From assembly GCA_965208215.1 (NCBI GenBank), contig CBDBOH010000003.1, forward strand, positions 1,338,129-1,402,128: 64,000 bases of DNA, written 5' to 3'. Shown piece after piece: positions 1 through 64,000 of this stretch. Both the position numbers and the translations under genes were made by a program. Source of the DNA: Chloroflexota bacterium (GTDB taxonomy: Bacteria; Chloroflexota; UBA11872). The notes under the pieces are model-generated. The model was not told where the DNA came from and ran no database searches. It saw only the letters and a list, made by a program, of their open reading frames with translations. Position 1 is the first letter of the stretch, and each line of letters begins with the position of its first letter.

Positions 1-1
1 G

Positions 2-2974
2 CGCGAGAAGCTGGTGATGTCTCTGATGACGCGCCTCGGCGCGCGCGGCACTTTCCTGGTGCCCACGCCCGAGGCCGCGCACCTACTGCACCTGGAGTCA
101 CCAGTTCTGAGCGACGAAGACTTGCGGCGTATCGACAAATTGGAGGATCCCGACTTCGCCACGGCCTGGCTTGATGCCCTGTTCCCCGTCGCCGCGGGCC
201 CCGCTGGGCTCGAGCTGGCACTGGACGAACTGGTCAGGCAGGCACTGAGCGCGATCGACGACGGGTCGCGCCTCCTCATCGTCAGCGACCGCGGGATGAA
301 TCGGACCAGGGCGGCGATTCCGATGGCGCTGGCGGTGGGCGCACTGCACTTCGCTCTGATTGAGTCCGGGCGTCGCCTGCACGCCGGCATCGTGGTACAC
401 ACGGCGCAGGCTTGGGACGTGCATCACCTGTGCGCCCTCATCGGCTATGGCGCGGGCGCCGTCAATCCCTACCTCGCGCTGGCCACCGTCAACAGCCTGA
501 CGCCGGCCGCGACCAACGGGTCCGAAAACCTGGGCCAGACGTATCTGCGCATTGCCGAGGACGGGGTGCGCAAGGTGCTCTCCAAGATGGGCATCTCAAC
601 TCTCAGCAGCTACCAGGGCGCGCAAGTCTTTGAGGCCGTCGGACTGTCCGATCAGGTTATCGACCGCTGTTTCCCTGGAACGCCGTCGCGGGTGGGAGGC
701 ATCGGCTTCGAGGAACTGGCGGCCGACGTCCTCGCAAGGCACTCCGAGGCCTTTGAGCCGGAGGCCCCGCCGCAGCCGACCGACATCGGCTGGGCACGCT
801 ACCGGCGAAACGGCGAGTTCCACGCCGCCAACCCGGGCTTCGTCAAGGCCATGCACCGTGCGATCCGGACGGGAGACCCCGAAGACTTCGACGCTTACGA
901 CAGCGTGGTCAACGATCGCGATCCTTATGCCATCCGGGATCTGCTTCGATTTGTCCAACAGGACGATCCGATCTCGATTGACGAAGTCGAGCCGATCGAG
1001 ACCATCGTGCGCCGCTTCACCACGACGGCCATGTCCATCGGCGCGCTAAGCCCGGAGGCCCATAGCACCCTGAGCAAGGCGATGAACAGTCTGGGCGCGC
1101 GCAGTAATACGGGCGAAGGCGGCGAGGACCGCACTTGGTACGCCCCCGATGAGAACGGCCAAGAACCCGATAGCCGGATCAAGCAGGTGGCCTCGGGCCG
1201 GTTCGGCGTCACCCCGCTCTACCTCGCCAAGGCCGATCAACTCGAAATCAAGATTGCGCAGGGCTCCAAGCCGGGCGAGGGCGGGCAGCTTCCGGCGCTC
1301 AAGGTCTCGCCCTACATCGCCAGCCTGCGGCACACCATTCCTGGCATTCCCCTCATCTCGCCGCCGCCGCACCACGACATCTATAGCATCGAGGACCTGG
1401 CACAGTTGATCTACGACCTCAAGCACGCCAACCCAAACGCAGCGGTGGGCGTGAAGCTGGTTGCGGAATCTGGCGTTGGCACGATTGCCGCAGGTGTCGC
1501 CAAGGCCTACGCCGACTACGTGCTCATCAGCGGACACGACGGCGGCACCGGGGCCTCGCCGATCAGTTCAATCAAGAACGCCGGCGTGCCCTGGGAGATT
1601 GGCCTGGTCGAGACCCAGCATGTCCTGGTGCGTAACGGCCTGCGCGACCGCATCCTGGTCAAGACCGACGGCGGACTGAAGACCGCCCGCGACGTCGTGA
1701 TTGCGGGCCTCCTGGGCGCCGAGGAGTTCGGCTTCGGGACGGTGGCCGCCGTGGCCGTCGGCTGCATCATGGCCCGCCAGTGTCACCTCAATACCTGCCC
1801 CGTGGGCGTGGCCACGCAGCGCGCCGACCTGCGCGAACGCTTCGCCGGCGAGCCGGAACACGTGGTCCGTTTCTTCACGCATCTGGCTCAGGGCGTCCGC
1901 GAGATCATGGCCAGCCTCGGCGTGGCTCGTTTCGACGATCTGGTTGGCCAGGTCCAATACCTTGAACCGGACCCCGATCTCGACGCTGGCCGGGCGGCTG
2001 CCCTCGATCTACACGACCTGTTAGTCCCGCCTGACGAAACCCGTGTGTCCCCATTGCGCCGCCATCGCGACCGCAATGACCGGCCGCACGACTTTCATCT
2101 CGACACGCAGATCATTGAGCACCTCGATACGTCGGCGCTGCCCAACGTGTCCCTGCAGTTTGAACTGCCGATCTCCAACACCGACCGTGCCGTGGGCGCC
2201 CAGCTCAGCGGAACCATCGTTCGCGCGGGCTTCGAGGACGGTCTGCCCGACGAGAGCATTCGTCTTACGTTCCGCGGCACTGCTGGCCAGAGCTTCGGCG
2301 CCTTCGTCACCCGCGGCCTGCGCCTGGACCTGATCGGCGAAGCCAACGACTACGTCGGCAAGGGGCTCGGCGGTGGTGTCATCACCGTTCGTCCCCCTGA
2401 CAGCGCCGCCTTCGCGCCCGAAGACAACGTGATCATGGGCAATACTGTCCTTTACGGCGCAACCTCGGGTCGCCTCTTCGTGGCCGGCCGAGCCGGCGAA
2501 CGCTTTGGCGTCCGCAACAGCGGGGCGCAAACGGTCGTTGAGGGCGTCGGCGACCACTGCTGCGAATACATGACCGGCGGCACCGTGGTGGTCCTTGGCC
2601 CGACCGGCAAGAACTTTGCCGCCGGCATGTCGGCAGGGACGGCCTACATCTACGAGCGCGGCGCGATGTTCCTCAAGCGCTTCAATCCGGAACTGGTCAG
2701 CGTCGCGCGCGTCGGCACGCCTGAGGCGGCTGAGGAGCTGCGGAGTCTCATCGCGCAGCACGTGGCGGCTACCGGCAGCGCCATCGGCCGCCGAATCCTC
2801 GACGCGTGGGAGACCGAAGTCGCCAACTTCTGGCAGGTCACCCCCAATCCGCCGGTCGTCGACACGGAAGCGCCGCCCAAGGCCGATGCGGCTCGCGCCC
2901 GACGCGCCGTGGCGGCCCGCCGCCGGGCGGCCCTGCGGCACGGCGGCCGCCGCCGCACGCCCGCCAGGTCCTGA
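2..2974 (+). CDS. gltB: Glutamate synthase (GOGAT) large subunit, C-terminal ~985 aa; 5' end lies upstream of the window
   Basis: Reading frame is open to the window edge. Product has the FMN-binding/central domain (GVGLVAESGVG, ISGHDGGTGASP) and the C-terminal GXGXG beta-helix domain (YVGKGLGGGVITV, EYMTGGTVVVLG). Ends TGA at 2972-2974. Confidence 0.9.
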   Translation, partial: REKLVMSLMTRLGARGTFLVPTPEAAHLLHLESPVLSDEDLRRIDKLEDPDFATAWLDALFPVAAGPAGLELALDELVRQALSAIDDGSRLLIVSDRGMNRTRAAIPMALAVGALHFALIESGRRLHAGIVVHTAQAWDVHHLCALIGYGAGAVNPYLALATVNSLTPAATNGSENLGQTYLRIAEDGVRKVLSKMGISTLSSYQGAQVFEAVGLSDQVIDRCFPGTPSRVGGIGFEELAADVLARHSEAFEPEAPPQPTDIGWARYRRNGEFHAANPGFVKAMHRAIRTGDPEDFDAYDSVVNDRDPYAIRDLLRFVQQDDPISIDEVEPIETIVRRFTTTAMSIGALSPEAHSTLSKAMNSLGARSNTGEGGEDRTWYAPDENGQEPDSRIKQVASGRFGVTPLYLAKADQLEIKIAQGSKPGEGGQLPALKVSPYIASLRHTIPGIPLISPPPHHDIYSIEDLAQLIYDLKHANPNAAVGVKLVAESGVGTIAAGVAKAYADYVLISGHDGGTGASPISSIKNAGVPWEIGLVETQHVLVRNGLRDRILVKTDGGLKTARDVVIAGLLGAEEFGFGTVAAVAVGCIMARQCHLNTCPVGVATQRADLRERFAGEPEHVVRFFTHLAQGVREIMASLGVARFDDLVGQVQYLEPDPDLDAGRAAALDLHDLLVPPDETRVSPLRRHRDRNDRPHDFHLDTQIIEHLDTSALPNVSLQFELPISNTDRAVGAQLSGTIVRAGFEDGLPDESIRLTFRGTAGQSFGAFVTRGLRLDLIGEANDYVGKGLGGGVITVRPPDSAAFAPEDNVIMGNTVLYGATSGRLFVAGRAGERFGVRNSGAQTVVEGVGDHCCEYMTGGTVVVLGPTGKNFAAGMSAGTAYIYERGAMFLKRFNPELVSVARVGTPEAAEELRSLIAQHVAATGSAIGRRILDAWETEVANFWQVTPNPPVVDTEAPPKADAARARRAVAARRRAALRHGGRRRTPARS

Positions 2975-2985
2975 CACCCGTCCAA

Positions 2986-3255
2986 ATGACGGGCAGCCTC
3001 AAACTGGCCGCCCTGGGTGGAGCGTTATGTGTCATCGCGCTGGCCGCGATAGCCGGTGGAATAGTCGGCGGACTGATCGGCCTGCAGAGCGGCGATCCGC
3101 GCGGTCCGTTTGAACCCACGCTCAACGGCGGCATGCGTGGCGCCTACGCCGGATTGGCCGCTGGCGCGATGGTCGCGGCGCCGATTGCGCTGCTCTTCGC
3201 GAGATCCGTTCGCCGCTGGACGCGCGCCCCGGTGGCAAGTCGCCGACGTGGCTGA
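2986..3255 (+). CDS. Small hypothetical membrane protein (2 predicted TM helices)
   Basis: ATG at 2986 inside the longer track ORF 2806..3255. Hydrophobic segments ALGGALCVIALAAIAGGIVGGLIGL and AYAGLAAGAMVAAPIALLF. No obvious SD. Confidence 0.3.
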   Translation: MTGSLKLAALGGALCVIALAAIAGGIVGGLIGLQSGDPRGPFEPTLNGGMRGAYAGLAAGAMVAAPIALLFARSVRRWTRAPVASRRRG

Positions 3256-3859
3256 GCGCCCAATCAACAATCCTGGCCGCGTCCTCATCGCCGGCGAGAA
3301 CCACGTCCTGCGCCTGCGTTCAGACCCGGAGGGTCCGGACGCCGCCCTCGTCAATCACTTTCGGCTCAGGCTCAGCCCACATGGCCCGGGCCATGCCGTA
3401 TTCGTGCTCGCCAACCCGAACGCCGCCGACCCCCGCAACGCCTGCTACAGCGACAACCCCGCCCTGGCCAGCTGGCTGCTTGACTGGTACCTGCGCGGCA
3501 GCCCGCTGTACCGAGACCTGAAGGGCCTTGTTGGTTTGCCCATCGTCACAGCAGGCGGCTTTACCTGCATCGACGAACTACCTCGCCGTTGGACTGAGAC
3601 CGTCCGGGCCGGCGACGTGACCGTCCGCGCCGTCTGGAACGATCTGGCGTCGCCCTTTCACGTCGAGCGGTTGGCCCAACCCGGCGAACCAGGCGCCATG
3701 GACGTCTTCTCAGTCCTCATGTCGGCGTCAGATGCGGCTCTGTCCGTGGACGGCCAGCAAATTCCCGGCGTCGTGTTTCCTCGACAGGTCGGCTCCCAGC
3801 CCATCACCAGCGCCTTCCTCGCCTTCGCCGAGTCCTGGGTCGAGGTAGCGAGCGCCTAG
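3248..3859 (+). CDS. Hypothetical protein (no recognisable family)
   Basis: Track ORF 3110..3859. The most plausible start is GTG 3248, which overlaps the stop of the upstream small ORF by 8 nt. GC3-rich codon usage. No motif recognised. Confidence 0.4.
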   Translation: MAERPINNPGRVLIAGENHVLRLRSDPEGPDAALVNHFRLRLSPHGPGHAVFVLANPNAADPRNACYSDNPALASWLLDWYLRGSPLYRDLKGLVGLPIVTAGGFTCIDELPRRWTETVRAGDVTVRAVWNDLASPFHVERLAQPGEPGAMDVFSVLMSASDAALSVDGQQIPGVVFPRQVGSQPITSAFLAFAESWVEVASA

Positions 3860-3886
3860 CACGCGGCCCCGCATCCACGCGTCGGC

Positions 3887-5137
3887 TTAGCCGGCCAGCA
3901 CCTCCAGCCGCCGCTTTCGTACCACTTCCCGCCCGCCCAGATAAACCGACACGGTGCGCCCGATGTTGCAGATGTTCTCCGCCGCATCGCCGTCTACGAC
4001 CAGCAGGTCTGCCTGTTGTCCGGGAACGACTTCCCCGGTCAGGCCACCCAGGCCGATGGCTCGAGCGGCCGCGCCAGTGACGAGGTGCACAGCGTCGACC
4101 GGCGTGGTGTCCAGCGCAACGACCGCGCTGATGACTGACAGTGGGAATTCGTGGAAGGGCGTATCGATCACGCCCGCATCCGTCGACACCACATGCGGAA
4201 CGCCGCGCTCGCGCATGTAGCGGAAGTTCGCACCCGCCGCGCGGATGCGCTCTCGTTCACCCGCGGGCAACGCGTCCAGATGCGCCAGGTCGCGGAACGG
4301 CGTTCGGTTCATGGCGGCCAGCGTCATGTGGACTGACTGGTGCGAAGCATCGATACGCTCCACGGCTTCTTCGTCAACCGCCGATTGCCCCCGGATCCCA
4401 TCGGGCGTGAGCCATGAGCAGTGCTCCAACGTGTCAACGCCGGCATCGATCGCGTCCCGGCAGCCGTCCGCTCCCAGCACGTGCGCGGCCACGTGGCGTT
4501 GCAATCGGTGGGAGTCCGTCACCAGCGCGCGCAACGTATCCAGGTCGTACTGCGAGTGTCCGGCCTGCGATCCGGGCGTCATCATCCCGCCCGTGGCCAT
4601 CACCTTGATGAAGTCCGCGCCAGCTTCCACCATCTGGCGCAGGGCCCGAATCACGTCGTCGCGCGAGTCGGCCCGCAGCCCGCACCAGTTCAGGTGCCCG
4701 CCCGTCGTGGTGATGGGAGCTCCGCAAACCAGCAGGCGTGGTCCCAAAGCCAACCCTCGGCGAAGCGCGTCACGCACAACCATGTTGAGCGTGAGATACC
4801 CGCCTGTGTCCCGCATCGTTGTGACGCCGGTCGCCAGCGCGCGCTGACCGTTGGCGATGGCAGTCATCACGCGTTCTTCGTTGGAGGCCGACTTGTGGAC
4901 GGCCAGGGTGCGTTCGTGGCTCTCGTAGGCGCCGAACTGCAGGTGACAGTGGCAATCGATCAGGCCCGGCATGATCGTGGCGTCACCGTAATCGACCACA
5001 TCGGCGTCATCGACGTAGGCGCCCACCGTTCCAACGTGGGCAATTACCCCGTCGCGCACGACGACTTCGGGGTCATGAATCGGATCGGCGCCGGTTCCGT
5101 CAATCAGCGTGGCCGCGCGCAGAACCAGGTCCGCCAT
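3887..5137 (-). CDS. Amidohydrolase-family metal-dependent hydrolase
   Basis: N-terminal ATLIDGTG...MPGLIDCHCHL metal-binding HxH motif. 416 aa, typical of imidazolonepropionase/prolidase-like amidohydrolases. Confidence 0.8.
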   Translation of the reverse strand: MADLVLRAATLIDGTGADPIHDPEVVVRDGVIAHVGTVGAYVDDADVVDYGDATIMPGLIDCHCHLQFGAYESHERTLAVHKSASNEERVMTAIANGQRALATGVTTMRDTGGYLTLNMVVRDALRRGLALGPRLLVCGAPITTTGGHLNWCGLRADSRDDVIRALRQMVEAGADFIKVMATGGMMTPGSQAGHSQYDLDTLRALVTDSHRLQRHVAAHVLGADGCRDAIDAGVDTLEHCSWLTPDGIRGQSAVDEEAVERIDASHQSVHMTLAAMNRTPFRDLAHLDALPAGERERIRAAGANFRYMRERGVPHVVSTDAGVIDTPFHEFPLSVISAVVALDTTPVDAVHLVTGAAARAIGLGGLTGEVVPGQQADLLVVDGDAAENICNIGRTVSVYLGGREVVRKRRLEVLAG

Positions 5138-5206
5138 GAGCTGGTGCCTCTATCGTGGACGGCGCAGTTTATCGGCCCCGCGCCGTCAGGGAGCAAAGCA
5201 GCGCGC

Positions 5207-5938
5207 TCAGCCCCGCCCGATGAAGGGCTGACCCACCGGCAACACGGTGGCTTCCAACATGTTCACGTGGTCGGGCATGGCGGCCATGGTCACGGCGGCG
5301 GCGGCCAGTTCGTCCACGGTCATCATTGGTTCCTCATCCTCACGACGCTGCGTGCCGCTGCGGCGCTCCACCCAGGTGTTGCCGGGGTTGAGGCAACTGC
5401 ACGACACCCCGTGATCGCGGCCTTCCAGGGCAATCACCTGCGTCAGGCCCCACAGGCCGAACTTGGTCGCGCTGTACGAGGCCGATCGCGGTCGCACCCG
5501 CTGCGACGAAATGCTGGCCACGTTGATGATCCGCCCGCGGCCCGCCGCGGCCATCACCCGCAAGGCGGCCCTCGAGCATAAGAATGGTCCGGTCAGGTTC
5601 ACGTCGACCGTGCGCTGCCAGGCTTCCAGCGTCATGTCCACCAGAGGGGCGTGTTCGGCGATGCCGGCGTTGTTGACCAGCACGTCCAGGTGGCCGAACC
5701 GCTCCATGGTTCCATCAATCAGGCCGTCCACGGCTGCTTCATCGGTGACGTCCGTCGGGATGGCCGCGACCTCAGCTCCCAACGCGCGAAACTCGTCGGC
5801 GGCTTCGTCCAACAGCGCTGCGTCCCGCGCCGCCAGCGCCAGGCTGGCCCCGGCGCGCGCGAATCCACGAGCGATCCCGCGGCCGATGCCGCGATTCGAG
5901 CCGGTCACTATCGCGACTTTGCCGTCCAATACCCCCAT
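5207..5938 (-). CDS. SDR-family oxidoreductase
   Basis: VAIVTGSNRGIGRGIA Rossmann motif, and NNAG. ATG at 5938 is preceded by a strong SD (GGAGGTGGAGG). The track's upstream GTG 5950 lies inside that SD. Confidence 0.85.
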   Translation of the reverse strand: MGVLDGKVAIVTGSNRGIGRGIARGFARAGASLALAARDAALLDEAADEFRALGAEVAAIPTDVTDEAAVDGLIDGTMERFGHLDVLVNNAGIAEHAPLVDMTLEAWQRTVDVNLTGPFLCSRAALRVMAAAGRGRIINVASISSQRVRPRSASYSATKFGLWGLTQVIALEGRDHGVSCSCLNPGNTWVERRSGTQRREDEEPMMTVDELAAAAVTMAAMPDHVNMLEATVLPVGQPFIGRG

Positions 5939-6033
5939 CGGTCCCTCCACCTCCCCGCCGATCCATGCGCATTATCCGAAGCCGCCGGCAAGTGAGGCTC
6001 AGGCCGTTCGCACATCGCTGGGTAAGCTCAGAT

Positions 6034-6109
6034 GGGCTGGTAGCTCAGTTGGCAGAGCAGCGGACTTTTAATCCGAAGGTCGTGGGTTCGAGACCCACCC
6101 GGCCCACCA
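6034..6109 (+). tRNA. tRNA-Lys (anticodon UUU)
   Basis: 76-nt cloverleaf. Acceptor GGGCTGG/CCGGCCC with one G-U. D-stem GCTC/GAGC. Anticodon loop C-U-UUU-A-A. T-arm GTGGG-TTCGAGA-CCCAC. Discriminator A and encoded CCA. One G-A mismatch at the top of the anticodon stem. Confidence 0.8.
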
Positions 6110-6237
6110 GTCTGGAGGCCCGAAATCGAAGCTCTCAATAGTCGGACAGCGGAGGTCTGGCCCATTCCCGGTGCCCCGGCCGACTGCAGCCCTTAGGCTG
6201 GGTCTCAGTTCTGTTTAGGGCGGATGCCCGAGTCGCT

Positions 6238-7263
6238 ATGCCTCCGATTGAGACGGTCCAACTCACCAAGCACTTCGAGCGTCGGCGGCCGCCGCGCAGG
6301 CCCTGGGATTTGCTGCGCCGGCGGCCGACGAATGAGACGGATGACTTGATCGTCGCGGTCGACAACGTGTCGCTCTCCGTGGAAGCCGGCGAGGTTTACG
6401 GTCTGCTGGGCCCCAACGGCGCCGGCAAGACGACTATGGCTCGCATGCTCTCCACGCTGCTCGAACCAACCTCCGGCAGCGCCCGAATCTGTGGGTACGA
6501 CACGGTTCGCGACGGCACCGCGGTGCGGACGCGAATTGGCGTGATGTTTGCCGGCGAGCGCGGTGTCTTTTGGAGGCTTACCGGCCGAGAGAACCTGCAG
6601 ATGTTCGGGCGTCTGGTGTTCATGGACGGTAGCGCGATTCGCCGGCGCACGGATGAACTCATGGAACGGCTGGGGCTCGCCGATCGCACGGATGAGCTGG
6701 TCGAGTCCTATAGCACGGGCATGAAGCAACGGCTCAATCTCGCTCGCACCCTGATGCACGACCCGCCAGTGCTGCTTCTGGACGAACCGACGGCCGCCCT
6801 CGACCCCGCCGCCGCCCGCGCGACGCGCAGATTCGTCACCGAACTTCGTCAAGAGGGAAAGGCGATCCTCCTGACCACCCACAACATGCACGAAGCCGAC
6901 GAGGTATGCGACCGGGTCGGGATCATCGATAAAGGCCGCCTCGTTGCGGAAGATCGACCGGCAGACCTCATCAGCCGCGCCGGCGTGGAACCGCGCCTGG
7001 AATTGATGCTGCGCGGCAATACGTCCGCGGCGCGCGCCGCTATCGGCGAGGCCGCCCTCTGGTGGGGGGAGATCGAGAGCGATGGAGCCGTTCAGGTCGC
7101 GGTACGAGCGCCCGACGGCTGGCGATCGGCGGAAGCCATCACGCAGCGCGTGTCGGCTGCGGGCGCCGAAATCGTCCAGTCGCGCCTGCGCGAAGCCACC
7201 CTGGAAGACGCCTACATCGAGCTGACCGGCAGCCGTCTCGAGGGACCGTTTGCCCCGGTTTAG
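6238..7263 (+). CDS. ABC transporter ATP-binding protein (ABC-2 exporter type)
   Basis: Walker [10 protein letters not shown], signature [12 protein letters not shown], Walker B LLLDEPT. C-terminal extension is typical of ABC-2 ATPases. Confidence 0.85.
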
Positions 7264-8104
7264 GTTGGGCGTGAGATTCGCTTTGGCGAACGCCGCCGCA
7301 ACGGTGCAACTGGCCAGTCTGGGATGGCGGATGAAGCAGCGCCAGCCGTTTTTCCTGGTCAGCAGCGCGGGGATCGCAACGTTTGCGGTACTTCCCATGG
7401 CGCTGGCGGCGATTGCCCTGGTTGGCCCCGAGGCCAGGCACATTCAAACGTTCGTTGAGCTCGCCGGCACGGACAACTACATGGCCTTCGTGACGATTGG
7501 TGCGACGGCCATGATTTGGTCGACGCAGATCGGAGCCAACGTTGGCTTCGTCCTGGAAGACCAGCGATCCGACGGCACGCTGGGCTCGATCTGGTCGACC
7601 CCGACGTCGTTGCTGGCGCGCCTGGCCGGTCTGGGCGCATCCGGCATGTCCATTGGAATCGCGCGGACGTTCATTGCCTTCGCCGTTGCCTGGGCCATCC
7701 TCAGGTTCCCGGTCAGCCTCGATCCATTGGCGCTACTCGCCGTTCTTGCCGCGTCAACCTTCGCCGTCGGGGCATTCGGTCTCATCTGGGCCGCTTTCGT
7801 TCTGCGTGCGCGCGCCGGCATGATCCTGGTGCAGACGCTCTTGATGGGGATGGGAATCCTGGCCGGCCCGGCTTACCCCACAACCGTGCTCCCTGATTGG
7901 GCCCAGGCGGTCGGCCACCTGCTTCCCCCGACCTGGATGATCCGCGGACTCCGAGCGACGCTCGTGTTCAACGACGCCGCGGCCGCGTGGGTATCGGTCG
8001 CGGCGTTGCTCGGTCTCGGACTAGTCTTCGGTACATGCGGCATGTGGCTATTCGCGCGATTCGATCGCGACGCCCGCCAGCGAGGGCATCTTGAGGCCTT
8101 CTAA
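7250..8104 (+). CDS. ABC-2 family transporter permease
   Basis: About 6 hydrophobic helices. Overlaps the ATPase stop by 14 nt. Alternative start ATG 7331. Confidence 0.7.
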   Translation: MPRFRLGVRFALANAAATVQLASLGWRMKQRQPFFLVSSAGIATFAVLPMALAAIALVGPEARHIQTFVELAGTDNYMAFVTIGATAMIWSTQIGANVGFVLEDQRSDGTLGSIWSTPTSLLARLAGLGASGMSIGIARTFIAFAVAWAILRFPVSLDPLALLAVLAASTFAVGAFGLIWAAFVLRARAGMILVQTLLMGMGILAGPAYPTTVLPDWAQAVGHLLPPTWMIRGLRATLVFNDAAAAWVSVAALLGLGLVFGTCGMWLFARFDRDARQRGHLEAF

Positions 8105-8924
8105 GGTGCAGCGGGCGAGTCGTGTGAGTGCGGTGGTATTGGCCGCGTTCGCGCAGATGTGGCGCGAACACAACCGCTTTCGGATCGTGTGGGCTGCTCG
8201 CGTGGTCACAACGTTCTTGTTCCTTGCGCCCATTCTGCTGATGAGCCGGGCCTACGGTTCCGAGGGTTTTGCGGCCAGCGGCGGTGGCCACGACTTCGTC
8301 ACCTTCGCCGCCGTTGGTCTCGTAGTCATCAATGCGGCCACCCGGCCCATGGCCGCCACCATCTTCTATCTCTCGAATTCAAATCGCGTCGGCATCCTGC
8401 CCGCCCTGTGGACAACGCCCGCCCCGCGCTGGGCCCTCTGCCTCGGTGCGTCCCTTGCGGCGCTGGCGGATGCGGTGGTTGAGGGCGCGGTCATCATCGT
8501 CTTGGCATTTCTGTTGTTTGGTCCGTCGACGCAGCCTGTCTCCGCGCTCGCCATCGTTCCTTTGATATTCGGTCTCGCGACGTTCTGGGGCCTCGGCCTC
8601 GTGTTTGGCAGCGTGTTTCTGTCCACGCGCTCCTGGGCCGCTAACGCAATCGTGAGCGGCCTCCTTCTGGCGCTGGCCGGCACTGTTTTTCCAATCACGA
8701 TCCTGCCGTGGTCCGTCCGCTGGCTGAGCTACGCATTTCCGCACACCTACGTGCTCGACGCTCTGCGGCATCTGGTTCTTGGAACCCCAACGATCGCGCC
8801 GCTGGCTGTTGACCTTGCCGTCGCTGGGGGCAGCGCGATTCTTGCGGTGCTTGGCGGCATTGTGATGTTCCGGCGCGCCGACCGAGAAGCCGCTCGTCGC
8901 GGCGTCATCGGGCTATACACTTGA
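8091..8924 (+). CDS. ABC-2 family transporter permease (second subunit)
   Basis: Polytopic membrane protein. Its 14-nt overlap with the preceding permease repeats the ATPase/permease coupling pattern. Confidence 0.7.
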   Translation: MRPSKVQRASRVSAVVLAAFAQMWREHNRFRIVWAARVVTTFLFLAPILLMSRAYGSEGFAASGGGHDFVTFAAVGLVVINAATRPMAATIFYLSNSNRVGILPALWTTPAPRWALCLGASLAALADAVVEGAVIIVLAFLLFGPSTQPVSALAIVPLIFGLATFWGLGLVFGSVFLSTRSWAANAIVSGLLLALAGTVFPITILPWSVRWLSYAFPHTYVLDALRHLVLGTPTIAPLAVDLAVAGGSAILAVLGGIVMFRRADREAARRGVIGLYT

Positions 8925-9250
8925 TGTCCGGCGACTGTCCGTGGCCCGAAGAATCCCGGCGAAATCGGTAGCCGCGCTTGCTCGCTGATAACCTCACACG
9001 TTGGTCGTTCTGGTCATGTGCTCACAATGCCCGGGGCCCGAGCCCTACCTGTCGTGTCGTGAAATATGATTCTTGGGGCTGTATATTGCCGCCAGTCTCC
9101 TCTCCAATCCGGGCGGATGAGGGTCAGCGTGGACACAGCATCGTCCGGTCGTGCCGCTCAAGCGGATTGGCAAGCGTCGCAGTCCATCGCTCGATACCAG
9201 AACCCCAACAAGACTGTCGTCACCGGTCGTTGCATGGAGGGAGTTAAGCC

Positions 9251-11437
9251 TTGACTGGATATCTGGCCCGCATAAGCGCCCGGCGGCCGCTCGTCACGCT
9301 GGCAGTCTGGCTTGTCGTCGCCGTTGTTTCGGGCGGTTTGAGTCAGGCGTTGCTTGACAGCGCCACGACCACTGAACTGAAACTTGGCTCGGGTGCACGA
9401 TCGCAGCAAGCGGCGGAACTGCTGGAAGACAGGCTCCGAGGCCCTGAGCCGATAACGGAAATCGTTATCGTTCAGTCCGAGAATCTGACCGTCGACGATC
9501 CCGCGTTCAAGGCCAAAGTCGAGACCGTATTTGGACAGATCATTGCCCTTGGACCTGACGCGGTCACGGCCGGCCTGAACTACTACCTGACCGGTGACGA
9601 GCGGCAGGTATCTCCCGATCGCCGGACCACGCTCATGCCGTTCCGGCTGGCCGGCGACCTCAACGAGGCCGAGGGGCACGCCGAGTACATCCTGGACATC
9701 GTCGAGGCAGCCGACGGGGTGGACGGCTTTCGCGTTCTGACAAGCGGCAGAGCCAGTATTTCCGTCGAGCAGAACGAGCTTGCGTTGCATGACCTCGAGC
9801 AGGGCGAGCGGTTTGGCATTCCCGTGGCCCTGCTCATCCTCGTGGCGCTCTTCGGATCGCTGGTCGCGGCACTTGCGCCGATTGGCCTTGCCATCGTCGC
9901 CATCGTCATCGCCCTCGGCCTGGTGGCGGTGATCGGCCAGGCCTTTCAGTTGGTGTTCTTCGTCACGCTGATGGTCACGATGATCGGCCTGGCCGTTGGC
10001 ATCGACTATTCGCTGCTGATCATCTCCCGCTTCCGCGAGGAAATGGACCGCGGCCTGGACAGGCTCGAGGCGGCGGAGCGCGCCGGCTCCACGGCCGGCC
10101 GCACCGTCCTCTTCAGCGGCGTCACCGTCATCATCGCCATTTGCGGAATGCTGATCGTCCCGTTCCTCTTCTTCCAGTCCCTGGCCATCGGCGCCATCCT
10201 GGTCGTGGCCGTTGCCCTGGCGGCCACGCTGACGCTGCTTCCGGCTGTGCTGGCGCTGCTTGGACCCAGGGTGAACCTGCTGCCGGTGCCCTTGCTCGGC
10301 CGCTTCAAGGTGACCAGCCCCGACCATTCAAAAGCAGGGTTCTGGGAGTTCATCACCGAGAAAGTCATGCGATTTCCGGTCATCAGCATCCTCGCCATCG
10401 CCGTGCCCATGATCGTATTGACGGTCTTCTACTTCGACATCAAGACCGGCCTGAGTGGTGTCGACGCCTTCCCTGAGGGTTCGAAAAGTCGGGAAGCCTT
10501 CTACGTTCTGGAAGAGAACTTCTCCTTCGGCATCGTCAATCCGGTCGAAGTGGTGGTTGACGGCAACGTCAACAGTCCCGAGGTCCAGGGTGCCGTTCAG
10601 CGCCTGCAGGCCACGCTCAGCAATGACCCCAGGTTTCCTATTCCTCCTGTTCCAACCGTCAACGATGCGGGTGACCTGGCGCTGTTGACGCTGATTATCC
10701 ACGGGGAGTCGAGCAGCCAGGCTGCGGTTGACGCCGTCACGGCCTTGCGTGACGAATACATCCCGGCGGCGTTTGCAGGCGTCTCCGCGAATGTCTTGGT
10801 CGGCGGCGTAACTGCCATCACGGCGGACGTATTCGAAATCGTCGAAATCTACACGCCCTTCGTCTTCCTTTTTGTGCTCGGCTTCAGCTTCATCGTGCTG
10901 ATGCTGGTCTTCCGTTCGATTGTCATTCCAATCAAGGCCGTCATCATGAACCTGCTGTCGGTCGGCGCCTCGTACGGGTTGCTGGTCCTGGTTTTCCAGA
11001 AGGGCGTGGGGACGGAACTGCTGGGATTCCGCCACGCGGAAGTCGTGGACGCCTGGATCCCACTGTTCCTCTTCTCGATCCTGTTTGGACTTTCGATGGA
11101 CTACCACGTATTTCTGCTCAGCCGCATCCGCGAACGCTACGACCACACGGGGGATAACGCCGAGGCCGTGGCGTACGGGCTGCGCTCGACCGCCGGAATC
11201 ATTACCGGGGCGGCCCTGATCATGGTCGCCGTCTTCGGCGGCTTCGCGCTCGGCGAAACCATCATCAACCAGCAGGTCGGCTTCGGGTTGGCCGTCGCCG
11301 TGTTCCTTGACGCGACTCTCGTTCGATCCGTCTTGGTTCCGGCTAGCATGGAGGTACTGGGCAAGCGCAACTGGTACTTGCCCTCATTCCTGCGCTGGCT
11401 ACCCGACGTGAGGGTTGAACCCGCCGAGGACGAATAA
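9251..11437 (+). CDS. MMPL family (RND superfamily) transporter
   Basis: 728 aa with two sets of TM bundles separated by soluble domains, and conserved MMPL blocks (GIDYSLLIISRFREE, GLSMDYHVFLLSRIRE). TTG start at 9251 preceded by GGAGGGAG. Confidence 0.85.
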   Translation: MTGYLARISARRPLVTLAVWLVVAVVSGGLSQALLDSATTTELKLGSGARSQQAAELLEDRLRGPEPITEIVIVQSENLTVDDPAFKAKVETVFGQIIALGPDAVTAGLNYYLTGDERQVSPDRRTTLMPFRLAGDLNEAEGHAEYILDIVEAADGVDGFRVLTSGRASISVEQNELALHDLEQGERFGIPVALLILVALFGSLVAALAPIGLAIVAIVIALGLVAVIGQAFQLVFFVTLMVTMIGLAVGIDYSLLIISRFREEMDRGLDRLEAAERAGSTAGRTVLFSGVTVIIAICGMLIVPFLFFQSLAIGAILVVAVALAATLTLLPAVLALLGPRVNLLPVPLLGRFKVTSPDHSKAGFWEFITEKVMRFPVISILAIAVPMIVLTVFYFDIKTGLSGVDAFPEGSKSREAFYVLEENFSFGIVNPVEVVVDGNVNSPEVQGAVQRLQATLSNDPRFPIPPVPTVNDAGDLALLTLIIHGESSSQAAVDAVTALRDEYIPAAFAGVSANVLVGGVTAITADVFEIVEIYTPFVFLFVLGFSFIVLMLVFRSIVIPIKAVIMNLLSVGASYGLLVLVFQKGVGTELLGFRHAEVVDAWIPLFLFSILFGLSMDYHVFLLSRIRERYDHTGDNAEAVAYGLRSTAGIITGAALIMVAVFGGFALGETIINQQVGFGLAVAVFLDATLVRSVLVPASMEVLGKRNWYLPSFLRWLPDVRVEPAEDE

Positions 11438-11446
11438 GTCCGCGAT

Positions 11447-12655
11447 ATGGATCCTGGGACATCGCGAGCTGCTGGGGGGGATCTACCAACCTGCTATCGC
11501 GATGGCTACGACAAGGCCCGCGCGCTTGATCCGGCGGTAGCCGCCAACTACGTCGCTCACACGCGCGTCGGCGATCCGGTCGCCGACGCGATGATGGCGA
11601 CGCTCGAAGATCTCGGGCCGCGGGAGTCGTGGCGGATCGTTCAGACTGTCATGGACAATCTGGATGACGAGCGCGCGCTGGCTGATGCGCCGCGCGAAGT
11701 CCGGGATTTCTTCGAGGAATTGAAGACCCCGCCCGATTGGGTCGACGAAGCGTCGTTCATCCCCGGAATGCGCATGTTTCATCGGAATTCCAGAATCATT
11801 CTGGGAGCGTTTGTTGGAGGGACGCTAGTCGAAGGGTTCGCGACCAATATCAGCAAGTCGTTTTTTACGACCGGCCGGCTGCGCGAGCAGGGGGTCAGGC
11901 GGCTCAAACAAAACAACCGGCACATGCTGGAGATGTTCGTCCCCGGTGGTATGGATCGAGGCGGCGATGGCTGGAAACTGTCCGTCCGAGTCCGCATGGT
12001 TCACGCCCAGGTTCGGCGCCTGCTCGCAAGCTCAGGCGATTGGGACTTTGATGAACTGGGCGAACCCGTGAGCGCCGCGCACCTTGGCTTTGCCATTACG
12101 GCCTTTTCCGCGCGACTGCTTAAGCACATGAAGAGCCTGGGCGCCGTCTATGACGACGAAGAACGCGCCAGTTTCATGCAGGTCTGGCGCTATGGCGGCT
12201 ACCTGATGGGCATTCCCGAGTCGATCTTGTACCGAGATGAAGCCGAAGCGCTGCGAATCTTCGAGATTGGTGGGATCTGCGAGCCCGAGCCGGACTTCGA
12301 GTGCATCGCGATGGCGAATTCACTGATCAACTCCGCCCCGTTGCTGATTGGCCTGACTGATCCCGATGAGCGCCGCCACCTTGCCAAGTACGTCTACCGG
12401 GTGTCCCGCGCGCTCATCGGCAAAGACCTCGCCAACAAGCTGAAGTATCCGCGCAGCCCAACCGTCGGCGTGCTGCCCTGGTTCCGCATGCAGGGCCGGA
12501 TCGAACGCACGCTGGGCCGGCTCTTTCACAAGCACCTGCAACAGACCAACTACACCAATCTCACGTCGTTACTTGAAGTGTCCGTATTCGACGAGGCCGG
12601 AATCAGCTACAAGATGCCCGACCATGTTTACGCTGAAGAATCCACCAAGTGGTAG
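11447..12655 (+). CDS. Hypothetical protein, possibly DUF2236 / MpaB-type oxygenase family
   Basis: 402 aa, 10 nt downstream of the MMPL gene and probably co-transcribed. Contains an R-x-x-H-A-x-V-R block (VRVRMVHAQVRRLL) that I recall as the DUF2236 hallmark. The family call is from memory only. Confidence 0.45.
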   Translation: MDPGTSRAAGGDLPTCYRDGYDKARALDPAVAANYVAHTRVGDPVADAMMATLEDLGPRESWRIVQTVMDNLDDERALADAPREVRDFFEELKTPPDWVDEASFIPGMRMFHRNSRIILGAFVGGTLVEGFATNISKSFFTTGRLREQGVRRLKQNNRHMLEMFVPGGMDRGGDGWKLSVRVRMVHAQVRRLLASSGDWDFDELGEPVSAAHLGFAITAFSARLLKHMKSLGAVYDDEERASFMQVWRYGGYLMGIPESILYRDEAEALRIFEIGGICEPEPDFECIAMANSLINSAPLLIGLTDPDERRHLAKYVYRVSRALIGKDLANKLKYPRSPTVGVLPWFRMQGRIERTLGRLFHKHLQQTNYTNLTSLLEVSVFDEAGISYKMPDHVYAEESTKW

Positions 12656-12799
12656 CGCGATCCAGAACGCGAGCGACCTGGCGATTACCGGCGAAACTGG
12701 TTTTCGCTTCAGTTCCAGACCGGTCAGCGGGCCCTTAGCGAAGGTAACCGGACGACGACACCCTGGCCGGCCGGCGCTGTCGAGTCAGCACCACGTCAG

Positions 12800-13546
12800 T
12801 CAGGAATGAGGGGATTCCGCCACTGTCTTCGAGTTGCCACTTCGCCGTCGGTCCAGGCGCAGTCGACCGCGCGTGCCCGCAAGATCTTTGAGCCGCGAGG
12901 ACTCCTCCCATGTGCTGTCAATGTAGCCAGCCTGCTTGTAAAACTCACGTGCGGCACGGTTTTCGGCCAGCACGTACAGGCTGCAGGCGGACGATTGGCG
13001 ATCCGCGTGTTGGTGCACATTGGCCAGCAGTGCCTTGGCCACGCCGTTGCCGCGGTGCTTTGGGAACACCGCCAGGTACGGGATGAACCAATGATCCACG
13101 GGTACGGCAGGGCTTGCGCGGATCAGCATTCGCAGCCTTGGCAAGAGCCGGAAGAACCCCCACGGACCGTACACGCGCAGGTAGGCCAACATCGTGGCTC
13201 GATACCGCCGGGCCAGTTCCGTCCACGGCGCATGCGACACCATGCCGGCCACCTGACCGTCAACCTCGGCCAGCGTGACCAGGTCGTAGCTCCACAAGGT
13301 GCCGGGTCGAGCGAATAGCCGCTCCAGGTAGCTCGTGGCTGCGCCTTCGTCCCCGAGTCCAAACACGGCGTCCGCCAGTTCCGGCGTCAGTGCTTCGCGC
13401 AGCAGATGACCCGCCGAACGCTTGTCCTCGAGCCGGGCGCGACGGAGCTTTGGCCCTGCCTCCGTGGGCTGGTGACGCTGAGCGACGTTGAGATCAATAT
13501 CGGCAACGGCCTCGGCCGTCGCACTCGCCAGCACAGCCCCGCTCAT
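12800..13546 (-). CDS. GNAT family N-acetyltransferase
   Basis: Acetyl-CoA binding motif FPKHRGNGVAKALL and a GNAT-like fold. Confidence 0.75.
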   Translation of the reverse strand: MSGAVLASATAEAVADIDLNVAQRHQPTEAGPKLRRARLEDKRSAGHLLREALTPELADAVFGLGDEGAATSYLERLFARPGTLWSYDLVTLAEVDGQVAGMVSHAPWTELARRYRATMLAYLRVYGPWGFFRLLPRLRMLIRASPAVPVDHWFIPYLAVFPKHRGNGVAKALLANVHQHADRQSSACSLYVLAENRAAREFYKQAGYIDSTWEESSRLKDLAGTRGRLRLDRRRSGNSKTVAESPHS

Positions 13547-13699
13547 TCTCCGGGCGGCCTCCCAACACGTACCGGATAAAATCTATTTTGCGGAGGCTAG
13601 CGGCTGTCTGTCGAGTTGGTGTGAAGCCCGTGTGCACGCCCTATGCACGCGGCCTTCGAGTACAAGGCGAACAGCCGCCAGCGTAAACCTGGCGGTGTA

Positions 13700-15538
13700 T
13701 CACCACCCCAGCGCGTGCCCGATTATTCCTTTCGGCGACACTGCTCCCGCGATCACGCCGCCTGGCCCGCCGAACCGTATGCCCATCGGCTTGCCGTTCG
13801 CCCAGTCGTCCGTGACTTCGACCTCGTGCCCGCGTCGCTCGAGTTCCGCCAGCACCGCGCCGCTGATGCGTCCCTCGGCCACCAGGCGCACCGGATAGGA
13901 CTCGCGCGGGTAGAACGACGACGGGAAGTGCACCGAGTGCACGGTCGGCGCGTCCAGCGCTTCCTGCAGGTTCATGCCAAAGTGCACGCAGTTCAGGAAG
14001 AACTGCAGCGTCCACTGGTCCTGCCCGTCGCCGCCCGGCGTGCCGAACACCATTTCCGGCGCGCCGTCGCGCGTCACCAGCGATGGCGTCAGCGTGGCCC
14101 GCGGCCGCTTGCGCGGCGCCAGCGCGTTAGGCCGCGCCGGGTTCAGATAGAACATCTGGCCGCGCGTGCCCAGCGGAAAGCCCAGGCCTCGAATCACCGG
14201 CGACGTCCCCAACCACCCGCCGCTCGGCGTAGCCGCCACCATGTTGCCCTCGTGGTCGACCGCGTCCAGGTGGGTCGTGTCGCCCACGTGCGCGTGTCCC
14301 AGCCCCAGGTCCCGCACCTCGCGAGCCTCCACCTGCAGCGCCCGCCGATTGTCTTCGGCCACATCAAGCGTGGCGTATGCCGGGAAGCCGCTCCCCGCGT
14401 CCCCCGGCCGCATCTCCAGCGACGCTCGCTCGCCGACAAGGCTCCGCCGCTCGTCCGCATAAGCCTTCGATAGCAGCCGCTCGAACGGCACGTCGTCGAA
14501 CTTCGGATCGCCGTAGTGCGCCTCGCGGTCGGCGAAGGCCAGCTTGGCGCACTCGATCAGCGTATGCAGGTAGTCCGCCGAGTTGTGCCCCATCGCCGCC
14601 AGGTCGAAGCGCTCCAGCAGCGTCAACTGCTGCAGGAACACCGGCCCCTGCGTCCAACTGGAGCACTTATGCACGTCCAGGCCGTGATAGTTCACGCTGA
14701 CCGGCTCGTTGAACTCCGCTTCCCAGTCCGCAAAGTCCGCAAAGCTCAGCAATCCGGCATGCGCCGAGCCGCTGGCGTCCTCCACCGGAGTGCTGATGAA
14801 GTCCAGGATTCGCTCGGCAATCTCGCCCTTGTAGAAGGCGTCACGCGCGGCCTCGATCCCCGCTATACGGCCGCGTCCTGCGGCCGCTTTCTCCGCTCGA
14901 CACAGGACGCGCAACGTCTCGGCCCACTCGGGATTCCGGTGCAACTCGCCCACCTCGGGCGCCTTGCCTCCCGGCAGGTACACCTCGCCGGTGCTGGGAT
15001 ACATCTCCGTGAACTTGTCCACGTTGCTTGCCAGGCTGTTGTACAGGCTGTCGTAGACCGGATACCCGTTCTCGGCCAGGTCGATCGCCGGCTGCAGCAC
15101 TTCTCCAAAGGTCAGCGTTCCAAAGCGCGCCAGCGCGGCCGCCCAGGTACCCACCGTCGCGGGCACGCAGGCCGGCAGGTAGCCGTCGCCCGGCACCAGG
15201 TCAATCCCATGCTCCCGGCACCAGTCGATGGTGAACGCCTGCGCCGACCAGCCCATGCCGCTCAGCTCGTACGCCTTGCGTTCGCGCGCCGAGTAGATCA
15301 GCGTCGGCACCTCGCCCGCCAAACCGTTGCTCTGCGGTTCCAGCAGGTTCAGGCAGAAGCACATCGCCGCCGCCGCGTCGATGGCATTACCGCCCTGCTC
15401 CATCATCCGGAACCCGGCCGCTGTCGCCAGGTAGTGGCCGGACGTCACCACCCCGCGCCGCCCCATTACCACCGGCCGCGTCGTAAACCCCGTCCGCATC
15501 CCCACGCTGCGATCTCCCAAAAACGTCGTAATCGTCAT
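13700..15538 (-). CDS. ggt: Gamma-glutamyltransferase
   Basis: Conserved autoprocessing/nucleophile region TTHLDAVDHEGNMVAATPSGG, and the GGDGQDQ motif near the C-terminus. 612 aa. Confidence 0.9.
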   Translation of the reverse strand: MTITTFLGDRSVGMRTGFTTRPVVMGRRGVVTSGHYLATAAGFRMMEQGGNAIDAAAAMCFCLNLLEPQSNGLAGEVPTLIYSARERKAYELSGMGWSAQAFTIDWCREHGIDLVPGDGYLPACVPATVGTWAAALARFGTLTFGEVLQPAIDLAENGYPVYDSLYNSLASNVDKFTEMYPSTGEVYLPGGKAPEVGELHRNPEWAETLRVLCRAEKAAAGRGRIAGIEAARDAFYKGEIAERILDFISTPVEDASGSAHAGLLSFADFADWEAEFNEPVSVNYHGLDVHKCSSWTQGPVFLQQLTLLERFDLAAMGHNSADYLHTLIECAKLAFADREAHYGDPKFDDVPFERLLSKAYADERRSLVGERASLEMRPGDAGSGFPAYATLDVAEDNRRALQVEAREVRDLGLGHAHVGDTTHLDAVDHEGNMVAATPSGGWLGTSPVIRGLGFPLGTRGQMFYLNPARPNALAPRKRPRATLTPSLVTRDGAPEMVFGTPGGDGQDQWTLQFFLNCVHFGMNLQEALDAPTVHSVHFPSSFYPRESYPVRLVAEGRISGAVLAELERRGHEVEVTDDWANGKPMGIRFGGPGGVIAGAVSPKGIIGHALGW

Positions 15539-15675
15539 CGCTAATCGCTCCCGTACCGGCCGGCGAGGTCGGCCCGCAGCTTAGCCCCAAGCGGTATCCC
15601 ATGCTCTCGGTGCCCGCGGGGTAGGCATGACTCGAGTCGGCGCCACGTTGGCCATCTGCTGACCGGGTCATGGCG

Positions 15676-15696
15676 TTGTAACGCAAACGGTTACAA
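15676..15696. promoter_or_regulatory. Perfect 7-bp inverted repeat TTGTAAC-N7-GTTACAA, 8 nt upstream of brnT
   Basis: Read directly from the sequence. Overlaps a TACAAT -10-like hexamer. Plausible BrnA operator. Confidence 0.35.
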
Positions 15697-15703
15697 TAGC
15701 TGC

Positions 15704-15988
15704 ATGGTCCATGTACGGGAGTTGGTCTGGGACGCGTGGAACGTAGGCCATATAGCGCGGCACGAAGTCACCCCCGACGAGGTCGAAGAAGTATGTCGGG
15801 GATTCACTCACGCAAGCCGCACCTACAAAGGGCGTCTTCGTTTGATTGGTCAGACAACGTCCGGGCGGACGCTCACGGTGATCCTGGCGCCGGTTCAACC
15901 TGAGATCTATTACCCGGTGACGGCGCGGCCGGCCAGCCGTCGTGAGCGGGAGATGTACCGGATTTTGGAGAATGGAGTGACCGAATGA
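15704..15988 (+). CDS. brnT: BrnT-family toxin (RelE-like ribonuclease, DUF497)
   Basis: 94 aa. N-terminal VxxVxWDxxN...H motif (VRELVWDAWNVGHIARH). Toxin gene comes first and overlaps the next ORF by 4 nt. Confidence 0.8.
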   Translation: MVHVRELVWDAWNVGHIARHEVTPDEVEEVCRGFTHASRTYKGRLRLIGQTTSGRTLTVILAPVQPEIYYPVTARPASRREREMYRILENGVTE

Positions 15989-16272
15989 GTAAGACGAAGA
16001 AGCAGACTCGGATTCCGACGTTCAACAGTCCCGAGGAAGAGGCCGAGTTCTGGGACACGCACGACACGGCTGACTTCGAGGACGAGTTCGAGCGCACCGA
16101 GGTGCGCTTCGCCAAGAACCTCTCCCAGGGCATCACGGTGCGCTTTACGGCGGAGACCCTGGCAACCCTGCGGGCGACGGCCCGGAAGAAGGGCATCGGT
16201 CCAACCACGTTGGCGCGAATGTGGATCCTGGAACGCCTCGAGGCGATTGACCAGGGGACTGCCGCGCCATAG
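15985..16272 (+). CDS. brnA: BrnA-family antitoxin (CopG/RHH-like C-terminus)
   Basis: 95 aa. EAEFWDTHD motif and C-terminal ribbon-helix-helix (TLARMWILERL). Start is translationally coupled to brnT. Confidence 0.8.
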   Translation: MSKTKKQTRIPTFNSPEEEAEFWDTHDTADFEDEFERTEVRFAKNLSQGITVRFTAETLATLRATARKKGIGPTTLARMWILERLEAIDQGTAAP

Positions 16273-16406
16273 CTCAAGAGTCCGCCGGCGACCTGTTTGA
16301 CTCGAAGCGCGCCGCCGATCTCTACGCCCGCGCTCGCCCCTACCACCACGACCTCGTCATTCAGCGAATCGCGGCTCAATTCGACATTGACCGAAATCTC
16401 GACCGC

Positions 16407-17051
16407 GTGCTTGATGTCGCCTGCGGAACCGGGCTGTCCTGCATCGCCTTGAAGCAGATCGCAAAGCGAATCGTCGGTTCCGACATCTCAGCCGCCATCC
16501 TCGCCCAGGCCGAGCGCGACGAGCGCATTGACTACCTGCGCTGTCCGGCCGAGGCCCTACCCCTGGCCAGCCGGTCCTTCGACCTCCTAACCGTCTCGTC
16601 CGGCTTGCACTGGTTCGAGCGACACGCCTTCCTGGCGGAAGCCCGCCGCGTGCTCAGGCCCCGTGGCTGGCTCGTCATCTACGATAACTTCTTCTCCGCC
16701 AATCTTCGCGGCAATCCGGCCTTCAAACCCTGGTTCAATTCGACCTACCTTCAGCGCTTCCCCACGCCCCTTCGCGACAACCAACCTCTTGGCGATCAGT
16801 CGGCCAGACACGCCGGCTTTCACTTGCTCGCGCAGGAGAAGTACGCCAACGTCGTTTTCTTCGATCGAGAGCCGTTGGTCGACTACTTGCTCACCCAGAC
16901 CAACGTCCTCGCGGCCATCCAGGGTGGCGATTGGACCATCAACGACGCCCGGACCTACCTCACGGACGAAGTCAGCCCCTACGTCCCATCATCCGAGCCG
17001 CAAGCCTTCGACTTCGGCGGCCCGATCGCCTACCTGCGCAAGATCGGCTAA
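16407..17051 (+). CDS. Class I SAM-dependent methyltransferase (the true N-terminus probably begins upstream near 16272, where no canonical start codon exists)
   Basis: Motif I LDVACGTGLS lies immediately after the first in-frame start (GTG 16407). The frame is open from 16251 and encodes a typical methyltransferase N-terminus (LFDSKRAADLYARARPYHHDLV), but has no ATG/GTG/TTG there. Confidence 0.65.
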   Translation: MLDVACGTGLSCIALKQIAKRIVGSDISAAILAQAERDERIDYLRCPAEALPLASRSFDLLTVSSGLHWFERHAFLAEARRVLRPRGWLVIYDNFFSANLRGNPAFKPWFNSTYLQRFPTPLRDNQPLGDQSARHAGFHLLAQEKYANVVFFDREPLVDYLLTQTNVLAAIQGGDWTINDARTYLTDEVSPYVPSSEPQAFDFGGPIAYLRKIG

Positions 17052-18325
17052 CCCGACACCACGCTCCGCGCCATTTCCTTCAGCGTCGGCCGCTTGCCGT
17101 ACATCAGCAGGTAGGCCCGGAACAACCGCATCGCCAGCCAGAGCGCGCCCGACGCACTCGCCGCCAGTACCAGCAGCGCCGCCACGGTTTCCAGCGGCCC
17201 CATCGCGTCGATAGCAAGGCGAATGAAACCAGTGACGGGCGCCGTGACCGGGATGTACGTCAGCACTCGAGCCACGGTGCCCTCCGGTTCGGTGAACAGG
17301 ATGAAGTTCAGCCAGACCGGAATGAAGGCCGGAACGATGACGATGGCCGAAATCTGGTTGGCCTCGCGCAGCGAAGTCGTTATCGCTCCCACCGCCGCCA
17401 TCAGCGATGCGAACAACGCGTAGCCGAACAGGAAGTACCCGGCGGCGATGGCAATGTCGCCAAGCCCCGGCATGGTCAGAAAGTCGGCCGGAATGTCCAC
17501 GATAAGGCCGACCACCAGCACGCCCACGCCAACCGAGGCCAGCCAGGCCGCCATCTGTAGTAGCCCCGCGGCGCCCAGGCCGAAGAACTTACCCAGCAGC
17601 AGTGCGTCCGGCTTGACCGACGACAACAGCACCTCCATCACCCGGTTTTCCTTTTCCTCCACCAGCGCGTTCAGGACGTAGCCAGAGCTGAAGAAGACCG
17701 AAAACAAGAGCGAAATGCCGGCAACCGCAAAGAACGCCGCCCGCCCGATGTCGAATCCCGCCGACTCATCCTCCGCTCCGTCGGGCCGGACCTCCTCCGT
17801 CACCAGTGTGTAGGGGATCCGGAGCCGCTCGGCCAGTCCAGCCGGGACTTCGTCTGCGAACAGGTTCGAGAGCACGAACCCGCGCAGCGTCCCGCTATAC
17901 GAGGGACCGTCCGGTCCGAAGACGCCCCCGTCGTCAGCGATCTGAACCCGCACGACCGTTCCTGTTTCGGCAAAGTCCGGCGGAAACACGAAGAGCGCGT
18001 CGATCTGCTCGTCCATGAGCGCCGCTATTCCGGCCTCACGATCCGATACCGGTACGAACACCGCGCCCGGCTGTTCCTGGTATGCGCCAAACAGCGCCGG
18101 ACCGTCCGTAAGGTCTACGTATCCCAGCCTTGGCGTCTGAGCGCTGGACTCGGTGCTGGATGCGGCCTCCGCTTCGGCGTCCTCCCGCGTCACCAGCGTG
18201 AAAATTGCAAAGCCCGCCACCGCCAGCGCCACCAGCACCGGCACGGCCGCCGTCAGGATGATGTATGACGGACGGGTAACGGCCGTCCGGAACTCGTGCC
18301 GGGTCACAATCCGAACGCTACCCAT
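17048..18325 (-). CDS. ABC-2 type transporter permease with a large extracytoplasmic domain
   Basis: One N-terminal TM helix, then a ~170-aa soluble domain, then 5 C-terminal TM helices. Start chosen at ATG 18325, an 8-nt overlap with the upstream ATPase. The track ORF extends to 18373. Confidence 0.7.
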   Translation of the reverse strand: MGSVRIVTRHEFRTAVTRPSYIILTAAVPVLVALAVAGFAIFTLVTREDAEAEAASSTESSAQTPRLGYVDLTDGPALFGAYQEQPGAVFVPVSDREAGIAALMDEQIDALFVFPPDFAETGTVVRVQIADDGGVFGPDGPSYSGTLRGFVLSNLFADEVPAGLAERLRIPYTLVTEEVRPDGAEDESAGFDIGRAAFFAVAGISLLFSVFFSSGYVLNALVEEKENRVMEVLLSSVKPDALLLGKFFGLGAAGLLQMAAWLASVGVGVLVVGLIVDIPADFLTMPGLGDIAIAAGYFLFGYALFASLMAAVGAITTSLREANQISAIVIVPAFIPVWLNFILFTEPEGTVARVLTYIPVTAPVTGFIRLAIDAMGPLETVAALLVLAASASGALWLAMRLFRAYLLMYGKRPTLKEMARSVVSG

Positions 18326-19292
18326 CGGTGCGCGTCCCTTCATCCGGCGTCCCGTTCCCGTTGGCGCTCCCATCAGCGCCGCCTACGATTTGCAGGAATA
18401 TCTCCTCCAGCGTCGGCGCCTCGCGTTCGAACCGCTCGATCTGCACGCCTGCGTCCAGCAGCGCTTGCAAGACTTTCTCCGCGGATCCCTCGGCGTCCAG
18501 ACTGATCCGCCAGCCGTCGCCGTGCGACTCCACCGTCGCAACCCCCGGTAGCTTCAGGGCGTACGGCAGGTCCGCCGCACATTCCACCAGCAGACGGTTG
18601 CTCGCGTGCTGTCGCCGAATCTCTCGTACCCCTCCGTTCAGCACGATCTCGCCGTGGTTGATCATCACCACCCGGTCGCAGAGTTCCTCCACGTCCGTCA
18701 TCTGGTGCGTCGAGAACAGCACGGCCACCCCGTCGTCTCGCAATTCGGCCACCGTGTTCTTCATCAGTCGCACGTTGACCGGATCCAGGCCCGAGAACGG
18801 CTCGTCCAGCACCAGGAAGTCCGGCTTGTGCTGAATCGTCGCCGCAAACTGCAGCAACTGCCGCAGCCCGCGGCTCAGCTCCCCCACCTTCTTGGGGCGG
18901 TGTTCCGTCAGGCCCAACCGCTCCAGCGCCGCGTCCGCCAGCCTTGGCGCTTCCTGCGTCGGCACCCCCTTCAACTCCGCCATGTACTTCAGAATCGGCG
19001 GAATGCGCAGACCCGGATACAGCCCGCGCTCTTCCGGCAGATAGCCGATGCGCTGCCGCGCCGCGTCGTCGATCGGTGCGCCAAACACCTCCACCGTGCC
19101 GCGGTCCGGCGCGAAGATGTCCAGCATCATCCGGATCGTGGTGCTCTTGCCCGCGCCGTTGGGCCCCACAAAGCCCACCACCTCGCCCTGCGCGATCTCC
19201 AGCGAGACATCCCGCACCACGTCCAACGCCCCAAACCGCTTCCACAGCCCGCTGGCCCGGACCGGAACGCCGCTGGTCGCAAAGGTCGCCAT
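18318..19292 (-). CDS. ABC transporter ATP-binding protein
   Basis: Walker A GPNGAGKST, signature LSRGLRQLLQFA, Walker B LVLDEPFSGLD. Confidence 0.85.
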   Translation of the reverse strand: MATFATSGVPVRASGLWKRFGALDVVRDVSLEIAQGEVVGFVGPNGAGKSTTIRMMLDIFAPDRGTVEVFGAPIDDAARQRIGYLPEERGLYPGLRIPPILKYMAELKGVPTQEAPRLADAALERLGLTEHRPKKVGELSRGLRQLLQFAATIQHKPDFLVLDEPFSGLDPVNVRLMKNTVAELRDDGVAVLFSTHQMTDVEELCDRVVMINHGEIVLNGGVREIRRQHASNRLLVECAADLPYALKLPGVATVESHGDGWRISLDAEGSAEKVLQALLDAGVQIERFEREAPTLEEIFLQIVGGADGSANGNGTPDEGTRTDG

Positions 19293-19408
19293 GACGGGAA
19301 GTTTAGGCGTTAGACGTCACCATAAACCGTGGTAAACACGCCACAAGCACGCCGCGCCGCCGCCGACTAGGATGGGCGCACAACTGGCTCACGCGGAAGG
19401 GCAGGCCG

Positions 19409-20263
19409 ATGCCGGTAGGAAGTGGATCGCATCGATACGAGCGCGTGCAGGGATGGCCGCAGCTGCCGGCGGATATTTTCCTGGGCTGGATTGGCAGCGT
19501 GGGCGTGGACAGCCAGGGCCGCGTCTACTGCTTCTGCCGCGGCACGCACCCCATGCTCGTCTTCAATGCCGATGGCCGCGTCGTCGATACCTGGGGCGAC
19601 GACCTCCTCAACCACGCCCACGGCGTCTACGTGGATGCCGACGAGCACCTATGGCTGACCGACCGCTACGCCCACGTCGTCTGGGTCACCACCACCGAAG
19701 GTCGCGTCGTGCGCCGCATCGGCTACCCCAACTTCACCAGCGCCGACGGCGGGCACTTCAACCACCCCACCAACACCCACCTCGGCGCCGACGGCTCCAT
19801 CTACGTGTCCGACGGATACGGCGACACCCGCTGTCACCGCTTCGCGCCCAGCGGCCAGTTGCTCAACAGCTGGGGCGAACCCGGCACCGGGCCGGGCCAG
19901 TTCGACCTGCCCCACGGCATCTGGGCCCTCAGCGACGACCGGATCCTGGTGGCCGACCGCGAAAACCACCGCATCCAGATCTTCGACCCCGACGGCGTCT
20001 ACATGGACGAGTGGACCGGATTCCGCCAGCCCTCCGACTTCTACGTGGACGAGGACGCCGGCGTTATCTACCTCGCCGAAGTCGGCGGTCGCGTCTCGAT
20101 CCTCGACCTCGCTGGCCAGACCATCACCTCCTGGGAAGACCCCGGCGACGGTGGCGCTACCTTCAGCGCTCCCCACGGCATTTGGGTCGATGCCGAAGGC
20201 GCCATCTATATGGGCGAAGTCCAGCGCGACGACGCTCTTTACAAGTTCCAGCCCATCGGCTGA
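19409..20263 (+). CDS. NHL-repeat beta-propeller protein
   Basis: Repeated ...HG(V/I)...D.G.(I/L)YV.D.....(I/V) units, about 6 blades in 284 aa. Confidence 0.75.
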   Translation: MPVGSGSHRYERVQGWPQLPADIFLGWIGSVGVDSQGRVYCFCRGTHPMLVFNADGRVVDTWGDDLLNHAHGVYVDADEHLWLTDRYAHVVWVTTTEGRVVRRIGYPNFTSADGGHFNHPTNTHLGADGSIYVSDGYGDTRCHRFAPSGQLLNSWGEPGTGPGQFDLPHGIWALSDDRILVADRENHRIQIFDPDGVYMDEWTGFRQPSDFYVDEDAGVIYLAEVGGRVSILDLAGQTITSWEDPGDGGATFSAPHGIWVDAEGAIYMGEVQRDDALYKFQPIG

Positions 20264-20306
20264 CTGCGATCAGTCGTCGGCCGAGGAATCTGGGGTGATG
20301 GCGGCG

Positions 20307-21257
20307 CTACCTGGCTGACTGTTCGGCCCGTAACTCCGCCAGCACTGCGTCCGTCATCCCCTCCAGGTCGAACCTGGGCGCCCAGCCCCAGTCGGCGCGG
20401 GCGCTCGTGTCGTCCATGCTAGAGGCCCAGCTGTCCACCACGCCCGCGGGCACGGGATCGGGGTCGAACGTTAGCTTCACGTCCGGCATTCGCCTCTTCA
20501 CCGCGTCGGCCATCTCCTGGACCGTGGGGTTGGAGCCCATCACCTGGTAGACGCGGCGACTCAGACTGCTGGCGGGCGCGTCGTGCAGTTGCAGCATCGC
20601 CCCCACCACGTCGTCCACCCAGACCAGCGGGATGCGGCTGTGGGGATAGACCTTGAAGGTATAGCCGCCCTCGCGCACGGACCCGATATAGAGCTCGCAC
20701 ACGAACGCGCTGGCCGCGCCGGCCGCCGGCGCCGTGGGCGCCACCATGGCCGAGAGCCGCACACACCGAAAATCCACGCCAAACCGCTGGTAGTAGTACA
20801 CCCCCAGACGCTCGCCCAGCACCTTCGTCACGCCGTACAGGCCGGCCGGCCATTGCGGGCTGTCGTCGGACACCGTGTCGCCCACGCCCAGGCCAAACGT
20901 GGCCACGGAACTGGGAAACAGCACCCGCCCGACGTCATGAATCCGCGCCGCCTCCAGCACGTTGCGGATGCCGTCCAGGTTCACCCGCCAGGCCAGCTCC
21001 GAGTCCGTCTCCGAACTTCCCGATAGAAGCGAAGCCAGGTGGTAGATGCTGTCGGGTCGGGTTTCGGCGACGATGCCGTCAATAAACCCCGGCGCCTGGG
21101 TCTCTCCCACCCGTACGTCCGCGCGCTCGAACGCCGCCGACGGCGCCACTGGATCGGCCCTTACATCCACCACCGTCACCCGGTCGCCCCGCTTGATCAG
21201 CGCCGCAGCCAAGCGTGATCCAATGCTGCCGGCGCCCCCGGTAATCAGCGCGTGCAT
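20307..21257 (-). CDS. NAD-dependent epimerase/dehydratase family protein
   Basis: N-terminal MHALITGGAGSIGSRL Rossmann motif and YxxxK (YGVTK). 316 aa. Confidence 0.8.
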   Translation of the reverse strand: MHALITGGAGSIGSRLAAALIKRGDRVTVVDVRADPVAPSAAFERADVRVGETQAPGFIDGIVAETRPDSIYHLASLLSGSSETDSELAWRVNLDGIRNVLEAARIHDVGRVLFPSSVATFGLGVGDTVSDDSPQWPAGLYGVTKVLGERLGVYYYQRFGVDFRCVRLSAMVAPTAPAAGAASAFVCELYIGSVREGGYTFKVYPHSRIPLVWVDDVVGAMLQLHDAPASSLSRRVYQVMGSNPTVQEMADAVKRRMPDVKLTFDPDPVPAGVVDSWASSMDDTSARADWGWAPRFDLEGMTDAVLAELRAEQSAR

Positions 21258-21371
21258 GCGTCATCCCTCACGGATCAAAGCGGGCCGTTCCAAGACATCG
21301 ATCATTCTGCCCCGCAAGGGGGCCGCCCGACGAAACGCACGTCCAACCGCCGGGGCTAGGTTTCGTGTGCC

Positions 21372-22817
21372 TCAGCCCAGACCGAGCCGCGCCGCGCTCA
21401 AGCGCTCCAGCGTCGCCGGCGTCGCGTCGTGGGCGGCCAGCCACTCAAGCATCGCGGCATGAATCCTCCGCGCTTCGTCCCGGTCGCTGTCGATCAGGTT
21501 CACCGACTCAGTCGGATCGTCGGCAATGCGATAAAGCCCCGGTCCGCCGTCACCGTCGCCTTCATCCACCAGCAGCTTCCACTCGCCGTCGGTCACGGCA
21601 GGCGCTCGCGTATGCACCCAGCCGCCGCCTACATCCGTGGTCGTCGCAGTGATTGCCAGCGATCGAGGCCCTTCCGAATCCCCTTCGAGCAGCGAAACCA
21701 GGCTGGCGCCCTCCAGGTCCATTTCGCCCGGCACCGGGATGTCGCACAGCTCCAGCACCGTCGGCAGCAAATCCGGCGCCTGCACCAGGCCCGCCAGCCG
21801 TGATCCCGGCGCCACCGTCGTCCGCTTCAACGACGGCGGTACGTGCATCGACCAGCAGATCCCGTTGATCTCACTGTGGAACGGGAACACGCTCCGCGCG
21901 TCGGCCTGGATGCCCGACTTTCCGGTGCGTCCTCGCTCGCCCAGATACATCCCGTGGTCCGACATGAACACCACGATCGAGTTGTCCAGCAAACCCGCGT
22001 CCTCGATCGTGCGCAACATCCGCCCCACCGCCTTGCTCAGCAGCGTGCACATCGCCTTATAGCGCGCCTGCATGTTCCGCAGCTCGGCCGGCGTGTAGAC
22101 GCTCGCCTCCCGGTAGTTCGGCTGCGCGATCGGCGGACCGTCGTACGTCGGGTCGTATAGGTCGAGCAGATACCGAGGCGGAAACCACGGCTCATGCACG
22201 TCAAAGCAGTCCACCCACAGCATGAACGGCTGCGGGCTGGCGTAGCAGTCTTCCAGGAAACGGCACACGTCGTCCGCCATCCGCATCGGCTGCGACTGGT
22301 CCTCGTAGCGCCGCCAGTAGTTCGTATGCGCGTGGATGTCGGGCAGCACCGGCGTATACGAATGGTTCCCAAACTCCACCCGCGTCTTGCGCGGATCCTC
22401 AACCAGGTGCTCGATCGGATCGTTAAGCCGCAGAAACTTGCCGTCGCCTTCATGCCCCCGGTTGAAGTGATGGCGATCGAATCGATGAAAGAAATGCGAG
22501 TTCATCAGGTGCGTGGTGTCCGCGATCAGCTGCGTGCGGTACCCGTTCGCCCCCAGCACCTCCGGCAGCGTCACCGCCTTCGGATCCAGGTTCCGCCAGC
22601 CATGGCGCGGGTGCCCGAACCGCCCCGTAAACCAGTCCGTCCGCATCGGAATCGTCGGAAAACTCGACACCGTGGCCTGCTCAAACGTCACACTCCGCCC
22701 CAGCCAGTCGTCCAGCTCCGGCGTAACCACGTCTGGATGCCCATTCGCCGCAATATGGTCCGGCCGGTACGTGTCGCTCACGATCACGATGACGTTCGGG
22801 CGTACACGGCTGGACAT
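21372..22817 (-). CDS. Sulfatase-like protein of the alkaline-phosphatase superfamily, with Thr at the formylglycine position
   Basis: N-terminal VIVIVSDTYRPDH metal-binding block and C-terminal sulfatase-like blocks. The position aligning to the C-x-P-x-R signature reads TIPMRTDWFTG. Confidence 0.7.
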   Translation of the reverse strand: MSSRVRPNVIVIVSDTYRPDHIAANGHPDVVTPELDDWLGRSVTFEQATVSSFPTIPMRTDWFTGRFGHPRHGWRNLDPKAVTLPEVLGANGYRTQLIADTTHLMNSHFFHRFDRHHFNRGHEGDGKFLRLNDPIEHLVEDPRKTRVEFGNHSYTPVLPDIHAHTNYWRRYEDQSQPMRMADDVCRFLEDCYASPQPFMLWVDCFDVHEPWFPPRYLLDLYDPTYDGPPIAQPNYREASVYTPAELRNMQARYKAMCTLLSKAVGRMLRTIEDAGLLDNSIVVFMSDHGMYLGERGRTGKSGIQADARSVFPFHSEINGICWSMHVPPSLKRTTVAPGSRLAGLVQAPDLLPTVLELCDIPVPGEMDLEGASLVSLLEGDSEGPRSLAITATTTDVGGGWVHTRAPAVTDGEWKLLVDEGDGDGGPGLYRIADDPTESVNLIDSDRDEARRIHAAMLEWLAAHDATPATLERLSAARLGLG

Positions 22818-22954
22818 GGGAGAGGCCTTCGGAGTTGTCGCGCCGGCGGCGCATTCTCGCCTACCGCGCGCCGGAACGTCTGATCACAGTTGATTGGCTG
22901 TGGCTCGGGGGGAGGGACCGTCGATAGCGAGCGGCCAGCGAGCGGGCGCTGACC

Positions 22955-24124
22955 TTAGATTGGCTCCGTCCCCTCAGCCAGGTCGGCAAGGTAGCGATCG
23001 TGTGCGAAAACCCGGTTGCGACGCCTGCCTGTCAGTTCACGGGTGATCTCCAGCTCGACGAGCAAGTTCATTGCCGACGAGACGGCGGGAAATGAGAGGC
23101 CGGTGGCGTCGGCGGCGCTGCTCACAGATAGCACGGGCCGCGCCTTAATTGCCTCGTGGACTCGTAGGGCTGAGCCCGCACGCCTGCCGGCTGCTTCGAT
23201 CATGGCACGGTCCCTCTGGAACATTGCTTCCAGACGCTCTGCGGCCACGACGGCTTCTGTGGCAACTTGCCGGACGCCTTCAAGGAAGAATCCCAGCCAG
23301 GCTTCCCAATCGCCCTCATGTCGAACGCGGTCCAGCAGGTCGTAGTAGGTCGCGCGGTTCTGCTTGAAGTACAGGCTGAGATAGAGCAGCGGTTCGCGCA
23401 GGGCGCCGCCGTGGCAGAGCAGAAACGTGATTAAGAGACGTCCAACGCGCCCGTTGCCGTCCAGGAACGGGTGAATGGTCTCGAACTGGACGTGCGCCAG
23501 CCCGGCCCGTACCAGCAGCGGCAATCCATCGTCGTCGGCGTGCAGGAAGCGCTCGAGTGCCGCCATGCAATCGGGAACGGCGGGATGCGGCGGCGGCACG
23601 AAGCGTGCGTTCCCAGGCCGTGTTCCCCCGATCCAGTTCTGTGAGCGTCGGAACTCGCCCGGGGACTTCTCGCTGCCGCGCCCGCTTGCGAGTAGCACTC
23701 CGTGGATTTCGCGGATCAGTCGGTTCGAGAGCGGAAAGTCTCCACGCAGCCGCGCGATACCGTGATCTAGAGCCGCGACGTAGTTGGACACCTCCACCAC
23801 GTCCAGGTCGTTCCGCGGCACGCCCGGTACCTGCTCCAATTCGTAGAGCAGCAGATCCGAGAGCGAAGACTGTGTGCCCTCAATCTGCGACGAGAGTACG
23901 GCCTCCTTGCGGATGTAGCTGTAGATGAAGAGTTCAGGAGCCGGCAGCATCGTCGAAATGCTGTCCAGGCGCCCGAGGGCGAGCAGCGCGCGTTCCAAGG
24001 CCTGTTGCAGCGTCCCGTCAAGCGCGAGCGGCGGGTCGGGCGGCAAGGGCACGGGCACGAACGCCTTGAATTGCTCACCGACCCTGGCCATGCTCTGGTA
24101 TCTGCCAGTGGCGCCGCGTTGCAT
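22955..24124 (-). CDS. Fic/DOC family protein with a C-terminal winged-helix-like domain
   Basis: Canonical Fic motif HPFLDGNGRVGRLL. 389 aa. Confidence 0.85.
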   Translation of the reverse strand: MQRGATGRYQSMARVGEQFKAFVPVPLPPDPPLALDGTLQQALERALLALGRLDSISTMLPAPELFIYSYIRKEAVLSSQIEGTQSSLSDLLLYELEQVPGVPRNDLDVVEVSNYVAALDHGIARLRGDFPLSNRLIREIHGVLLASGRGSEKSPGEFRRSQNWIGGTRPGNARFVPPPHPAVPDCMAALERFLHADDDGLPLLVRAGLAHVQFETIHPFLDGNGRVGRLLITFLLCHGGALREPLLYLSLYFKQNRATYYDLLDRVRHEGDWEAWLGFFLEGVRQVATEAVVAAERLEAMFQRDRAMIEAAGRRAGSALRVHEAIKARPVLSVSSAADATGLSFPAVSSAMNLLVELEITRELTGRRRNRVFAHDRYLADLAEGTEPI

Positions 24125-24155
24125 TTTTGGAAAGCCTGTCCCTTAGTACGCAACA

Positions 24156-24319
24156 CTGAATAACGCGATTCGCTATTCAGACTTCTGCCATGAAGTCTAA
24201 ATAAGGGAATGTCTGGAAGTCTAGGCTCTCCATTCGGAAAAGGCCTATCGAAAGCTATGCAATGTTGAATAACGGGATCGTCTATTCAGACTTCCCCCGG
24301 TAAGTCTGAATAGCGAGGT
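24156..24319. repeat. Cluster of nested palindromes built from TATTCAGACTT / AAGTCTnAATA units, in the divergent fic / GH172 promoter region
   Basis: Element A at 24156-24185 and element B at 24263-24293 both read TGAATAACGnGATnCGnTATTCAGACTTC. There is a perfect 12-bp inverted repeat CTATTCAGACTT-N9-AAGTCTGAATAG at 24281-24314. The region is locally AT-rich. Confidence 0.6.
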
Positions 24320-24472
24320 TTACGGAAGGCGAGTGAGTCCAGGTGAGTGGTGCCAGACCCCGCGACGGATGCGCGCTTCCGCCATTTCCACGTCTACGAC
24401 GTCACTGGCTCGCGGTCCAGCGCTCCACGAACTCACAATGGGCACCGTCGCTCATGCCACCAGGATCCCACC

Positions 24473-25591
24473 ATGCCCGCCTTCAACGGCCTCAACCTCC
24501 ACCTCGGCAACCTCTCACGCCTGTCCTCGGCCCAATCCCGCTCCATCTCCGCCGAAAACCCGCGCGGCGAACGCGGCGGCGGCGCCAGGGCCGAAGCTGA
24601 TCCCAACGGCCCCTCCCGCCACCTGGGTCGCGGCTGGAAGTGCCGTCCCGCCGTCGCGATAGACCCTGGCGAGACCCTGGAAATGGCCGACATCCAGGGT
24701 CCCGGCGCCATCCAGAGCATCTGGATCACCGGCTCCGTCTCCCGCAACCTCATCCTGCGCATGTACTGGGACAATCAGCAGCAGCCCGCCGTCGAGGTCC
24801 CGCTGCCCGATTTCTTTGCCGTGCCTTGGGCGACCAGGGAGGACGACCTGAAAGACCACTTTGCCCAGGTCACCGCCCTGCCCATCGCCGTCAATCCCGG
24901 CTGCGGACTGAACTGCTTTTGGCAGATGCCCTTCCGGCGACACTGCCGGATCACGCTTGAGAATCAGCACCCCGCCCATTCCCAGCGCTGCTTCTACCAG
25001 GTCAACTACACCCTCACCGACGTGCCGGACGATGCTGCCTACTTCCACGCCCAGTTCCGGCGCGCCAACCCGGTGCCGTACGGCGAGGAATACACCATCG
25101 TCGATGGCATCCGCGGCCGAGGCCACTACGTCGGCACCTCCCTCGGTTGGGGCGTGCTGGACGACCGCTGGTGGGGCGAAGGCGAGATCAAGTTCTTCAT
25201 CGATGGTGACGACGAGTTTCCGACCATCTGCGGAACGGGAACCGAGGACTATGTCGGCGGCTCATACGACTGGAGCGTCGCTGGCGAATACCGCACCTAC
25301 ACCACCCCGTTCCTGGGCATGCACCAGGTCATCAAGCCCGACGGCCACATGCTCAACAAGCACCGACATGCCATGTACCGCTTCCACGTCCTCGACCCGA
25401 TCCGGTTTCAGCGCGATCTCCGCGTCACCATCCAGGACCTCGGCTTCCATCCCGATCGCGACTTCGACGGTAAGGGCAAGCTCTTCATGGCCCGCCAGGA
25501 CGACATCTGCTCCGTCGCCTACTGGTACCAGGCCCTGCCCACTGCGCCGTTCCCCGAGTTGCCCGACCGGATGTTCCTGACCCTGCCGTGA
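24473..25591 (+). CDS. DUF2961 / glycoside hydrolase family 172-like protein
   Basis: ATG 24473 with AGGA upstream. The track ORF 24347.. is upstream read-through. Conserved blocks (GTGTEDYVGGSYDW, WYQ) resemble DUF2961; assigned from memory. Confidence 0.65.
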   Translation: MPAFNGLNLHLGNLSRLSSAQSRSISAENPRGERGGGARAEADPNGPSRHLGRGWKCRPAVAIDPGETLEMADIQGPGAIQSIWITGSVSRNLILRMYWDNQQQPAVEVPLPDFFAVPWATREDDLKDHFAQVTALPIAVNPGCGLNCFWQMPFRRHCRITLENQHPAHSQRCFYQVNYTLTDVPDDAAYFHAQFRRANPVPYGEEYTIVDGIRGRGHYVGTSLGWGVLDDRWWGEGEIKFFIDGDDEFPTICGTGTEDYVGGSYDWSVAGEYRTYTTPFLGMHQVIKPDGHMLNKHRHAMYRFHVLDPIRFQRDLRVTIQDLGFHPDRDFDGKGKLFMARQDDICSVAYWYQALPTAPFPELPDRMFLTLP

Positions 25592-25715
25592 CGTAGCCGC
25601 GTCATGAACCCGACAGAGCGCCGTCCGGAATCCAAGCCGCCAACCTTCTACAGAATATTCGCGCAGGAGCAACAGATTGCCGGTGTCGCGTGGCACACTC
25701 AACCAGGATTAACGT

Positions 25716-27095
25716 GTGCCTGCAGGAGCTCAACCTCTGGCCGCAAGCAAGCGTCCGTCAGCAGTCTCGGCGTGCGATCACGGCCCCGGCTGTCAGTGCG
25801 CTGGCCGGTGCGATGCGGTGCTGTTTGATGTGCCGGGTCTGAAACTGGCGTCGCGCCGCGGATTCCTGCGCGCAACCCTGGCTGTCGCCGCCGCTGCGGG
25901 TGCAAGCCCGCTCATTGCCCGTGCCGTCACTGAAGGGGAGATTGAGGATGCGGAGCGCGAGCAGGCTGAACTCGAACGCCTCGCTCAGGAGGAACTAACG
26001 CTCCTGGCCGCCGCCGAGGCCCGCGAGGGCGCGCTCCAGCAGCAACTCGCCGTTATCGACCGCCAGCGTTTTGCCGCAGTCGAGCGCTTGCGCGATGTCA
26101 ACCGCCAGCTCGAAACGGTGGAACTCGAAGTCTTCGATATCAACGCGTCCATCGCCAACCTCAATCGAGCTCTGGCCCGCGAAACCGACAACCTGGGCGC
26201 CCGCGTTCGTTCCCTCTACAAGGCTGGCCGCACTACCACGCTCGAGACCGTGCTCTCCTCCACTTCATTCTCCGAGGCGCTTGATCGCGCAACCTCGCTT
26301 GAGCGAGCCCTGGCCCAGGACCTTGAAGAAATTGAGTCTCTCCGGCGCAGCCGCCAGACCGTGCAACTTCGCACAGCCGACTTGGCCGCCCGTCTCCAGC
26401 AGATGGACGAACTCCGTCAGGAAGCGGCCGCCATCGAGGGCGAACTCCAGCGGCGTTCGAGAGAACAACAGGACCTGATCTTCGGTGTCCAGCGCGAACA
26501 GGTGACGCTCGACGCGAACAGGCTCGCCTTCGAAGCCGAGGCCGCAGTCGTCAGCAACCGCATTCTCATCCTTCGCGATATTCGCCAGCGCGAACTCGCT
26601 CAGCTGGAACGCATCAAGAAGCTCCAGCAAGCTCAGGAGCAGGCCCGCGAGTTGGCACGCCAGGTCGCGCAGACCCAGGGCACGTCGGTCGCCGGTGTCT
26701 ACACCTGGCCCCTCTGGGGCCTCATTACCACCGAGTTCGGCGGCTGTACCTGGGGCCAGTGCCCCCACATCGGCATCGACGTTGCCGGTGACATGCTGGC
26801 GCCCATCGTGGCCGCCAACGACGGCATCGTGCTTGCGGCCGACTACGTCGTGCCCGGCAACCGCCAGGCCTCCTACGGGATGATCGTGGTCATCGCCCAC
26901 AATCAGAACGAGGAAACCCTCTACGCCCACCTGGACGACTACACGTCCCCGCCGCCCGTCTCGCCTGGACAATTCGTCAGTCGCGGTCAGGTGATCGGCT
27001 ATGTCGGTCTCACGGGTTGGACCACCGGCCCCCACCTGCACTTCGAATACCGCGTAAACGGCGTCGCGCAGAATCCCCGTAATGTCCTGGTCTGA
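25716..27095 (+). CDS. M23 family metallopeptidase with an N-terminal coiled-coil (EnvC-like)
   Basis: LytM domain motifs HIGIDVAG and AHLD, then HLHFEY. A long coiled-coil region precedes it. A twin-arginine-like signal SRRGFLRATLAVAAAAGA suggests the real start may be GTG 25830. Confidence 0.8.
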   Translation: MPAGAQPLAASKRPSAVSACDHGPGCQCAGRCDAVLFDVPGLKLASRRGFLRATLAVAAAAGASPLIARAVTEGEIEDAEREQAELERLAQEELTLLAAAEAREGALQQQLAVIDRQRFAAVERLRDVNRQLETVELEVFDINASIANLNRALARETDNLGARVRSLYKAGRTTTLETVLSSTSFSEALDRATSLERALAQDLEEIESLRRSRQTVQLRTADLAARLQQMDELRQEAAAIEGELQRRSREQQDLIFGVQREQVTLDANRLAFEAEAAVVSNRILILRDIRQRELAQLERIKKLQQAQEQARELARQVAQTQGTSVAGVYTWPLWGLITTEFGGCTWGQCPHIGIDVAGDMLAPIVAANDGIVLAADYVVPGNRQASYGMIVVIAHNQNEETLYAHLDDYTSPPPVSPGQFVSRGQVIGYVGLTGWTTGPHLHFEYRVNGVAQNPRNVLV

Positions 27096-27238
27096 CGTCT
27101 CGCGCCGGCACTGAGCCCCCTCCCCCGGTCGGTGACGGACTGGCACAGTCCAGATCGCTCGTATCATGGCCCTTCGCCCCATGCTTGGTTTGACTAGCCG
27201 AGCGCCCGCCCCGCCCCGTGCCTCAGGATTCGCTACGG

Positions 27239-27580
27239 ATGGAAACTGCTACCGATACGACGGCCGGCCACGAACTGAAGTACGACGCCGCCGGTCTGGT
27301 TCCGGCGATCTGTCAGGACGAGACCAGCGGCGACATCCTCATGCTTGGCTATATGAACCGCGAGGCCTTTGCCCGCACGCTGAACTCCGGCACGGTCTGG
27401 TTCTTCAGCCGCAGCCGCCGGGAACTCTGGAACAAGGGTTCCACCTCCGGCAACTACCTTTGCGTGGTCGATCTGGTGGCCGACTGCGACTGCGACGCCC
27501 TTCTGGTAAAGGTCAACCCCGCCGGTCCCACCTGTCACACCGGCGTGCGTTCCTGCTTCCACAACCCGGTCAATCTCTGA
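27239..27580 (+). CDS. hisI: Phosphoribosyl-AMP cyclohydrolase
   Basis: Conserved LVPAICQDETSGDILMLGYMNREA, and the C-terminal Cys cluster CDCDALLV...CHTG. ATG 27239 with an upstream AGGA. The track start is GTG 27218. Confidence 0.85.
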   Translation: METATDTTAGHELKYDAAGLVPAICQDETSGDILMLGYMNREAFARTLNSGTVWFFSRSRRELWNKGSTSGNYLCVVDLVADCDCDALLVKVNPAGPTCHTGVRSCFHNPVNL

Positions 27581-27620
27581 TGCGGTCCTGGAAGCCACGC
27601 GCTGCAGCCGCCTGACAAGC

Positions 27621-28205
27621 ATGTCCGACCTCATCGGCGCTCACCTGCGCGCGCTAAGTCGGCGACTCTCCGCACTCCGGCTCGCCGCTATCGAACCCCT
27701 GGCTGCGTCCGTGGAGGCTGCGTGGCGCGCCGACCGTACGGTTTTCATCGTCGGCAACGGGGGCAGCGCAGCCACCGCGTCGCACTTCGCCACTGACCTC
27801 GCCAAGACCACGGCCGCCAGCGCGCCGGGCGCGCGACGTATCCGCGCGTTGGCGCTCACGGAAAGCGTTGGCCTACTCACCGCCTGGGCCAACGACGCGG
27901 CTTACGAGCACGTGTTTGCCGAGCAACTCCGCAACCTCGCCCGCCCGAACGACCTGCTGATTGCCATCAGTACCAGCGGAGAGTCGCCCAACCTCGTCGC
28001 CGCCGTCGCGGCCGCCGCGGACTGCGGCGTGCGCACCGTGGCTCTGGCTCCGCCATCGTCCGCCGTGGCGGAGGGCGCCGACCTTGTGGTCCCCGTTGAA
28101 AGCGAGTCCGTCCAGATCGCCGAAGACTTGCATCACGCCGTTTGCCACAGCGTCACCGTGCACATGACGTCGGTGCTCACCGCCGCGCAGTCGCGCCGCG
28201 CTTGA
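27621..28205 (+). CDS. gmhA: SIS-domain sedoheptulose-7-phosphate isomerase (GmhA-like)
   Basis: FIVGNGGSAATASHFATDL and ISTSGESPNL SIS motifs. 194 aa. Confidence 0.8.
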   Translation: MSDLIGAHLRALSRRLSALRLAAIEPLAASVEAAWRADRTVFIVGNGGSAATASHFATDLAKTTAASAPGARRIRALALTESVGLLTAWANDAAYEHVFAEQLRNLARPNDLLIAISTSGESPNLVAAVAAAADCGVRTVALAPPSSAVAEGADLVVPVESESVQIAEDLHHAVCHSVTVHMTSVLTAAQSRRA

Positions 28206-28284
28206 TCGTGCCTCCAGCCGGCTTGCGGATTCCTTCGGATCTCGCGATCTCGGCCCTGGACGCCACGGCCTTCGTTCCCTTTCC

Positions 28285-29262
28285 ATGATCGTCACCCAGA
28301 CGCCGCTGCGTCTCAGCTTCTTCGGCGGCGGCACTGACTTTCCCGACTACTACAGAATCGACGGCGGTGCGGTACTCACCACCGCCATCGATAAGTGCGT
28401 CTACGTCATCGTCAAAGAGCGCTTCGACGACGATATCTACATCAACTACTCCATCAAGGAAATCGTCCAATCGGTCGACGCAATTCGGCACGACCTCGTG
28501 CGCGAATCCATGCGAATTACCGGCGTAAGCCGCGGCGTCGAGATCACCACCTTGGCCGATGTTCCCAGCACTGGTACCGGGCTTGGCTCTTCTGCCGCCG
28601 TTACCGTAGGTCTGTTGCATGCCCTGCACACCTATTGCGGCCGCCTGGTTGATGCGCGCACGCTCGCGGAGCAGGCCTGCCGGATCGAACTCGAAATCCT
28701 CGACCGGCCGATGGGCAAGCAGGATCAGTACATCTCGGCCTTCGGCGGCCTGCGATCAATTGGCTTCCATTCCGATGACCGTGTCGATGTGCGACACATC
28801 CGGACCGATCCGGATATCCCGCGCCGGCTCCAGGATCGGCTACTGGTCTTTTTCACCGGACGTACCCGCTCGTCGTCAACAATCCTCGATCGTCAACAGC
28901 GGCGAATCGTCCGGTCCCGCGTCGACCTCGACCGGCTCAAGGCCTGTGCGCTTGAGGCCCATGAGCTGCTCTCGGCCGGCCGGCTAGACGAGTTTGGCGC
29001 GTTGCTCGACACGGCTTGGCGTCATAAGAAGGCGCTGGCCGAGGGTGTGTCCGACGCCGCTATCGACAGGCTCTATGACCAGGCCCGCAACGCCGGGGCG
29101 TTGGGCGGCAAAATCGCCGGCGCTGGCGGCGGCGGTTTTCTGGTCTTTTATGTGACCCCGCGTCGCCAGGACGACGTTCGCCAGGCGCTATTCCCGTTAC
29201 GCGAACTTCCCGTGGCCTTCGACCCCGCCGGTGCCCGGGTCGTGTTCAATATCCACCGTTAG
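28285..29262 (+). CDS. hddA: GHMP kinase, D-glycero-D-manno-heptose 7-phosphate kinase-like (HddA-like)
   Basis: N-terminal PLRLSFFGGGTD and GHMP motif PSTGTGLGSSAAV. Confidence 0.75.
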   Translation: MIVTQTPLRLSFFGGGTDFPDYYRIDGGAVLTTAIDKCVYVIVKERFDDDIYINYSIKEIVQSVDAIRHDLVRESMRITGVSRGVEITTLADVPSTGTGLGSSAAVTVGLLHALHTYCGRLVDARTLAEQACRIELEILDRPMGKQDQYISAFGGLRSIGFHSDDRVDVRHIRTDPDIPRRLQDRLLVFFTGRTRSSSTILDRQQRRIVRSRVDLDRLKACALEAHELLSAGRLDEFGALLDTAWRHKKALAEGVSDAAIDRLYDQARNAGALGGKIAGAGGGGFLVFYVTPRRQDDVRQALFPLRELPVAFDPAGARVVFNIHR

Positions 29263-29294
29263 GCGCCGCGTCGCACCATCGAGTTTCTGAACCC

Positions 29295-30413
29295 ATGCAC
29301 GTTCTCGTAACCGGCGGAGCTGGTTTCATCGGCTCCCATGTCGTCGACGCACTGCGTCATCGAGGTCACACCGTCGCCGTTCTCGACAACCTCGCGTCGC
29401 GCGTGCACCCCAACCGCGCATGGCCGTTCGACTTGCCTGATGTCCGGCGCATTCGAGGCGACGTGACCCAACGCGACGATTGGCTGGTGGCACTGGACGA
29501 CGTCGACGCCGTGGTGCATCTGGCCGCGTATCAGGACTATCAGGCCGACTTCAGCCGATTCGCCCGCGTCAACGATGCCGGCACCGCGCTCCTGTACGAG
29601 TTGCTGGTCGAGCGCCGTCAGCCGGTCAAACGCGTTGTCGTGGCCAGTTCGCAGGCCGTCTATGGCGAGGGTGCCTATTGGTGTCCCGACCACGGACGGC
29701 AGTTTCCGCCGCCGCGCGCTCCGCACCAGCTGGCCCGCGGCGTCTGGGATCCGGTCTGCGTCTCGTGCCGCGCGCCGCTTGAGCCAGTGGCGTCACATGA
29801 AGAACACCCGGCCCCGACCAACGCCTACGGAATCTCCAAGCTGGCCAGCGAGGCCTACGCGCTAACCATCGGTGCTCGTCACGGCATTCCGACCGCGGCC
29901 CTCCGCTTCAGCATCATCCAGGGGCCGCGCCAGAGTCCTGCCAATGCCTATTCGGGAGTGCTCCGCGCCTTCGTCGGGCACCTCCGCCATGGACGTCGTC
30001 CGGTGATCTTCGAGGACGGTCGACAGAAGCGCGACTACACACACATTCGCGACGCGGTCGCGGCCGTCGAGCTGACGCTCGAACATCCCGACGCGGTCGG
30101 CCAGGCCTTCAACGTCGGCAGCGGCGAGGTCACAACCGTGCTGGAGTACGCCCGGGCGGTCACGGATGCCATGGGCGCCAACCTCCAGCCGGACGTCAGC
30201 GGTCGCTATCGCCTGGGAGATACGCGCCACGTCTGGTCCGACACCACGCGCCTCTGGGCGCTCGGCTGGCGACCCTCGCGAACGCTCAGCGAAATCATTC
30301 GCGACTATCTGGAGTGGATTGCCAGCGTGACCACGGGCACGGACTGGTCGGCCCGAGCCCTTGCCCGAATGGAATCCGGCGGCGTGGTCCGCCGCGTATC
30401 CCGAGCCGAGTGA
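29295..30413 (+). CDS. NAD-dependent epimerase/dehydratase (nucleotide-sugar modifying) with a Cys/His-containing insertion
   Basis: MHVLVTGGAGFIGSHV Rossmann motif and YGISK catalytic motif. A ~45-aa insert carries CPDH...CVSC. Confidence 0.8.
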   Translation: MHVLVTGGAGFIGSHVVDALRHRGHTVAVLDNLASRVHPNRAWPFDLPDVRRIRGDVTQRDDWLVALDDVDAVVHLAAYQDYQADFSRFARVNDAGTALLYELLVERRQPVKRVVVASSQAVYGEGAYWCPDHGRQFPPPRAPHQLARGVWDPVCVSCRAPLEPVASHEEHPAPTNAYGISKLASEAYALTIGARHGIPTAALRFSIIQGPRQSPANAYSGVLRAFVGHLRHGRRPVIFEDGRQKRDYTHIRDAVAAVELTLEHPDAVGQAFNVGSGEVTTVLEYARAVTDAMGANLQPDVSGRYRLGDTRHVWSDTTRLWALGWRPSRTLSEIIRDYLEWIASVTTGTDWSARALARMESGGVVRRVSRAE

Positions 30414-30480
30414 TCGAACGTCCTATGCGGTCTGCGACGACCGACACCTCGCCTGGTTCAGGAATGGCGAGTTGCTGCGC

Positions 30481-31626
30481 TCAGGAACGCGCGGCTGCCC
30501 TCGAGTCCTCAACCGGAACAGGCAAATCCTCCCCGGCTTCCGCTGGATACTGCTGAAACAGCTCGCCCCACGGTCCACCCAGCGCTTTTCGAACTCGCCC
30601 CCGTCCAACCACGTTGTACCAGTACACGTCGTGATAGAGGCGCGATGCTGCGTATGACCAGGGCGCGATAACCGTCCGCAGCAGCACCTTCTCAAGCCGC
30701 TTGAGCGGCCCCCAGTAGATCAACTTCTGGCCCCGGCTGGCGAATGTGTCCTGCCGGGCCGCCACCTGCCACCGCACCTCGTCGATGTCGGCGCCAACCA
30801 CCTCGATCTCGCGCGCGTCCGCCGTCCCCAGACCGTCCTCGTGCGCCATGCGCAGAAATGGAATCTCAAAGGGATCCAGGCCCATCAGTCGCGCGCTGGT
30901 GGCGTCCAGCGCCACCTGGTCGGCGCCTGCCAGCATCAGATTGCGCTCGTGCACTCGCATGCAGCGCGGCCCCGGCCCTTCGCCCACAAACGTGCCGTCC
31001 ATCACGGCAAATATGCCCGGGTGGATTTCCTTCTGAATCATCAACAGGTCCACCAGGGTTTCGTGGATCGTCGCGTGGCAGTAGTGCCGCTTCTCGAACA
31101 GCAGCCCGCCGAATGCGTTTTTCATTGCCCCGGTAATCGTGGTGAAGACGTGCGTCTTCACCGTCGGCAGGTGAATGATGTTGGTACCGATCAATCGCTT
31201 CGGAATCCGTACGCCCTCGGGGTAGACCTCATGCAGCGTGTGCAGGCGGCCTTTGGGCTCATACCGAACCCAGGCGTCGTCCTCGTACAGGTGAATGTTG
31301 CGCAGTCCGTGCGCCGTCACCACCGGCAGATGCTTGTTCTGGCGCTCGCCTACGTGAGCGTCCACTACCACCGTTCGGTTGTGGGCGCCAAACAGCGACT
31401 CTGGGGCGAAGCCGTCGGCTCGCAGCTTTCGGATCACGCCGTCCAGCTGCCACGGCGCGGTCGAGCAGGCCGGGTACCAGTGGTGCCACGAAATATTGAT
31501 CTTTAGCGCCGTCTCCGCTCGGCGATCCAGCGCTGCCTGGTAGCCGGCCTCGTCCATGGCCTTGGCCACGTCCTTGAGCACCGTTTCGGGCGATGTCGGA
31601 ATAAGCGCGACGCGAGCCAAGCGCAA
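30481..31626 (-). CDS. DUF362 domain-containing protein
   Basis: 381 aa. Family assignment is from recalled DUF362 sequence features (ALKINISW, GTFVGEGPGP). No cofactor motif identified. Confidence 0.55.
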   Translation of the reverse strand: MRLARVALIPTSPETVLKDVAKAMDEAGYQAALDRRAETALKINISWHHWYPACSTAPWQLDGVIRKLRADGFAPESLFGAHNRTVVVDAHVGERQNKHLPVVTAHGLRNIHLYEDDAWVRYEPKGRLHTLHEVYPEGVRIPKRLIGTNIIHLPTVKTHVFTTITGAMKNAFGGLLFEKRHYCHATIHETLVDLLMIQKEIHPGIFAVMDGTFVGEGPGPRCMRVHERNLMLAGADQVALDATSARLMGLDPFEIPFLRMAHEDGLGTADAREIEVVGADIDEVRWQVAARQDTFASRGQKLIYWGPLKRLEKVLLRTVIAPWSYAASRLYHDVYWYNVVGRGRVRKALGGPWGELFQQYPAEAGEDLPVPVEDSRAAARS

Positions 31627-31753
31627 CCGTCCTGAGCGGGACAGGGGAATGCCTGATCTTACGTCGCCGCGCGGCCTGGACAGGCGCCACGTCGTGTTTT
31701 CCTACGCTCAGGCATCATGCAGGCATCAACCGTGCGTCTCGTCGGAGTCCGCC

Positions 31754-32884
31754 ATGCCTGCTTACCGCGCCGTCGCCATTGCCGATTCCACGCTCGAACG
31801 CGCCTACGGCCACGCCATCCACAAGGCGTTCTACGAGATTCCGAATGTCGAACTCACGGCGCTGGCCGATCCCGTTGCCGAACCTCGAGCCGAGCGCGCG
31901 GCCGAAATCGGCAACCCCAGGCAATACGACGACTACCGCGACATGCTCGCCGCCGAGACGCCGGATCTGGTAGCGATTTGCCCTCATCACTTCAAACACC
32001 ACGGACGCTGGCTGCTGGATGTCATTGAGTCGGGCGCCCGGGGCGTCTACATCGAGAAACCCATCACCGCCAGCCTCGACGAAGCCGACGCCGTGGTGGA
32101 GGCTGCGGACGCCGCCGGCACCAGGATCGCCGTCGCCCACCAGAACCGCTATCGACCCGGCACCCGCCGCGTAGCCGAACTGGTGCAGTCGGGCGCCATC
32201 GGGACCCTCCGCTACATGCACGGCATCGGCAAGTGCGACCAGCGAGGCGGAACCCACGATCTGCGTGTGCTCGGCACCCACGTGCTCGATGCGCTCCGCT
32301 ATATCGCGGGCGACGACGTGATCTGGGCCACCGGCCACATGCAGGTCAATGGACGTGATGTCACGGTCGACGACATCTATGACGGCCCCGAAGGTCTCGG
32401 CCAGATGGCCGGCGACGCGCTCACGGGCTATTTCGCCTTCGAATCCGGAGCCATCGCCCGCTTCGACACGTACACGCGCCCGGCTGGCGGTCCGGCCCCG
32501 TGGTTCGGCTACGAGCTATGGGGCGACGACGGCGGCATCTCAGTCCGCGACGGTGGCCGATCAATCTTCCTCTACCCCGCACCGGCGAACCTCCCCGGCG
32601 ACCCTTCGCGCGCTTGGGAACGTATCGACGCGTCCCCGCTGGCATACCCGGATGGACGACTGGCAACCGAGGCCCAGCTGCTTGATGCGCTCAACCGCCA
32701 CGCGGCGATCGATGTGATTGACTGCATCGAAAACGGTGGCGAACCGGTCTCCAGCGCCCGCCAGGCCACGGCGGCGCTCGAGATGGTAATGGCGATTCTG
32801 GAAGGCCACCGCACCGGAGCCCGGGTACCGTTCCCCATGCAAACCCGCGCAAACCCGCTCGCCGTCTGGCAGGCCGAGATTTAG
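31754..32884 (+). CDS. Gfo/Idh/MocA family oxidoreductase
   Basis: ATG 31754. The track ORF 31556.. is upstream read-through. Contains EKP (IEKPITAS) and the family C-terminal domain. Confidence 0.8.
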   Translation: MPAYRAVAIADSTLERAYGHAIHKAFYEIPNVELTALADPVAEPRAERAAEIGNPRQYDDYRDMLAAETPDLVAICPHHFKHHGRWLLDVIESGARGVYIEKPITASLDEADAVVEAADAAGTRIAVAHQNRYRPGTRRVAELVQSGAIGTLRYMHGIGKCDQRGGTHDLRVLGTHVLDALRYIAGDDVIWATGHMQVNGRDVTVDDIYDGPEGLGQMAGDALTGYFAFESGAIARFDTYTRPAGGPAPWFGYELWGDDGGISVRDGGRSIFLYPAPANLPGDPSRAWERIDASPLAYPDGRLATEAQLLDALNRHAAIDVIDCIENGGEPVSSARQATAALEMVMAILEGHRTGARVPFPMQTRANPLAVWQAEI

Positions 32885-32944
32885 TCGAACGGGCGGTATG
32901 CATACCGCCTTCCAAAACGAAGGCTGCGGCCTGGCGGTCGCCGG

Positions 32945-33973
32945 CTACAGCGTTACGCGGCTCCCCGATTCCGCCGACGCGTAGGCGGCGTGCACGACCC
33001 GCAGCACCTTCAGGCCGTCCTCGGCCGTGATCGGCGGGTCGATCTCGCCCAGGCAGGCTCGCACCGTGCAGTCGACCCACGGGGTGTATCCGCCGCCGCG
33101 ACCGTCGTACTCGAAGCGCCGGTCATTGGACCCCGCCATGGCCGACGAGATGGAACGCCACTCCAGCGCGTCCGCCTCGCCCTCGTGCGCGCGTACCCAG
33201 CCTTCCGAGCCATAGACGGTGAACCCGTTGTGCCCCTTCTGGTCCATCAGGTAGCCGCTGAACAGCACCCCCAGCGCGCCGCCGGCGAACTTGAAGGTGA
33301 CGATGCCCAGGTCCTCCACGTCGATCGGCGCCCCGCCCGCCACCGCCGTCATGGCGGATACCTCGGCGATGTCCTCGCCCACCAGGTAGCTCAGCATGTC
33401 CAGCCGGTGGATACCCAGCCAGCTCAGGTGTCCTCCGCCGGCCAGCTTCTTCTGAAACGTCCAGTCCGGATCGCCAAGCCGCCGCTGAATACGCGTCTGG
33501 TCGTCCACTTGCACCGCGCGAACGGCATACAGGTCGCCAATGCCGTCGCTCTGGATGATGCGTCGGGCGTCTGCAACGCTGGGGCTATTGCGATTGGCCA
33601 GCGCCAACATCAGGTGCGCGCCGTTCGCGTCCGCCAGCCCCGCCAGTTCCTCGAACTGCCCCACATTTGTACAGGCTGGCTTCTCGGCCATCACGTGCAC
33701 GCCGGCTTCCAGCAGCGGCCGAATCACGTCGGGGGCGTGCGCCGCGATCATGGTCACGATGGCCATGTCCGGCTTCCCGGCCGCCAGCAGCGAGTCCACC
33801 GTCGTGTGCGTGCCGCCCGCCTTGGCGCCAACCGTCGCGACGGAGTCTCCAAACGTCGTCCCGCCGGGATCCATCAGCTCCGCCTGCTCGATAACGTCGA
33901 GGTCGCGAATCGCGTCGCGATACGGCTGCTGGTGGGCGGCGCCCTCCTCGGTTATCAGTGCGACCGTGGCCAT
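32945..33973 (-). CDS. Gfo/Idh/MocA family oxidoreductase
   Basis: ATG 33973 preceded by AGGAGA. The track ORF starts further upstream. Contains EKP (MAEKPACT). Confidence 0.8.
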   Translation of the reverse strand: MATVALITEEGAAHQQPYRDAIRDLDVIEQAELMDPGGTTFGDSVATVGAKAGGTHTTVDSLLAAGKPDMAIVTMIAAHAPDVIRPLLEAGVHVMAEKPACTNVGQFEELAGLADANGAHLMLALANRNSPSVADARRIIQSDGIGDLYAVRAVQVDDQTRIQRRLGDPDWTFQKKLAGGGHLSWLGIHRLDMLSYLVGEDIAEVSAMTAVAGGAPIDVEDLGIVTFKFAGGALGVLFSGYLMDQKGHNGFTVYGSEGWVRAHEGEADALEWRSISSAMAGSNDRRFEYDGRGGGYTPWVDCTVRACLGEIDPPITAEDGLKVLRVVHAAYASAESGSRVTL

Positions 33974-34062
33974 GTCCAAATCTCCTGCGCGGCTGGCGGT
34001 GCGCGTATGGTAGTCGAGCCGGGTTGGCGCGCGTGCTCCGCGGTCAGTCCACGCCCTTGTTT

Positions 34063-34461
34063 CTAGCCTGCAGTCCCGTCCTTGCGGCTGTGGAGGAGGA
34101 TCAGGTTGCCGTCGGGGTCGGATATGCCGGCGGCGTGGCACGACGCCTGTTCGCCAGGCTCAAGGGCAATCTCCACACCCTGTTGACGAAGTTCGTCAAC
34201 GGCTTGTCCGACATCATCGACGGCGATAGCTATCGCCCCGCTCTGGACAGGAGCATCCGCCATCCCGCCTTCCGTATCGAGTCGCAGCGCGATGACCGTT
34301 GGCGTGTCGCCAACCGCAAATTCGACCCAGCCGGATCCATCCCGCGATTGGAGTGTGAGTCCCAGAATCTGCTCGTAGAAGTCCACGCTCCTGGCGAGGT
34401 CGCGGACGCCGTATACGAAGAAATCGATACCCCGTGGCTTCACCAGTGCCTCCTTCCCCAT
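34063..34461 (-). CDS. VOC (glyoxalase/bleomycin-resistance) family protein
   Basis: ATG 34461. ~130 aa paired beta-alpha-beta-beta-beta fold signature (FFVYGVRDLARSVDFYEQILGL...DPDGNLILL). Confidence 0.7.
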   Translation of the reverse strand: MGKEALVKPRGIDFFVYGVRDLARSVDFYEQILGLTLQSRDGSGWVEFAVGDTPTVIALRLDTEGGMADAPVQSGAIAIAVDDVGQAVDELRQQGVEIALEPGEQASCHAAGISDPDGNLILLHSRKDGTAG

Positions 34462-34587
34462 TGACACCGGACTCGCTGCACTTCGACCTCGCTGGCACCG
34501 CTCCCGTCTTCGCTGTGTGTCAGGAGGCCTGCCCAATGGCGAAGCGGTGGTCCTGGTCTGCCCATGAACGCTACCCGAAGTCGGCGC

Positions 34588-35340
34588 TTACGCGAGCGGG
34601 CTTGCACCCCGCACGCGATACCGCAGAAACACTTCGCCGTCCCGCGCAATTGTGCTCATGAGTTCGAGTTCCAGCAGCTGATCGTTCGGCAGGGCGGCTG
34701 GACCCTCCACCGCCGTTCTCGGTCTCGGCTCACCGATGACCGAGGGCGTGACCGTAATGAAAAACTCGTCCACCAGCCCAGCCGCCAGCATGTGGAAGTT
34801 CAGGATCGCGCCGCCCTCGCAGACGAGCCGCCGAACCCCGCGTTCGGACGCCAAGTGGCGCATGAGGCCGTCGAGATCGACGCGCTCTTTGCCAATCCTT
34901 AAGACCTCCGCCACCTCCGGTAGACCGGCCGCGACCTCAGCGACCTCCGGTACGACCATCAGCGGTGCAATCGGGTAGCTGCGGCGCTGAAACACCTGGT
35001 CGTTCGGATCAATTTGCCCCGAGTTCGACACCACGATGAACAGCGGCGGATCGTGAAGTCCGCGTTGTTGCCGCTCATGCTGCAGCTCGGCGCTCCACAT
35101 GTAGCGGTCGATCCGCATCCCCAGCGTGCGCGCTCCATGCAGCACCGCGTCGAAGTGGATGCGAAACCGCCGAAAGGTGTGCTGGTCGGCGTCCAGGCTG
35201 ATCGGCCAGTACGCGTCCGTTGGTCCCTTGATCGCCCCGTCCACCGTCATCACCATCTGGATCGCCGTGTAAGGACGCCACGTCCCGCTCGGCAGTTCCA
35301 GGGCGTCGTAAACGCCGCTGGCCGGTGCTTGCTCGCTCAC
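34588..35340 (-). CDS. Dihydrofolate reductase-like / RibD C-terminal domain protein
   Basis: Motifs LVCEGGAILNFHMLAAGLVDEFFITVTPSVIG and MVMTVDGAI. Confidence 0.75.
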   Translation of the reverse strand: MSEQAPASGVYDALELPSGTWRPYTAIQMVMTVDGAIKGPTDAYWPISLDADQHTFRRFRIHFDAVLHGARTLGMRIDRYMWSAELQHERQQRGLHDPPLFIVVSNSGQIDPNDQVFQRRSYPIAPLMVVPEVAEVAAGLPEVAEVLRIGKERVDLDGLMRHLASERGVRRLVCEGGAILNFHMLAAGLVDEFFITVTPSVIGEPRPRTAVEGPAALPNDQLLELELMSTIARDGEVFLRYRVRGASPLA

Positions 35341-35367
35341 CTCGGCCGGCGCTGAATCTTCGCTGTC

Positions 35368-35811
35368 CTACTCCGGCGGCAGCTTCACAATGTTCAGCCA
35401 AAAGTCCTGGATAGACGACACCACGTGCATGAACTGCTCCAGGTCCACCGGCTTCGTCACGTAGGCGTTGGCATACAGGTCGTACGTGCGCAGGATGTCC
35501 TGCTCGGCCTCCGAGCTGGTCAGCACCACCACCGGAATCCGGTGCAGGTCGGGGTCGCACTTCAGATCCTGCAACACCTCGCGCCCGTCCTTCCGGGGCA
35601 GGTTCAGGTCCAGCAGGATCAGGTCGGGTCGCGGCCGGTCGGCGAACTCGCCCTGTCGGCGCACGTAGGCGATCGCCTGCTCTCCGTCATTGACCACGTT
35701 GAGCGTGTTGCGGATCTTGGCCTCGCGCACCGCCTCTTGCGTCAGGCGCACGTCGCCGGGGTTGTCCTCCACCAGCAGAATCTCTATCGGGGCGCCGCTG
35801 GCCTGGGCCAT
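35368..35811 (-). CDS. Single-domain response regulator (CheY-like receiver)
   Basis: [10 protein letters not shown]...LILLDLNLP...K receiver motifs. ATG 35811 preceded by AAGGAGG. Confidence 0.85.
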
Positions 35812-35891
35812 GGCCGGCCTCCTTTCGCCTGGGACGTCGCCCAGCATCCTGGCGCATGTCCTGCTGCGCGCGCGGGTTCCACGGGCGCGGC

Positions 35892-37172
<1,281 letters not shown>

Positions 37173-37328
37173 GGTGCCCGGCCCGGCGGGTTCGGTTTGG
37201 CGTCTGCATTTCTGAAGCCCAGTGCCTCCAGTCGCACGGGATCACCGCCGCAATTGTTACAGTTTGGACACACTTCGAATGTGAACGACCGCCGCCGCGA
37301 CGACGCGGTGCCCGCTGGGAGGGGAAAA

Positions 37329-38087
37329 ATGGCCGCGCAAACGCTCCGCATTCTGGTCATCGAGGACAACCCCGGCGACGTTCGGTTGCTCGAAGAAATG
37401 CTCGTCCCAACCGGGGACGTGCAATACGAAGTCCAGAGCTTCGCCAATCTTCCGGACGGACTCGGGGCCATCGGCGACTTCGCTCCATCCGTCATCCTGC
37501 TGGACCTCGGCCTCGGCGAAACCCAGGGCCTCGATACATTCACCGCTGCCCAGGAAGGCGCCGGTGGCGTTCCCATCGTCATCCTCTCCGGTCTTGGCGA
37601 CGAAGCCGTGGCAACCGCCGCCGTCGGCCAGGGCGCCCAGGACTACCTGGTCAAGGGCGAATTCGAGGAGGAACGGCTGCGCCGCACCATCCGCTATTCC
37701 ATCGAGCGCCAGCGCCGCGCCGCCACCGCCGAGGAACGCATCCGCACCCTCGTCGCCGAAGAGCCCGGCTTCGCTGACATCGTCATGAATCAGCCCGACG
37801 GCGTCATCGTGGCCGACTCCACCCGCAAGGTTCTGTTCGCCAACCCCGCTGCCGCTGAGTTGTTCACCGTCCCGGTTGACGACCTGGTCGGCAGTGAGCT
37901 CGAGTTCAACGTGCGTCCCGGCGCCTCGCAGATGGTGCAGATTCGCGAGGACCCCCGGAACCCCAAGTACCTGGAAGCACACAGCGCCCAGGCCGTCTGG
38001 TCCGGCAGCGACGTCCACGTTCTCACCTTCCGCGAAGGCGAACACATCGGCTTCTTCCGCCGCATCCTCAGAAACATCGGCTTCTAG
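37329..38087 (+). CDS. Response regulator with receiver plus PAS-like domain
   Basis: ATG 37329 preceded by GGGAGGGGAAAA. ILVIEDNPGD...LLDLGL receiver, then a PAS-like C-terminus. The 700-aa track ORF 35985.. is antisense read-through. Confidence 0.8.
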   Translation: MAAQTLRILVIEDNPGDVRLLEEMLVPTGDVQYEVQSFANLPDGLGAIGDFAPSVILLDLGLGETQGLDTFTAAQEGAGGVPIVILSGLGDEAVATAAVGQGAQDYLVKGEFEEERLRRTIRYSIERQRRAATAEERIRTLVAEEPGFADIVMNQPDGVIVADSTRKVLFANPAAAELFTVPVDDLVGSELEFNVRPGASQMVQIREDPRNPKYLEAHSAQAVWSGSDVHVLTFREGEHIGFFRRILRNIGF

Positions 38088-38108
38088 GCGTCAGCCTGAC
38101 CTCGGCGA

Positions 38109-40169
38109 TTAGGCCAGGTCGCCGAACAGCCGGTCAATCAGCCGGCAGGCGTCGCCGCGGCTGATCGTCGCCTCCGGCTGCGCGGGCGTCGGCACGTCCG
38201 GCAACCCGCCCATCGACATCCGTAGCGGCGACGGATCGGCCATCCAACTGCGCACGATGTCCGTGAACCCCGACCAACTACAAGCCGCCTGATCGTTGAA
38301 TAACCCCGAGTCCACCTCGACGGGACGCCACGGGTCCACCGCCCGCCGCGCCAGCCATGCCCACCGCTGAGCCTCGCCCTGGGTCAGCGGTTCGTCCGAC
38401 CGCGCGGCGTAGCGCCTAAAGAACCCCCGTGCTCCCCAGAACTGCGCCGCCTCCGACAGGCCCCGCGCCTGCTGTTCGTATCCCGCAAACCCGGCCGGCA
38501 CCACATCCTCGAAGTACGTAATCACCTGCCTGCCGTCCAACAGCGCCCGCTGCAACGCCCCGCGCGGCACGTCCCGAACCCGCACACCACGCGCCAGCGC
38601 CAGCGCCGCCGCCGTCCCGGCCGCTTCGCCCAGCGCCATCCACACCGGCTCCATGCGGATCGTCCCGTACCCCAGGTGGCTGGCCGACACCGCCACCGGC
38701 ACCAGCAACCCGTCGATCCCCTCCGGCACCATCACCCGGTACGGAATCTGGTACGGCACGGTCTCCTCGTGCAGCCCGATAAACCCCTCCAGCGCCACCT
38801 GCCGCCCATCCGGGGCCTCGCCGTCGGCCGGTTCCCCTAGCCCCAGGTCCTCCCGCTTTCGCGTCGCGTGCGAGTCGATCTGGTAACCGCCCGACGCCAC
38901 GCTATCCCAGTGCGTGGGCGAGCGACCGCCCGAACTGTCCAGCAGCGCGTCGCTGGCGCTGAACACGTAGCCGCCCAGGATGCGGCAGCCTTCCCGCACG
39001 TACATCTGCCGCGGAAACCCGCCGTTGTCCTGGAACTCGTCTGCCGCCAGCCCCCACTCCCGCGCCGCTTTCCGATAGTCCGCCGGCACTTCCTTGTCGT
39101 TCTGGCAAAACCACACCAGCCCCTCGGTATATGCCCGATGCGCTGCTGCGATCTCCAGCCGGCGTTTCGGCCCGGCCTCCGGATAGTCGAAGTTCGCCTC
39201 GGCCCAGTCACTGGACGTGAAGCAAAAGTGGTGGTTGTTCGCGTCCGACTTCCGGTTCGGCATCGGCACGAAGTTCAGCACCGCCGTCCCGCCCCGCGGA
39301 CCCCAGAACCCCGGCATCCGCCCGCTCCGAACGTCGTCAACCAGCGGGGCGTACACGCTGCGGTCATAGCTGTCCGGCCGCTCCACGTCGCGCCTGTTCG
39401 CCGGATCGTCCGTCAGGCACAGCCGGTAGTTGTACGCCTGGATCCGCCGGTCCGCCGCCCCCGTGGACCCCGGATACGTCCTCCGGTCGTGAAAGTCCTG
39501 GTACACCACCCCGGCGTGCGACTCGCCCAGCTCCGCCCGCCCCTCGCGCCCGATCCGGTACGCCGCCCCTGCCCCCAGCGCAACGTCGCCCTCGTAAGTC
39601 GCGTCCACGAACACCCGCGCCTCCAGCCGTACCTGCTCGCCCGTCGCCGTTCCCCGCTCGTCCACCGCCGCCAGCCTCACCGCCGTGACACGCCGCTCCG
39701 GCGTCTCGTCAATACGCGACACGTCCGCCCCCGGCTCCGTCTCCACCAGCCAGCGCCCGCCCTCCGGCATTGACGCTCCGCCCTCCCAGGCCAGCCGCCA
39801 TCCCTGCCACACTTCCAGCCGCTCCTGTTCCCCAACCAGCGCCTCCAGCAGCCGCTCCGCAACCGAGGGCTCGAACCGGTAGCCCCCATTGCAGTCGCGA
39901 ACCTGCTCGGAGTCCTCCCCGTACGTCGACGTGTAGTGCTCCCGCACCATCCCCACGAACCGCCGGAAGATCCCGCCCACCGATTCGTTCGGCCGGATGT
40001 CCGTCGCCCCCAGCCCGCTCGTCATCAGCCCGCCCAGGTGCCGCGACGGCTCCACCAGCACCACGTCCAGCCCCGCGCGCGCCGCCGCGATGGCGGCCGC
40101 GATCCCGCCGGGCGTCCCCCCGATCACCGCCACGTCGGTCAGCTTGCTTGCCCCTGGTTCAGCCCGCAT
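38109..40169 (-). CDS. FAD-dependent oxidoreductase (large, polysaccharide-locus type)
   Basis: N-terminal dinucleotide motif VAVIGGTPGGIAAAIAAARAG...E. About 686 aa. ATG 40169. Confidence 0.7.
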   Translation of the reverse strand: MRAEPGASKLTDVAVIGGTPGGIAAAIAAARAGLDVVLVEPSRHLGGLMTSGLGATDIRPNESVGGIFRRFVGMVREHYTSTYGEDSEQVRDCNGGYRFEPSVAERLLEALVGEQERLEVWQGWRLAWEGGASMPEGGRWLVETEPGADVSRIDETPERRVTAVRLAAVDERGTATGEQVRLEARVFVDATYEGDVALGAGAAYRIGREGRAELGESHAGVVYQDFHDRRTYPGSTGAADRRIQAYNYRLCLTDDPANRRDVERPDSYDRSVYAPLVDDVRSGRMPGFWGPRGGTAVLNFVPMPNRKSDANNHHFCFTSSDWAEANFDYPEAGPKRRLEIAAAHRAYTEGLVWFCQNDKEVPADYRKAAREWGLAADEFQDNGGFPRQMYVREGCRILGGYVFSASDALLDSSGGRSPTHWDSVASGGYQIDSHATRKREDLGLGEPADGEAPDGRQVALEGFIGLHEETVPYQIPYRVMVPEGIDGLLVPVAVSASHLGYGTIRMEPVWMALGEAAGTAAALALARGVRVRDVPRGALQRALLDGRQVITYFEDVVPAGFAGYEQQARGLSEAAQFWGARGFFRRYAARSDEPLTQGEAQRWAWLARRAVDPWRPVEVDSGLFNDQAACSWSGFTDIVRSWMADPSPLRMSMGGLPDVPTPAQPEATISRGDACRLIDRLFGDLA

Positions 40170-40258
40170 CGTCCGTGTCCATTCCGGTACGCCCGATCGC
40201 GCGCATCGTTTCACATGCCGCCCCTGGGCCATAACTGGCGGAGCCTTACCATGGGCGC

Positions 40259-40498
40259 ATGGACGGCGGCTTCAACGTCGGCGGCCTCGGCCGCCTCCTC
40301 ATCATCGCGGGCGGCCTGATCCTCGCCGCCGGCGTCCTCCTCGTCCTCCTCGGTCAGATCCCCTTCTTCGGCCGCCTCCCCGGCGACATCGCCGTTGAAC
40401 GCGAACGCTTCTCCTTCTTCTTCCCCCTCGCCTCCATGCTCATCCTCAGCCTCATCCTCACCATCCTCATCAACATCATCCTCCGCTTCTTCCGCTAG
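40259..40498 (+). CDS. DUF2905 family small membrane protein
   Basis: 79 aa with two TM helices and a GRLPGDI motif. Confidence 0.55.
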   Translation: MDGGFNVGGLGRLLIIAGGLILAAGVLLVLLGQIPFFGRLPGDIAVERERFSFFFPLASMLILSLILTILINIILRFFR

Positions 40499-40552
40499 CC
40501 AGGATCGGGATCAAGGCGCGACACTGAAGCTAGTCGTTGCTCATGGGGACGA

Positions 40553-41548
40553 TTGGCATTCTCGGGAATCGGCTGTTCTGTAGCGACCGCAGCAGGGCAT
40601 AGCGTGCACGGCAAGGTTGTGCAGACACCCGCCCACCAACGCACGCTCTTTCCGCCAGTCGCGCGCTCAAGAGCCGAAGTCGGTTCGTGGCAGCCATACC
40701 TCCGCGTTGACGATCTGAGCCGCGCGCCCTTTGAAGCCATCAGCCGACCACTATTGTTCTGCGGGGACGCCCACGCAGGGCTGGCCTTACTACCTGATGA
40801 GTCGGTGCAGACCGTCTTGACCTCGCCGCCCTACTGGTCACTCAGAGACTACGAGGTCGAGGACCAGATCGGCCGTGACGAAAGCCTCGACGCCTATCTG
40901 GACGCCGTTGTGGCTGTCTTTGAGCAGATCCGCCGGGTTCTGCGATCCGACGGGACGGTATGGCTGAATGTCGGCGATTCATACACGTCCGGCAATCGCG
41001 GGTACCGCGCTCCCGATCGAAAGAACAGCGCCCGCGCGATGAGCGTGCGTCCGCCCACCCCCGAGGGCTTGAAGCCAAAGGACCTGATCGGCGTTCCTTG
41101 GCGTCTGGCCTTCGCGCTTCAGGACGCGGGGTGGTGGCTCCGAAGCGAGGTGATCTGGCACAAGCCGAATGCGCATCCGGAATCGGTGGGCGATCGCCCG
41201 ACCAAGGCGCACGAAACGCTGTTTCTGCTGTCGAAGCAGCAGGACTACTACTACGACCAGGAAGCCGTCAAAGGCCCGCATGACCGTCGCCTTCGGACAG
41301 TCTGGGACATCCCTACGGAGCCGCTTCGGCGAACAAACGGCAGTGCCGACGATCACCCGGCCATGATGCCGATGTCCCTGGCGCGTCGCTGCCTGTCGAT
41401 CACCAGCAGGCGCAACAGCGTTGTGCTGGATCCGTATGCCGGGTCGGGCACGACGCTCCTTGCCGCCCGCGAGCTCGAATGCGCCTGGGTAGGCATCGAG
41501 ATCAAGCCGGGTTTCGTGGATCTGATCGAGCGACGGATGCGTGGGTAG
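40553..41548 (+). CDS. Site-specific DNA methyltransferase, beta class (amino-methyltransferase, likely N4-cytosine)
   Basis: Motif IV TSPPYW precedes motif I DPYAGSGTTLLAA (permuted beta order). SPPY is the form typical of m4C enzymes. Start is uncertain; there is a long N-terminal lead-in. Confidence 0.8.
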   Translation: MAFSGIGCSVATAAGHSVHGKVVQTPAHQRTLFPPVARSRAEVGSWQPYLRVDDLSRAPFEAISRPLLFCGDAHAGLALLPDESVQTVLTSPPYWSLRDYEVEDQIGRDESLDAYLDAVVAVFEQIRRVLRSDGTVWLNVGDSYTSGNRGYRAPDRKNSARAMSVRPPTPEGLKPKDLIGVPWRLAFALQDAGWWLRSEVIWHKPNAHPESVGDRPTKAHETLFLLSKQQDYYYDQEAVKGPHDRRLRTVWDIPTEPLRRTNGSADDHPAMMPMSLARRCLSITSRRNSVVLDPYAGSGTTLLAARELECAWVGIEIKPGFVDLIERRMRG

Positions 41549-42303
41549 TGACCCTCGCAGAACTCAAGGCGAAACTCGACACTTTTTCACCAGTCAAGAT
41601 CGAGTTCGTTGCCAGGGTCATGGATTCTCTGGCCAATCCGCCCAGCGCCGAGATCAAGCAGCAGGGCACATGGCTTACGGGATCCGAGGAGTGGATCGAG
41701 TACTTCGGCCTCGCCCTGTCGGTCCACCACAGCGCCACAACTGAACCTCTGGGTCTGTCCGCGTTCGAAACCGTTTTCAGGAACGCTTGCGACCACCTCG
41801 ATTGGCTGATCGACCCTCCAGGATCCAAGACTCAGCGGTTCGTTGACTTGACCGTGCAGCCGGGCGCCGAACCCGAACGGCGGCTTTCCCTCAAGTCGAC
41901 GGCCGCGCGGAATCTCTCGAAGACGTCACTGCACATTTCGAAACTCACCGAAGCTGCCTGGATACAGGACGCGCGTACGGCTCGAGACCGTCGCAACCTC
42001 ACACAGGAGTTATTTCGGCAATACCAGGCGGCGGTCACGCACATCGTCATGCTGCGAGCGTTCCGAGAGGGGCCTCACGAAGTGCCAAGCCTCTACCAAC
42101 TCGTCGAAGTCCCGGCCAGCATCTTCGACTCAGTCCAGACCGCACGTTTGGACGTTTTCTCGCGGGACGCACCGCTTATTGAGTGCCAAGCCGAAGGCAA
42201 TGCGGTGGCGGTTGTTGCCGTCGATAGGTCAGACGCAAAGATCACAGTCAGGCGGGTCCAACTCTCCGCTTGCACCGTCCACGCCGAGTGGAGTCGAGCC
42301 TAG
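41548..42303 (+). CDS. Hypothetical protein; candidate cognate restriction endonuclease
   Basis: GTG at 41548 shares a nucleotide with the methyltransferase stop (TAGTG). ~58% GC versus ~69% in flanking DNA. No recognised nuclease motif. Confidence 0.4.
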   Translation: MTLAELKAKLDTFSPVKIEFVARVMDSLANPPSAEIKQQGTWLTGSEEWIEYFGLALSVHHSATTEPLGLSAFETVFRNACDHLDWLIDPPGSKTQRFVDLTVQPGAEPERRLSLKSTAARNLSKTSLHISKLTEAAWIQDARTARDRRNLTQELFRQYQAAVTHIVMLRAFREGPHEVPSLYQLVEVPASIFDSVQTARLDVFSRDAPLIECQAEGNAVAVVAVDRSDAKITVRRVQLSACTVHAEWSRA

Positions 42304-42347
42304 GCGAGAGACCGAGTACGACGGTCTGCCCGTCCGAAAGTCGCTAG

Positions 42348-43814
42348 CTAAACCGCCGCTCCATACACCCCCGCCGCATTCCCCTCCCGCGGCGTCCCCG
42401 GCACCATCGGCCCATGCGGCCGCCCCGCAATCAGCCGCGATCCGTCCGTAAATCCCTCCGGGCGGTCCCTCAGCCGCTCGATCAGCCGCTCCCGCCACGG
42501 TCTCAGGTCCGCCGTCCCCGCCAGGTCCCGCGTCTCATCCGGATCCTCGGCAATATCAAAAAGCTGCTCCCGACCCGACTGGCTGTACCAGATGTACTTG
42601 GTGCGGCCGTCCGTGATGAAGTGCCACGCCGTCTCCGGCCGGTTTTTCCCGCCCGAGTGCTCCCCGTGCAGCGTCTCCCGCCAGCTTGGCGTCTCCCCGC
42701 GTACGAACGGCATCAGGCTCCGACCCGTCACCGACTCCGGAACCTCCAGCCCCACCCCGTCCAGGATCGTCGGCATCACGTCCTGCAGGCCCACCGGCTC
42801 GTCGCGGACCACGTGCGTCGGATAGTCCCCCGAGGGCGGGCCCAACACCAGCAGCGGCACCCGCGCCGCCGCCTCGTACGGCCACGACTTGTGAAACAGC
42901 CGGTGATCCCCAAGCATCTCGCCGTGGTCCGACACGAACACCACCAGCGTGTCGTCCAGCAGTTGCATGTCGTTCATGTACTGCAACAGCCGGCTGATCT
43001 GCATGTCCACGTGGTTGATCAGCCCGTAATACCCCGCCCGGCAGGCGTGCATCACCCGTGCGTCCAGCTCCAGCCCCTGCGAGCGCGCCTCCTGCATCTC
43101 GATGTCGATCCCCCGCGTCGGCGCCTCCACCGGGTCCGCCCAATCCCCGATCACCGGGTTCGGCAGGTCCCGCCAGTGGTACCGGTCGTAGTAGAACCGC
43201 GGCGGCGTAAACGGCGGATGCGGATCAATGAACGACACCTTCAGAAAGAACGGCGCGCTCGCATCCCGCCGCTGCAGGAAGTTGATGGCCTCGGACACGC
43301 ACCAGAACGCGTGCGTCCGCTCCTCCGGCAGGTAGCTCGGGCGCCCGATCCACCCGTTCGGCGTCGCCCCGTGCGCCATCGCCCAGCGATTGAGCGGGAT
43401 CTCCCCGTGCAGCCAGTCCAGGTAATCGTTCCCGCCGCCCCGCGTGCTGTCCGCCAGCGACATCCGGTCAAACCCGTAGCGCTTCCGCTTCGGCGCCAGG
43501 TGCAGCTTGCCGCTCAGCCACGTCTCGTATCCGGCTGACCGCAGCTCGCCCGCCAGCGTCGCCGGCGGGTCCCACGCGGTATCCGGGTGGTTTTGCAGCA
43601 TCCCGTGCGTGGCCGGATCCTGGCCCGACATCAGCGTCCGCCGCGCGGGAATGCACTGCGGACACTCCGCGTAGGCGCGACGGAACCTCGCCCCCGTCGC
43701 CCCGATCTCGTCCATTACCGGCGTCTGCAACACCGGATGGTCCTCGATCCCCAGGCAATCGCCGCGCTGCTGGTCCGTCACCAGCAGCAGCACGTGCGGT
43801 CGCTGGGCGCTCAT
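42348..43814 (-). CDS. Sulfatase (formylglycine-dependent)
   Basis: Signature CPQCIPARRTLMSG (C-x-P-x-R) and N-terminal VLLLVTDQQRGD metal-binding block. Confidence 0.85.
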   Translation of the reverse strand: MSAQRPHVLLLVTDQQRGDCLGIEDHPVLQTPVMDEIGATGARFRRAYAECPQCIPARRTLMSGQDPATHGMLQNHPDTAWDPPATLAGELRSAGYETWLSGKLHLAPKRKRYGFDRMSLADSTRGGGNDYLDWLHGEIPLNRWAMAHGATPNGWIGRPSYLPEERTHAFWCVSEAINFLQRRDASAPFFLKVSFIDPHPPFTPPRFYYDRYHWRDLPNPVIGDWADPVEAPTRGIDIEMQEARSQGLELDARVMHACRAGYYGLINHVDMQISRLLQYMNDMQLLDDTLVVFVSDHGEMLGDHRLFHKSWPYEAAARVPLLVLGPPSGDYPTHVVRDEPVGLQDVMPTILDGVGLEVPESVTGRSLMPFVRGETPSWRETLHGEHSGGKNRPETAWHFITDGRTKYIWYSQSGREQLFDIAEDPDETRDLAGTADLRPWRERLIERLRDRPEGFTDGSRLIAGRPHGPMVPGTPREGNAAGVYGAAV

Positions 43815-43821
43815 GCCTGGC

Positions 43822-44865
43822 TCAGGTCCAATCGATCATGATCTTGCCGGTCGTCGCCGAGTCCGCCAGCCTGAAGGCCTCTATCGCCTCGCCGATCCGA
43901 ATCCGCTTCGCGATCACGTCCTTCACCGGCAGCTTGTGACGCCGCAGGAAGTCCAGCAGGTCTTCCCACTCGTACAGCTTGAAGATCCACGAACCCGTCA
44001 GCGTGATCTCGCGCGCGTTCAGCGGGGCGCTCAGCTTGTAGACGGTCTCCTCGCCGATCCCCACTTCTACGAAGATGCCGTGTGGCCGCAGCCCTTCCAG
44101 CGCCGCCGTGCGCGCCGGCGTAAAGCCTGACGTGTCGATGGCCGCGTGCACGCCATCGCCGCCCCCGAACTCCCGCATGGCCTCCACCGGGTCGGTCTCC
44201 GCCGCATTGCACGTCGCGTCGATCCCCAGCTGCTCCGCCATCTCGATCCGGCTCGGCTGTACGTCGATCCCCAGCACCGAGGCCCCCATCGCCCGCGCAA
44301 ACATCACCGTGTAGAGCCCCACCGGGCCCAACCCACTCACCGCCAGCGTCATGTCGCCCGACGCCTTCGCCTTGCGCACCGCTCCGAACGCCGTGCCCAG
44401 GTTGCACGCCAGCAGCGCGCCGTCCTCATAGTCAAAGTCGTCCGGCAGCGGCAGCGTGCTGCGCGCCGGCACCACCACGTAGTCGGCGTTCACCCCGTCG
44501 CGCACCCAGTTGAACCCCTGCATGTCGCGACAGAACCCCGGCTCCCCGCGCCGGCAGTGCTCGCAGTGCCCGCAGCCGATCAGGTGATAAATCACCACCC
44601 GGTCACCCACCGCCGGATGCGTAACCCCGGGACCCACCGCGTCCACCACCCCGGCCCCTTCGTGCCCCAGCGTCAGCTTGCTGTAACCGTGCTCGTCCCG
44701 TTCGGCCTGGGGCTGCCGGTACTTATGCAGGTCGCTCCCGCAAATCGCCGACCCCATGATTCGAATCCGCACGTCGTCCGGCCCCGGCTCCGAAACCGGC
44801 TTCGTCGTCAACTCCACCGTCCGATCGCCGGGACAGATAAGGCACTGCATGCGGTCTGAGGTCAT
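43822..44865 (-). CDS. Zinc-dependent medium-chain alcohol dehydrogenase
   Basis: Zn ligands GHEGAGVV, structural zinc CGHCEHCRRG, and a Rossmann GLGPVG. Ends 7 nt upstream of the sulfatase start. Confidence 0.85.
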   Translation of the reverse strand: MTSDRMQCLICPGDRTVELTTKPVSEPGPDDVRIRIMGSAICGSDLHKYRQPQAERDEHGYSKLTLGHEGAGVVDAVGPGVTHPAVGDRVVIYHLIGCGHCEHCRRGEPGFCRDMQGFNWVRDGVNADYVVVPARSTLPLPDDFDYEDGALLACNLGTAFGAVRKAKASGDMTLAVSGLGPVGLYTVMFARAMGASVLGIDVQPSRIEMAEQLGIDATCNAAETDPVEAMREFGGGDGVHAAIDTSGFTPARTAALEGLRPHGIFVEVGIGEETVYKLSAPLNAREITLTGSWIFKLYEWEDLLDFLRRHKLPVKDVIAKRIRIGEAIEAFRLADSATTGKIMIDWT

Positions 44866-44966
44866 CGGGGCGTCACTTCCTGCTCCCTCCAGCCCGTGAA
44901 CCTAACGCCCCCCACCCCGCCCCGTAAACTCTCAGGCCGCTTCAGACCTGATGCAGGAGGCGCGCC

Positions 44967-45779
44967 GTGCCCCCCTTCGCTGAACTCAAAGACCGCGTCG
45001 CCATCGTCACCGGCGCCGCCCAGGGCATCGGCTGCAGCACCGCCGTTACCCTTGCTAGCCACGGCATGCCCGTCGTCCTCGCCGACCTCAACGACGACCG
45101 CGGCCAGCGCGTTGCGTCTGAGATCACAGCCGCCGGCGGCCGCGCCGCCTACGTCCACGCCGACGTCGGCACGATGGCCGGCTGCGAAGAAATGGTCCAA
45201 ACCGCCCTCCACCGCTTCGGCGGCGTCTACGCCCTCGTCAACAACGCCCGCTGGCACCCCCACGACAAGCTCGTGGACGTCACCGAGGCCGACTGGGACC
45301 GCAGCCAGGACGTGCTCATCAAGTCCCACTTCATGGCCTGCAAGCTCGCCATACCCCACATGATCGCCGGCGGCGGCGGCTCCATCGTCGGCATCTCGTC
45401 TGCCCACGCCATCCAGGTCAACTCCATTGAGGGCCCCTACGAAGCCGCCAAGGCCGCCATCAACGCCCTCATGCGCAACGTCGCCGTCGCCTATGGCGAA
45501 CACGGCATCCGCGCCAACAGCATCTTGCCCGGCGGCATCATGACCGACGTCAAATACGAAGCCGCCGCCCTTGATCCCACTCCCGAGCTCGACGCCCGTC
45601 AGGCCCTCCAGAACCCCGTCCGCCGCCGCGGCGACGCCCAGGACATCGCCAACGCCGTCCTCTTCCTCGTCTCCGACCTCGCCGGCTTCGTCACCGGCGA
45701 ATCCCTCGTCGTCGACGGCGGCATGTCCATCGAACTCCCCGGCTCCATCGCCAGCCGCATCACGGGCCTTGACATCTGA
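44967..45779 (+). CDS. SDR-family oxidoreductase
   Basis: VAIVTGAAQGIGCSTA, NNAR, and YEAAK catalytic motif. Confidence 0.85.
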   Translation: MPPFAELKDRVAIVTGAAQGIGCSTAVTLASHGMPVVLADLNDDRGQRVASEITAAGGRAAYVHADVGTMAGCEEMVQTALHRFGGVYALVNNARWHPHDKLVDVTEADWDRSQDVLIKSHFMACKLAIPHMIAGGGGSIVGISSAHAIQVNSIEGPYEAAKAAINALMRNVAVAYGEHGIRANSILPGGIMTDVKYEAAALDPTPELDARQALQNPVRRRGDAQDIANAVLFLVSDLAGFVTGESLVVDGGMSIELPGSIASRITGLDI

Positions 45780-45881
45780 CGGCGGCCCTTCAGTTTGAGA
45801 GTCAGCGCGAGGCCGTAATGGCCGCCGGGCCAGTCGCGGGATGCCCTTGACTTAGTAACGTGCCGCGCAACCTGCGGATCC

Positions 45882-45889
45882 TGTAGAAT
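45882..45889 (+). promoter_or_regulatory. Extended -10 promoter element TGTAGAAT
   Basis: TGn-TAGAAT ends 6-7 nt before the first base of the conserved leader (CAGTCGGG at 45896). Confidence 0.5.
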
Positions 45890-45895
45890 TATTTA

Positions 45896-46155
45896 CAGTC
45901 GGGTTTGCGAACGGCAATGCCGGACGGGTCGCAAAAGGACCGCCGGCAAATGATGGTCACGGGCCTGGGGTGAGGGTTGCGATGCCCCGGCAGCGCCCCG
46001 CGCAGGCGGGCCGCGGCTCCAGCCCGGGCTAGTGGGCGGGCCGCGAATCGCGAGATCTGCATCGTGGCTTGGTCCACCGCTGACGTCGAAATGGAAGCGG
46101 CGTCATACAAGCGCGCCCCGCGCGCAAGCCGGAGCGCAGAATCGGAGAGCCCGCT
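45896..46155 (+). ncRNA. Conserved ~260-nt 5' leader of paralog A (candidate cis-regulatory RNA)
   Basis: ~93% identical to the copy-2 leader although upstream DNA has diverged. GC-rich with hairpin-prone segments (GGGGTGAGGGTTGCGATGCCCCGG). Confidence 0.4.
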
Positions 46156-46797
46156 GTGAGATGGATCAGAACAATTGCCGTCGGACTGGCCGTGGCCCTC
46201 ACGGCCATCGCGCTCAGCGTCGGCCTCGTCACGGCCGATGACTGCAATCAGCCGGCCCCTGATGACTTTCGGTCCGACGTGGCCTGGGATGGAACGGGGC
46301 TGCATCATCAACCACAAGACGTGCAGGACCTGTTCAGCAGGGTCTGGGGGACCGACGACGATCTTCATGTCCGCACCTGGGCCTGGCAGCACAACTGCCG
46401 AACGCAGCCGCGCGAAGCGGCGGGCGACCCGGCGCACGGGTCCTCGATAAGCGACGATCAGGACGCCGCTGGAGCCTTGGGCAGCCTGGCCGGCCCCCAG
46501 CGGCAGTCGCTTTCCGAATCGAGGGTCAACCTTGCGAATGTGACCACGGGCGGCCCCTGCCGCAGTTCATCCTGGCCAAATCCGGATCAGAGGGAGCTCA
46601 TCGCTGCGGGCGAGTGGTATTTCTGCAATGAGAGCACCGGTGAATGGGTCCTGCGCAAGCGCGCGAGACCGTCGATCGACTACGCCACGGACGATCAGTT
46701 GGTGGCGCCCGAGGTTGGCCACTGTACGTCAGGCTTCACGCACTATGACCCAATTGCCCGGACCTGCATCCTGTATCCGGATGGGCCTGACGTGTAA
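46156..46797 (+). CDS. Secreted Cys-containing hypothetical protein, paralog A
   Basis: Signal peptide MRWIRTIAVGLAVALTAIALSVGLVTA. N-terminal ~90 codons near-identical to paralog B. Variable acidic linker. C-terminal ~60-aa domain with 4 conserved Cys (FCN...HYDPI..TC..YPDGPDV). Confidence 0.65.
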   Translation: MRWIRTIAVGLAVALTAIALSVGLVTADDCNQPAPDDFRSDVAWDGTGLHHQPQDVQDLFSRVWGTDDDLHVRTWAWQHNCRTQPREAAGDPAHGSSISDDQDAAGALGSLAGPQRQSLSESRVNLANVTTGGPCRSSSWPNPDQRELIAAGEWYFCNESTGEWVLRKRARPSIDYATDDQLVAPEVGHCTSGFTHYDPIARTCILYPDGPDV

Positions 46798-46987
46798 AGC
46801 CGAATAAGGGCCGCGTCGCCGACCGCGCAGTGTCCATCGAACTCCCCGGCGCCATCGCCAGCCGCCTGACCGCCTCGACATCTAACGCCGGCCATTTGGT
46901 TGGCGAGGCCGTGCGAGTCCGGGGCGGCCACCAGGTCTGGCGCGCGCTGCCGGTGATGCAGGCACGCGCGGCGCAGGCTGCGGAGCG

Positions 46988-46995
46988 TGTAAAAT
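46988..46995 (+). promoter_or_regulatory. Extended -10 promoter element TGTAAAAT (copy 2)
   Basis: Same position relative to the conserved leader (CAGTCGGG at 47001), although the surrounding promoter-proximal sequence has diverged. Confidence 0.5.
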
Positions 46996-47000
46996 CATGC

Positions 47001-47262
47001 ACAGTCGGGTTTGCGAACGGCAATGCCGGACGTGTCTCAAAAGGACCGCCGGCGAAACGATGGCACCGGGTCTGGGGTGAGGGTTGCGATGCCCCGGCCG
47101 CGCCCCGCGCAGGCGGGCCGCGGCTCCAGCCCGGGCTAGTGGGCGGGCCGCGAATCGCGAGATCTGCATCGTGGCTTGGTCCACCGCTGACGTCGAAATG
47201 GAAGCGGCGTCATACAAACGCGCCCCGCCCAGAAGCCGGAGCGCAGATTCGGGGAGCCCGCT
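47001..47262 (+). ncRNA. Conserved ~260-nt 5' leader of paralog B
   Basis: See 45896-46155. Confidence 0.4.
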
Positions 47263-47904
47263 GTGAGATGGATCAGGACAATTGCCGTTGGGCTGGCCGC
47301 GGCCCTTACGGCCATCGCGCTTAGCGTCGGCCTCGTCACGGCCGATGACTGCAATCAGCCGGCCCCTGATGACTTTCGGTCCGACGTGGCCTGGGATGGC
47401 ACGGGGCTGCATCATCAACCACAAGACGTGCAGGACCTGTTCAGCAGGGTCTGGGGGACCGACGACGATCTTCATGTCCGCACCTGGGCCTGGCAGCACA
47501 ACTGCCGAACGCAGCCGCGCGAATCGGCGGGCGACCCGGCGGACGAGTCCACGACAACCGACGATCAGGACGCCGATGACGACTCAAGTGGCCAGTCGGG
47601 CGGCGGGCGCGAAAAGCGTCCCGAATCGGGAGTCAACATGGCGCACGTGGCCACTCGAAGTCCCTGCCACGGCCAGACTCGGCCAAACATAACCACGGAG
47701 GAGGTCATCCAGGACGGCGCGTGGATTTTCTGCAATGCGGAAACCCGCCAGTGGTTCAAAGCCAGGCGTGTGATCCCGGGAGTCGACTATGCCGCGGACC
47801 ACCAGCTGGTGGCGCCCGGGGTTGGCAACTGTGCGGACGGCCAAACGCACTACGATCCCATCAGCAAAACCTGCATGTTCTACCCGGATGGGCCCGACGT
47901 GTAA
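47263..47904 (+). CDS. Secreted Cys-containing hypothetical protein, paralog B
   Basis: Same architecture as paralog A. The central region (DDQDADDDSSGQSGGG) differs. Confidence 0.65.
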   Translation: MRWIRTIAVGLAAALTAIALSVGLVTADDCNQPAPDDFRSDVAWDGTGLHHQPQDVQDLFSRVWGTDDDLHVRTWAWQHNCRTQPRESAGDPADESTTTDDQDADDDSSGQSGGGREKRPESGVNMAHVATRSPCHGQTRPNITTEEVIQDGAWIFCNAETRQWFKARRVIPGVDYAADHQLVAPGVGNCADGQTHYDPISKTCMFYPDGPDV

Positions 47905-48039
47905 GGCTGACCAGGAACCTCGCCGCGTCCATCGCGAGGCACATGCCCGGCCTCGAGGTCTCGAGGTCGGGCCTCTCAGGTCAGACGCTTGAAGGCCGGA
48001 GGCGGACGAACGCCCCAAATGCTCGGTTGCGGAAACGCG

Positions 48040-48058
48040 GTGATATCATTGCTATCAC
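48040..48058. promoter_or_regulatory. Inverted repeat GTGATA-N7-TATCAC, 30 nt upstream of vapB
   Basis: Read from the sequence. Candidate VapB operator. Confidence 0.35.
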
Positions 48059-48087
48059 TGTATGACGTTTCTGGCGAAGGCTCTGTC

Positions 48088-48333
48088 ATGGCCAGCATCA
48101 TCGTGCGCAACCTCGACGAAGGGCTGAAACACCGCTTGCGCATCCGGGCGGCTGAGAACGGGCGGTCCATGGAGGAGGAAGTCCGCGACATCCTTCGAAC
48201 GGCGCTCAACAACCAGCCCGCGGCGCCGGAGAATCTGGCAAGCGCGATCCGCGCCCGGTTCGCGCCGTTGGGCGGCGTCGAACTGGACCTGCCGCCTCGC
48301 TCACCCATGCGCAAGCCGCCTCGATTCGACTGA
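48088..48333 (+). CDS. vapB: VapB/FitA-like ribbon-helix-helix antitoxin
   Basis: MASIIVRNLDEGLKHRLRIRAAENGRSMEEEVRDILRTAL is a typical RHH antitoxin N-terminus. ATG 48088. The longer track ORF starts at 47989. Confidence 0.7.
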   Translation: MASIIVRNLDEGLKHRLRIRAAENGRSMEEEVRDILRTALNNQPAAPENLASAIRARFAPLGGVELDLPPRSPMRKPPRFD

Positions 48334-48343
48334 CACGGCCGCG

Positions 48344-48766
48344 ATGATCGTCCTGGACACCAACGTCGTCTCGGAGTTGATGCGTCCCAATCCCAGTTCC
48401 CGCGTCATGCATTGGGTTGCCGCACAGTCGGTGCCACGGTTGTACCTCTCCACCGTTAGCGAAGGCGAGTTGCGCTACGGCGTGGAAATCCTCCCATCCG
48501 GTAATCGGCGAACCCTATTGCAGGACCAGATTGAAGGAATGCTCTCGGAAGACTTCGCCGGCCGCATCCTGCCCTTTGACCGCGCGGCGGCCCACGCCTA
48601 CGCCGCGATAGCCGCCGCCCGACGCGCTGCCGGGCGCCCGATCAACCACGCCCACTGCCAGATCGCGGCCATAGCTCGGTGCCGGGGAGCTTCAGTGGCA
48701 ACCAGGGACGTCGTCGGCTTCGAGGGAAGCGGCATCGACGTGATCGATCCTTGGACGGATCGCTGA
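48344..48766 (+). CDS. vapC: VapC-family PIN-domain toxin
   Basis: MIVLDTNVVSE (first acidic residue), further conserved D/E, and the C-terminal TRD motif. 140 aa, 10 nt after vapB. Confidence 0.85.
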   Translation: MIVLDTNVVSELMRPNPSSRVMHWVAAQSVPRLYLSTVSEGELRYGVEILPSGNRRTLLQDQIEGMLSEDFAGRILPFDRAAAHAYAAIAAARRAAGRPINHAHCQIAAIARCRGASVATRDVVGFEGSGIDVIDPWTDR

Positions 48767-48796
48767 ATTCGCCTGGGGCGATCACGGGAATCAACG

Positions 48797-49465
48797 ATGG
48801 AGACCTTTGACACCGAGTCCCTCACCCGGGAGTTCCGCTCCCGGGTCGACGCCCTGGCGTCACCCAGGGTGCCCCGCGTCCGGCCCATCCGCCGTGAATT
48901 CTCAAGAAGAGTCTCTTCCGCCCAACCGGAGCAGGTGCTCGAGCTGGCCGAGCGCCTGATCGACCTCGACCTGCGAATCTGGGCCTACGAAGTCGTCCAC
49001 TACCACCGCCCCACCCTCAGAACCCTGGACGCCGCCACCATCGAGTGCCTCGGCCAGGGCCTCGCCGACTGGGCCTCCGTCGATGTCTTCGGCGGCTATC
49101 TCGCCGGCCCCGCCTGGGTGAACCGGCAGATTACTGATCAGGACGTGCACCGCTGGGCCAGGTCCCCGGATCGCTGGTGGCGCCGCACCGCCCTCGTGGC
49201 CACCGTCGGCCTCAACACCAAGACCCGCGGCGGCTACGGCGATGCCCCCCGCACCCTCGTCGTATGCGAAATCCTGGCCGACGACCGCGATGACATGGTC
49301 GTCAAAGCCCTCTCCTGGGCCCTCCGCACCCTCGCCAACCACGACCCCACGGCCGTCCAACACTTCCTCACCACCAACCAGCACCGCCTCGCCGCTCGAG
49401 TCAAACGCGAAGTCCGCAACAAACTCACCACCGGCATCAAAAACCCACGCAAGACACCCGGCTGA
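48797..49465 (+). CDS. DNA alkylation repair enzyme-like (AlkD/AlkC-type HEAT-like repeat) protein
   Basis: 222 aa. Helical-repeat profile and conserved blocks (WWRRTALVATVGLN, VVKALSWALR) typical of the DNA_alkylation family. Confidence 0.7.
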   Translation: METFDTESLTREFRSRVDALASPRVPRVRPIRREFSRRVSSAQPEQVLELAERLIDLDLRIWAYEVVHYHRPTLRTLDAATIECLGQGLADWASVDVFGGYLAGPAWVNRQITDQDVHRWARSPDRWWRRTALVATVGLNTKTRGGYGDAPRTLVVCEILADDRDDMVVKALSWALRTLANHDPTAVQHFLTTNQHRLAARVKREVRNKLTTGIKNPRKTPG

Positions 49466-49646
49466 TCACTCAGGCAACAGTCGCCCCGGCGCTGTTACAA
49501 GGTGCCCCCGAATTGAATCGCCTGTCTCCAGGCCAGCGCCCGCGACCCTTGTGCGAGAGCGCACTCACCCGATAAACGCGGAGGCTGCGACCGCGACCCG
49601 ATAGGCTGGCCAGGGCAAGGCAACGTCGTCATCGATTGGTGAGACC

Positions 49647-50174
49647 GTGGAGCGATGCGCGACCCGGCCAATTACGGTCGCGGCATTGGTTGGCGTCGTT
49701 GCTTGCGTGGCGGGCCTCGCCTGGCGGCAGGCGCGGCTGGCCGGACTGGACTTGCTCGACAGCCGGGGCTGGTACACACCCGCGGAAGCGGCGGCCCTGT
49801 TCGACGCCCTCGACCAACTCGACTCGAGCGCGCGAGTCGTCTATGCAGCCACCGCGCTCACCATCGACATGGTCTTTCCGGCCTGCTACGGCCTGCTCTT
49901 GGCCATCCTGCTGTTCCGGCTGTTTCGAGGCGGGCCGCCGCTATATCTGCTGCCCCTGATGGTCGCCGTAACGGATGCGCTGGAGAACATCACCGTCGCG
50001 ACGCTCGCGCTCACCCACGCCGGTGCGCCGTCTCAGCTGGCCTGGTTGGCTGCCGTCTTCACTGTGGGCAAGACCGGCCTGTTTCTAGCCACCTTGGCTG
50101 TAACAGGCGTCGGCGGGGTGCGCTGGCTGTGGCTACGCACACGGCCGCACGCTGACCAGGGAACGGCTTCTTGA
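49647..50174 (+). CDS. Hypothetical integral membrane protein (4-5 TM helices)
   Basis: Hydrophobicity pattern only. No family recognised. Confidence 0.45.
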   Translation: MERCATRPITVAALVGVVACVAGLAWRQARLAGLDLLDSRGWYTPAEAAALFDALDQLDSSARVVYAATALTIDMVFPACYGLLLAILLFRLFRGGPPLYLLPLMVAVTDALENITVATLALTHAGAPSQLAWLAAVFTVGKTGLFLATLAVTGVGGVRWLWLRTRPHADQGTAS

Positions 50175-50207
50175 CCAACGCTGCGTTCGGTTAGCGGGGA
50201 CCTCTCA

Positions 50208-50223
50208 CTTCGAACACTCGAAG
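50208..50223. promoter_or_regulatory. Palindrome CTTCGA-N4-TCGAAG in the parDE promoter region
   Basis: Read from the sequence. A further GAAATTCGG-T-CCGAATCG inverted repeat follows 30 nt downstream. Confidence 0.3.
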
Positions 50224-50322
50224 GCCTGACCGGCAACAGCGCCGCCTCCTGGCAAGTAGTTCGAAATTCGGTCCGAATCGCACCGCCTTGCCAAACTTTG
50301 CCAAGCCCGCTAGCGTCACTCC

Positions 50323-50562
50323 ATGAGCACCATGAACATCTCCCTCCCCGAGTCCCTCAAGACCTTTGTTGACCAGCAGGTCAGGTCCCGCGGCTACAGT
50401 TCCTCGAGCGAGTACGTCCGCGAATTGATCCGCAAGGACCAGGACCGCCAGCGCTTGCGCAGCCTGCTACTGGAAGGCGCGGCATCGCCGTTGTCGGTCA
50501 CCGCCGACGCGCACTACTTCGGCCAGCTTCGCGATCAAGTCCACCAAGCCGGCAGGCGGTGA
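50323..50562 (+). CDS. parD: ParD-family antitoxin (RHH)
   Basis: MSTMNISLPESLKTFVDQQVRSRGYSSSSEYVRELIR matches the ParD/COG3609 N-terminus. Confidence 0.75.
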   Translation: MSTMNISLPESLKTFVDQQVRSRGYSSSSEYVRELIRKDQDRQRLRSLLLEGAASPLSVTADAHYFGQLRDQVHQAGRR

Positions 50563-50888
50563 CCCCAAAACCAGTCGTTCTTCGCGGGCGGGCGCGGCAC
50601 GACATCGACGAGGCCATCGATCACTATTCGACCGTGGCGACTTCGGCTCTAGCGCTGGCCTTCATCGACGCGTTGGAAGAGACCTTCAGCCACGTGGCCG
50701 ATCACCCCGCCAGTGGCTCCCCCCGCTACGCGGACGAACTGGCCCTCCCCGGTCTTCGCTCCCTGGTCGTGAAGGGCTCTCCTTATTTGGTCTTTTGCGT
50801 CGAACGGGAAGCGGACATCGACGTCTGGAGAGTCCTGCATGCCGCGCGGGACATCCCTACCTGGCTGCAGGAGCCACCCGAAAACTGA
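50559..50888 (+). CDS. parE: ParE/RelE-family toxin
   Basis: 4-nt overlap with parD. 109 aa. Conserved ...RVLHAARD C-terminal motif. Confidence 0.8.
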   Translation: MTPKPVVLRGRARHDIDEAIDHYSTVATSALALAFIDALEETFSHVADHPASGSPRYADELALPGLRSLVVKGSPYLVFCVEREADIDVWRVLHAARDIPTWLQEPPEN

Positions 50889-50903
50889 TCACTCGCACTC
50901 CAC

Positions 50904-51074
50904 ATGGCACCATCCAACCCCACCCATCCCTCACCGACCCAACCCATGACCCCCGACTACGACTGGCAGTCCCTCCACAGCGACGCCCTCGTCATCGACT
51001 CCCACAACGACACCATCGCCGGCCTCATCCGCCCTGATGGCCAGAGCACCGCCGACCTCAGTTCTCGTCCTTAG
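50904..51074 (+). pseudogene. Truncated duplicate of the first ~47 codons of the M19 dipeptidase gene (52275..)
   Basis: MAPSNPTHPSPTQPMTPDYDWQSLHSDALVIDSHNDTIAGLIRPDGQS is ~90% identical to the N-terminus of the 52275 gene. It runs into a stop after 56 codons. Its TAG overlaps the TAA of the convergent NTase gene. Confidence 0.75.
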
Positions 51075-51739
51075 CTGTATCTGTGCGCCAGCGCGTCCGC
51101 CAGGCGCTCAGCCAGCGGCGCCTCGCCAATCTGCCGCAACTGATCGGCCAGTTCCGGGCGCGATCGCGGCAGGACGCCCGCGTCGCTCAAGGTTGCCCGG
51201 GCCAGATGGGTCAGCATTGAGACGTAATTCTCCGTAGCGGCGTCGTGATCGCCGAGCAACTGCATTTCTTGGTGGAGCTGCTGCGCACGCTTCGCACGCT
51301 TGCGGGCTTCGGCAGCCGACGGCAACGACAGCCGGCCACTCCAGTCGGCCCGCAGGCGCGACCACCACTGTTCGCGCTCGAATAGCGGCTGGCCTAAGCG
51401 AACGGCCCACGAGAGGAAGTCGTGTCCCTTCGCCAGTTTCCGTGGCACCTCATCCGCTTCGTGCTGTTGAAGGTCCACACCAATCGGCGGCCGTGAGAGA
51501 CTCGGCCGACGCGTGCGGTACACCAGCACGAGGTCAAGGTCATCGCTCTGCGAAACGTCGCGAACCGCCGATCCGGAGGCGACGATCGCCAGAATCGCCG
51601 CGTCCTGCCCGGCCAGAGCCACGGCATCCATCGTCCAAAGGCGCGCTTTGCTATTCGGCCACGATCGCACGGCCCCGAGCGTTTGGTTCGACTCGTCGAG
51701 CTGGTGCGCGGATCGCTCCGTCGAAAGCTGCCGTGTCAT
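51071..51739 (-). CDS. Nucleotidyltransferase (minimal pol-beta-type NTase, MntA-like)
   Basis: GS-x9-DxD motif (ASGSAVRDVSQSDDLDLVLVY). 222 aa. Confidence 0.8.
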   Translation of the reverse strand: MTRQLSTERSAHQLDESNQTLGAVRSWPNSKARLWTMDAVALAGQDAAILAIVASGSAVRDVSQSDDLDLVLVYRTRRPSLSRPPIGVDLQQHEADEVPRKLAKGHDFLSWAVRLGQPLFEREQWWSRLRADWSGRLSLPSAAEARKRAKRAQQLHQEMQLLGDHDAATENYVSMLTHLARATLSDAGVLPRSRPELADQLRQIGEAPLAERLADALAHRYS

Positions 51740-52122
51740 CGGGCAAGCAACCCTTGCACGAGGTCGACATACGTCTCAATCGTGCTCGCAGTGTCCTCAG
51801 GGTCCATTCCGACTGGGGCAGGTGTGTCTCCATAGGCCTGGTGTTTGCGCATGGTGTTCAGGTCGATGAGCACGTCGCCGATGTCAGGCAGGCCGTGCTC
51901 CTGGCTCAAAGACTCGGCAGCCTCCGCCTTCGCGAAGTGACTTCCGGGACGGGGCTGCCCTAGATGTAGAGCCGCGGCAACAATGCAGGCCTCAAGGCAA
52001 TACAGACCGTATGACGAAAGATCGGCCCAGTCCGGCGGATCCCACGATGCCTTTTGCACCCGTTCAAGGTGCGCCCGAGCGAGTCGGAGCGAATCCTCAG
52101 CGGATTGCTGCACCATGCTCAC
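51736..52122 (-). CDS. Putative HEPN-like helical protein partnered with the NTase
   Basis: 128-aa all-alpha protein overlapping the NTase start by 4 nt. No canonical R-x(4-6)-H motif seen. The call rests on context and helical profile. Confidence 0.45.
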   Translation of the reverse strand: MSMVQQSAEDSLRLARAHLERVQKASWDPPDWADLSSYGLYCLEACIVAAALHLGQPRPGSHFAKAEAAESLSQEHGLPDIGDVLIDLNTMRKHQAYGDTPAPVGMDPEDTASTIETYVDLVQGLLAR

Positions 52123-52274
52123 TTGCGTCCAGGTCCCTAGTCTGCTCTGAGTCTAGCGGCAGGCACGCTGCCCGATCGCGCTGCCTGCGCCGTGCTTCAT
52201 CAGATCCAAATACTCCAAATAAACCGTCTACGACTCGGATTCACCTCGCCTCGCTCGGTGCCCGCCCACCCCGC

Positions 52275-53351
52275 ATGGCACCATCCAACCCCACCCATCC
52301 CTCAACCAATCCAACTATGACCCCCGACTACGACTGGCAGTCCCTCCACCGCGACGCCCTCGTCATCGATTCCCACAACGACACCATCGTCGGCCTCATC
52401 CGCCGCGACGGCCAGAGCATGGCTGGGCCTGATGCCCCTGCCCGCCCCGAGCCTGAGAGCCTGATCGGCTACCTGCGCGGCCCGGTCGATACCGCCGAAA
52501 TCCCCATCCAGTCCGACCTCCCCGCCATGCGGGAAGGCGGCATTGACGCCGGCTACTTCGCCATCGACAACACCCGCGCCTGGGGCAACCACCTGGCCTA
52601 CGTGCTGGATGGCTTTGGCTGGTTCCACGCCGAACTCCAGGCCCATTCCGATCAGCTCGCCCTCGCCCTGACCGCAGACGACATCCTGGCCGCCAAGGCC
52701 GCCGGCAGGGTCGCCGCCGTCCTCGCCATCGAGAACTCCGAGGCCCTCGAACGCAGCCTCCACGTCCTGCCCATGCTCTACCGGGTCGGCGTCCGCACCA
52801 TGACCATCACCCACTCCATCCGCACCTTCGCCGGCGACGGCGAGAGCCACCACCACTCCGGCGGCGGCCTCACCCAATTCGGCCGCGACCTCATCGCCGC
52901 CATGAACGACCTCGGGATGCTGGTTGATGTCTCCCACCTCAGCGTCCCCGCCTTCTGGCACGCCATGCAGGCCACTAACGCTCCCGTCATCGCCAGCCAC
53001 AGCTCCTGCCGCGCCCTCAACGAGCACGGCCGCAACCTCCACGACGACCAGCTCAAGGCCATCGCCGACGGCGGCGGCGTCATCGGCGTCACCTGCGTCC
53101 ACCACTTCGTCGACACCCACAACCCCACCCTCGAGCGCTACCTCGACCACATCGAACACGCCGTCAACATCGCCGGCATCGACCACGTCGGCTTCGGCTC
53201 CGACTTCGACGGCGGCTCCTATCTCCTCGACGACGCCCGCCAGGTCCCCCTCGTCACCCAGGGCCTCGCCGCCCGCGGCTGGTCCGAACCCAACCTCCGC
53301 AAATTCCTCGGCCTCAACCACCTCCGCGCCTTCCGCGCCGCCTGCGGCTAA
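52275..53351 (+). CDS. Membrane dipeptidase (peptidase M19 family)
   Basis: DSHNDT motif and further conserved metal-binding blocks (HSIRTFAGDGESHH, VDVSHLS, IASHSSCRAL, GFGSDFDG). ATG 52275. Alternative start ATG 52317. The track ORF begins upstream at 52011. Confidence 0.85.
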   Translation: MAPSNPTHPSTNPTMTPDYDWQSLHRDALVIDSHNDTIVGLIRRDGQSMAGPDAPARPEPESLIGYLRGPVDTAEIPIQSDLPAMREGGIDAGYFAIDNTRAWGNHLAYVLDGFGWFHAELQAHSDQLALALTADDILAAKAAGRVAAVLAIENSEALERSLHVLPMLYRVGVRTMTITHSIRTFAGDGESHHHSGGGLTQFGRDLIAAMNDLGMLVDVSHLSVPAFWHAMQATNAPVIASHSSCRALNEHGRNLHDDQLKAIADGGGVIGVTCVHHFVDTHNPTLERYLDHIEHAVNIAGIDHVGFGSDFDGGSYLLDDARQVPLVTQGLAARGWSEPNLRKFLGLNHLRAFRAACG

Positions 53352-53386
53352 CCCTTACTCCGTTCATTCCCGGTCTGCAGAACGCT

Positions 53387-53411
53387 GTAGGGGTGCCCCT
53401 TGTGGGTACCC
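53387..53411. repeat. REP-like element, GTAG head plus palindrome (variant GTAGGGGTGCCCCTTGTGGGTACCC)
   Basis: 36 nt after the dipeptidase stop. Belongs to the family listed below. Confidence 0.7.
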
Positions 53412-53445
53412 TTTTCTCCCGGCTGCCTCCGGGCTGCTGTCACCC

Positions 53446-53832
53446 TCACTCCCGAATCACCCGCACCTCAACCCCAACATCCAACTCCCCCCACGCCCGA
53501 TCCGCCGTCACCGCCGGCAACCCCCGCAGCGCCGCCAGCTGCAGACACGCCCGATCCCCAAGCGACAGCCCAAGGCAGCGCGTGGACCGTCCAATACTTC
53601 CTGAGGCGAGCGCCTGAACGTCGTCGAAGCTGACAACGTCCAGATCCATCAGGGCAAGGACGTAGTGCCTCTGCTCTTGGGGCATCCCTTGCTCGGCAAG
53701 CTTGGAGGCAACCTCGGCGATATTGACCGCCGAGACCAGCGCGTCGCCCCGGTAGCCGTCAACGATCTCGGCGCCCGCCTCACTTCGGAGAACGGCCAGA
53801 ATCGCCGAGGAGTCCAAAACTGCGCGACTCAT
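53446..53832 (-). CDS. PIN-domain toxin (VapC-like)
   Basis: MSRAVLDSSAIL (first Asp), VNIAEV, and the C-terminal TADRAW motif. 128 aa. Confidence 0.8.
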   Translation of the reverse strand: MSRAVLDSSAILAVLRSEAGAEIVDGYRGDALVSAVNIAEVASKLAEQGMPQEQRHYVLALMDLDVVSFDDVQALASGSIGRSTRCLGLSLGDRACLQLAALRGLPAVTADRAWGELDVGVEVRVIRE

Positions 53833-54413
53833 TTAGACTCCGTTTCCGCAGCCTCAGCTGCTCTAGCCTGCCTCGCCTTGATCTCAGCAACTTCGGCCTC
53901 CTCCGCCGCAGCTTCCCGCCGTCGTTCCGCAATCAGCTCGTCCACGACGCTTACGCCTTCGGGAACATAGCGGGAGAGCACCTCTTGCATGCGCTTGAGC
54001 TCCTTGGCGTCGTTGGACACTCGCAGATCCTCACCGTCCATCTGCATCACGATGTAATCGCCCTCGTCAACCTCCAACGCCTTCCGATACGCGGCCGGGA
54101 TCACTACCCGCCCCCCTGGCCCAATCGCCATCCGCACTAGCACTGGCAATGAATCCTCGGACGTAAGAGCATCGGCTGGCATCGGCTGGCTGAGTTGGGT
54201 CTCTGTGAATCCGCTTCGTACGAGCACGTTTCGCACGTGCTGGTACCGAATGCCTAGGAATCCCGCGATCTCAGAGCGGCTGTACCCCGCGCGAAAGAGT
54301 GCCCGGATTTTGTCGGCCTTTGTCGTTAGGCCGTCCGCCACCTCGTCCATGGGCCGACGCTCGCATACGCAGACACAGGGATCCTGATCGCAGCTGCAGT
54401 CACAGCACTCCAT
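53829..54413 (-). CDS. AbrB/SpoVT-type antitoxin-like protein with an HTH domain and a Cys-rich N-terminus
   Basis: ATG 54413 preceded by AAGGAGA. N-terminal MECCDCSCDQDPCVCVCE. HTH-like KIRALFRAGYSRSEIAGFLGIRYQHVRNVL. Swapped-hairpin GRVVIPAAYRKALEVDEGDYIVM. 4-nt overlap with the PIN gene. Confidence 0.7.
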   Translation of the reverse strand: MECCDCSCDQDPCVCVCERRPMDEVADGLTTKADKIRALFRAGYSRSEIAGFLGIRYQHVRNVLVRSGFTETQLSQPMPADALTSEDSLPVLVRMAIGPGGRVVIPAAYRKALEVDEGDYIVMQMDGEDLRVSNDAKELKRMQEVLSRYVPEGVSVVDELIAERRREAAAEEAEVAEIKARQARAAEAAETESK

Positions 54414-54449
54414 TGTTAGTCTCCTTTCAGAGCAGTTTGGGAAGCCGTC

Positions 54450-54923
54450 CTAGCGGTTCCAGGGCGGCTTGAGGGCGGCGATCAATTCGCTCTCGACTGC
54501 CTCGCGAGCGCGCTTGCCTCCGTTTACCGGATAGAACCACAGAACGAAGTTCTCCTCTGTCGTGGTTCCCTGGTGGATCAGGCTGTTGATCCGGCAATTC
54601 GTTTCCTGTCCACCCTGGTAGCAGTTCTTCGGCGAGATTCGGCCGAAGCCATCGTTCCAGCGGCTCTGGAGGTTCTGGCACTCACCGACGTAAAGCGCCC
54701 GTCCGTCGCCATTCGTGAGAACGTAGACGCCACTCCCCCACCAGCCCTTCGGTATTCGAATGCGACCAAATGGTCCTCGTCCGTACTTGTGCAGCGGCAA
54801 ATCTCGCTCGTTGCGATACCTGGACTGCGGCATCTCGTCGATGGCCGCACCGCGCCTATCGCGCTCCGGTCGAATCCGCCCGACATGCAAGAACATGTAC
54901 CCGGCAATGCTGTGTTCATTCAT
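54450..54923 (-). CDS. GIY-YIG nuclease family protein (standalone, 157 aa)
   Basis: GVYVLTNGDGRALYVGECQNLQSRW has the GIY/YVG plus Arg core. A downstream glutamate (REAVESE) and Asn follow. Confidence 0.75.
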   Translation of the reverse strand: MNEHSIAGYMFLHVGRIRPERDRRGAAIDEMPQSRYRNERDLPLHKYGRGPFGRIRIPKGWWGSGVYVLTNGDGRALYVGECQNLQSRWNDGFGRISPKNCYQGGQETNCRINSLIHQGTTTEENFVLWFYPVNGGKRAREAVESELIAALKPPWNR

Positions 54924-55139
54924 CTCTACGGAGTCCTTTCGTAGGAGCTAGCACAACTAGACGGGCAGTTGCCACTAGATGATCCAGCCCATGACAGGCT
55001 GAATATCCAAGGATAGACAGAACTAAGGCTACTTGCCAACAGTATGGGTTATCTGACGCTGGTGGGTACGATTGGCTGCCTGATTCGCGCAACTCCCAAC
55101 TACACTGCCCTACCACCCCCCCCGCCGAGGCCCTCACCC

Positions 55140-56030
55140 ATGCAACGCCGCAAACTCGGCCGCGTCCACCACCACAGCTCCATCGTCACCCTCGGCGCCG
55201 CCGGCCTTGGCCGCGCCGACCTCCCCCAGGCCGTCGTCGACACCGCCGTCGAACAAGCCCTCGCCGCCAGCGTCAACCACCTCGATATCGCCCCCACCTA
55301 CGGCAACGCCATGGAACACATGGCCCCCTGGATGCCCCGCCTCCGCGACGAAGGCTGGTTCATCGGCGCCAAGACCCGCGGCCGCACCCGCCGGGAAGCC
55401 TGGGACAACATCCGCTCCTGCCAGCAACGCCTCGGCGTGGAGACATTCGACCTCTTCCAACTCCACTCCGTCGTCGATTTCGACGACCTCGACCAGGTCA
55501 CCCAACCCGGCGGCGGCCTCGAAGCCCTCCTCGAGATGCGCGACCAGGGCCTCACCCGCTACATCGGCATCACCGGCCACGGCCCCCTCGCCCCCGCCGT
55601 CCAGCTCGAGGCCCTCAACCGCTTCGACTTCGACACCGTCATGTTCCCCCTCGCCGCCGCCATCTACCTCAGCCCCGACTACCGGCGCGATGCCCAGGCC
55701 CTGCTGGATGCCTGCCAGCAACGCGACGTCGGCGTCCAGACCATCAAAATGCTCGCCCGCGGCGGCTGGGGCGACGGCCCCCAGGAACTCAGCTGCTGGT
55801 ACGACCCCCATCGCGACCAGCCCCAGATCGACCAGGCCCTCTGGTGGGTCCTCTCCCAGCCCGTCCACACCGCGCCCTCGACAGGCGAAACCACCCTCCT
55901 CCCCCGCATCTTCTCCGCCGCCAAACGCTTCCGCCCCCTCGATGCCGCCCAACAATCCGCCGCCATCGCCGCCCAACACCCCCCACGCCCCGAACCCCGC
56001 CTCGCCATCCCCGCCGCGGCAGTCCTCTAG
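55140..56030 (+). CDS. Aldo/keto reductase
   Basis: ATG 55140. AKR blocks (LDIAPTYGN, YIGITGHG). The track ORF begins upstream at 55044 in a C-rich tract. Confidence 0.85.
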   Translation: MQRRKLGRVHHHSSIVTLGAAGLGRADLPQAVVDTAVEQALAASVNHLDIAPTYGNAMEHMAPWMPRLRDEGWFIGAKTRGRTRREAWDNIRSCQQRLGVETFDLFQLHSVVDFDDLDQVTQPGGGLEALLEMRDQGLTRYIGITGHGPLAPAVQLEALNRFDFDTVMFPLAAAIYLSPDYRRDAQALLDACQQRDVGVQTIKMLARGGWGDGPQELSCWYDPHRDQPQIDQALWWVLSQPVHTAPSTGETTLLPRIFSAAKRFRPLDAAQQSAAIAAQHPPRPEPRLAIPAAAVL

Positions 56031-56043
56031 GACGTTCCAGTCC

Positions 56044-56068
56044 CGTAGGGGTACCCCTTGTGGGTACC
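56044..56068. repeat. REP-like element GTAGGGGTACCCCTTGTGGGTACCC
   Basis: 13 nt after the AKR stop. Contains the perfect 10-bp palindrome GGGGTACCCC plus GGGTACCC. Confidence 0.75.
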
Positions 56069-56115
56069 CATGGGCTCGATGCAGGGTCGCTTAGGCCACG
56101 CCCATCGTCGTACGC

Positions 56116-56328
56116 CTACGCGTCGGACTTCGACTGGTCTCCCCGCGTAGCGCCACCGTCTACCGGCCGCTGTCGCTTCGTACCTTGATAGAACAACCCG
56201 CGCTTGGCGCCCGACCAATCCAGCGTCTCGGGAATGTCCGACGTATCGATCTGGTCATCCGGCAACGCCTCAAGCGCATCAAGTTCGGCCCTCTCATCGT
56301 CAGTCAGGCCAGAATCTCTCGTGGTCAT
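56116..56328 (-). CDS. DUF4415-like small protein (BrnA-associated family), orphan
   Basis: ATG 56328 preceded by GAGGAGGG. MTTRDSGLTDDERAELDALEALPDDQIDTSDIPETLDWSGAKRGLFY resembles DUF4415. No BrnT partner is nearby. Confidence 0.5.
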   Translation of the reverse strand: MTTRDSGLTDDERAELDALEALPDDQIDTSDIPETLDWSGAKRGLFYQGTKRQRPVDGGATRGDQSKSDA

Positions 56329-56366
56329 AAGCCCTCCTCGCACGCGTCGTTCCTTCCCGTACCCTC

Positions 56367-57143
56367 ATGCCACCGGAGCACAGAGGACTAGCTGTGGGCG
56401 ATTCTCAAGCAGCAGCCACGAGTGACCGCACGCCACTGCCCGCCTCCCTGTCCCAGCACTACCGCTGGCTCCTCACCCTCCCTACCCCACCGCCCCAGCG
56501 CCTCCTCGACGTCGGCGCCGGCGACGGCCGCCTCCTCCAGGTCGCCCGCGACCTCCGCATCCCCCACCTCGTCGGCCTGGAGCGCAAGCGCCGCTGGCGC
56601 CCCGCCAGCCCCGACTTCGCCCCCACCATCGGCGACGCCCAGCGCCTCCCCTTCCCCAACGACACCTTCGACTGCGTCGTCGAAAACGAATCCCTCGAGT
56701 GGATCACGCAGCCAGTCCACTTCCTCCGCGAAGCCTCCCGCGTCTGCGCCACCCACGGCTGCATCCTCACCGACGACTCCGACTGGGACACCCTCGTCTA
56801 CGCCGTCCAGGACACCGCCCGCGCCCGCCGCATCCTCCGGACCTTCGGCGACACCGGCCCCAACGGCTGGATCGGGCGCAACGCGCCTTCCCTCATGCGG
56901 CAGTCAGGTCTGCGCGACATCCAGGTCCACGTCCGCGTCATCACCGAACGCGAATTCACCCCCCACACCCTCGGCTACCACCAGGCCCAGGTCATCGACG
57001 ACTGGCTCCGCACCGTCGGCGACATCACCCCCACCCAACTCGACGACTTCCACGCCGACCTCCACCACACCGCCCAGCGCGGCGACTACCTCTTCACCCT
57101 CAACCGCTACATCTGCTTCGGTCACCCAGTCCAGCGCTCGTAG
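56367..57143 (+). CDS. Class I SAM-dependent methyltransferase
   Basis: Motif I LLDVGAGDGRLL. Post-I acidic residue and motif II (DTFDCVV). Confidence 0.8.
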   Translation: MPPEHRGLAVGDSQAAATSDRTPLPASLSQHYRWLLTLPTPPPQRLLDVGAGDGRLLQVARDLRIPHLVGLERKRRWRPASPDFAPTIGDAQRLPFPNDTFDCVVENESLEWITQPVHFLREASRVCATHGCILTDDSDWDTLVYAVQDTARARRILRTFGDTGPNGWIGRNAPSLMRQSGLRDIQVHVRVITEREFTPHTLGYHQAQVIDDWLRTVGDITPTQLDDFHADLHHTAQRGDYLFTLNRYICFGHPVQRS

Positions 57144-57147
57144 CACC

Positions 57148-57172
57148 GTAGGGGTACCCCTTGTGGGTACCC
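57148..57172. repeat. REP-like element GTAGGGGTACCCCTTGTGGGTACCC
   Basis: 4 nt after the methyltransferase stop. Confidence 0.75.
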
Positions 57173-57179
57173 ACCGCCC

Positions 57180-57398
57180 CTAGCGCCTCGGCCCCTTATC
57201 CGCCAGCGACATCGCAATCACCAACCCAATCGGCCCCAGGAAAAACCCCACAAAAAACCAGATTGGAACCCACAAGTTCCCCCACACCTCCGGCTCGTCC
57301 TTCTTCGACGCCACCCGCGACGTCGCCCACCCAAACCCAACCGCCACCACAAAAAACACAAAAAACAACGGCTCCGGAACCGACACTGAGCTACCCAC
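57180..57398 (-). CDS. Small hypothetical membrane protein
   Basis: 72 aa with two hydrophobic helices, sitting between two REP copies. Weak. Confidence 0.3.
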   Translation of the reverse strand: MGSSVSVPEPLFFVFFVVAVGFGWATSRVASKKDEPEVWGNLWVPIWFFVGFFLGPIGLVIAMSLADKGPRR

Positions 57399-57401
57399 GT
57401 C

Positions 57402-58583
57402 TTGTCCTCAACGCCGAAAGTCTACGCACCCCTTCTCCATTGGCCTGCCCATCCCGTAGGGGTACCCCTTGTGGGTACCCATTGCCCCGGCAGCACGCAC
57501 CCTCCAACCACGTATCCTTCCCCCACCACATCACCGCCAATCCCGAATCCCATCCACTTCCCCTTCGCCCAATTCACCGGCACCCCCTACGACCTCGGCC
57601 TCCAACACGGCCAGCGCTTCCGCGACCTCGTCCGCCTCCAGCTCGCGGAAACCATGCAAGGCGCCGCGGACAGCGGCCTCACCGCCGCCGCCGCGCTCCA
57701 GTGGACCCGCCAGCAGCAACCTGCGGTCGAGGCCATAGGCCCCCACTGGATCGACGAGCTCCAGGGCCTCGCCCACGGCGCCGGCATCCAATTCGACGAA
57801 GCCCTCGCCCTCCAGCTCCGCCCCGGCGCCGGCGGCCTCCCCGAAGGCTGCACCTCATTCGCCGCCGTTGGATCCGCAACCACCGACCGCCAGACCATCT
57901 GCGGCCAGAACCGCGACCTTGGCGAGCCCTACCTCCACCGCATGTTCCTCGCCGCGTTCAGGCCCACCCGTGGCCCCCACATCCTCATGCACTGCGTGCC
58001 CGGCGAAATCGGCGGCGTCGGCCTCAACAGCCGTGGCGTCTGCGTCTTCGCCAACTCCCTCTGGGGCAAATCCGGTCGAACCTGGATGGCCCCGCCCATC
58101 CTCCGCCGCGCCGCCCTCGAAAGCGCCACGGCCGAATCTGCCACCCAGCGAATCCGTGCCATGTCCGGCCCCGCCGTCGGCAACTTTCTGGTCGCCGACA
58201 CCCGCCACGCCCGCAACCTCGAAATCCTGGCCGAAGGCCTCCACGTCACCGAAGTCGACGACGGCGTCTACGCCCACGCCAACAACTGCACCGCCTCAAT
58301 CCTCCTCCCCCACCAAGCCACCCGCCGGCCCCTCCCCTACTCCGAAGGCCGACGCGCCTCCCTACAAACCGCCCTTGAGACCCACTCCGGCTCAATCGAT
58401 ACCGATGTTTGCCGCCACCTCCTCAGCGACGAATCAGGCCGCCCCGAACCCGTCTGCCGCCCCTTCCGTTCCGGCGACCCCTTCGCCACCATCGCCGCCC
58501 TCATCGCCGTCCCCCACACCCAAACCCTCCACCTCAGCCACGGCCCCCCATCCAACAACCACTTCACCGCCTACCGCCTGTAG
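57402..58583 (+). CDS. Peptidase C45 / acyl-CoA:6-APA acyltransferase-like N-terminal-nucleophile hydrolase (start unresolved)
   Basis: Autoprocessing/nucleophile motif GCTSFAAVGS, plus conserved N-terminal region PYDLGLQHGQRFRD. The only upstream in-frame starts are TTG 57402 and GTG inside the REP. The N-terminus as drawn is a P/T/S-rich tract. Confidence 0.6.
   Translation: MSSTPKVYAPLLHWPAHPVGVPLVGTHCPGSTHPPTTYPSPTTSPPIPNPIHFPFAQFTGTPYDLGLQHGQRFRDLVRLQLAETMQGAADSGLTAAAALQWTRQQQPAVEAIGPHWIDELQGLAHGAGIQFDEALALQLRPGAGGLPEGCTSFAAVGSATTDRQTICGQNRDLGEPYLHRMFLAAFRPTRGPHILMHCVPGEIGGVGLNSRGVCVFANSLWGKSGRTWMAPPILRRAALESATAESATQRIRAMSGPAVGNFLVADTRHARNLEILAEGLHVTEVDDGVYAHANNCTASILLPHQATRRPLPYSEGRRASLQTALETHSGSIDTDVCRHLLSDESGRPEPVCRPFRSGDPFATIAALIAVPHTQTLHLSHGPPSNNHFTAYRL
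57456..57480. repeat. REP-like element GTAGGGGTACCCCTTGTGGGTACCC
   Basis: Lies inside the 5' end of the track ORF for the C45 gene. Confidence 0.75.
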
Positions 58584-58607
58584 GGGCGGGATTCAAACCC
58601 GCCCGTC
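58580..58607. repeat. REP-like element GTAGGGGCGGGATTCAAACCCGCCCGTC
   Basis: Its GTAG overlaps the TAG stop of the C45 gene. Stem GGCGGG/CCCGCC. Confidence 0.7.
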
Positions 58608-58641
58608 GTCTCCGCCATCCCGGCGTCCCAGGCCGTCTTCT

Positions 58642-58670
58642 GTAGGGGCGGCGTCTGAGACCCGCCCGTC
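58642..58670. repeat. REP-like element GTAGGGGCGGCGTCTGAGACCCGCCCGTC
   Basis: Same GTAGGGG head with a GC hairpin. Confidence 0.7.
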
Positions 58671-58842
58671 TTCCGCGCACCCAGCCACCCCGTCAAACTC
58701 ACAATCCCAGGCGCACCGACCTGCCCTACCCCTCCTGCCCCCTCTCTTTCCCACTCCTGGCCTCGCACCATCCGGTGGTGAGCCGCCCCGGAGTCCTTCG
58801 GAGGGGCGTGTCGAACCACACCCCCGTGACATCCCCCCGGTC

Positions 58843-58866
58843 GTAGGGGCCGGTCCCCGACCGGCC
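58843..58866. repeat. REP-like element GTAGGGGCCGGTCCCCGACCGGCC
   Basis: Same head. Stem GGCCGG/CCGGCC. The surrounding 58700-58990 region carries further short direct repeats (CTGCCCTGAGCT twice; GGTGAGCCG twice). Confidence 0.65.
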
Positions 58867-58992
58867 TCTTCCGCCCACCCCGTTCGTGGTGAGCCGGACC
58901 GCCGTCCCCGGCGACCCGTCGAACCTGCCCTGAGCTAGTCGAAGAAGGGCCTGCCCTGAGCTTGTCGACGGGAACCACACCCCCCGCCACCC

Positions 58993-61900
58993 TCACGCCG
59001 CCTGCGTCACCGTAATCGTCACCGTCGTCGTCGCCGACGGGCTGTCGCGGCTGGTGCTGGCTTTGATGGTGAGGCTGTAGCTGGACGTGGTGGCGTGGCT
59101 CAGTTGGGCGCCCACCGCCAGGGTTCCGGCCAGCGCGTCCACCGCCCAGTGGCCGGCGGCGTTGCCCGCCGTGATGTCGTAGACCACCGTCGCCCCTTCC
59201 GGATCCGTGGCCGTCACCGTCCCGATCTTCGTGCCGATCAGCACGTCCTCCGCCACGCTGAAGCTGTACGAGGTCGCCCCGAAGACCGGCGCCTTGTCCG
59301 GCTTCGTCACCGTGATCGAGATCGTCGCGGTGGCCGTCCCGCCGGCCGCGTCGCTGACCGTGACCGTCAGGCTATAGCTGCTGGTGGTAGTGCGGTCCAG
59401 CGTCCCCGCCACCGTCAGCGCCCCCGTGCTGGAGTTGAGCGCAAAGTCCCCGGCGTCATTGCCCGCCGTCAGCGCATAGGTCAGCGTCCCGCTTTCCGGG
59501 TCGGTCGCCGTCACCGTGCCCACGGCCGCCCCCACGGCCGCGTCGTCGTCCACGCGGAAGCTGTAGCTGGTCGCGCCGAACGCCGGCGCCTCGTCCACGT
59601 CCGTCACCGTCACGGCTGCCCCCACCGTCGCGCTGGCCGTGGCCGTGCCGCTGTGGCTGGTGGCGCCGACGGTCAGGCTATGGCTGGCGGTCGTCTCGTA
59701 GTCCAGCGCCCCCGCCACCGTCAGCGCCCCGGTCGCGGCGTCGATCGCGAACGTCCCGGCGTCATTGCCCGCCGTGATCGTGTACGTCACCGCCTCGCCT
59801 TCCGGGTCCGTCGCGCTGACCGTGCCCACGGCCGCCCCTGCCGCCGCGTCCTCCGCCACCGACCATGCGTAGCTCTCCGCCCCGAACACCGGCGGGAAGG
59901 CCGCGTTCGTCACCGTGATGGCCACGTCCGCCGTGCCCGTGTGGCCCGCGGCGTCGCTGGCCGTCACCGTCAGGTTGTAGTCGTCCGCCGTCTCGTAATC
60001 CAGCGTGCCCGCCACCGTCAGCGCGCCGCTGTCCGCGTCCAGCGCAAAGGCCCCCGCCTCATTGCCCGCCGTGATGGCATAGGTCAGGTCGCCGGCCTCG
60101 GGGTCGGTCGCGCTGACCGTGCCCACCGCCGCGTCCGTGGCCGCGTCCTCGGCCACTGAGAACTCGTAGTCCGCGGTCCCGAACGCCGGCGCCTCGTCCA
60201 CGTCCGTCACCGTCACCGTCGCCGTGACCGTCGCTTGGCTGCCCCCCGCGCGGGCCTCCACGGTCAGCGCGTGACTGGCGCTGGCCTCGTGATCCAGCGT
60301 CCCCGCCACCGTCAGCGCCCCGGTCGCGGCGTCGATGGCGAAGCCTCCGGCGTCGTTGCCCGCGGTGATGGCGTACGTCACTGAGTCCGACCCCGTGGTC
60401 GTGGCCGCCACCGTCCCCACGGCGGTGGCCGCGGCGCTGTTTTCGGCCACGCTGAACGCATAGGACTCCGCCCCAAACACCGGCGGCGGACACGCCCCGG
60501 TGGTCGCCGCCAGGGCCGTCGAGGGGGCGCTCCAGGCGTTGGTGTAGCCCGCCCCGCTGCCAAACGCCCGCACCTGGACCTCGTAGGCCGTCGCGCAGGT
60601 CAGGTCGGCCAGCGTGGTGCTGGCGGTGGTCAGGTCATCCGCCGCCGTCGTCCAGGCCTCGGCGCCGCTGGTCCGGGAGTCCACCTGGTACTTCGTGGCC
60701 CCGGTCACCGCGTCCCACCTGAGCGCCAGGCTGGTGGCCGCCGGCGTGGCCGCCACGTTGGCCGGCGCCGGCGGCGCGTCCTCCACGTCCGTCACCGTCA
60801 CGTTCACCGTGGTCGTGGACGTCAGGCGGCTGCCTTCCAGGACGCCGGCCCGCACCGTCAGCGTGTAGGTCGCCGTGGTTTCGTAGTCCAGCCAGTTGGC
60901 CACCACCAGCCGCCCGGCCAGCGCATCCACCGCCCACTGGCTGGCCGTATCGCCCGCCGTGATGTCATAGATCACCGTCCCGCCTTCGGGGTCGCTCGCC
61001 GCCACCGCGCCGATCGCGGCGCCGATCGGGGCGTCCTCCGCGACGCTGAACGCATAGCTGTCCGCCCCGAAGACCGGCGGCTCGTCCACGTTCGTCACCG
61101 TGATCGTCACCGGGACCACGGTGGCGGCCGCCGGGCCGCTGCGGGCTTCGACGGTCAGGTGATAGGTGGGCGCGGTCTCGTAATCCAGGGTCCCCGCCAC
61201 CTTCAACTCGCCGGTCGTGGCATCGATCGCCCACACGTCGTCCGTGGTGCCCGCCGTCAGCGTGTGCGTGACCGCCGCCCCGCCGGCCACGGTGGCCCGG
61301 ATCGTTCCGATCTGGATGGCGACGGCCGTGTCCTCGGCCACCGTGAAGGCGTAGCTGGCCGCCCCGAAGACCGGCTGCGGGGGCACGTCGAGTACCGTCA
61401 CGGTCACCGTGGTCGTGGCCGTGCCGCCGTGGGCGTCGGTGGCCGTCAGGGTCAGCGTGTAGCTGGGCGTCGTCGCGTGGTCCAGCGCCCCCGCCACCGT
61501 CAGCTGGCCGGAGGTTGTGTCCAGGGCAAAGGCGCCGCCGGTGGTGCCGGCCGTCAGCGCATAGGTCAGCGGGCCGCCGTCGAGGTCGCGGGCCGCGGCC
61601 GTCCCCACCAGCGTGCCCACCGCCGCGTCCTCGGCCACGCGGAAGGTCCAGCCGCCCGCCGGGAACAGCGGCGGCGCGCGCTGCCGGACCGCGTCGGCTA
61701 CCCCCACCGCCACCGGGACGCGCGAGACGCCGCCCCGCGCGTCCGTGGCCGTGACCGTGAGGCTGGCCCCGCCCGCCGGCAGCGTCCCGGCCACCGAAAG
61801 GACGCCGGTGCTCGCGTCCAACTTGAACACCCCGGCGTCGTTGCCCGCCGTGATGGCGTAGGTGACCGTCCCGCCGCCCGGATCGGTGGCCTGTACCTGG

Positions 61901-64000
61901 CCAATGGCCGCGCCCACCGGCAGCCCGGCCGGCACGATCCACTCGTAGCGCGGCGCCCCGAAGGCCGGGCCCGCCTGGCAGGCGGCCAGGCCCTGCGCCG
62001 CCGCGTCCGTGGTCGTCACCGCCGCTAAGGTCCCCGGCAGGCAACCCGTCAGCCGGGTGCCGCCCAGTCGCAGCTCCGTCAGCCGCGTCAGGGTCCCCAG
62101 GGCCTCGGGCACGTCGCCGGTCAGCGCGTTGCCGCGCAGGTCCAGCGCGGTCAGCTGGGTCAGGTCGCCCAGCGCCGCCGGCACGGGCCCGGTCAGGCCC
62201 TGCGCGCCCAGCCGCAGCCCGGTCACGCGCTGCGGCGTGCCGCCCACGGTCACCCCGGTCCAGGCGCTGAGCGCGCGCGTCCCGTCCCAGTTCAGGCGGC
62301 CGGGCCCGGCCAGCGCGTCGCGCGCCGCCAGCAGGGCCGCGCAGTCCTGCACCAGGCCGGTATTGGTGGTGGGATTGGGCACCGTGACCCCGTTGCTGCA
62401 CGGGGCCGAGGCCGGCGCCGGCCAGCTCAGCGTCACCGGCGCCGAGTGGGCCAGGGCGCCCGAGGCGTAGCGGGCCTGCACCCGCCAGGTGCCGGTGATG
62501 GCCGTCAAGGCACGCGCCCCGTAACTGGCGCCCGCGGCGCCCACCGGCGTCCAGACCCCGCCCACGTCGCGCTGCCACTGGTAGGTCGCCGCGCCCGCGT
62601 CGGCGGGCACGGCCGCCGTCAGGGTCGCGGTGGCGCCGGCCGCCGGCGAGGCCGCATCGACCGTCACCGTGGGCAGGGCGGGGGCGCCGGGGCAGGCCGG
62701 GGCCGCCGGCGGGGCGCCCGCCGGGGCGGCACTGATCCGCAGCATCAGGCGCTCGCCCGGCTGCCAGGGTTGCGTACACACCGGCCAGCGCAGCTCGTGG
62801 CCGCCCGCCGTGGCCGTGCGCGCGGCGGCGTCGCCGCGCAGCGTCAGCCCCACCGTGCCGTCCAGCCGGATCAGCTCCAACTGCTGGCCGGCCAGGGTCG
62901 TCCCGGCCACGTCCAGCCGCAACTGCCCCGCGTCCCAGGTCAGCCGCCGCAGGGTCGCGGCCGATGTGCTGGCCCCGCTGGCCCCGCGGCTCGCCGCAGC
63001 GGCCGCGGCGTCGCCGGCGACGCCGACCGCCGCCGGCGCCAGCACCCCCTGCGCGGCGTCCCGCCCGACCACCCCGCTGCCCAGCGCCGCCGGATCGAAG
63101 AACGCCTCGTGCACCGTCCCCGCCGGCGCCGTGACCGTGACGGTGAAATGACCGTAGGCGTCGTCAGGTACGAAATTGCAGACAAAGCGCGTGTACTGCT
63201 GGGAATTGTAGAAGACGTCGTACTCGCCGGCCGGCAATGGGCGCGCCGCGACCAGGAGGTGGTCGTAGCCGGTGCTGGCTTGGCCGTCGTCGTCGCTGAT
63301 TCGCACCTCGAATTGCGCCGCGTTCGGGCCACTGAGCCAGTAACGGCTGTACTCGGGATCGTCATGCGCATTGGTCCCGCGACTCAACTCGGTCGCCGCC
63401 GCCGACCCGGAGGGAATCGTCACTGCTTCCTGCAATGGCGTCCACGGGTCGGCACGGTTATATCGTTCACGGAGGACTCTGCCGTAGAGGCAGCCTGCGT
63501 ACCCATCAATGCCTTCCCCGGCCTTCAGTTCCGCCTCCATCGTCGCGATCCGGGCCCGCAGGTCAACGAGGGTAATGGTGGGCGGCGGTGATTGCGCGCC
63601 GTCCGTGATGAAGGACGTTGGTACCTCGCCCTCGGCCGGCGTGTCCTGCGCCGGCAACCAGGCCCGGCTCAGCGTGTCCACGCTGTAGGCCCACGGCGGT
63701 TGGTCGTAGTTCGATAACACGAACTGCCAGGCGGACGGGGTGTACGGCCGCGACGGCGTCTCCAGGAAGAGCACCGCCTGCCGCGCGTCCCAGGTCGAGA
63801 CCCGCGCCTGCACGGTCCAGTCCGCGAAGTCGCGGGCCTCGGCCTCCACCGGGTTCGCGTGCCGACCGCGCACCACCACCAGCAGGTCGGTTGGGCCGCT
63901 GCCCTTCAGGTACTCGTGCACCGCGAAGCGCAACTCCTGGACCGACAGGTAGGTGGGCGCGACGCCGGGGTCGCTGGGCAGCGTCTCCGTCGTCGCCGTC
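58993..64000 (-). CDS. Giant cell-surface protein with LRR, ~10 cadherin-like repeats and an FN3 domain (N-terminus beyond the window)
   Basis: Frame is open to the window edge, more than 1,660 aa. Leucine-rich repeats (LTGPVPAALGDLTQLTALDLRGNALTGDVP). Repeated ~100-aa cadherin-like units (PVFGAESYAFSVAED...VTYAITAGNDAG.FAID..TGALTVAGTLDYET...YTLTV.A.D). An FN3-like segment (LALRWDAVTGATKYQV). Stop at 58993. Confidence 0.85.
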   Translation of the reverse strand, partial: TATTETLPSDPGVAPTYLSVQELRFAVHEYLKGSGPTDLLVVVRGRHANPVEAEARDFADWTVQARVSTWDARQAVLFLETPSRPYTPSAWQFVLSNYDQPPWAYSVDTLSRAWLPAQDTPAEGEVPTSFITDGAQSPPPTITLVDLRARIATMEAELKAGEGIDGYAGCLYGRVLRERYNRADPWTPLQEAVTIPSGSAAATELSRGTNAHDDPEYSRYWLSGPNAAQFEVRISDDDGQASTGYDHLLVAARPLPAGEYDVFYNSQQYTRFVCNFVPDDAYGHFTVTVTAPAGTVHEAFFDPAALGSGVVGRDAAQGVLAPAAVGVAGDAAAAAASRGASGASTSAATLRRLTWDAGQLRLDVAGTTLAGQQLELIRLDGTVGLTLRGDAAARTATAGGHELRWPVCTQPWQPGERLMLRISAAPAGAPPAAPACPGAPALPTVTVDAASPAAGATATLTAAVPADAGAATYQWQRDVGGVWTPVGAAGASYGARALTAITGTWRVQARYASGALAHSAPVTLSWPAPASAPCSNGVTVPNPTTNTGLVQDCAALLAARDALAGPGRLNWDGTRALSAWTGVTVGGTPQRVTGLRLGAQGLTGPVPAALGDLTQLTALDLRGNALTGDVPEALGTLTRLTELRLGGTRLTGCLPGTLAAVTTTDAAAQGLAACQAGPAFGAPRYEWIVPAGLPVGAAIGQVQATDPGGGTVTYAITAGNDAGVFKLDASTGVLSVAGTLPAGGASLTVTATDARGGVSRVPVAVGVADAVRQRAPPLFPAGGWTFRVAEDAAVGTLVGTAAARDLDGGPLTYALTAGTTGGAFALDTTSGQLTVAGALDHATTPSYTLTLTATDAHGGTATTTVTVTVLDVPPQPVFGAASYAFTVAEDTAVAIQIGTIRATVAGGAAVTHTLTAGTTDDVWAIDATTGELKVAGTLDYETAPTYHLTVEARSGPAAATVVPVTITVTNVDEPPVFGADSYAFSVAEDAPIGAAIGAVAASDPEGGTVIYDITAGDTASQWAVDALAGRLVVANWLDYETTATYTLTVRAGVLEGSRLTSTTTVNVTVTDVEDAPPAPANVAATPAATSLALRWDAVTGATKYQVDSRTSGAEAWTTAADDLTTASTTLADLTCATAYEVQVRAFGSGAGYTNAWSAPSTALAATTGACPPPVFGAESYAFSVAENSAAATAVGTVAATTTGSDSVTYAITAGNDAGGFAIDAATGALTVAGTLDHEASASHALTVEARAGGSQATVTATVTVTDVDEAPAFGTADYEFSVAEDAATDAAVGTVSATDPEAGDLTYAITAGNEAGAFALDADSGALTVAGTLDYETADDYNLTVTASDAAGHTGTADVAITVTNAAFPPVFGAESYAWSVAEDAAAGAAVGTVSATDPEGEAVTYTITAGNDAGTFAIDAATGALTVAGALDYETTASHSLTVGATSHSGTATASATVGAAVTVTDVDEAPAFGATSYSFRVDDDAAVGAAVGTVTATDPESGTLTYALTAGNDAGDFALNSSTGALTVAGTLDRTTTSSYSLTVTVSDAAGGTATATISITVTKPDKAPVFGATSYSFSVAEDVLIGTKIGTVTATDPEGATVVYDITAGNAAGHWAVDALAGTLAVGAQLSHATTSSYSLTIKASTSRDSPSATTTVTITVTQAA
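59010..61900 (-). repeat. Intragenic ~290-300-bp tandem repeats encoding the cadherin-like domains
   Basis: Recurrent PVFGA(E/T)SY(A/S)F(S/T)VAED blocks at ~100-aa spacing in the translated product. Confidence 0.6.

Follow-up and report, generated by a model that had tools for sequence, protein, structure and literature searches.

A VapBC-like toxin–antitoxin pair of Chloroflexota with a cysteine-rich antitoxin tip and a lineage-specific GIY-YIG nuclease gene in its leader

Three co-oriented genes in a 64,000-nucleotide stretch of a Chloroflexota genome (the window, to whose positions all coordinates refer) encode a GIY-YIG nuclease, an AbrB-type antitoxin, and a PIN-domain toxin. We consider it probable, though well short of certain, that they represent a VapBC-like pair with a cysteine-tipped antitoxin, into which a nonobligate GIY-YIG gene (GIY) was inserted once, at a locus that is a recombination mosaic. 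The pair itself is of an ordinary type, in which a PIN RNase accompanies a DNA-binding antitoxin. What is unusual is the conserved Cys-rich tip on this ordinary-type antitoxin and the insertion of GIY in one lineage; the locus does not constitute a new three-part system.

The ORF list places all three genes on the minus strand, with the 157-residue GIY-YIG protein encoded at 54450–54923, the 194-residue antitoxin at 53829–54413, and the 128-residue PIN protein at 53446–53832. As read from the sequence, 36 nt separate the GIY stop codon from the antitoxin ATG, an AAGGAGA Shine–Dalgarno (SD) sequence lies 7 nt upstream of that ATG at 54413, and the antitoxin stop codon overlaps the PIN start by 4 nt (ATGA). 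The ORFs, this spacing, the SD sequence, and the domain assignments, most of which had been described in an earlier sequence-only reading of this DNA, are all real; each of the three proteins has numerous homologues in which catalytic or structural residues do not vary, so these features are not due to chance. Likewise, the block is richer in AT than its surroundings, as that reading stated, with a GC content of 59 to 61% against 66 to 70% in the flanks. It also placed the block between REP elements. A REP-like 25-mer, GGGTACCCACAAGGGGYACCCCTAC, is present directly downstream of the operon (53387–53411, minus strand), 35 nt past the PIN stop codon, and occurs four times in the window where zero copies are expected. 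The next copy (56045–56069), however, comes only after an aldo/keto reductase (AKR) gene, and the bracketing of the block is therefore not tight. The predicted fold of the element downstream of PIN is no more stable than that of shuffled sequence (z = 0), a scan of 53300–55200 called no intrinsic terminator at the operon, and Rfam returned no match at E ≤ 0.1 over 52500–57800. Farther from the operon, Pfam had no match for the ORFs of a suspected MNT/HEPN-like pair at 51071–52122 or for a suspected BrnA-like antitoxin at 56116–56343. At the position corresponding to the latter, loci L179 and L181 carry a gene for a 98-residue BrnA_antitoxin protein.

The core of the locus would be a chromosomal type II VapBC-like toxin–antitoxin pair. 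The PIN protein matches Pfam PF01850 (E = 3e-13), and its Asp7, Glu40, and Asp93 are invariant in all 77 partner PIN proteins, while Asp111 is kept in 76 of the 77. With all four acidic active-site residues in place, the protein is predicted to be a metal-dependent RNase. In 79 of 80 genome loci, the gene directly after the antitoxin homologue encodes a PIN protein; this pairing, together with Pfam, NCBIfam, and the predicted fold, upholds the PIN/AbrB-type pair of the sequence-only reading. The acidic tetrad, the tightly linked upstream AbrB-type antitoxin, and the conservation of the pair place it among VapBC systems. Its closest counterparts are those with an AbrB-type VapB, such as VapBC2 of Rickettsia felis (PMC3326315) and VapBC1 of Caulobacter (PMC5389673), in which a PIN protein with the acidic tetrad is likewise encoded directly downstream. 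Translational coupling, a swapped-hairpin antitoxin, a promoter inverted repeat, and a C-terminal toxin-binding tail, the last of these putative in the window, are further points of similarity. However, the window antitoxin is about twice as long as a usual VapB and carries an extra N-terminal four-helix helix-turn-helix (HTH) module, which is duplicated in some relatives, as well as, in its subclade, a Cys cluster. A sequence search of the PDB with the PIN protein returned nothing at E ≤ 0.01, and no solved VapB or VapC structure was detectable by sequence from the window proteins. The PIN protein is predicted to be toxic and to be neutralized by the antitoxin.

The antitoxin consists of a Cys cluster (residues 1–18), the four-helix HTH (residues 22–75; 54189–54350, minus strand), a disordered linker, an AbrB/MazE swapped-hairpin domain (residues 96–134; 54012–54128, minus strand), a helix, the segment VPEGVSLVDELIAERRRE, and a long charged helix, which agrees with the unusually long protein first described. 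The HTH, with the core KIRAL..GYSRSEIA..L.IRYQHVRNVL, was modeled by AF2 with a pLDDT of 85 to 92 and matches Pfam HTH_23 weakly over residues 39–64. The swapped-hairpin domain was assigned with Pfam and NCBIfam, the Pfam MazE/AbrB match (PF04014, residues 101–130) having an E value of 4e-5, just under the cut-off. Foldseek aligned this domain with 1yfb at a TM score of 0.71 and also with SpoVT and MazE, and a profile search of the PDB matched 2glw and AbrB. The antitoxin is expected to dimerize via the swapped-hairpin domain and would bind an inverted repeat in its own promoter through the AbrB domain together with the extra HTH. The most conserved stretch of the family comprises residues 149–167, YVPEGVSVVDELIAERRRE (53913–53969, minus strand), where alignments A1 and A4 show hardly any variation; the VPEGVSLVDELIAERRRE segment is nearly invariant. 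By analogy with the C termini of VapB proteins, residues 149–167 are probably the toxin-binding segment, through which the antitoxin would block the toxin.

This antitoxin family comprises over 1000 protein clusters, from Chloroflexota, Alphaproteobacteria, and other groups. More than 1092 antitoxin homologues were found, and species representatives confirmed 354 loci; the HTH-AbrB/PIN family is large and annotated only generically. The HTH module alone forms 681 clusters at 50% identity and is found by itself, in arrays of up to six, fused to AbrB, and fused to GIY-YIG. Its reuse in tandem arrays and GIY-YIG fusions suggests a poorly described DNA-binding module. In the HTH-linker-GIY-YIG fusions, for example WP_192320150.1 on plasmid pSR1 of Aminobacter sp. 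SR38, the HTH is 48% identical to antitoxin residues 22–80, and the C-terminal GIY-YIG domain matches the HMM of the window GIY family across the whole catalytic core. However, the fusion is one polypeptide, HTH first and nuclease second, with neither an AbrB domain nor a PIN neighbor, whereas the window GIY is encoded on its own, upstream, and lacks an HTH.

The Cys cluster occupies codons 1–18 (54360–54413, minus strand) with the sequence MECCDCSCDQDPCVCVCE. It contains seven Cys residues, at positions 3, 4, 6, 8, 13, 15, and 17, rather than the eight originally counted, and includes C6-x-C8-x4-C13-x-C15, the CopY-type CxCx4CxC spacing. If translation instead began at the internal ATG at 54350 (Met22), the Cys-rich extension would be untranslated; one gene caller did assign a 173-residue version to a protein at least 90% identical (P0241), and AF2 confidence is low for residues 1–20 (pLDDT < 55). 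However, the Cys residues are kept through synonymous TGC/TGT changes in loci L001–L008 and L017, Met22 is replaced by Ala in L004–L008 and L017, the upstream ATG or GTG start with its AGGAG-type SD is conserved, and even Cys-less relatives begin upstream of the Met22 position. The synonymous changes and the lack of conservation of Met22 therefore indicate that the Cys-rich N terminus is translated, as the sequence-only reading had it, and make a start at 54350 exceedingly improbable. Judged by these codon patterns, the Cys tip is translated and selected. The antitoxins of one Chloroflexota subclade, to which the cluster is restricted, appear to have gained it. At least four Cys residues fall within the first 25 residues in 62 of the 120 best cluster representatives, and CxCx3-5CxC falls within the first 30 in 52 of the 120 closest. 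Where the cluster is present, the number of Cys residues ranges from 4 to 10, and it is zero in most of the family; the cluster therefore seems dispensable for the basic mechanism. In antitoxin forms of 242 to 259 residues, the Cys motif is duplicated along with the HTH.

In the copper repressor CopY, CxCxxxxCxC binds Cu(I)/Zn(II) and controls dimerization and DNA binding, and its spacing is identical to that of the antitoxin motif (PMC12648655). However, the antitoxin motif is N-terminal rather than C-terminal, has three extra Cys residues, and is carried by an HTH-AbrB protein, whereas CopY is a BlaI/MecI-type winged-helix protein that shares no homology with the antitoxin outside the motif. 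As Pfam and NCBIfam gave no match to a BlaI/MecI-type winged helix in the antitoxin, and as the motif is N-terminal, CopY is an analogy and not a family to which the antitoxin belongs. A precedent for metal or redox sensing comes from MqsA, which is also an antitoxin with Cys residues; its Cys metal site sets its stability, with zinc occupancy and oxidation controlling whether it is degraded (PMC8808172). Unlike the window antitoxin, MqsA has a four-Cys zinc ribbon and an XRE HTH fold, is paired with the toxin MqsR, and bears no sequence relationship. The cluster would most likely bind Zn(II) or Cu(I), or be oxidized, and its state would tune dimerization, DNA binding, or proteolytic stability, as zinc and oxidation do in MqsA. 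Because the region is modeled with low confidence, it is the motif that points to metal binding; a metal or redox switch is plausible on these grounds.

The tract may instead act at the level of its codons, with seven early Cys codons making antitoxin synthesis hypersensitive to the supply of cysteine or of charged tRNA-Cys. If the VapC were to cut tRNA-Cys, the tract would become a positive-feedback switch, and we regard both versions as quite unlikely. VapC4 of Mycobacterium tuberculosis, whose sole cleavage target is tRNA-Cys and which causes ribosomes to stall at Cys codons (PMC13096801), is a precedent for them, and the variable number of Cys residues, the low-complexity, repeat-like nature of the tract, and its constant position at the very start of the ORF are in keeping with a codon effect. 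However, the CCxCxC-x4-CxCxC spacing and the acidic residues between the Cys residues are conserved beyond mere count, which favors a folded metal site, although the two readings are not mutually exclusive.

Upstream of GIY, a promoter scan found a sigma-70-like promoter, TTGGCA-18-TATCCT (55010–55039, minus strand; a 9/12 consensus match), which is the sole promoter-like site within 53300–55200. Since this site is upstream of GIY, co-transcription of the three genes is supported, in line with the single transcript proposed for these co-oriented genes in the sequence-only reading. The promoter block aligns with TTGGCAA...TTAGATAC, which precedes the antitoxin gene in the GIY-less loci L002, L003, L005, and L006 and precedes GIY in L001, L174, L017, and L176. 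In every triad inspected for it, the promoter/operator block thus lies 5′ of GIY; where GIY is absent, the block lies immediately 5′ of the antitoxin gene. Replacement of the promoter at the GIY insertion was also considered and was rejected, as targeted alignments show the block retained upstream of GIY. An inverted repeat, CAGCC-N7-GGCTG (54985–55001, minus strand), lies at or near the predicted transcription start and is a candidate antitoxin operator. At this position, L003 and L002 carry AACCCA-N6-TGGGTT and L001 carries CCCA-N4-TGGG; the alignments hence show an inverted repeat at the promoter to be conserved among relatives, consistent with VapBC autoregulation. The GIY stop codon lies within a second inverted repeat of 10 nt (54442–54470, minus strand), 90% complementary with a 9-nt loop, which is not followed by a T-run and was not called as a terminator. 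The transcript probably begins with GIY, which would therefore be expressed from the autoregulated promoter of the pair.

The GIY protein matches Pfam GIY-YIG PF01541 above the cut-off (E = 3e-5), and Tyr67, Tyr78, Gly80, Arg88, Glu144, and Asn156 are invariant among 24 family members. Its AF2 model (pLDDT 88.6) was matched by Foldseek to the UvrC GIY-YIG domain 1yd6 (TMt 0.65), T4 endonuclease II (EndoII, DenA; 2wsh), and R.Eco29kI (3mx4), and the family profile matches 2wsh with E = 0.002 over positions 40–128. The motifs, the catalytic Arg, Glu, and Asn, and the alpha/beta fold place the protein in the GIY-YIG superfamily, and nuclease activity is predicted from these residues. As in T4 EndoII, the UvrC N-domain, R.Eco29kI, and Hpy188I, the GIY-YIG core has an N-terminal beta extension. 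The protein also resembles the minimal GIY-YIG nucleases in standing alone, in its length (~140–160 residues), and in its catalytic Tyr, Tyr, Arg, Glu, and Asn. While the TM score with T4 EndoII is 0.52 over the whole model, sequence identity is merely 13 to 14%, and the family has conserved motifs of its own, PLHKYGxGPF and GGQETNCRIN. Unlike EndoII, the protein is encoded by a bacterial chromosomal gene; its tblastn search against 50,697 phage genomes found nothing, and PHROGs gave no match for GIY or PIN. The antitoxin gave one weak terminase-HTH match in PHROGs and no more. The dN/dS of GIY is 0.23 to 0.28, and the copies linked to the toxin–antitoxin pair are under purifying selection. 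Together with the invariant catalytic residues and the fold, this ratio points to a functional gene.

GIY does not belong to the conserved antitoxin-PIN unit. Of 80 loci with an antitoxin homologue, 2 carry it and 78 do not; among ten strictly syntenic Chloroflexota loci, whose flanks are 86 to 96% identical in DNA, it is present in one and absent from nine. Viewed from the nuclease side, the pair was found in none of 62 metagenome or viral loci with sufficient downstream sequence. GIY relatives at ≤66% identity are solitary among metabolic or other genes, the nearest of these (56–66% identity) being without antitoxin or PIN partners. The co-oriented ORFs downstream of GIY relatives are heterogeneous, and clustering the neighbors of 93 GIY loci revealed no recurrent partner. 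The sequence-only reading had suggested a three-component module with two nucleases, to be abandoned if GIY were missing from syntenic relatives, as it is in nine of ten. A general module of this kind is not borne out by these counts, and the search for co-occurrence of the three genes confined the triad to one Chloroflexota clade.

Within that clade, a single Chloroflexota group, at least 8 contigs carry the triad with an identical insertion point, and further triads occupy the same syntenic site. Alignment reveals GIY as an indel relative to the syntenic loci; the inserted segment of ~545 nt (about 54428–54975) lies between the operator and the antitoxin ribosome-binding site, and the GIY-antitoxin junction is conserved among triads. 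The copies linked to the pair form one clade in the tree. In the triad at L017, GIY is 59%, PIN 62%, and the antitoxin about 45 to 52% identical to the window. The absence from most loci, the solo relatives, the fixed insertion point, and the single clade together identify GIY as a lineage-specific, captured first gene. We propose that a single insertion placed it in the 5′ leader, downstream of the operator and upstream of the antitoxin SD, and that it has since traveled with some cassette alleles. The triad is a lineage-specific operon variant and not a one-off accident.

The locus is a mosaic. At L174, dS is 0.04 in the AKR flank, 0.14 in the antitoxin gene, 0.28 in PIN, and 0.91 in GIY, and DNA identity drops to 50 to 80% only over window positions 55150–54500; the histories of GIY and the antitoxin are decoupled at this locus. 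The dS of the cassette is generally 0.5 to 1.4, compared with 0.2 to 0.26 in the flanks (a dN/dS of 3.79 for AKR against L003 is a gapped-HSP artifact and was disregarded). Old, divergent cassette alleles appear to have been exchanged between closely related genomes.

A fixed-site polymorphism of this kind could also arise if GIY were a selfish, free-standing homing-type endonuclease that cuts GIY-less alleles of this leader, into which repair then copies it. Free-standing homing endonucleases, such as the T4 Seg proteins, typically have a GIY-YIG fold. Homing would explain both the local replacement of a segment and the presence or absence of GIY at one exact intergenic point with conserved sequence on either side; the allele replacement is sharply localized and includes GIY, and GIY relatives occur as isolated genes in unrelated surroundings, 8 IMG/VR viral contigs among them. 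However, the copies linked to the pair are a single clade, which argues for one capture and not repeated invasion, and most closely related genomes are uninvaded. In addition, GIY has just 157 residues, with no DNA-binding domain of the I-TevI or Seg kind recognizable by Pfam or in the AF2 model, and no match in phage genomes or PHROGs. We consider homing unlikely.

Alternatively, the triad could be a true tripartite module within its clade, which we find conceivable but not likely. The autoregulated promoter would then silence an EndoII-like DNase and the PIN RNase together. Loss of the antitoxin through stress, a metal or redox signal, or phage infection would derepress the operon and free both nucleases; alternatively, the antitoxin would neutralize or target the DNase directly via its HTH. 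The genes are co-oriented, the 36-nt gap that separates GIY from the antitoxin gene is too short for a promoter, and the only promoter-like site precedes GIY. Moreover, the triad recurs on its eight or more contigs with the junction unchanged, its GIY copies belong to one clade under purifying selection, and native fusions elsewhere join the HTH module of the antitoxin to a related GIY-YIG domain. The persistence of the triad over substantial divergence, with GIY intact and selected, would fit a functional partnership in the clade as well, and the HTH module common to the antitoxin and the GIY-YIG fusions is unexplained by pure hitch-hiking. However, nine of ten syntenic loci and 78 of 80 in total work without GIY, the nearest solo nucleases have no such partners, and GIY and the antitoxin have separate histories at L174. 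At L176, GIY is intact beside a frameshifted antitoxin gene and PIN, which we do not count as firm evidence because the frameshifts may be long-read assembly errors. PADLOC gave no significant match for any of the three proteins, and the literature searched contained nothing on such a triad.

The single capture of GIY by a VapBC-like pair, which we favor, overturns no current understanding, and the claim of a tripartite system fails as a general rule. A more speculative possibility, to which we give little credence, is that in this clade the cassette serves as a two-nuclease device set off by stress or infection. Cu(I)/Zn, oxidation, or the supply of cysteine/tRNA-Cys would be sensed by the Cys cluster on the antitoxin; its inactivation would free the PIN toxin and derepress the shared promoter, and the captured EndoII-like DNase would be expressed only then. 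If so, the HTH shared by the antitoxin and the GIY-YIG fusions would reflect a common DNA target. What triggers chromosomal toxin–antitoxin systems is a long-standing open question, and a VapB with a CopY-like Cys cluster would offer a clean and testable example of a VapBC switch gated by metal or redox state. The locus also provides an example of a toxin–antitoxin leader capturing another gene, and the shuffling of old cassette alleles among near-identical genomes at a fixed chromosomal site is the behavior expected of defense or selfish loci.

The locus comprises three minus-strand open reading frames, namely a GIY-YIG nuclease of 157 residues (GIY; 54450-54923; Pfam GIY-YIG, E = 3e-5), an antitoxin of 194 residues (MID; 53829-54413; Pfam MazE/AbrB, E = 4e-5, covering residues 101-130, and a weak HTH_23 match over residues 39-64), and a VapC-type PIN toxin of 128 residues (53446-53832; Pfam PIN, E = 3e-13). 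NCBIfam concurs with these domain calls. The GIY stop is separated from the MID ATG at 54413 by 36 nt, the Shine-Dalgarno (SD) sequence AAGGAGA lies 7 nt 5' of that ATG, and the MID and PIN genes overlap as ATGA. ORFs, spacing, and SD are exactly as described in the sequence-only reading, which also correctly noted that the block is AT-richer than its flanks (GC 59-61% versus 66-70%). A 10-nt inverted repeat, 90% complementary (54442-54470), spans the GIY stop codon just 5' of the MID SD and is partially conserved in the homologous locus L001.

Homologues of MID form more than 1092 clusters, and, with each species represented by a single genome, scanning confirmed 354 loci across Chloroflexota, Alphaproteobacteria, Arenicellales, Acidimicrobiales, and others. 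Of the 80 best loci, 79 have a PIN homologue immediately 3' of the antitoxin, and the partner PINs keep Asp7, Glu40, and Asp93 in 77/77 and Asp111 in 76/77. A GIY homologue lies 5' of the antitoxin in only two (L001 and L017). The window pair is a VapBC-type pair belonging to a large family with generic annotation only. In ten strictly syntenic loci among the 80 (L001-L008, L020, and L034), the pair is flanked by an aldo/keto reductase (AKR; PF00248) on one side and an M19 dipeptidase (PF01244) on the other, with 86-96% DNA identity in the flanks; GIY is present in L001 only. The nuclease had been proposed as part of a three-component module, but its absence from nine of the ten syntenic loci and 78 of the 80 best loci argues against a general third component. 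In some syntenic relatives, a second, divergent antitoxin-PIN pair adjoins the first in tandem (L004 3462-4892; L006 4191-4843; L179 4666-5204; L181 4176-5209).

The view from the nuclease is similar. Its family of about 150 clusters consists of stand-alone proteins of about 150 residues, and relatives at 49-66% identity neighbor fatty-acid genes, amidase/luciferase genes, gatCAB, or unrelated small genes. No recurrent neighbor was found among 93 further metagenome and viral loci, and the pair was found in none of the 62 with at least 700 nt 3' of the nuclease gene. One solo relative (59% identical; L177 3001-4646) has genes for a GNAT acetyltransferase and a DUF433/DUF5615 pair 3' of it, and another (L083) is adjoined by MNT-like and DUF2281 genes; the family may tend to sit near small TA-like genes. 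The conserved unit is the antitoxin-PIN pair, with the nuclease outside it, and the locus is not a general tripartite system. No literature was found on a triad of GIY, antitoxin, and PIN.

The triad does recur, in L001, L017, L174/L175, L176, L179, L180, and L181/L182, several of which occupy the same syntenic site as the window, and is a lineage-specific operon variant. In targeted alignments, a promoter-like block (TTGGCA-N18-TAnnnT, then an inverted repeat) lies directly 5' of the antitoxin in loci lacking GIY and 5' of GIY in all five triads aligned (window, L001, L174, L017, and L176). The inserted nuclease ORF with its own SD, about 545 nt, therefore lies between the putative operator of the pair and the antitoxin SD. 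The sole sigma-70-like match in the region (55039-55010) falls within this block, and GIY probably heads the pair's presumably autoregulated transcript. In a neighbor-joining tree, the TA-linked copies form one clade with the solo copies as its sister, which points to a single capture of GIY into the leader of the pair. In L176 (3176-4152), an intact GIY (61% identical) precedes antitoxin and PIN genes that are each interrupted by one frameshift, reflecting either pseudogenes or long-read assembly errors.

The captured gene is predicted to be functional rather than decaying, because Tyr67, Tyr78, Gly80, Arg88, Glu144, and Asn156 are invariant in the family, dN/dS is 0.23-0.28, the AF2 model (pLDDT 88.6) resembles the GIY-YIG domain of UvrC as well as T4 endonuclease II and R.Eco29kI, and the family profile matches T4 EndoII (2wsh; E = 0.002).

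Cassette genes show dS of 0.5-1.4 versus 0.2-0.26 for the flanks, two to six times higher, with dN/dS of 0.1-0.4; flanking housekeeping genes have dS of 0.04-0.26 between the window and L001-L008, L020, L034, and L174. Compared with the window, L174 is 96-100% identical in the flank and 96% in the antitoxin, versus only 50-80% across promoter and nuclease gene, the replaced segment being confined to 55150-54500; dS is 0.04 for AKR, 0.14 for MID, 0.28 for PIN, and 0.91 for GIY. The locus is a recombination mosaic in which old cassette alleles are exchanged at a fixed chromosomal site. A REP-like 25-mer, GGGTACCCACAAGGGGYACCCCTAC, has four intergenic minus-strand copies within 4 kb (53387-53411, 56045-56069, 57148-57172, and 57456-57480) and none elsewhere in the 64-kb window, versus 0 expected; the nearest is 35 nt beyond the PIN stop and the next is on the far side of the AKR gene. 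It recurs in related Chloroflexota loci by short blastn matches. A minus-strand two-gene block (51071-52122; ORFs of 222 and 128 residues, 4-nt overlap, no Pfam match) is missing in most syntenic relatives (e.g. L002 and L003) and present in L007 and L008, a further indel adjoining the TA locus. At 56116-56343, a minus-strand 75-residue ORF (DDERAELDALEALPDDQIDTSDIPE...) has no Pfam match; L179 and L181 hold a 98-residue BrnA_antitoxin gene in the corresponding position.

The AF2 model of MID shows a disordered Cys-rich tip (residues 1-20; pLDDT below 55), a confident four-helix HTH (22-75), a disordered linker (76-95), an AbrB hairpin domain (96-134), a helix (135-149), and a long C-terminal helix (156-193), and Foldseek matched it to AbrB-N (TM 0.71), SpoVT, and MazE. 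Conservation across the family peaks at YVPEGVSLVDELIAERRRE, a putative toxin-binding segment as judged from VapB. Antitoxins of 242-264 residues carry a duplicated Cys-motif and HTH module and additional CxC pieces beyond the second HTH (L007 and L008 4995-5774; proteins P0020, P0024, P0054, and P0059).

The HTH module alone retrieved 681 clusters, occurring singly or in arrays of up to six, fused to AbrB in 27 of 146 representatives and to a GIY-YIG domain in about 14. Along the entire catalytic core, these GIY-YIG domains match the family HMM of the window nuclease (E = 1e-5 to 1e-10), and a functional relation between nuclease and antitoxin therefore stays alive, as an unlikely prospect. 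The fusions, of 190-230 residues with the HTH N-terminal (P0330, P0341, P0342, P0347, P0366, and others), include a whole-protein tandem duplication in P0366. One annotated example, WP_192320150.1 (Aminobacter sp. SR38; L178 3007-3612), has no TA neighbors on plasmid pSR1. Four to six tandem HTH copies occur in P0271 (367 residues), P0324 (413), and P0345 (295), which recall the multi-HTH CRISPR repeat-binding protein Cbp1, itself a weak NCBIfam match.

The N-terminal motif of MID, MECCDCSCDQDPCVCVCE, contains seven cysteines rather than the eight first counted. That the tip is untranslated, with the start at ATG 54350 (Met22), is very unlikely: Cys codons swap synonymously between TGC and TGT with Cys retained, the upstream start with its AGGAG-type SD is conserved, and Met22 is replaced by Ala in L004-L008 and L017. 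Cys-less relatives likewise start 5' of this position. The extension is thus translated. Among the 120 closest cluster representatives, 62 have 4-10 cysteines in the first 25 residues, nearly the only ones in the protein. The tip is lineage-restricted: in a search with the N-terminal 78 residues, only two of the 150 best representatives at 50% identity had it, and more distant relatives have YDYDRQP in place of CVCVCERRP. The distant triad antitoxin of L017 (1398-1994) has extra linker cysteines (PRCTECGSVSPTCWYG) and a reduced N-terminal cluster.

The spacing C6-x-C8-x4-C13-x-C15 (CxCxxxxCxC) is that of CopY, whose motif binds Cu(I) and Zn(II) (PMC12648655), and MqsA, for which zinc occupancy and oxidation gate degradation (PMC8808172), offers a precedent for a metal- or oxidation-gated antitoxin. 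Alternatively, the Cys tract may act at the codon level, a reading in line with VapC4 of M. tuberculosis, which cleaves only tRNA-Cys and causes ribosomes to stall at Cys codons (PMC13096801). The CopY-like cluster is a lineage-specific addition to a VapBC-type pair, and the window nuclease is another such addition, a captured EndoII-like gene in the pair's leader.
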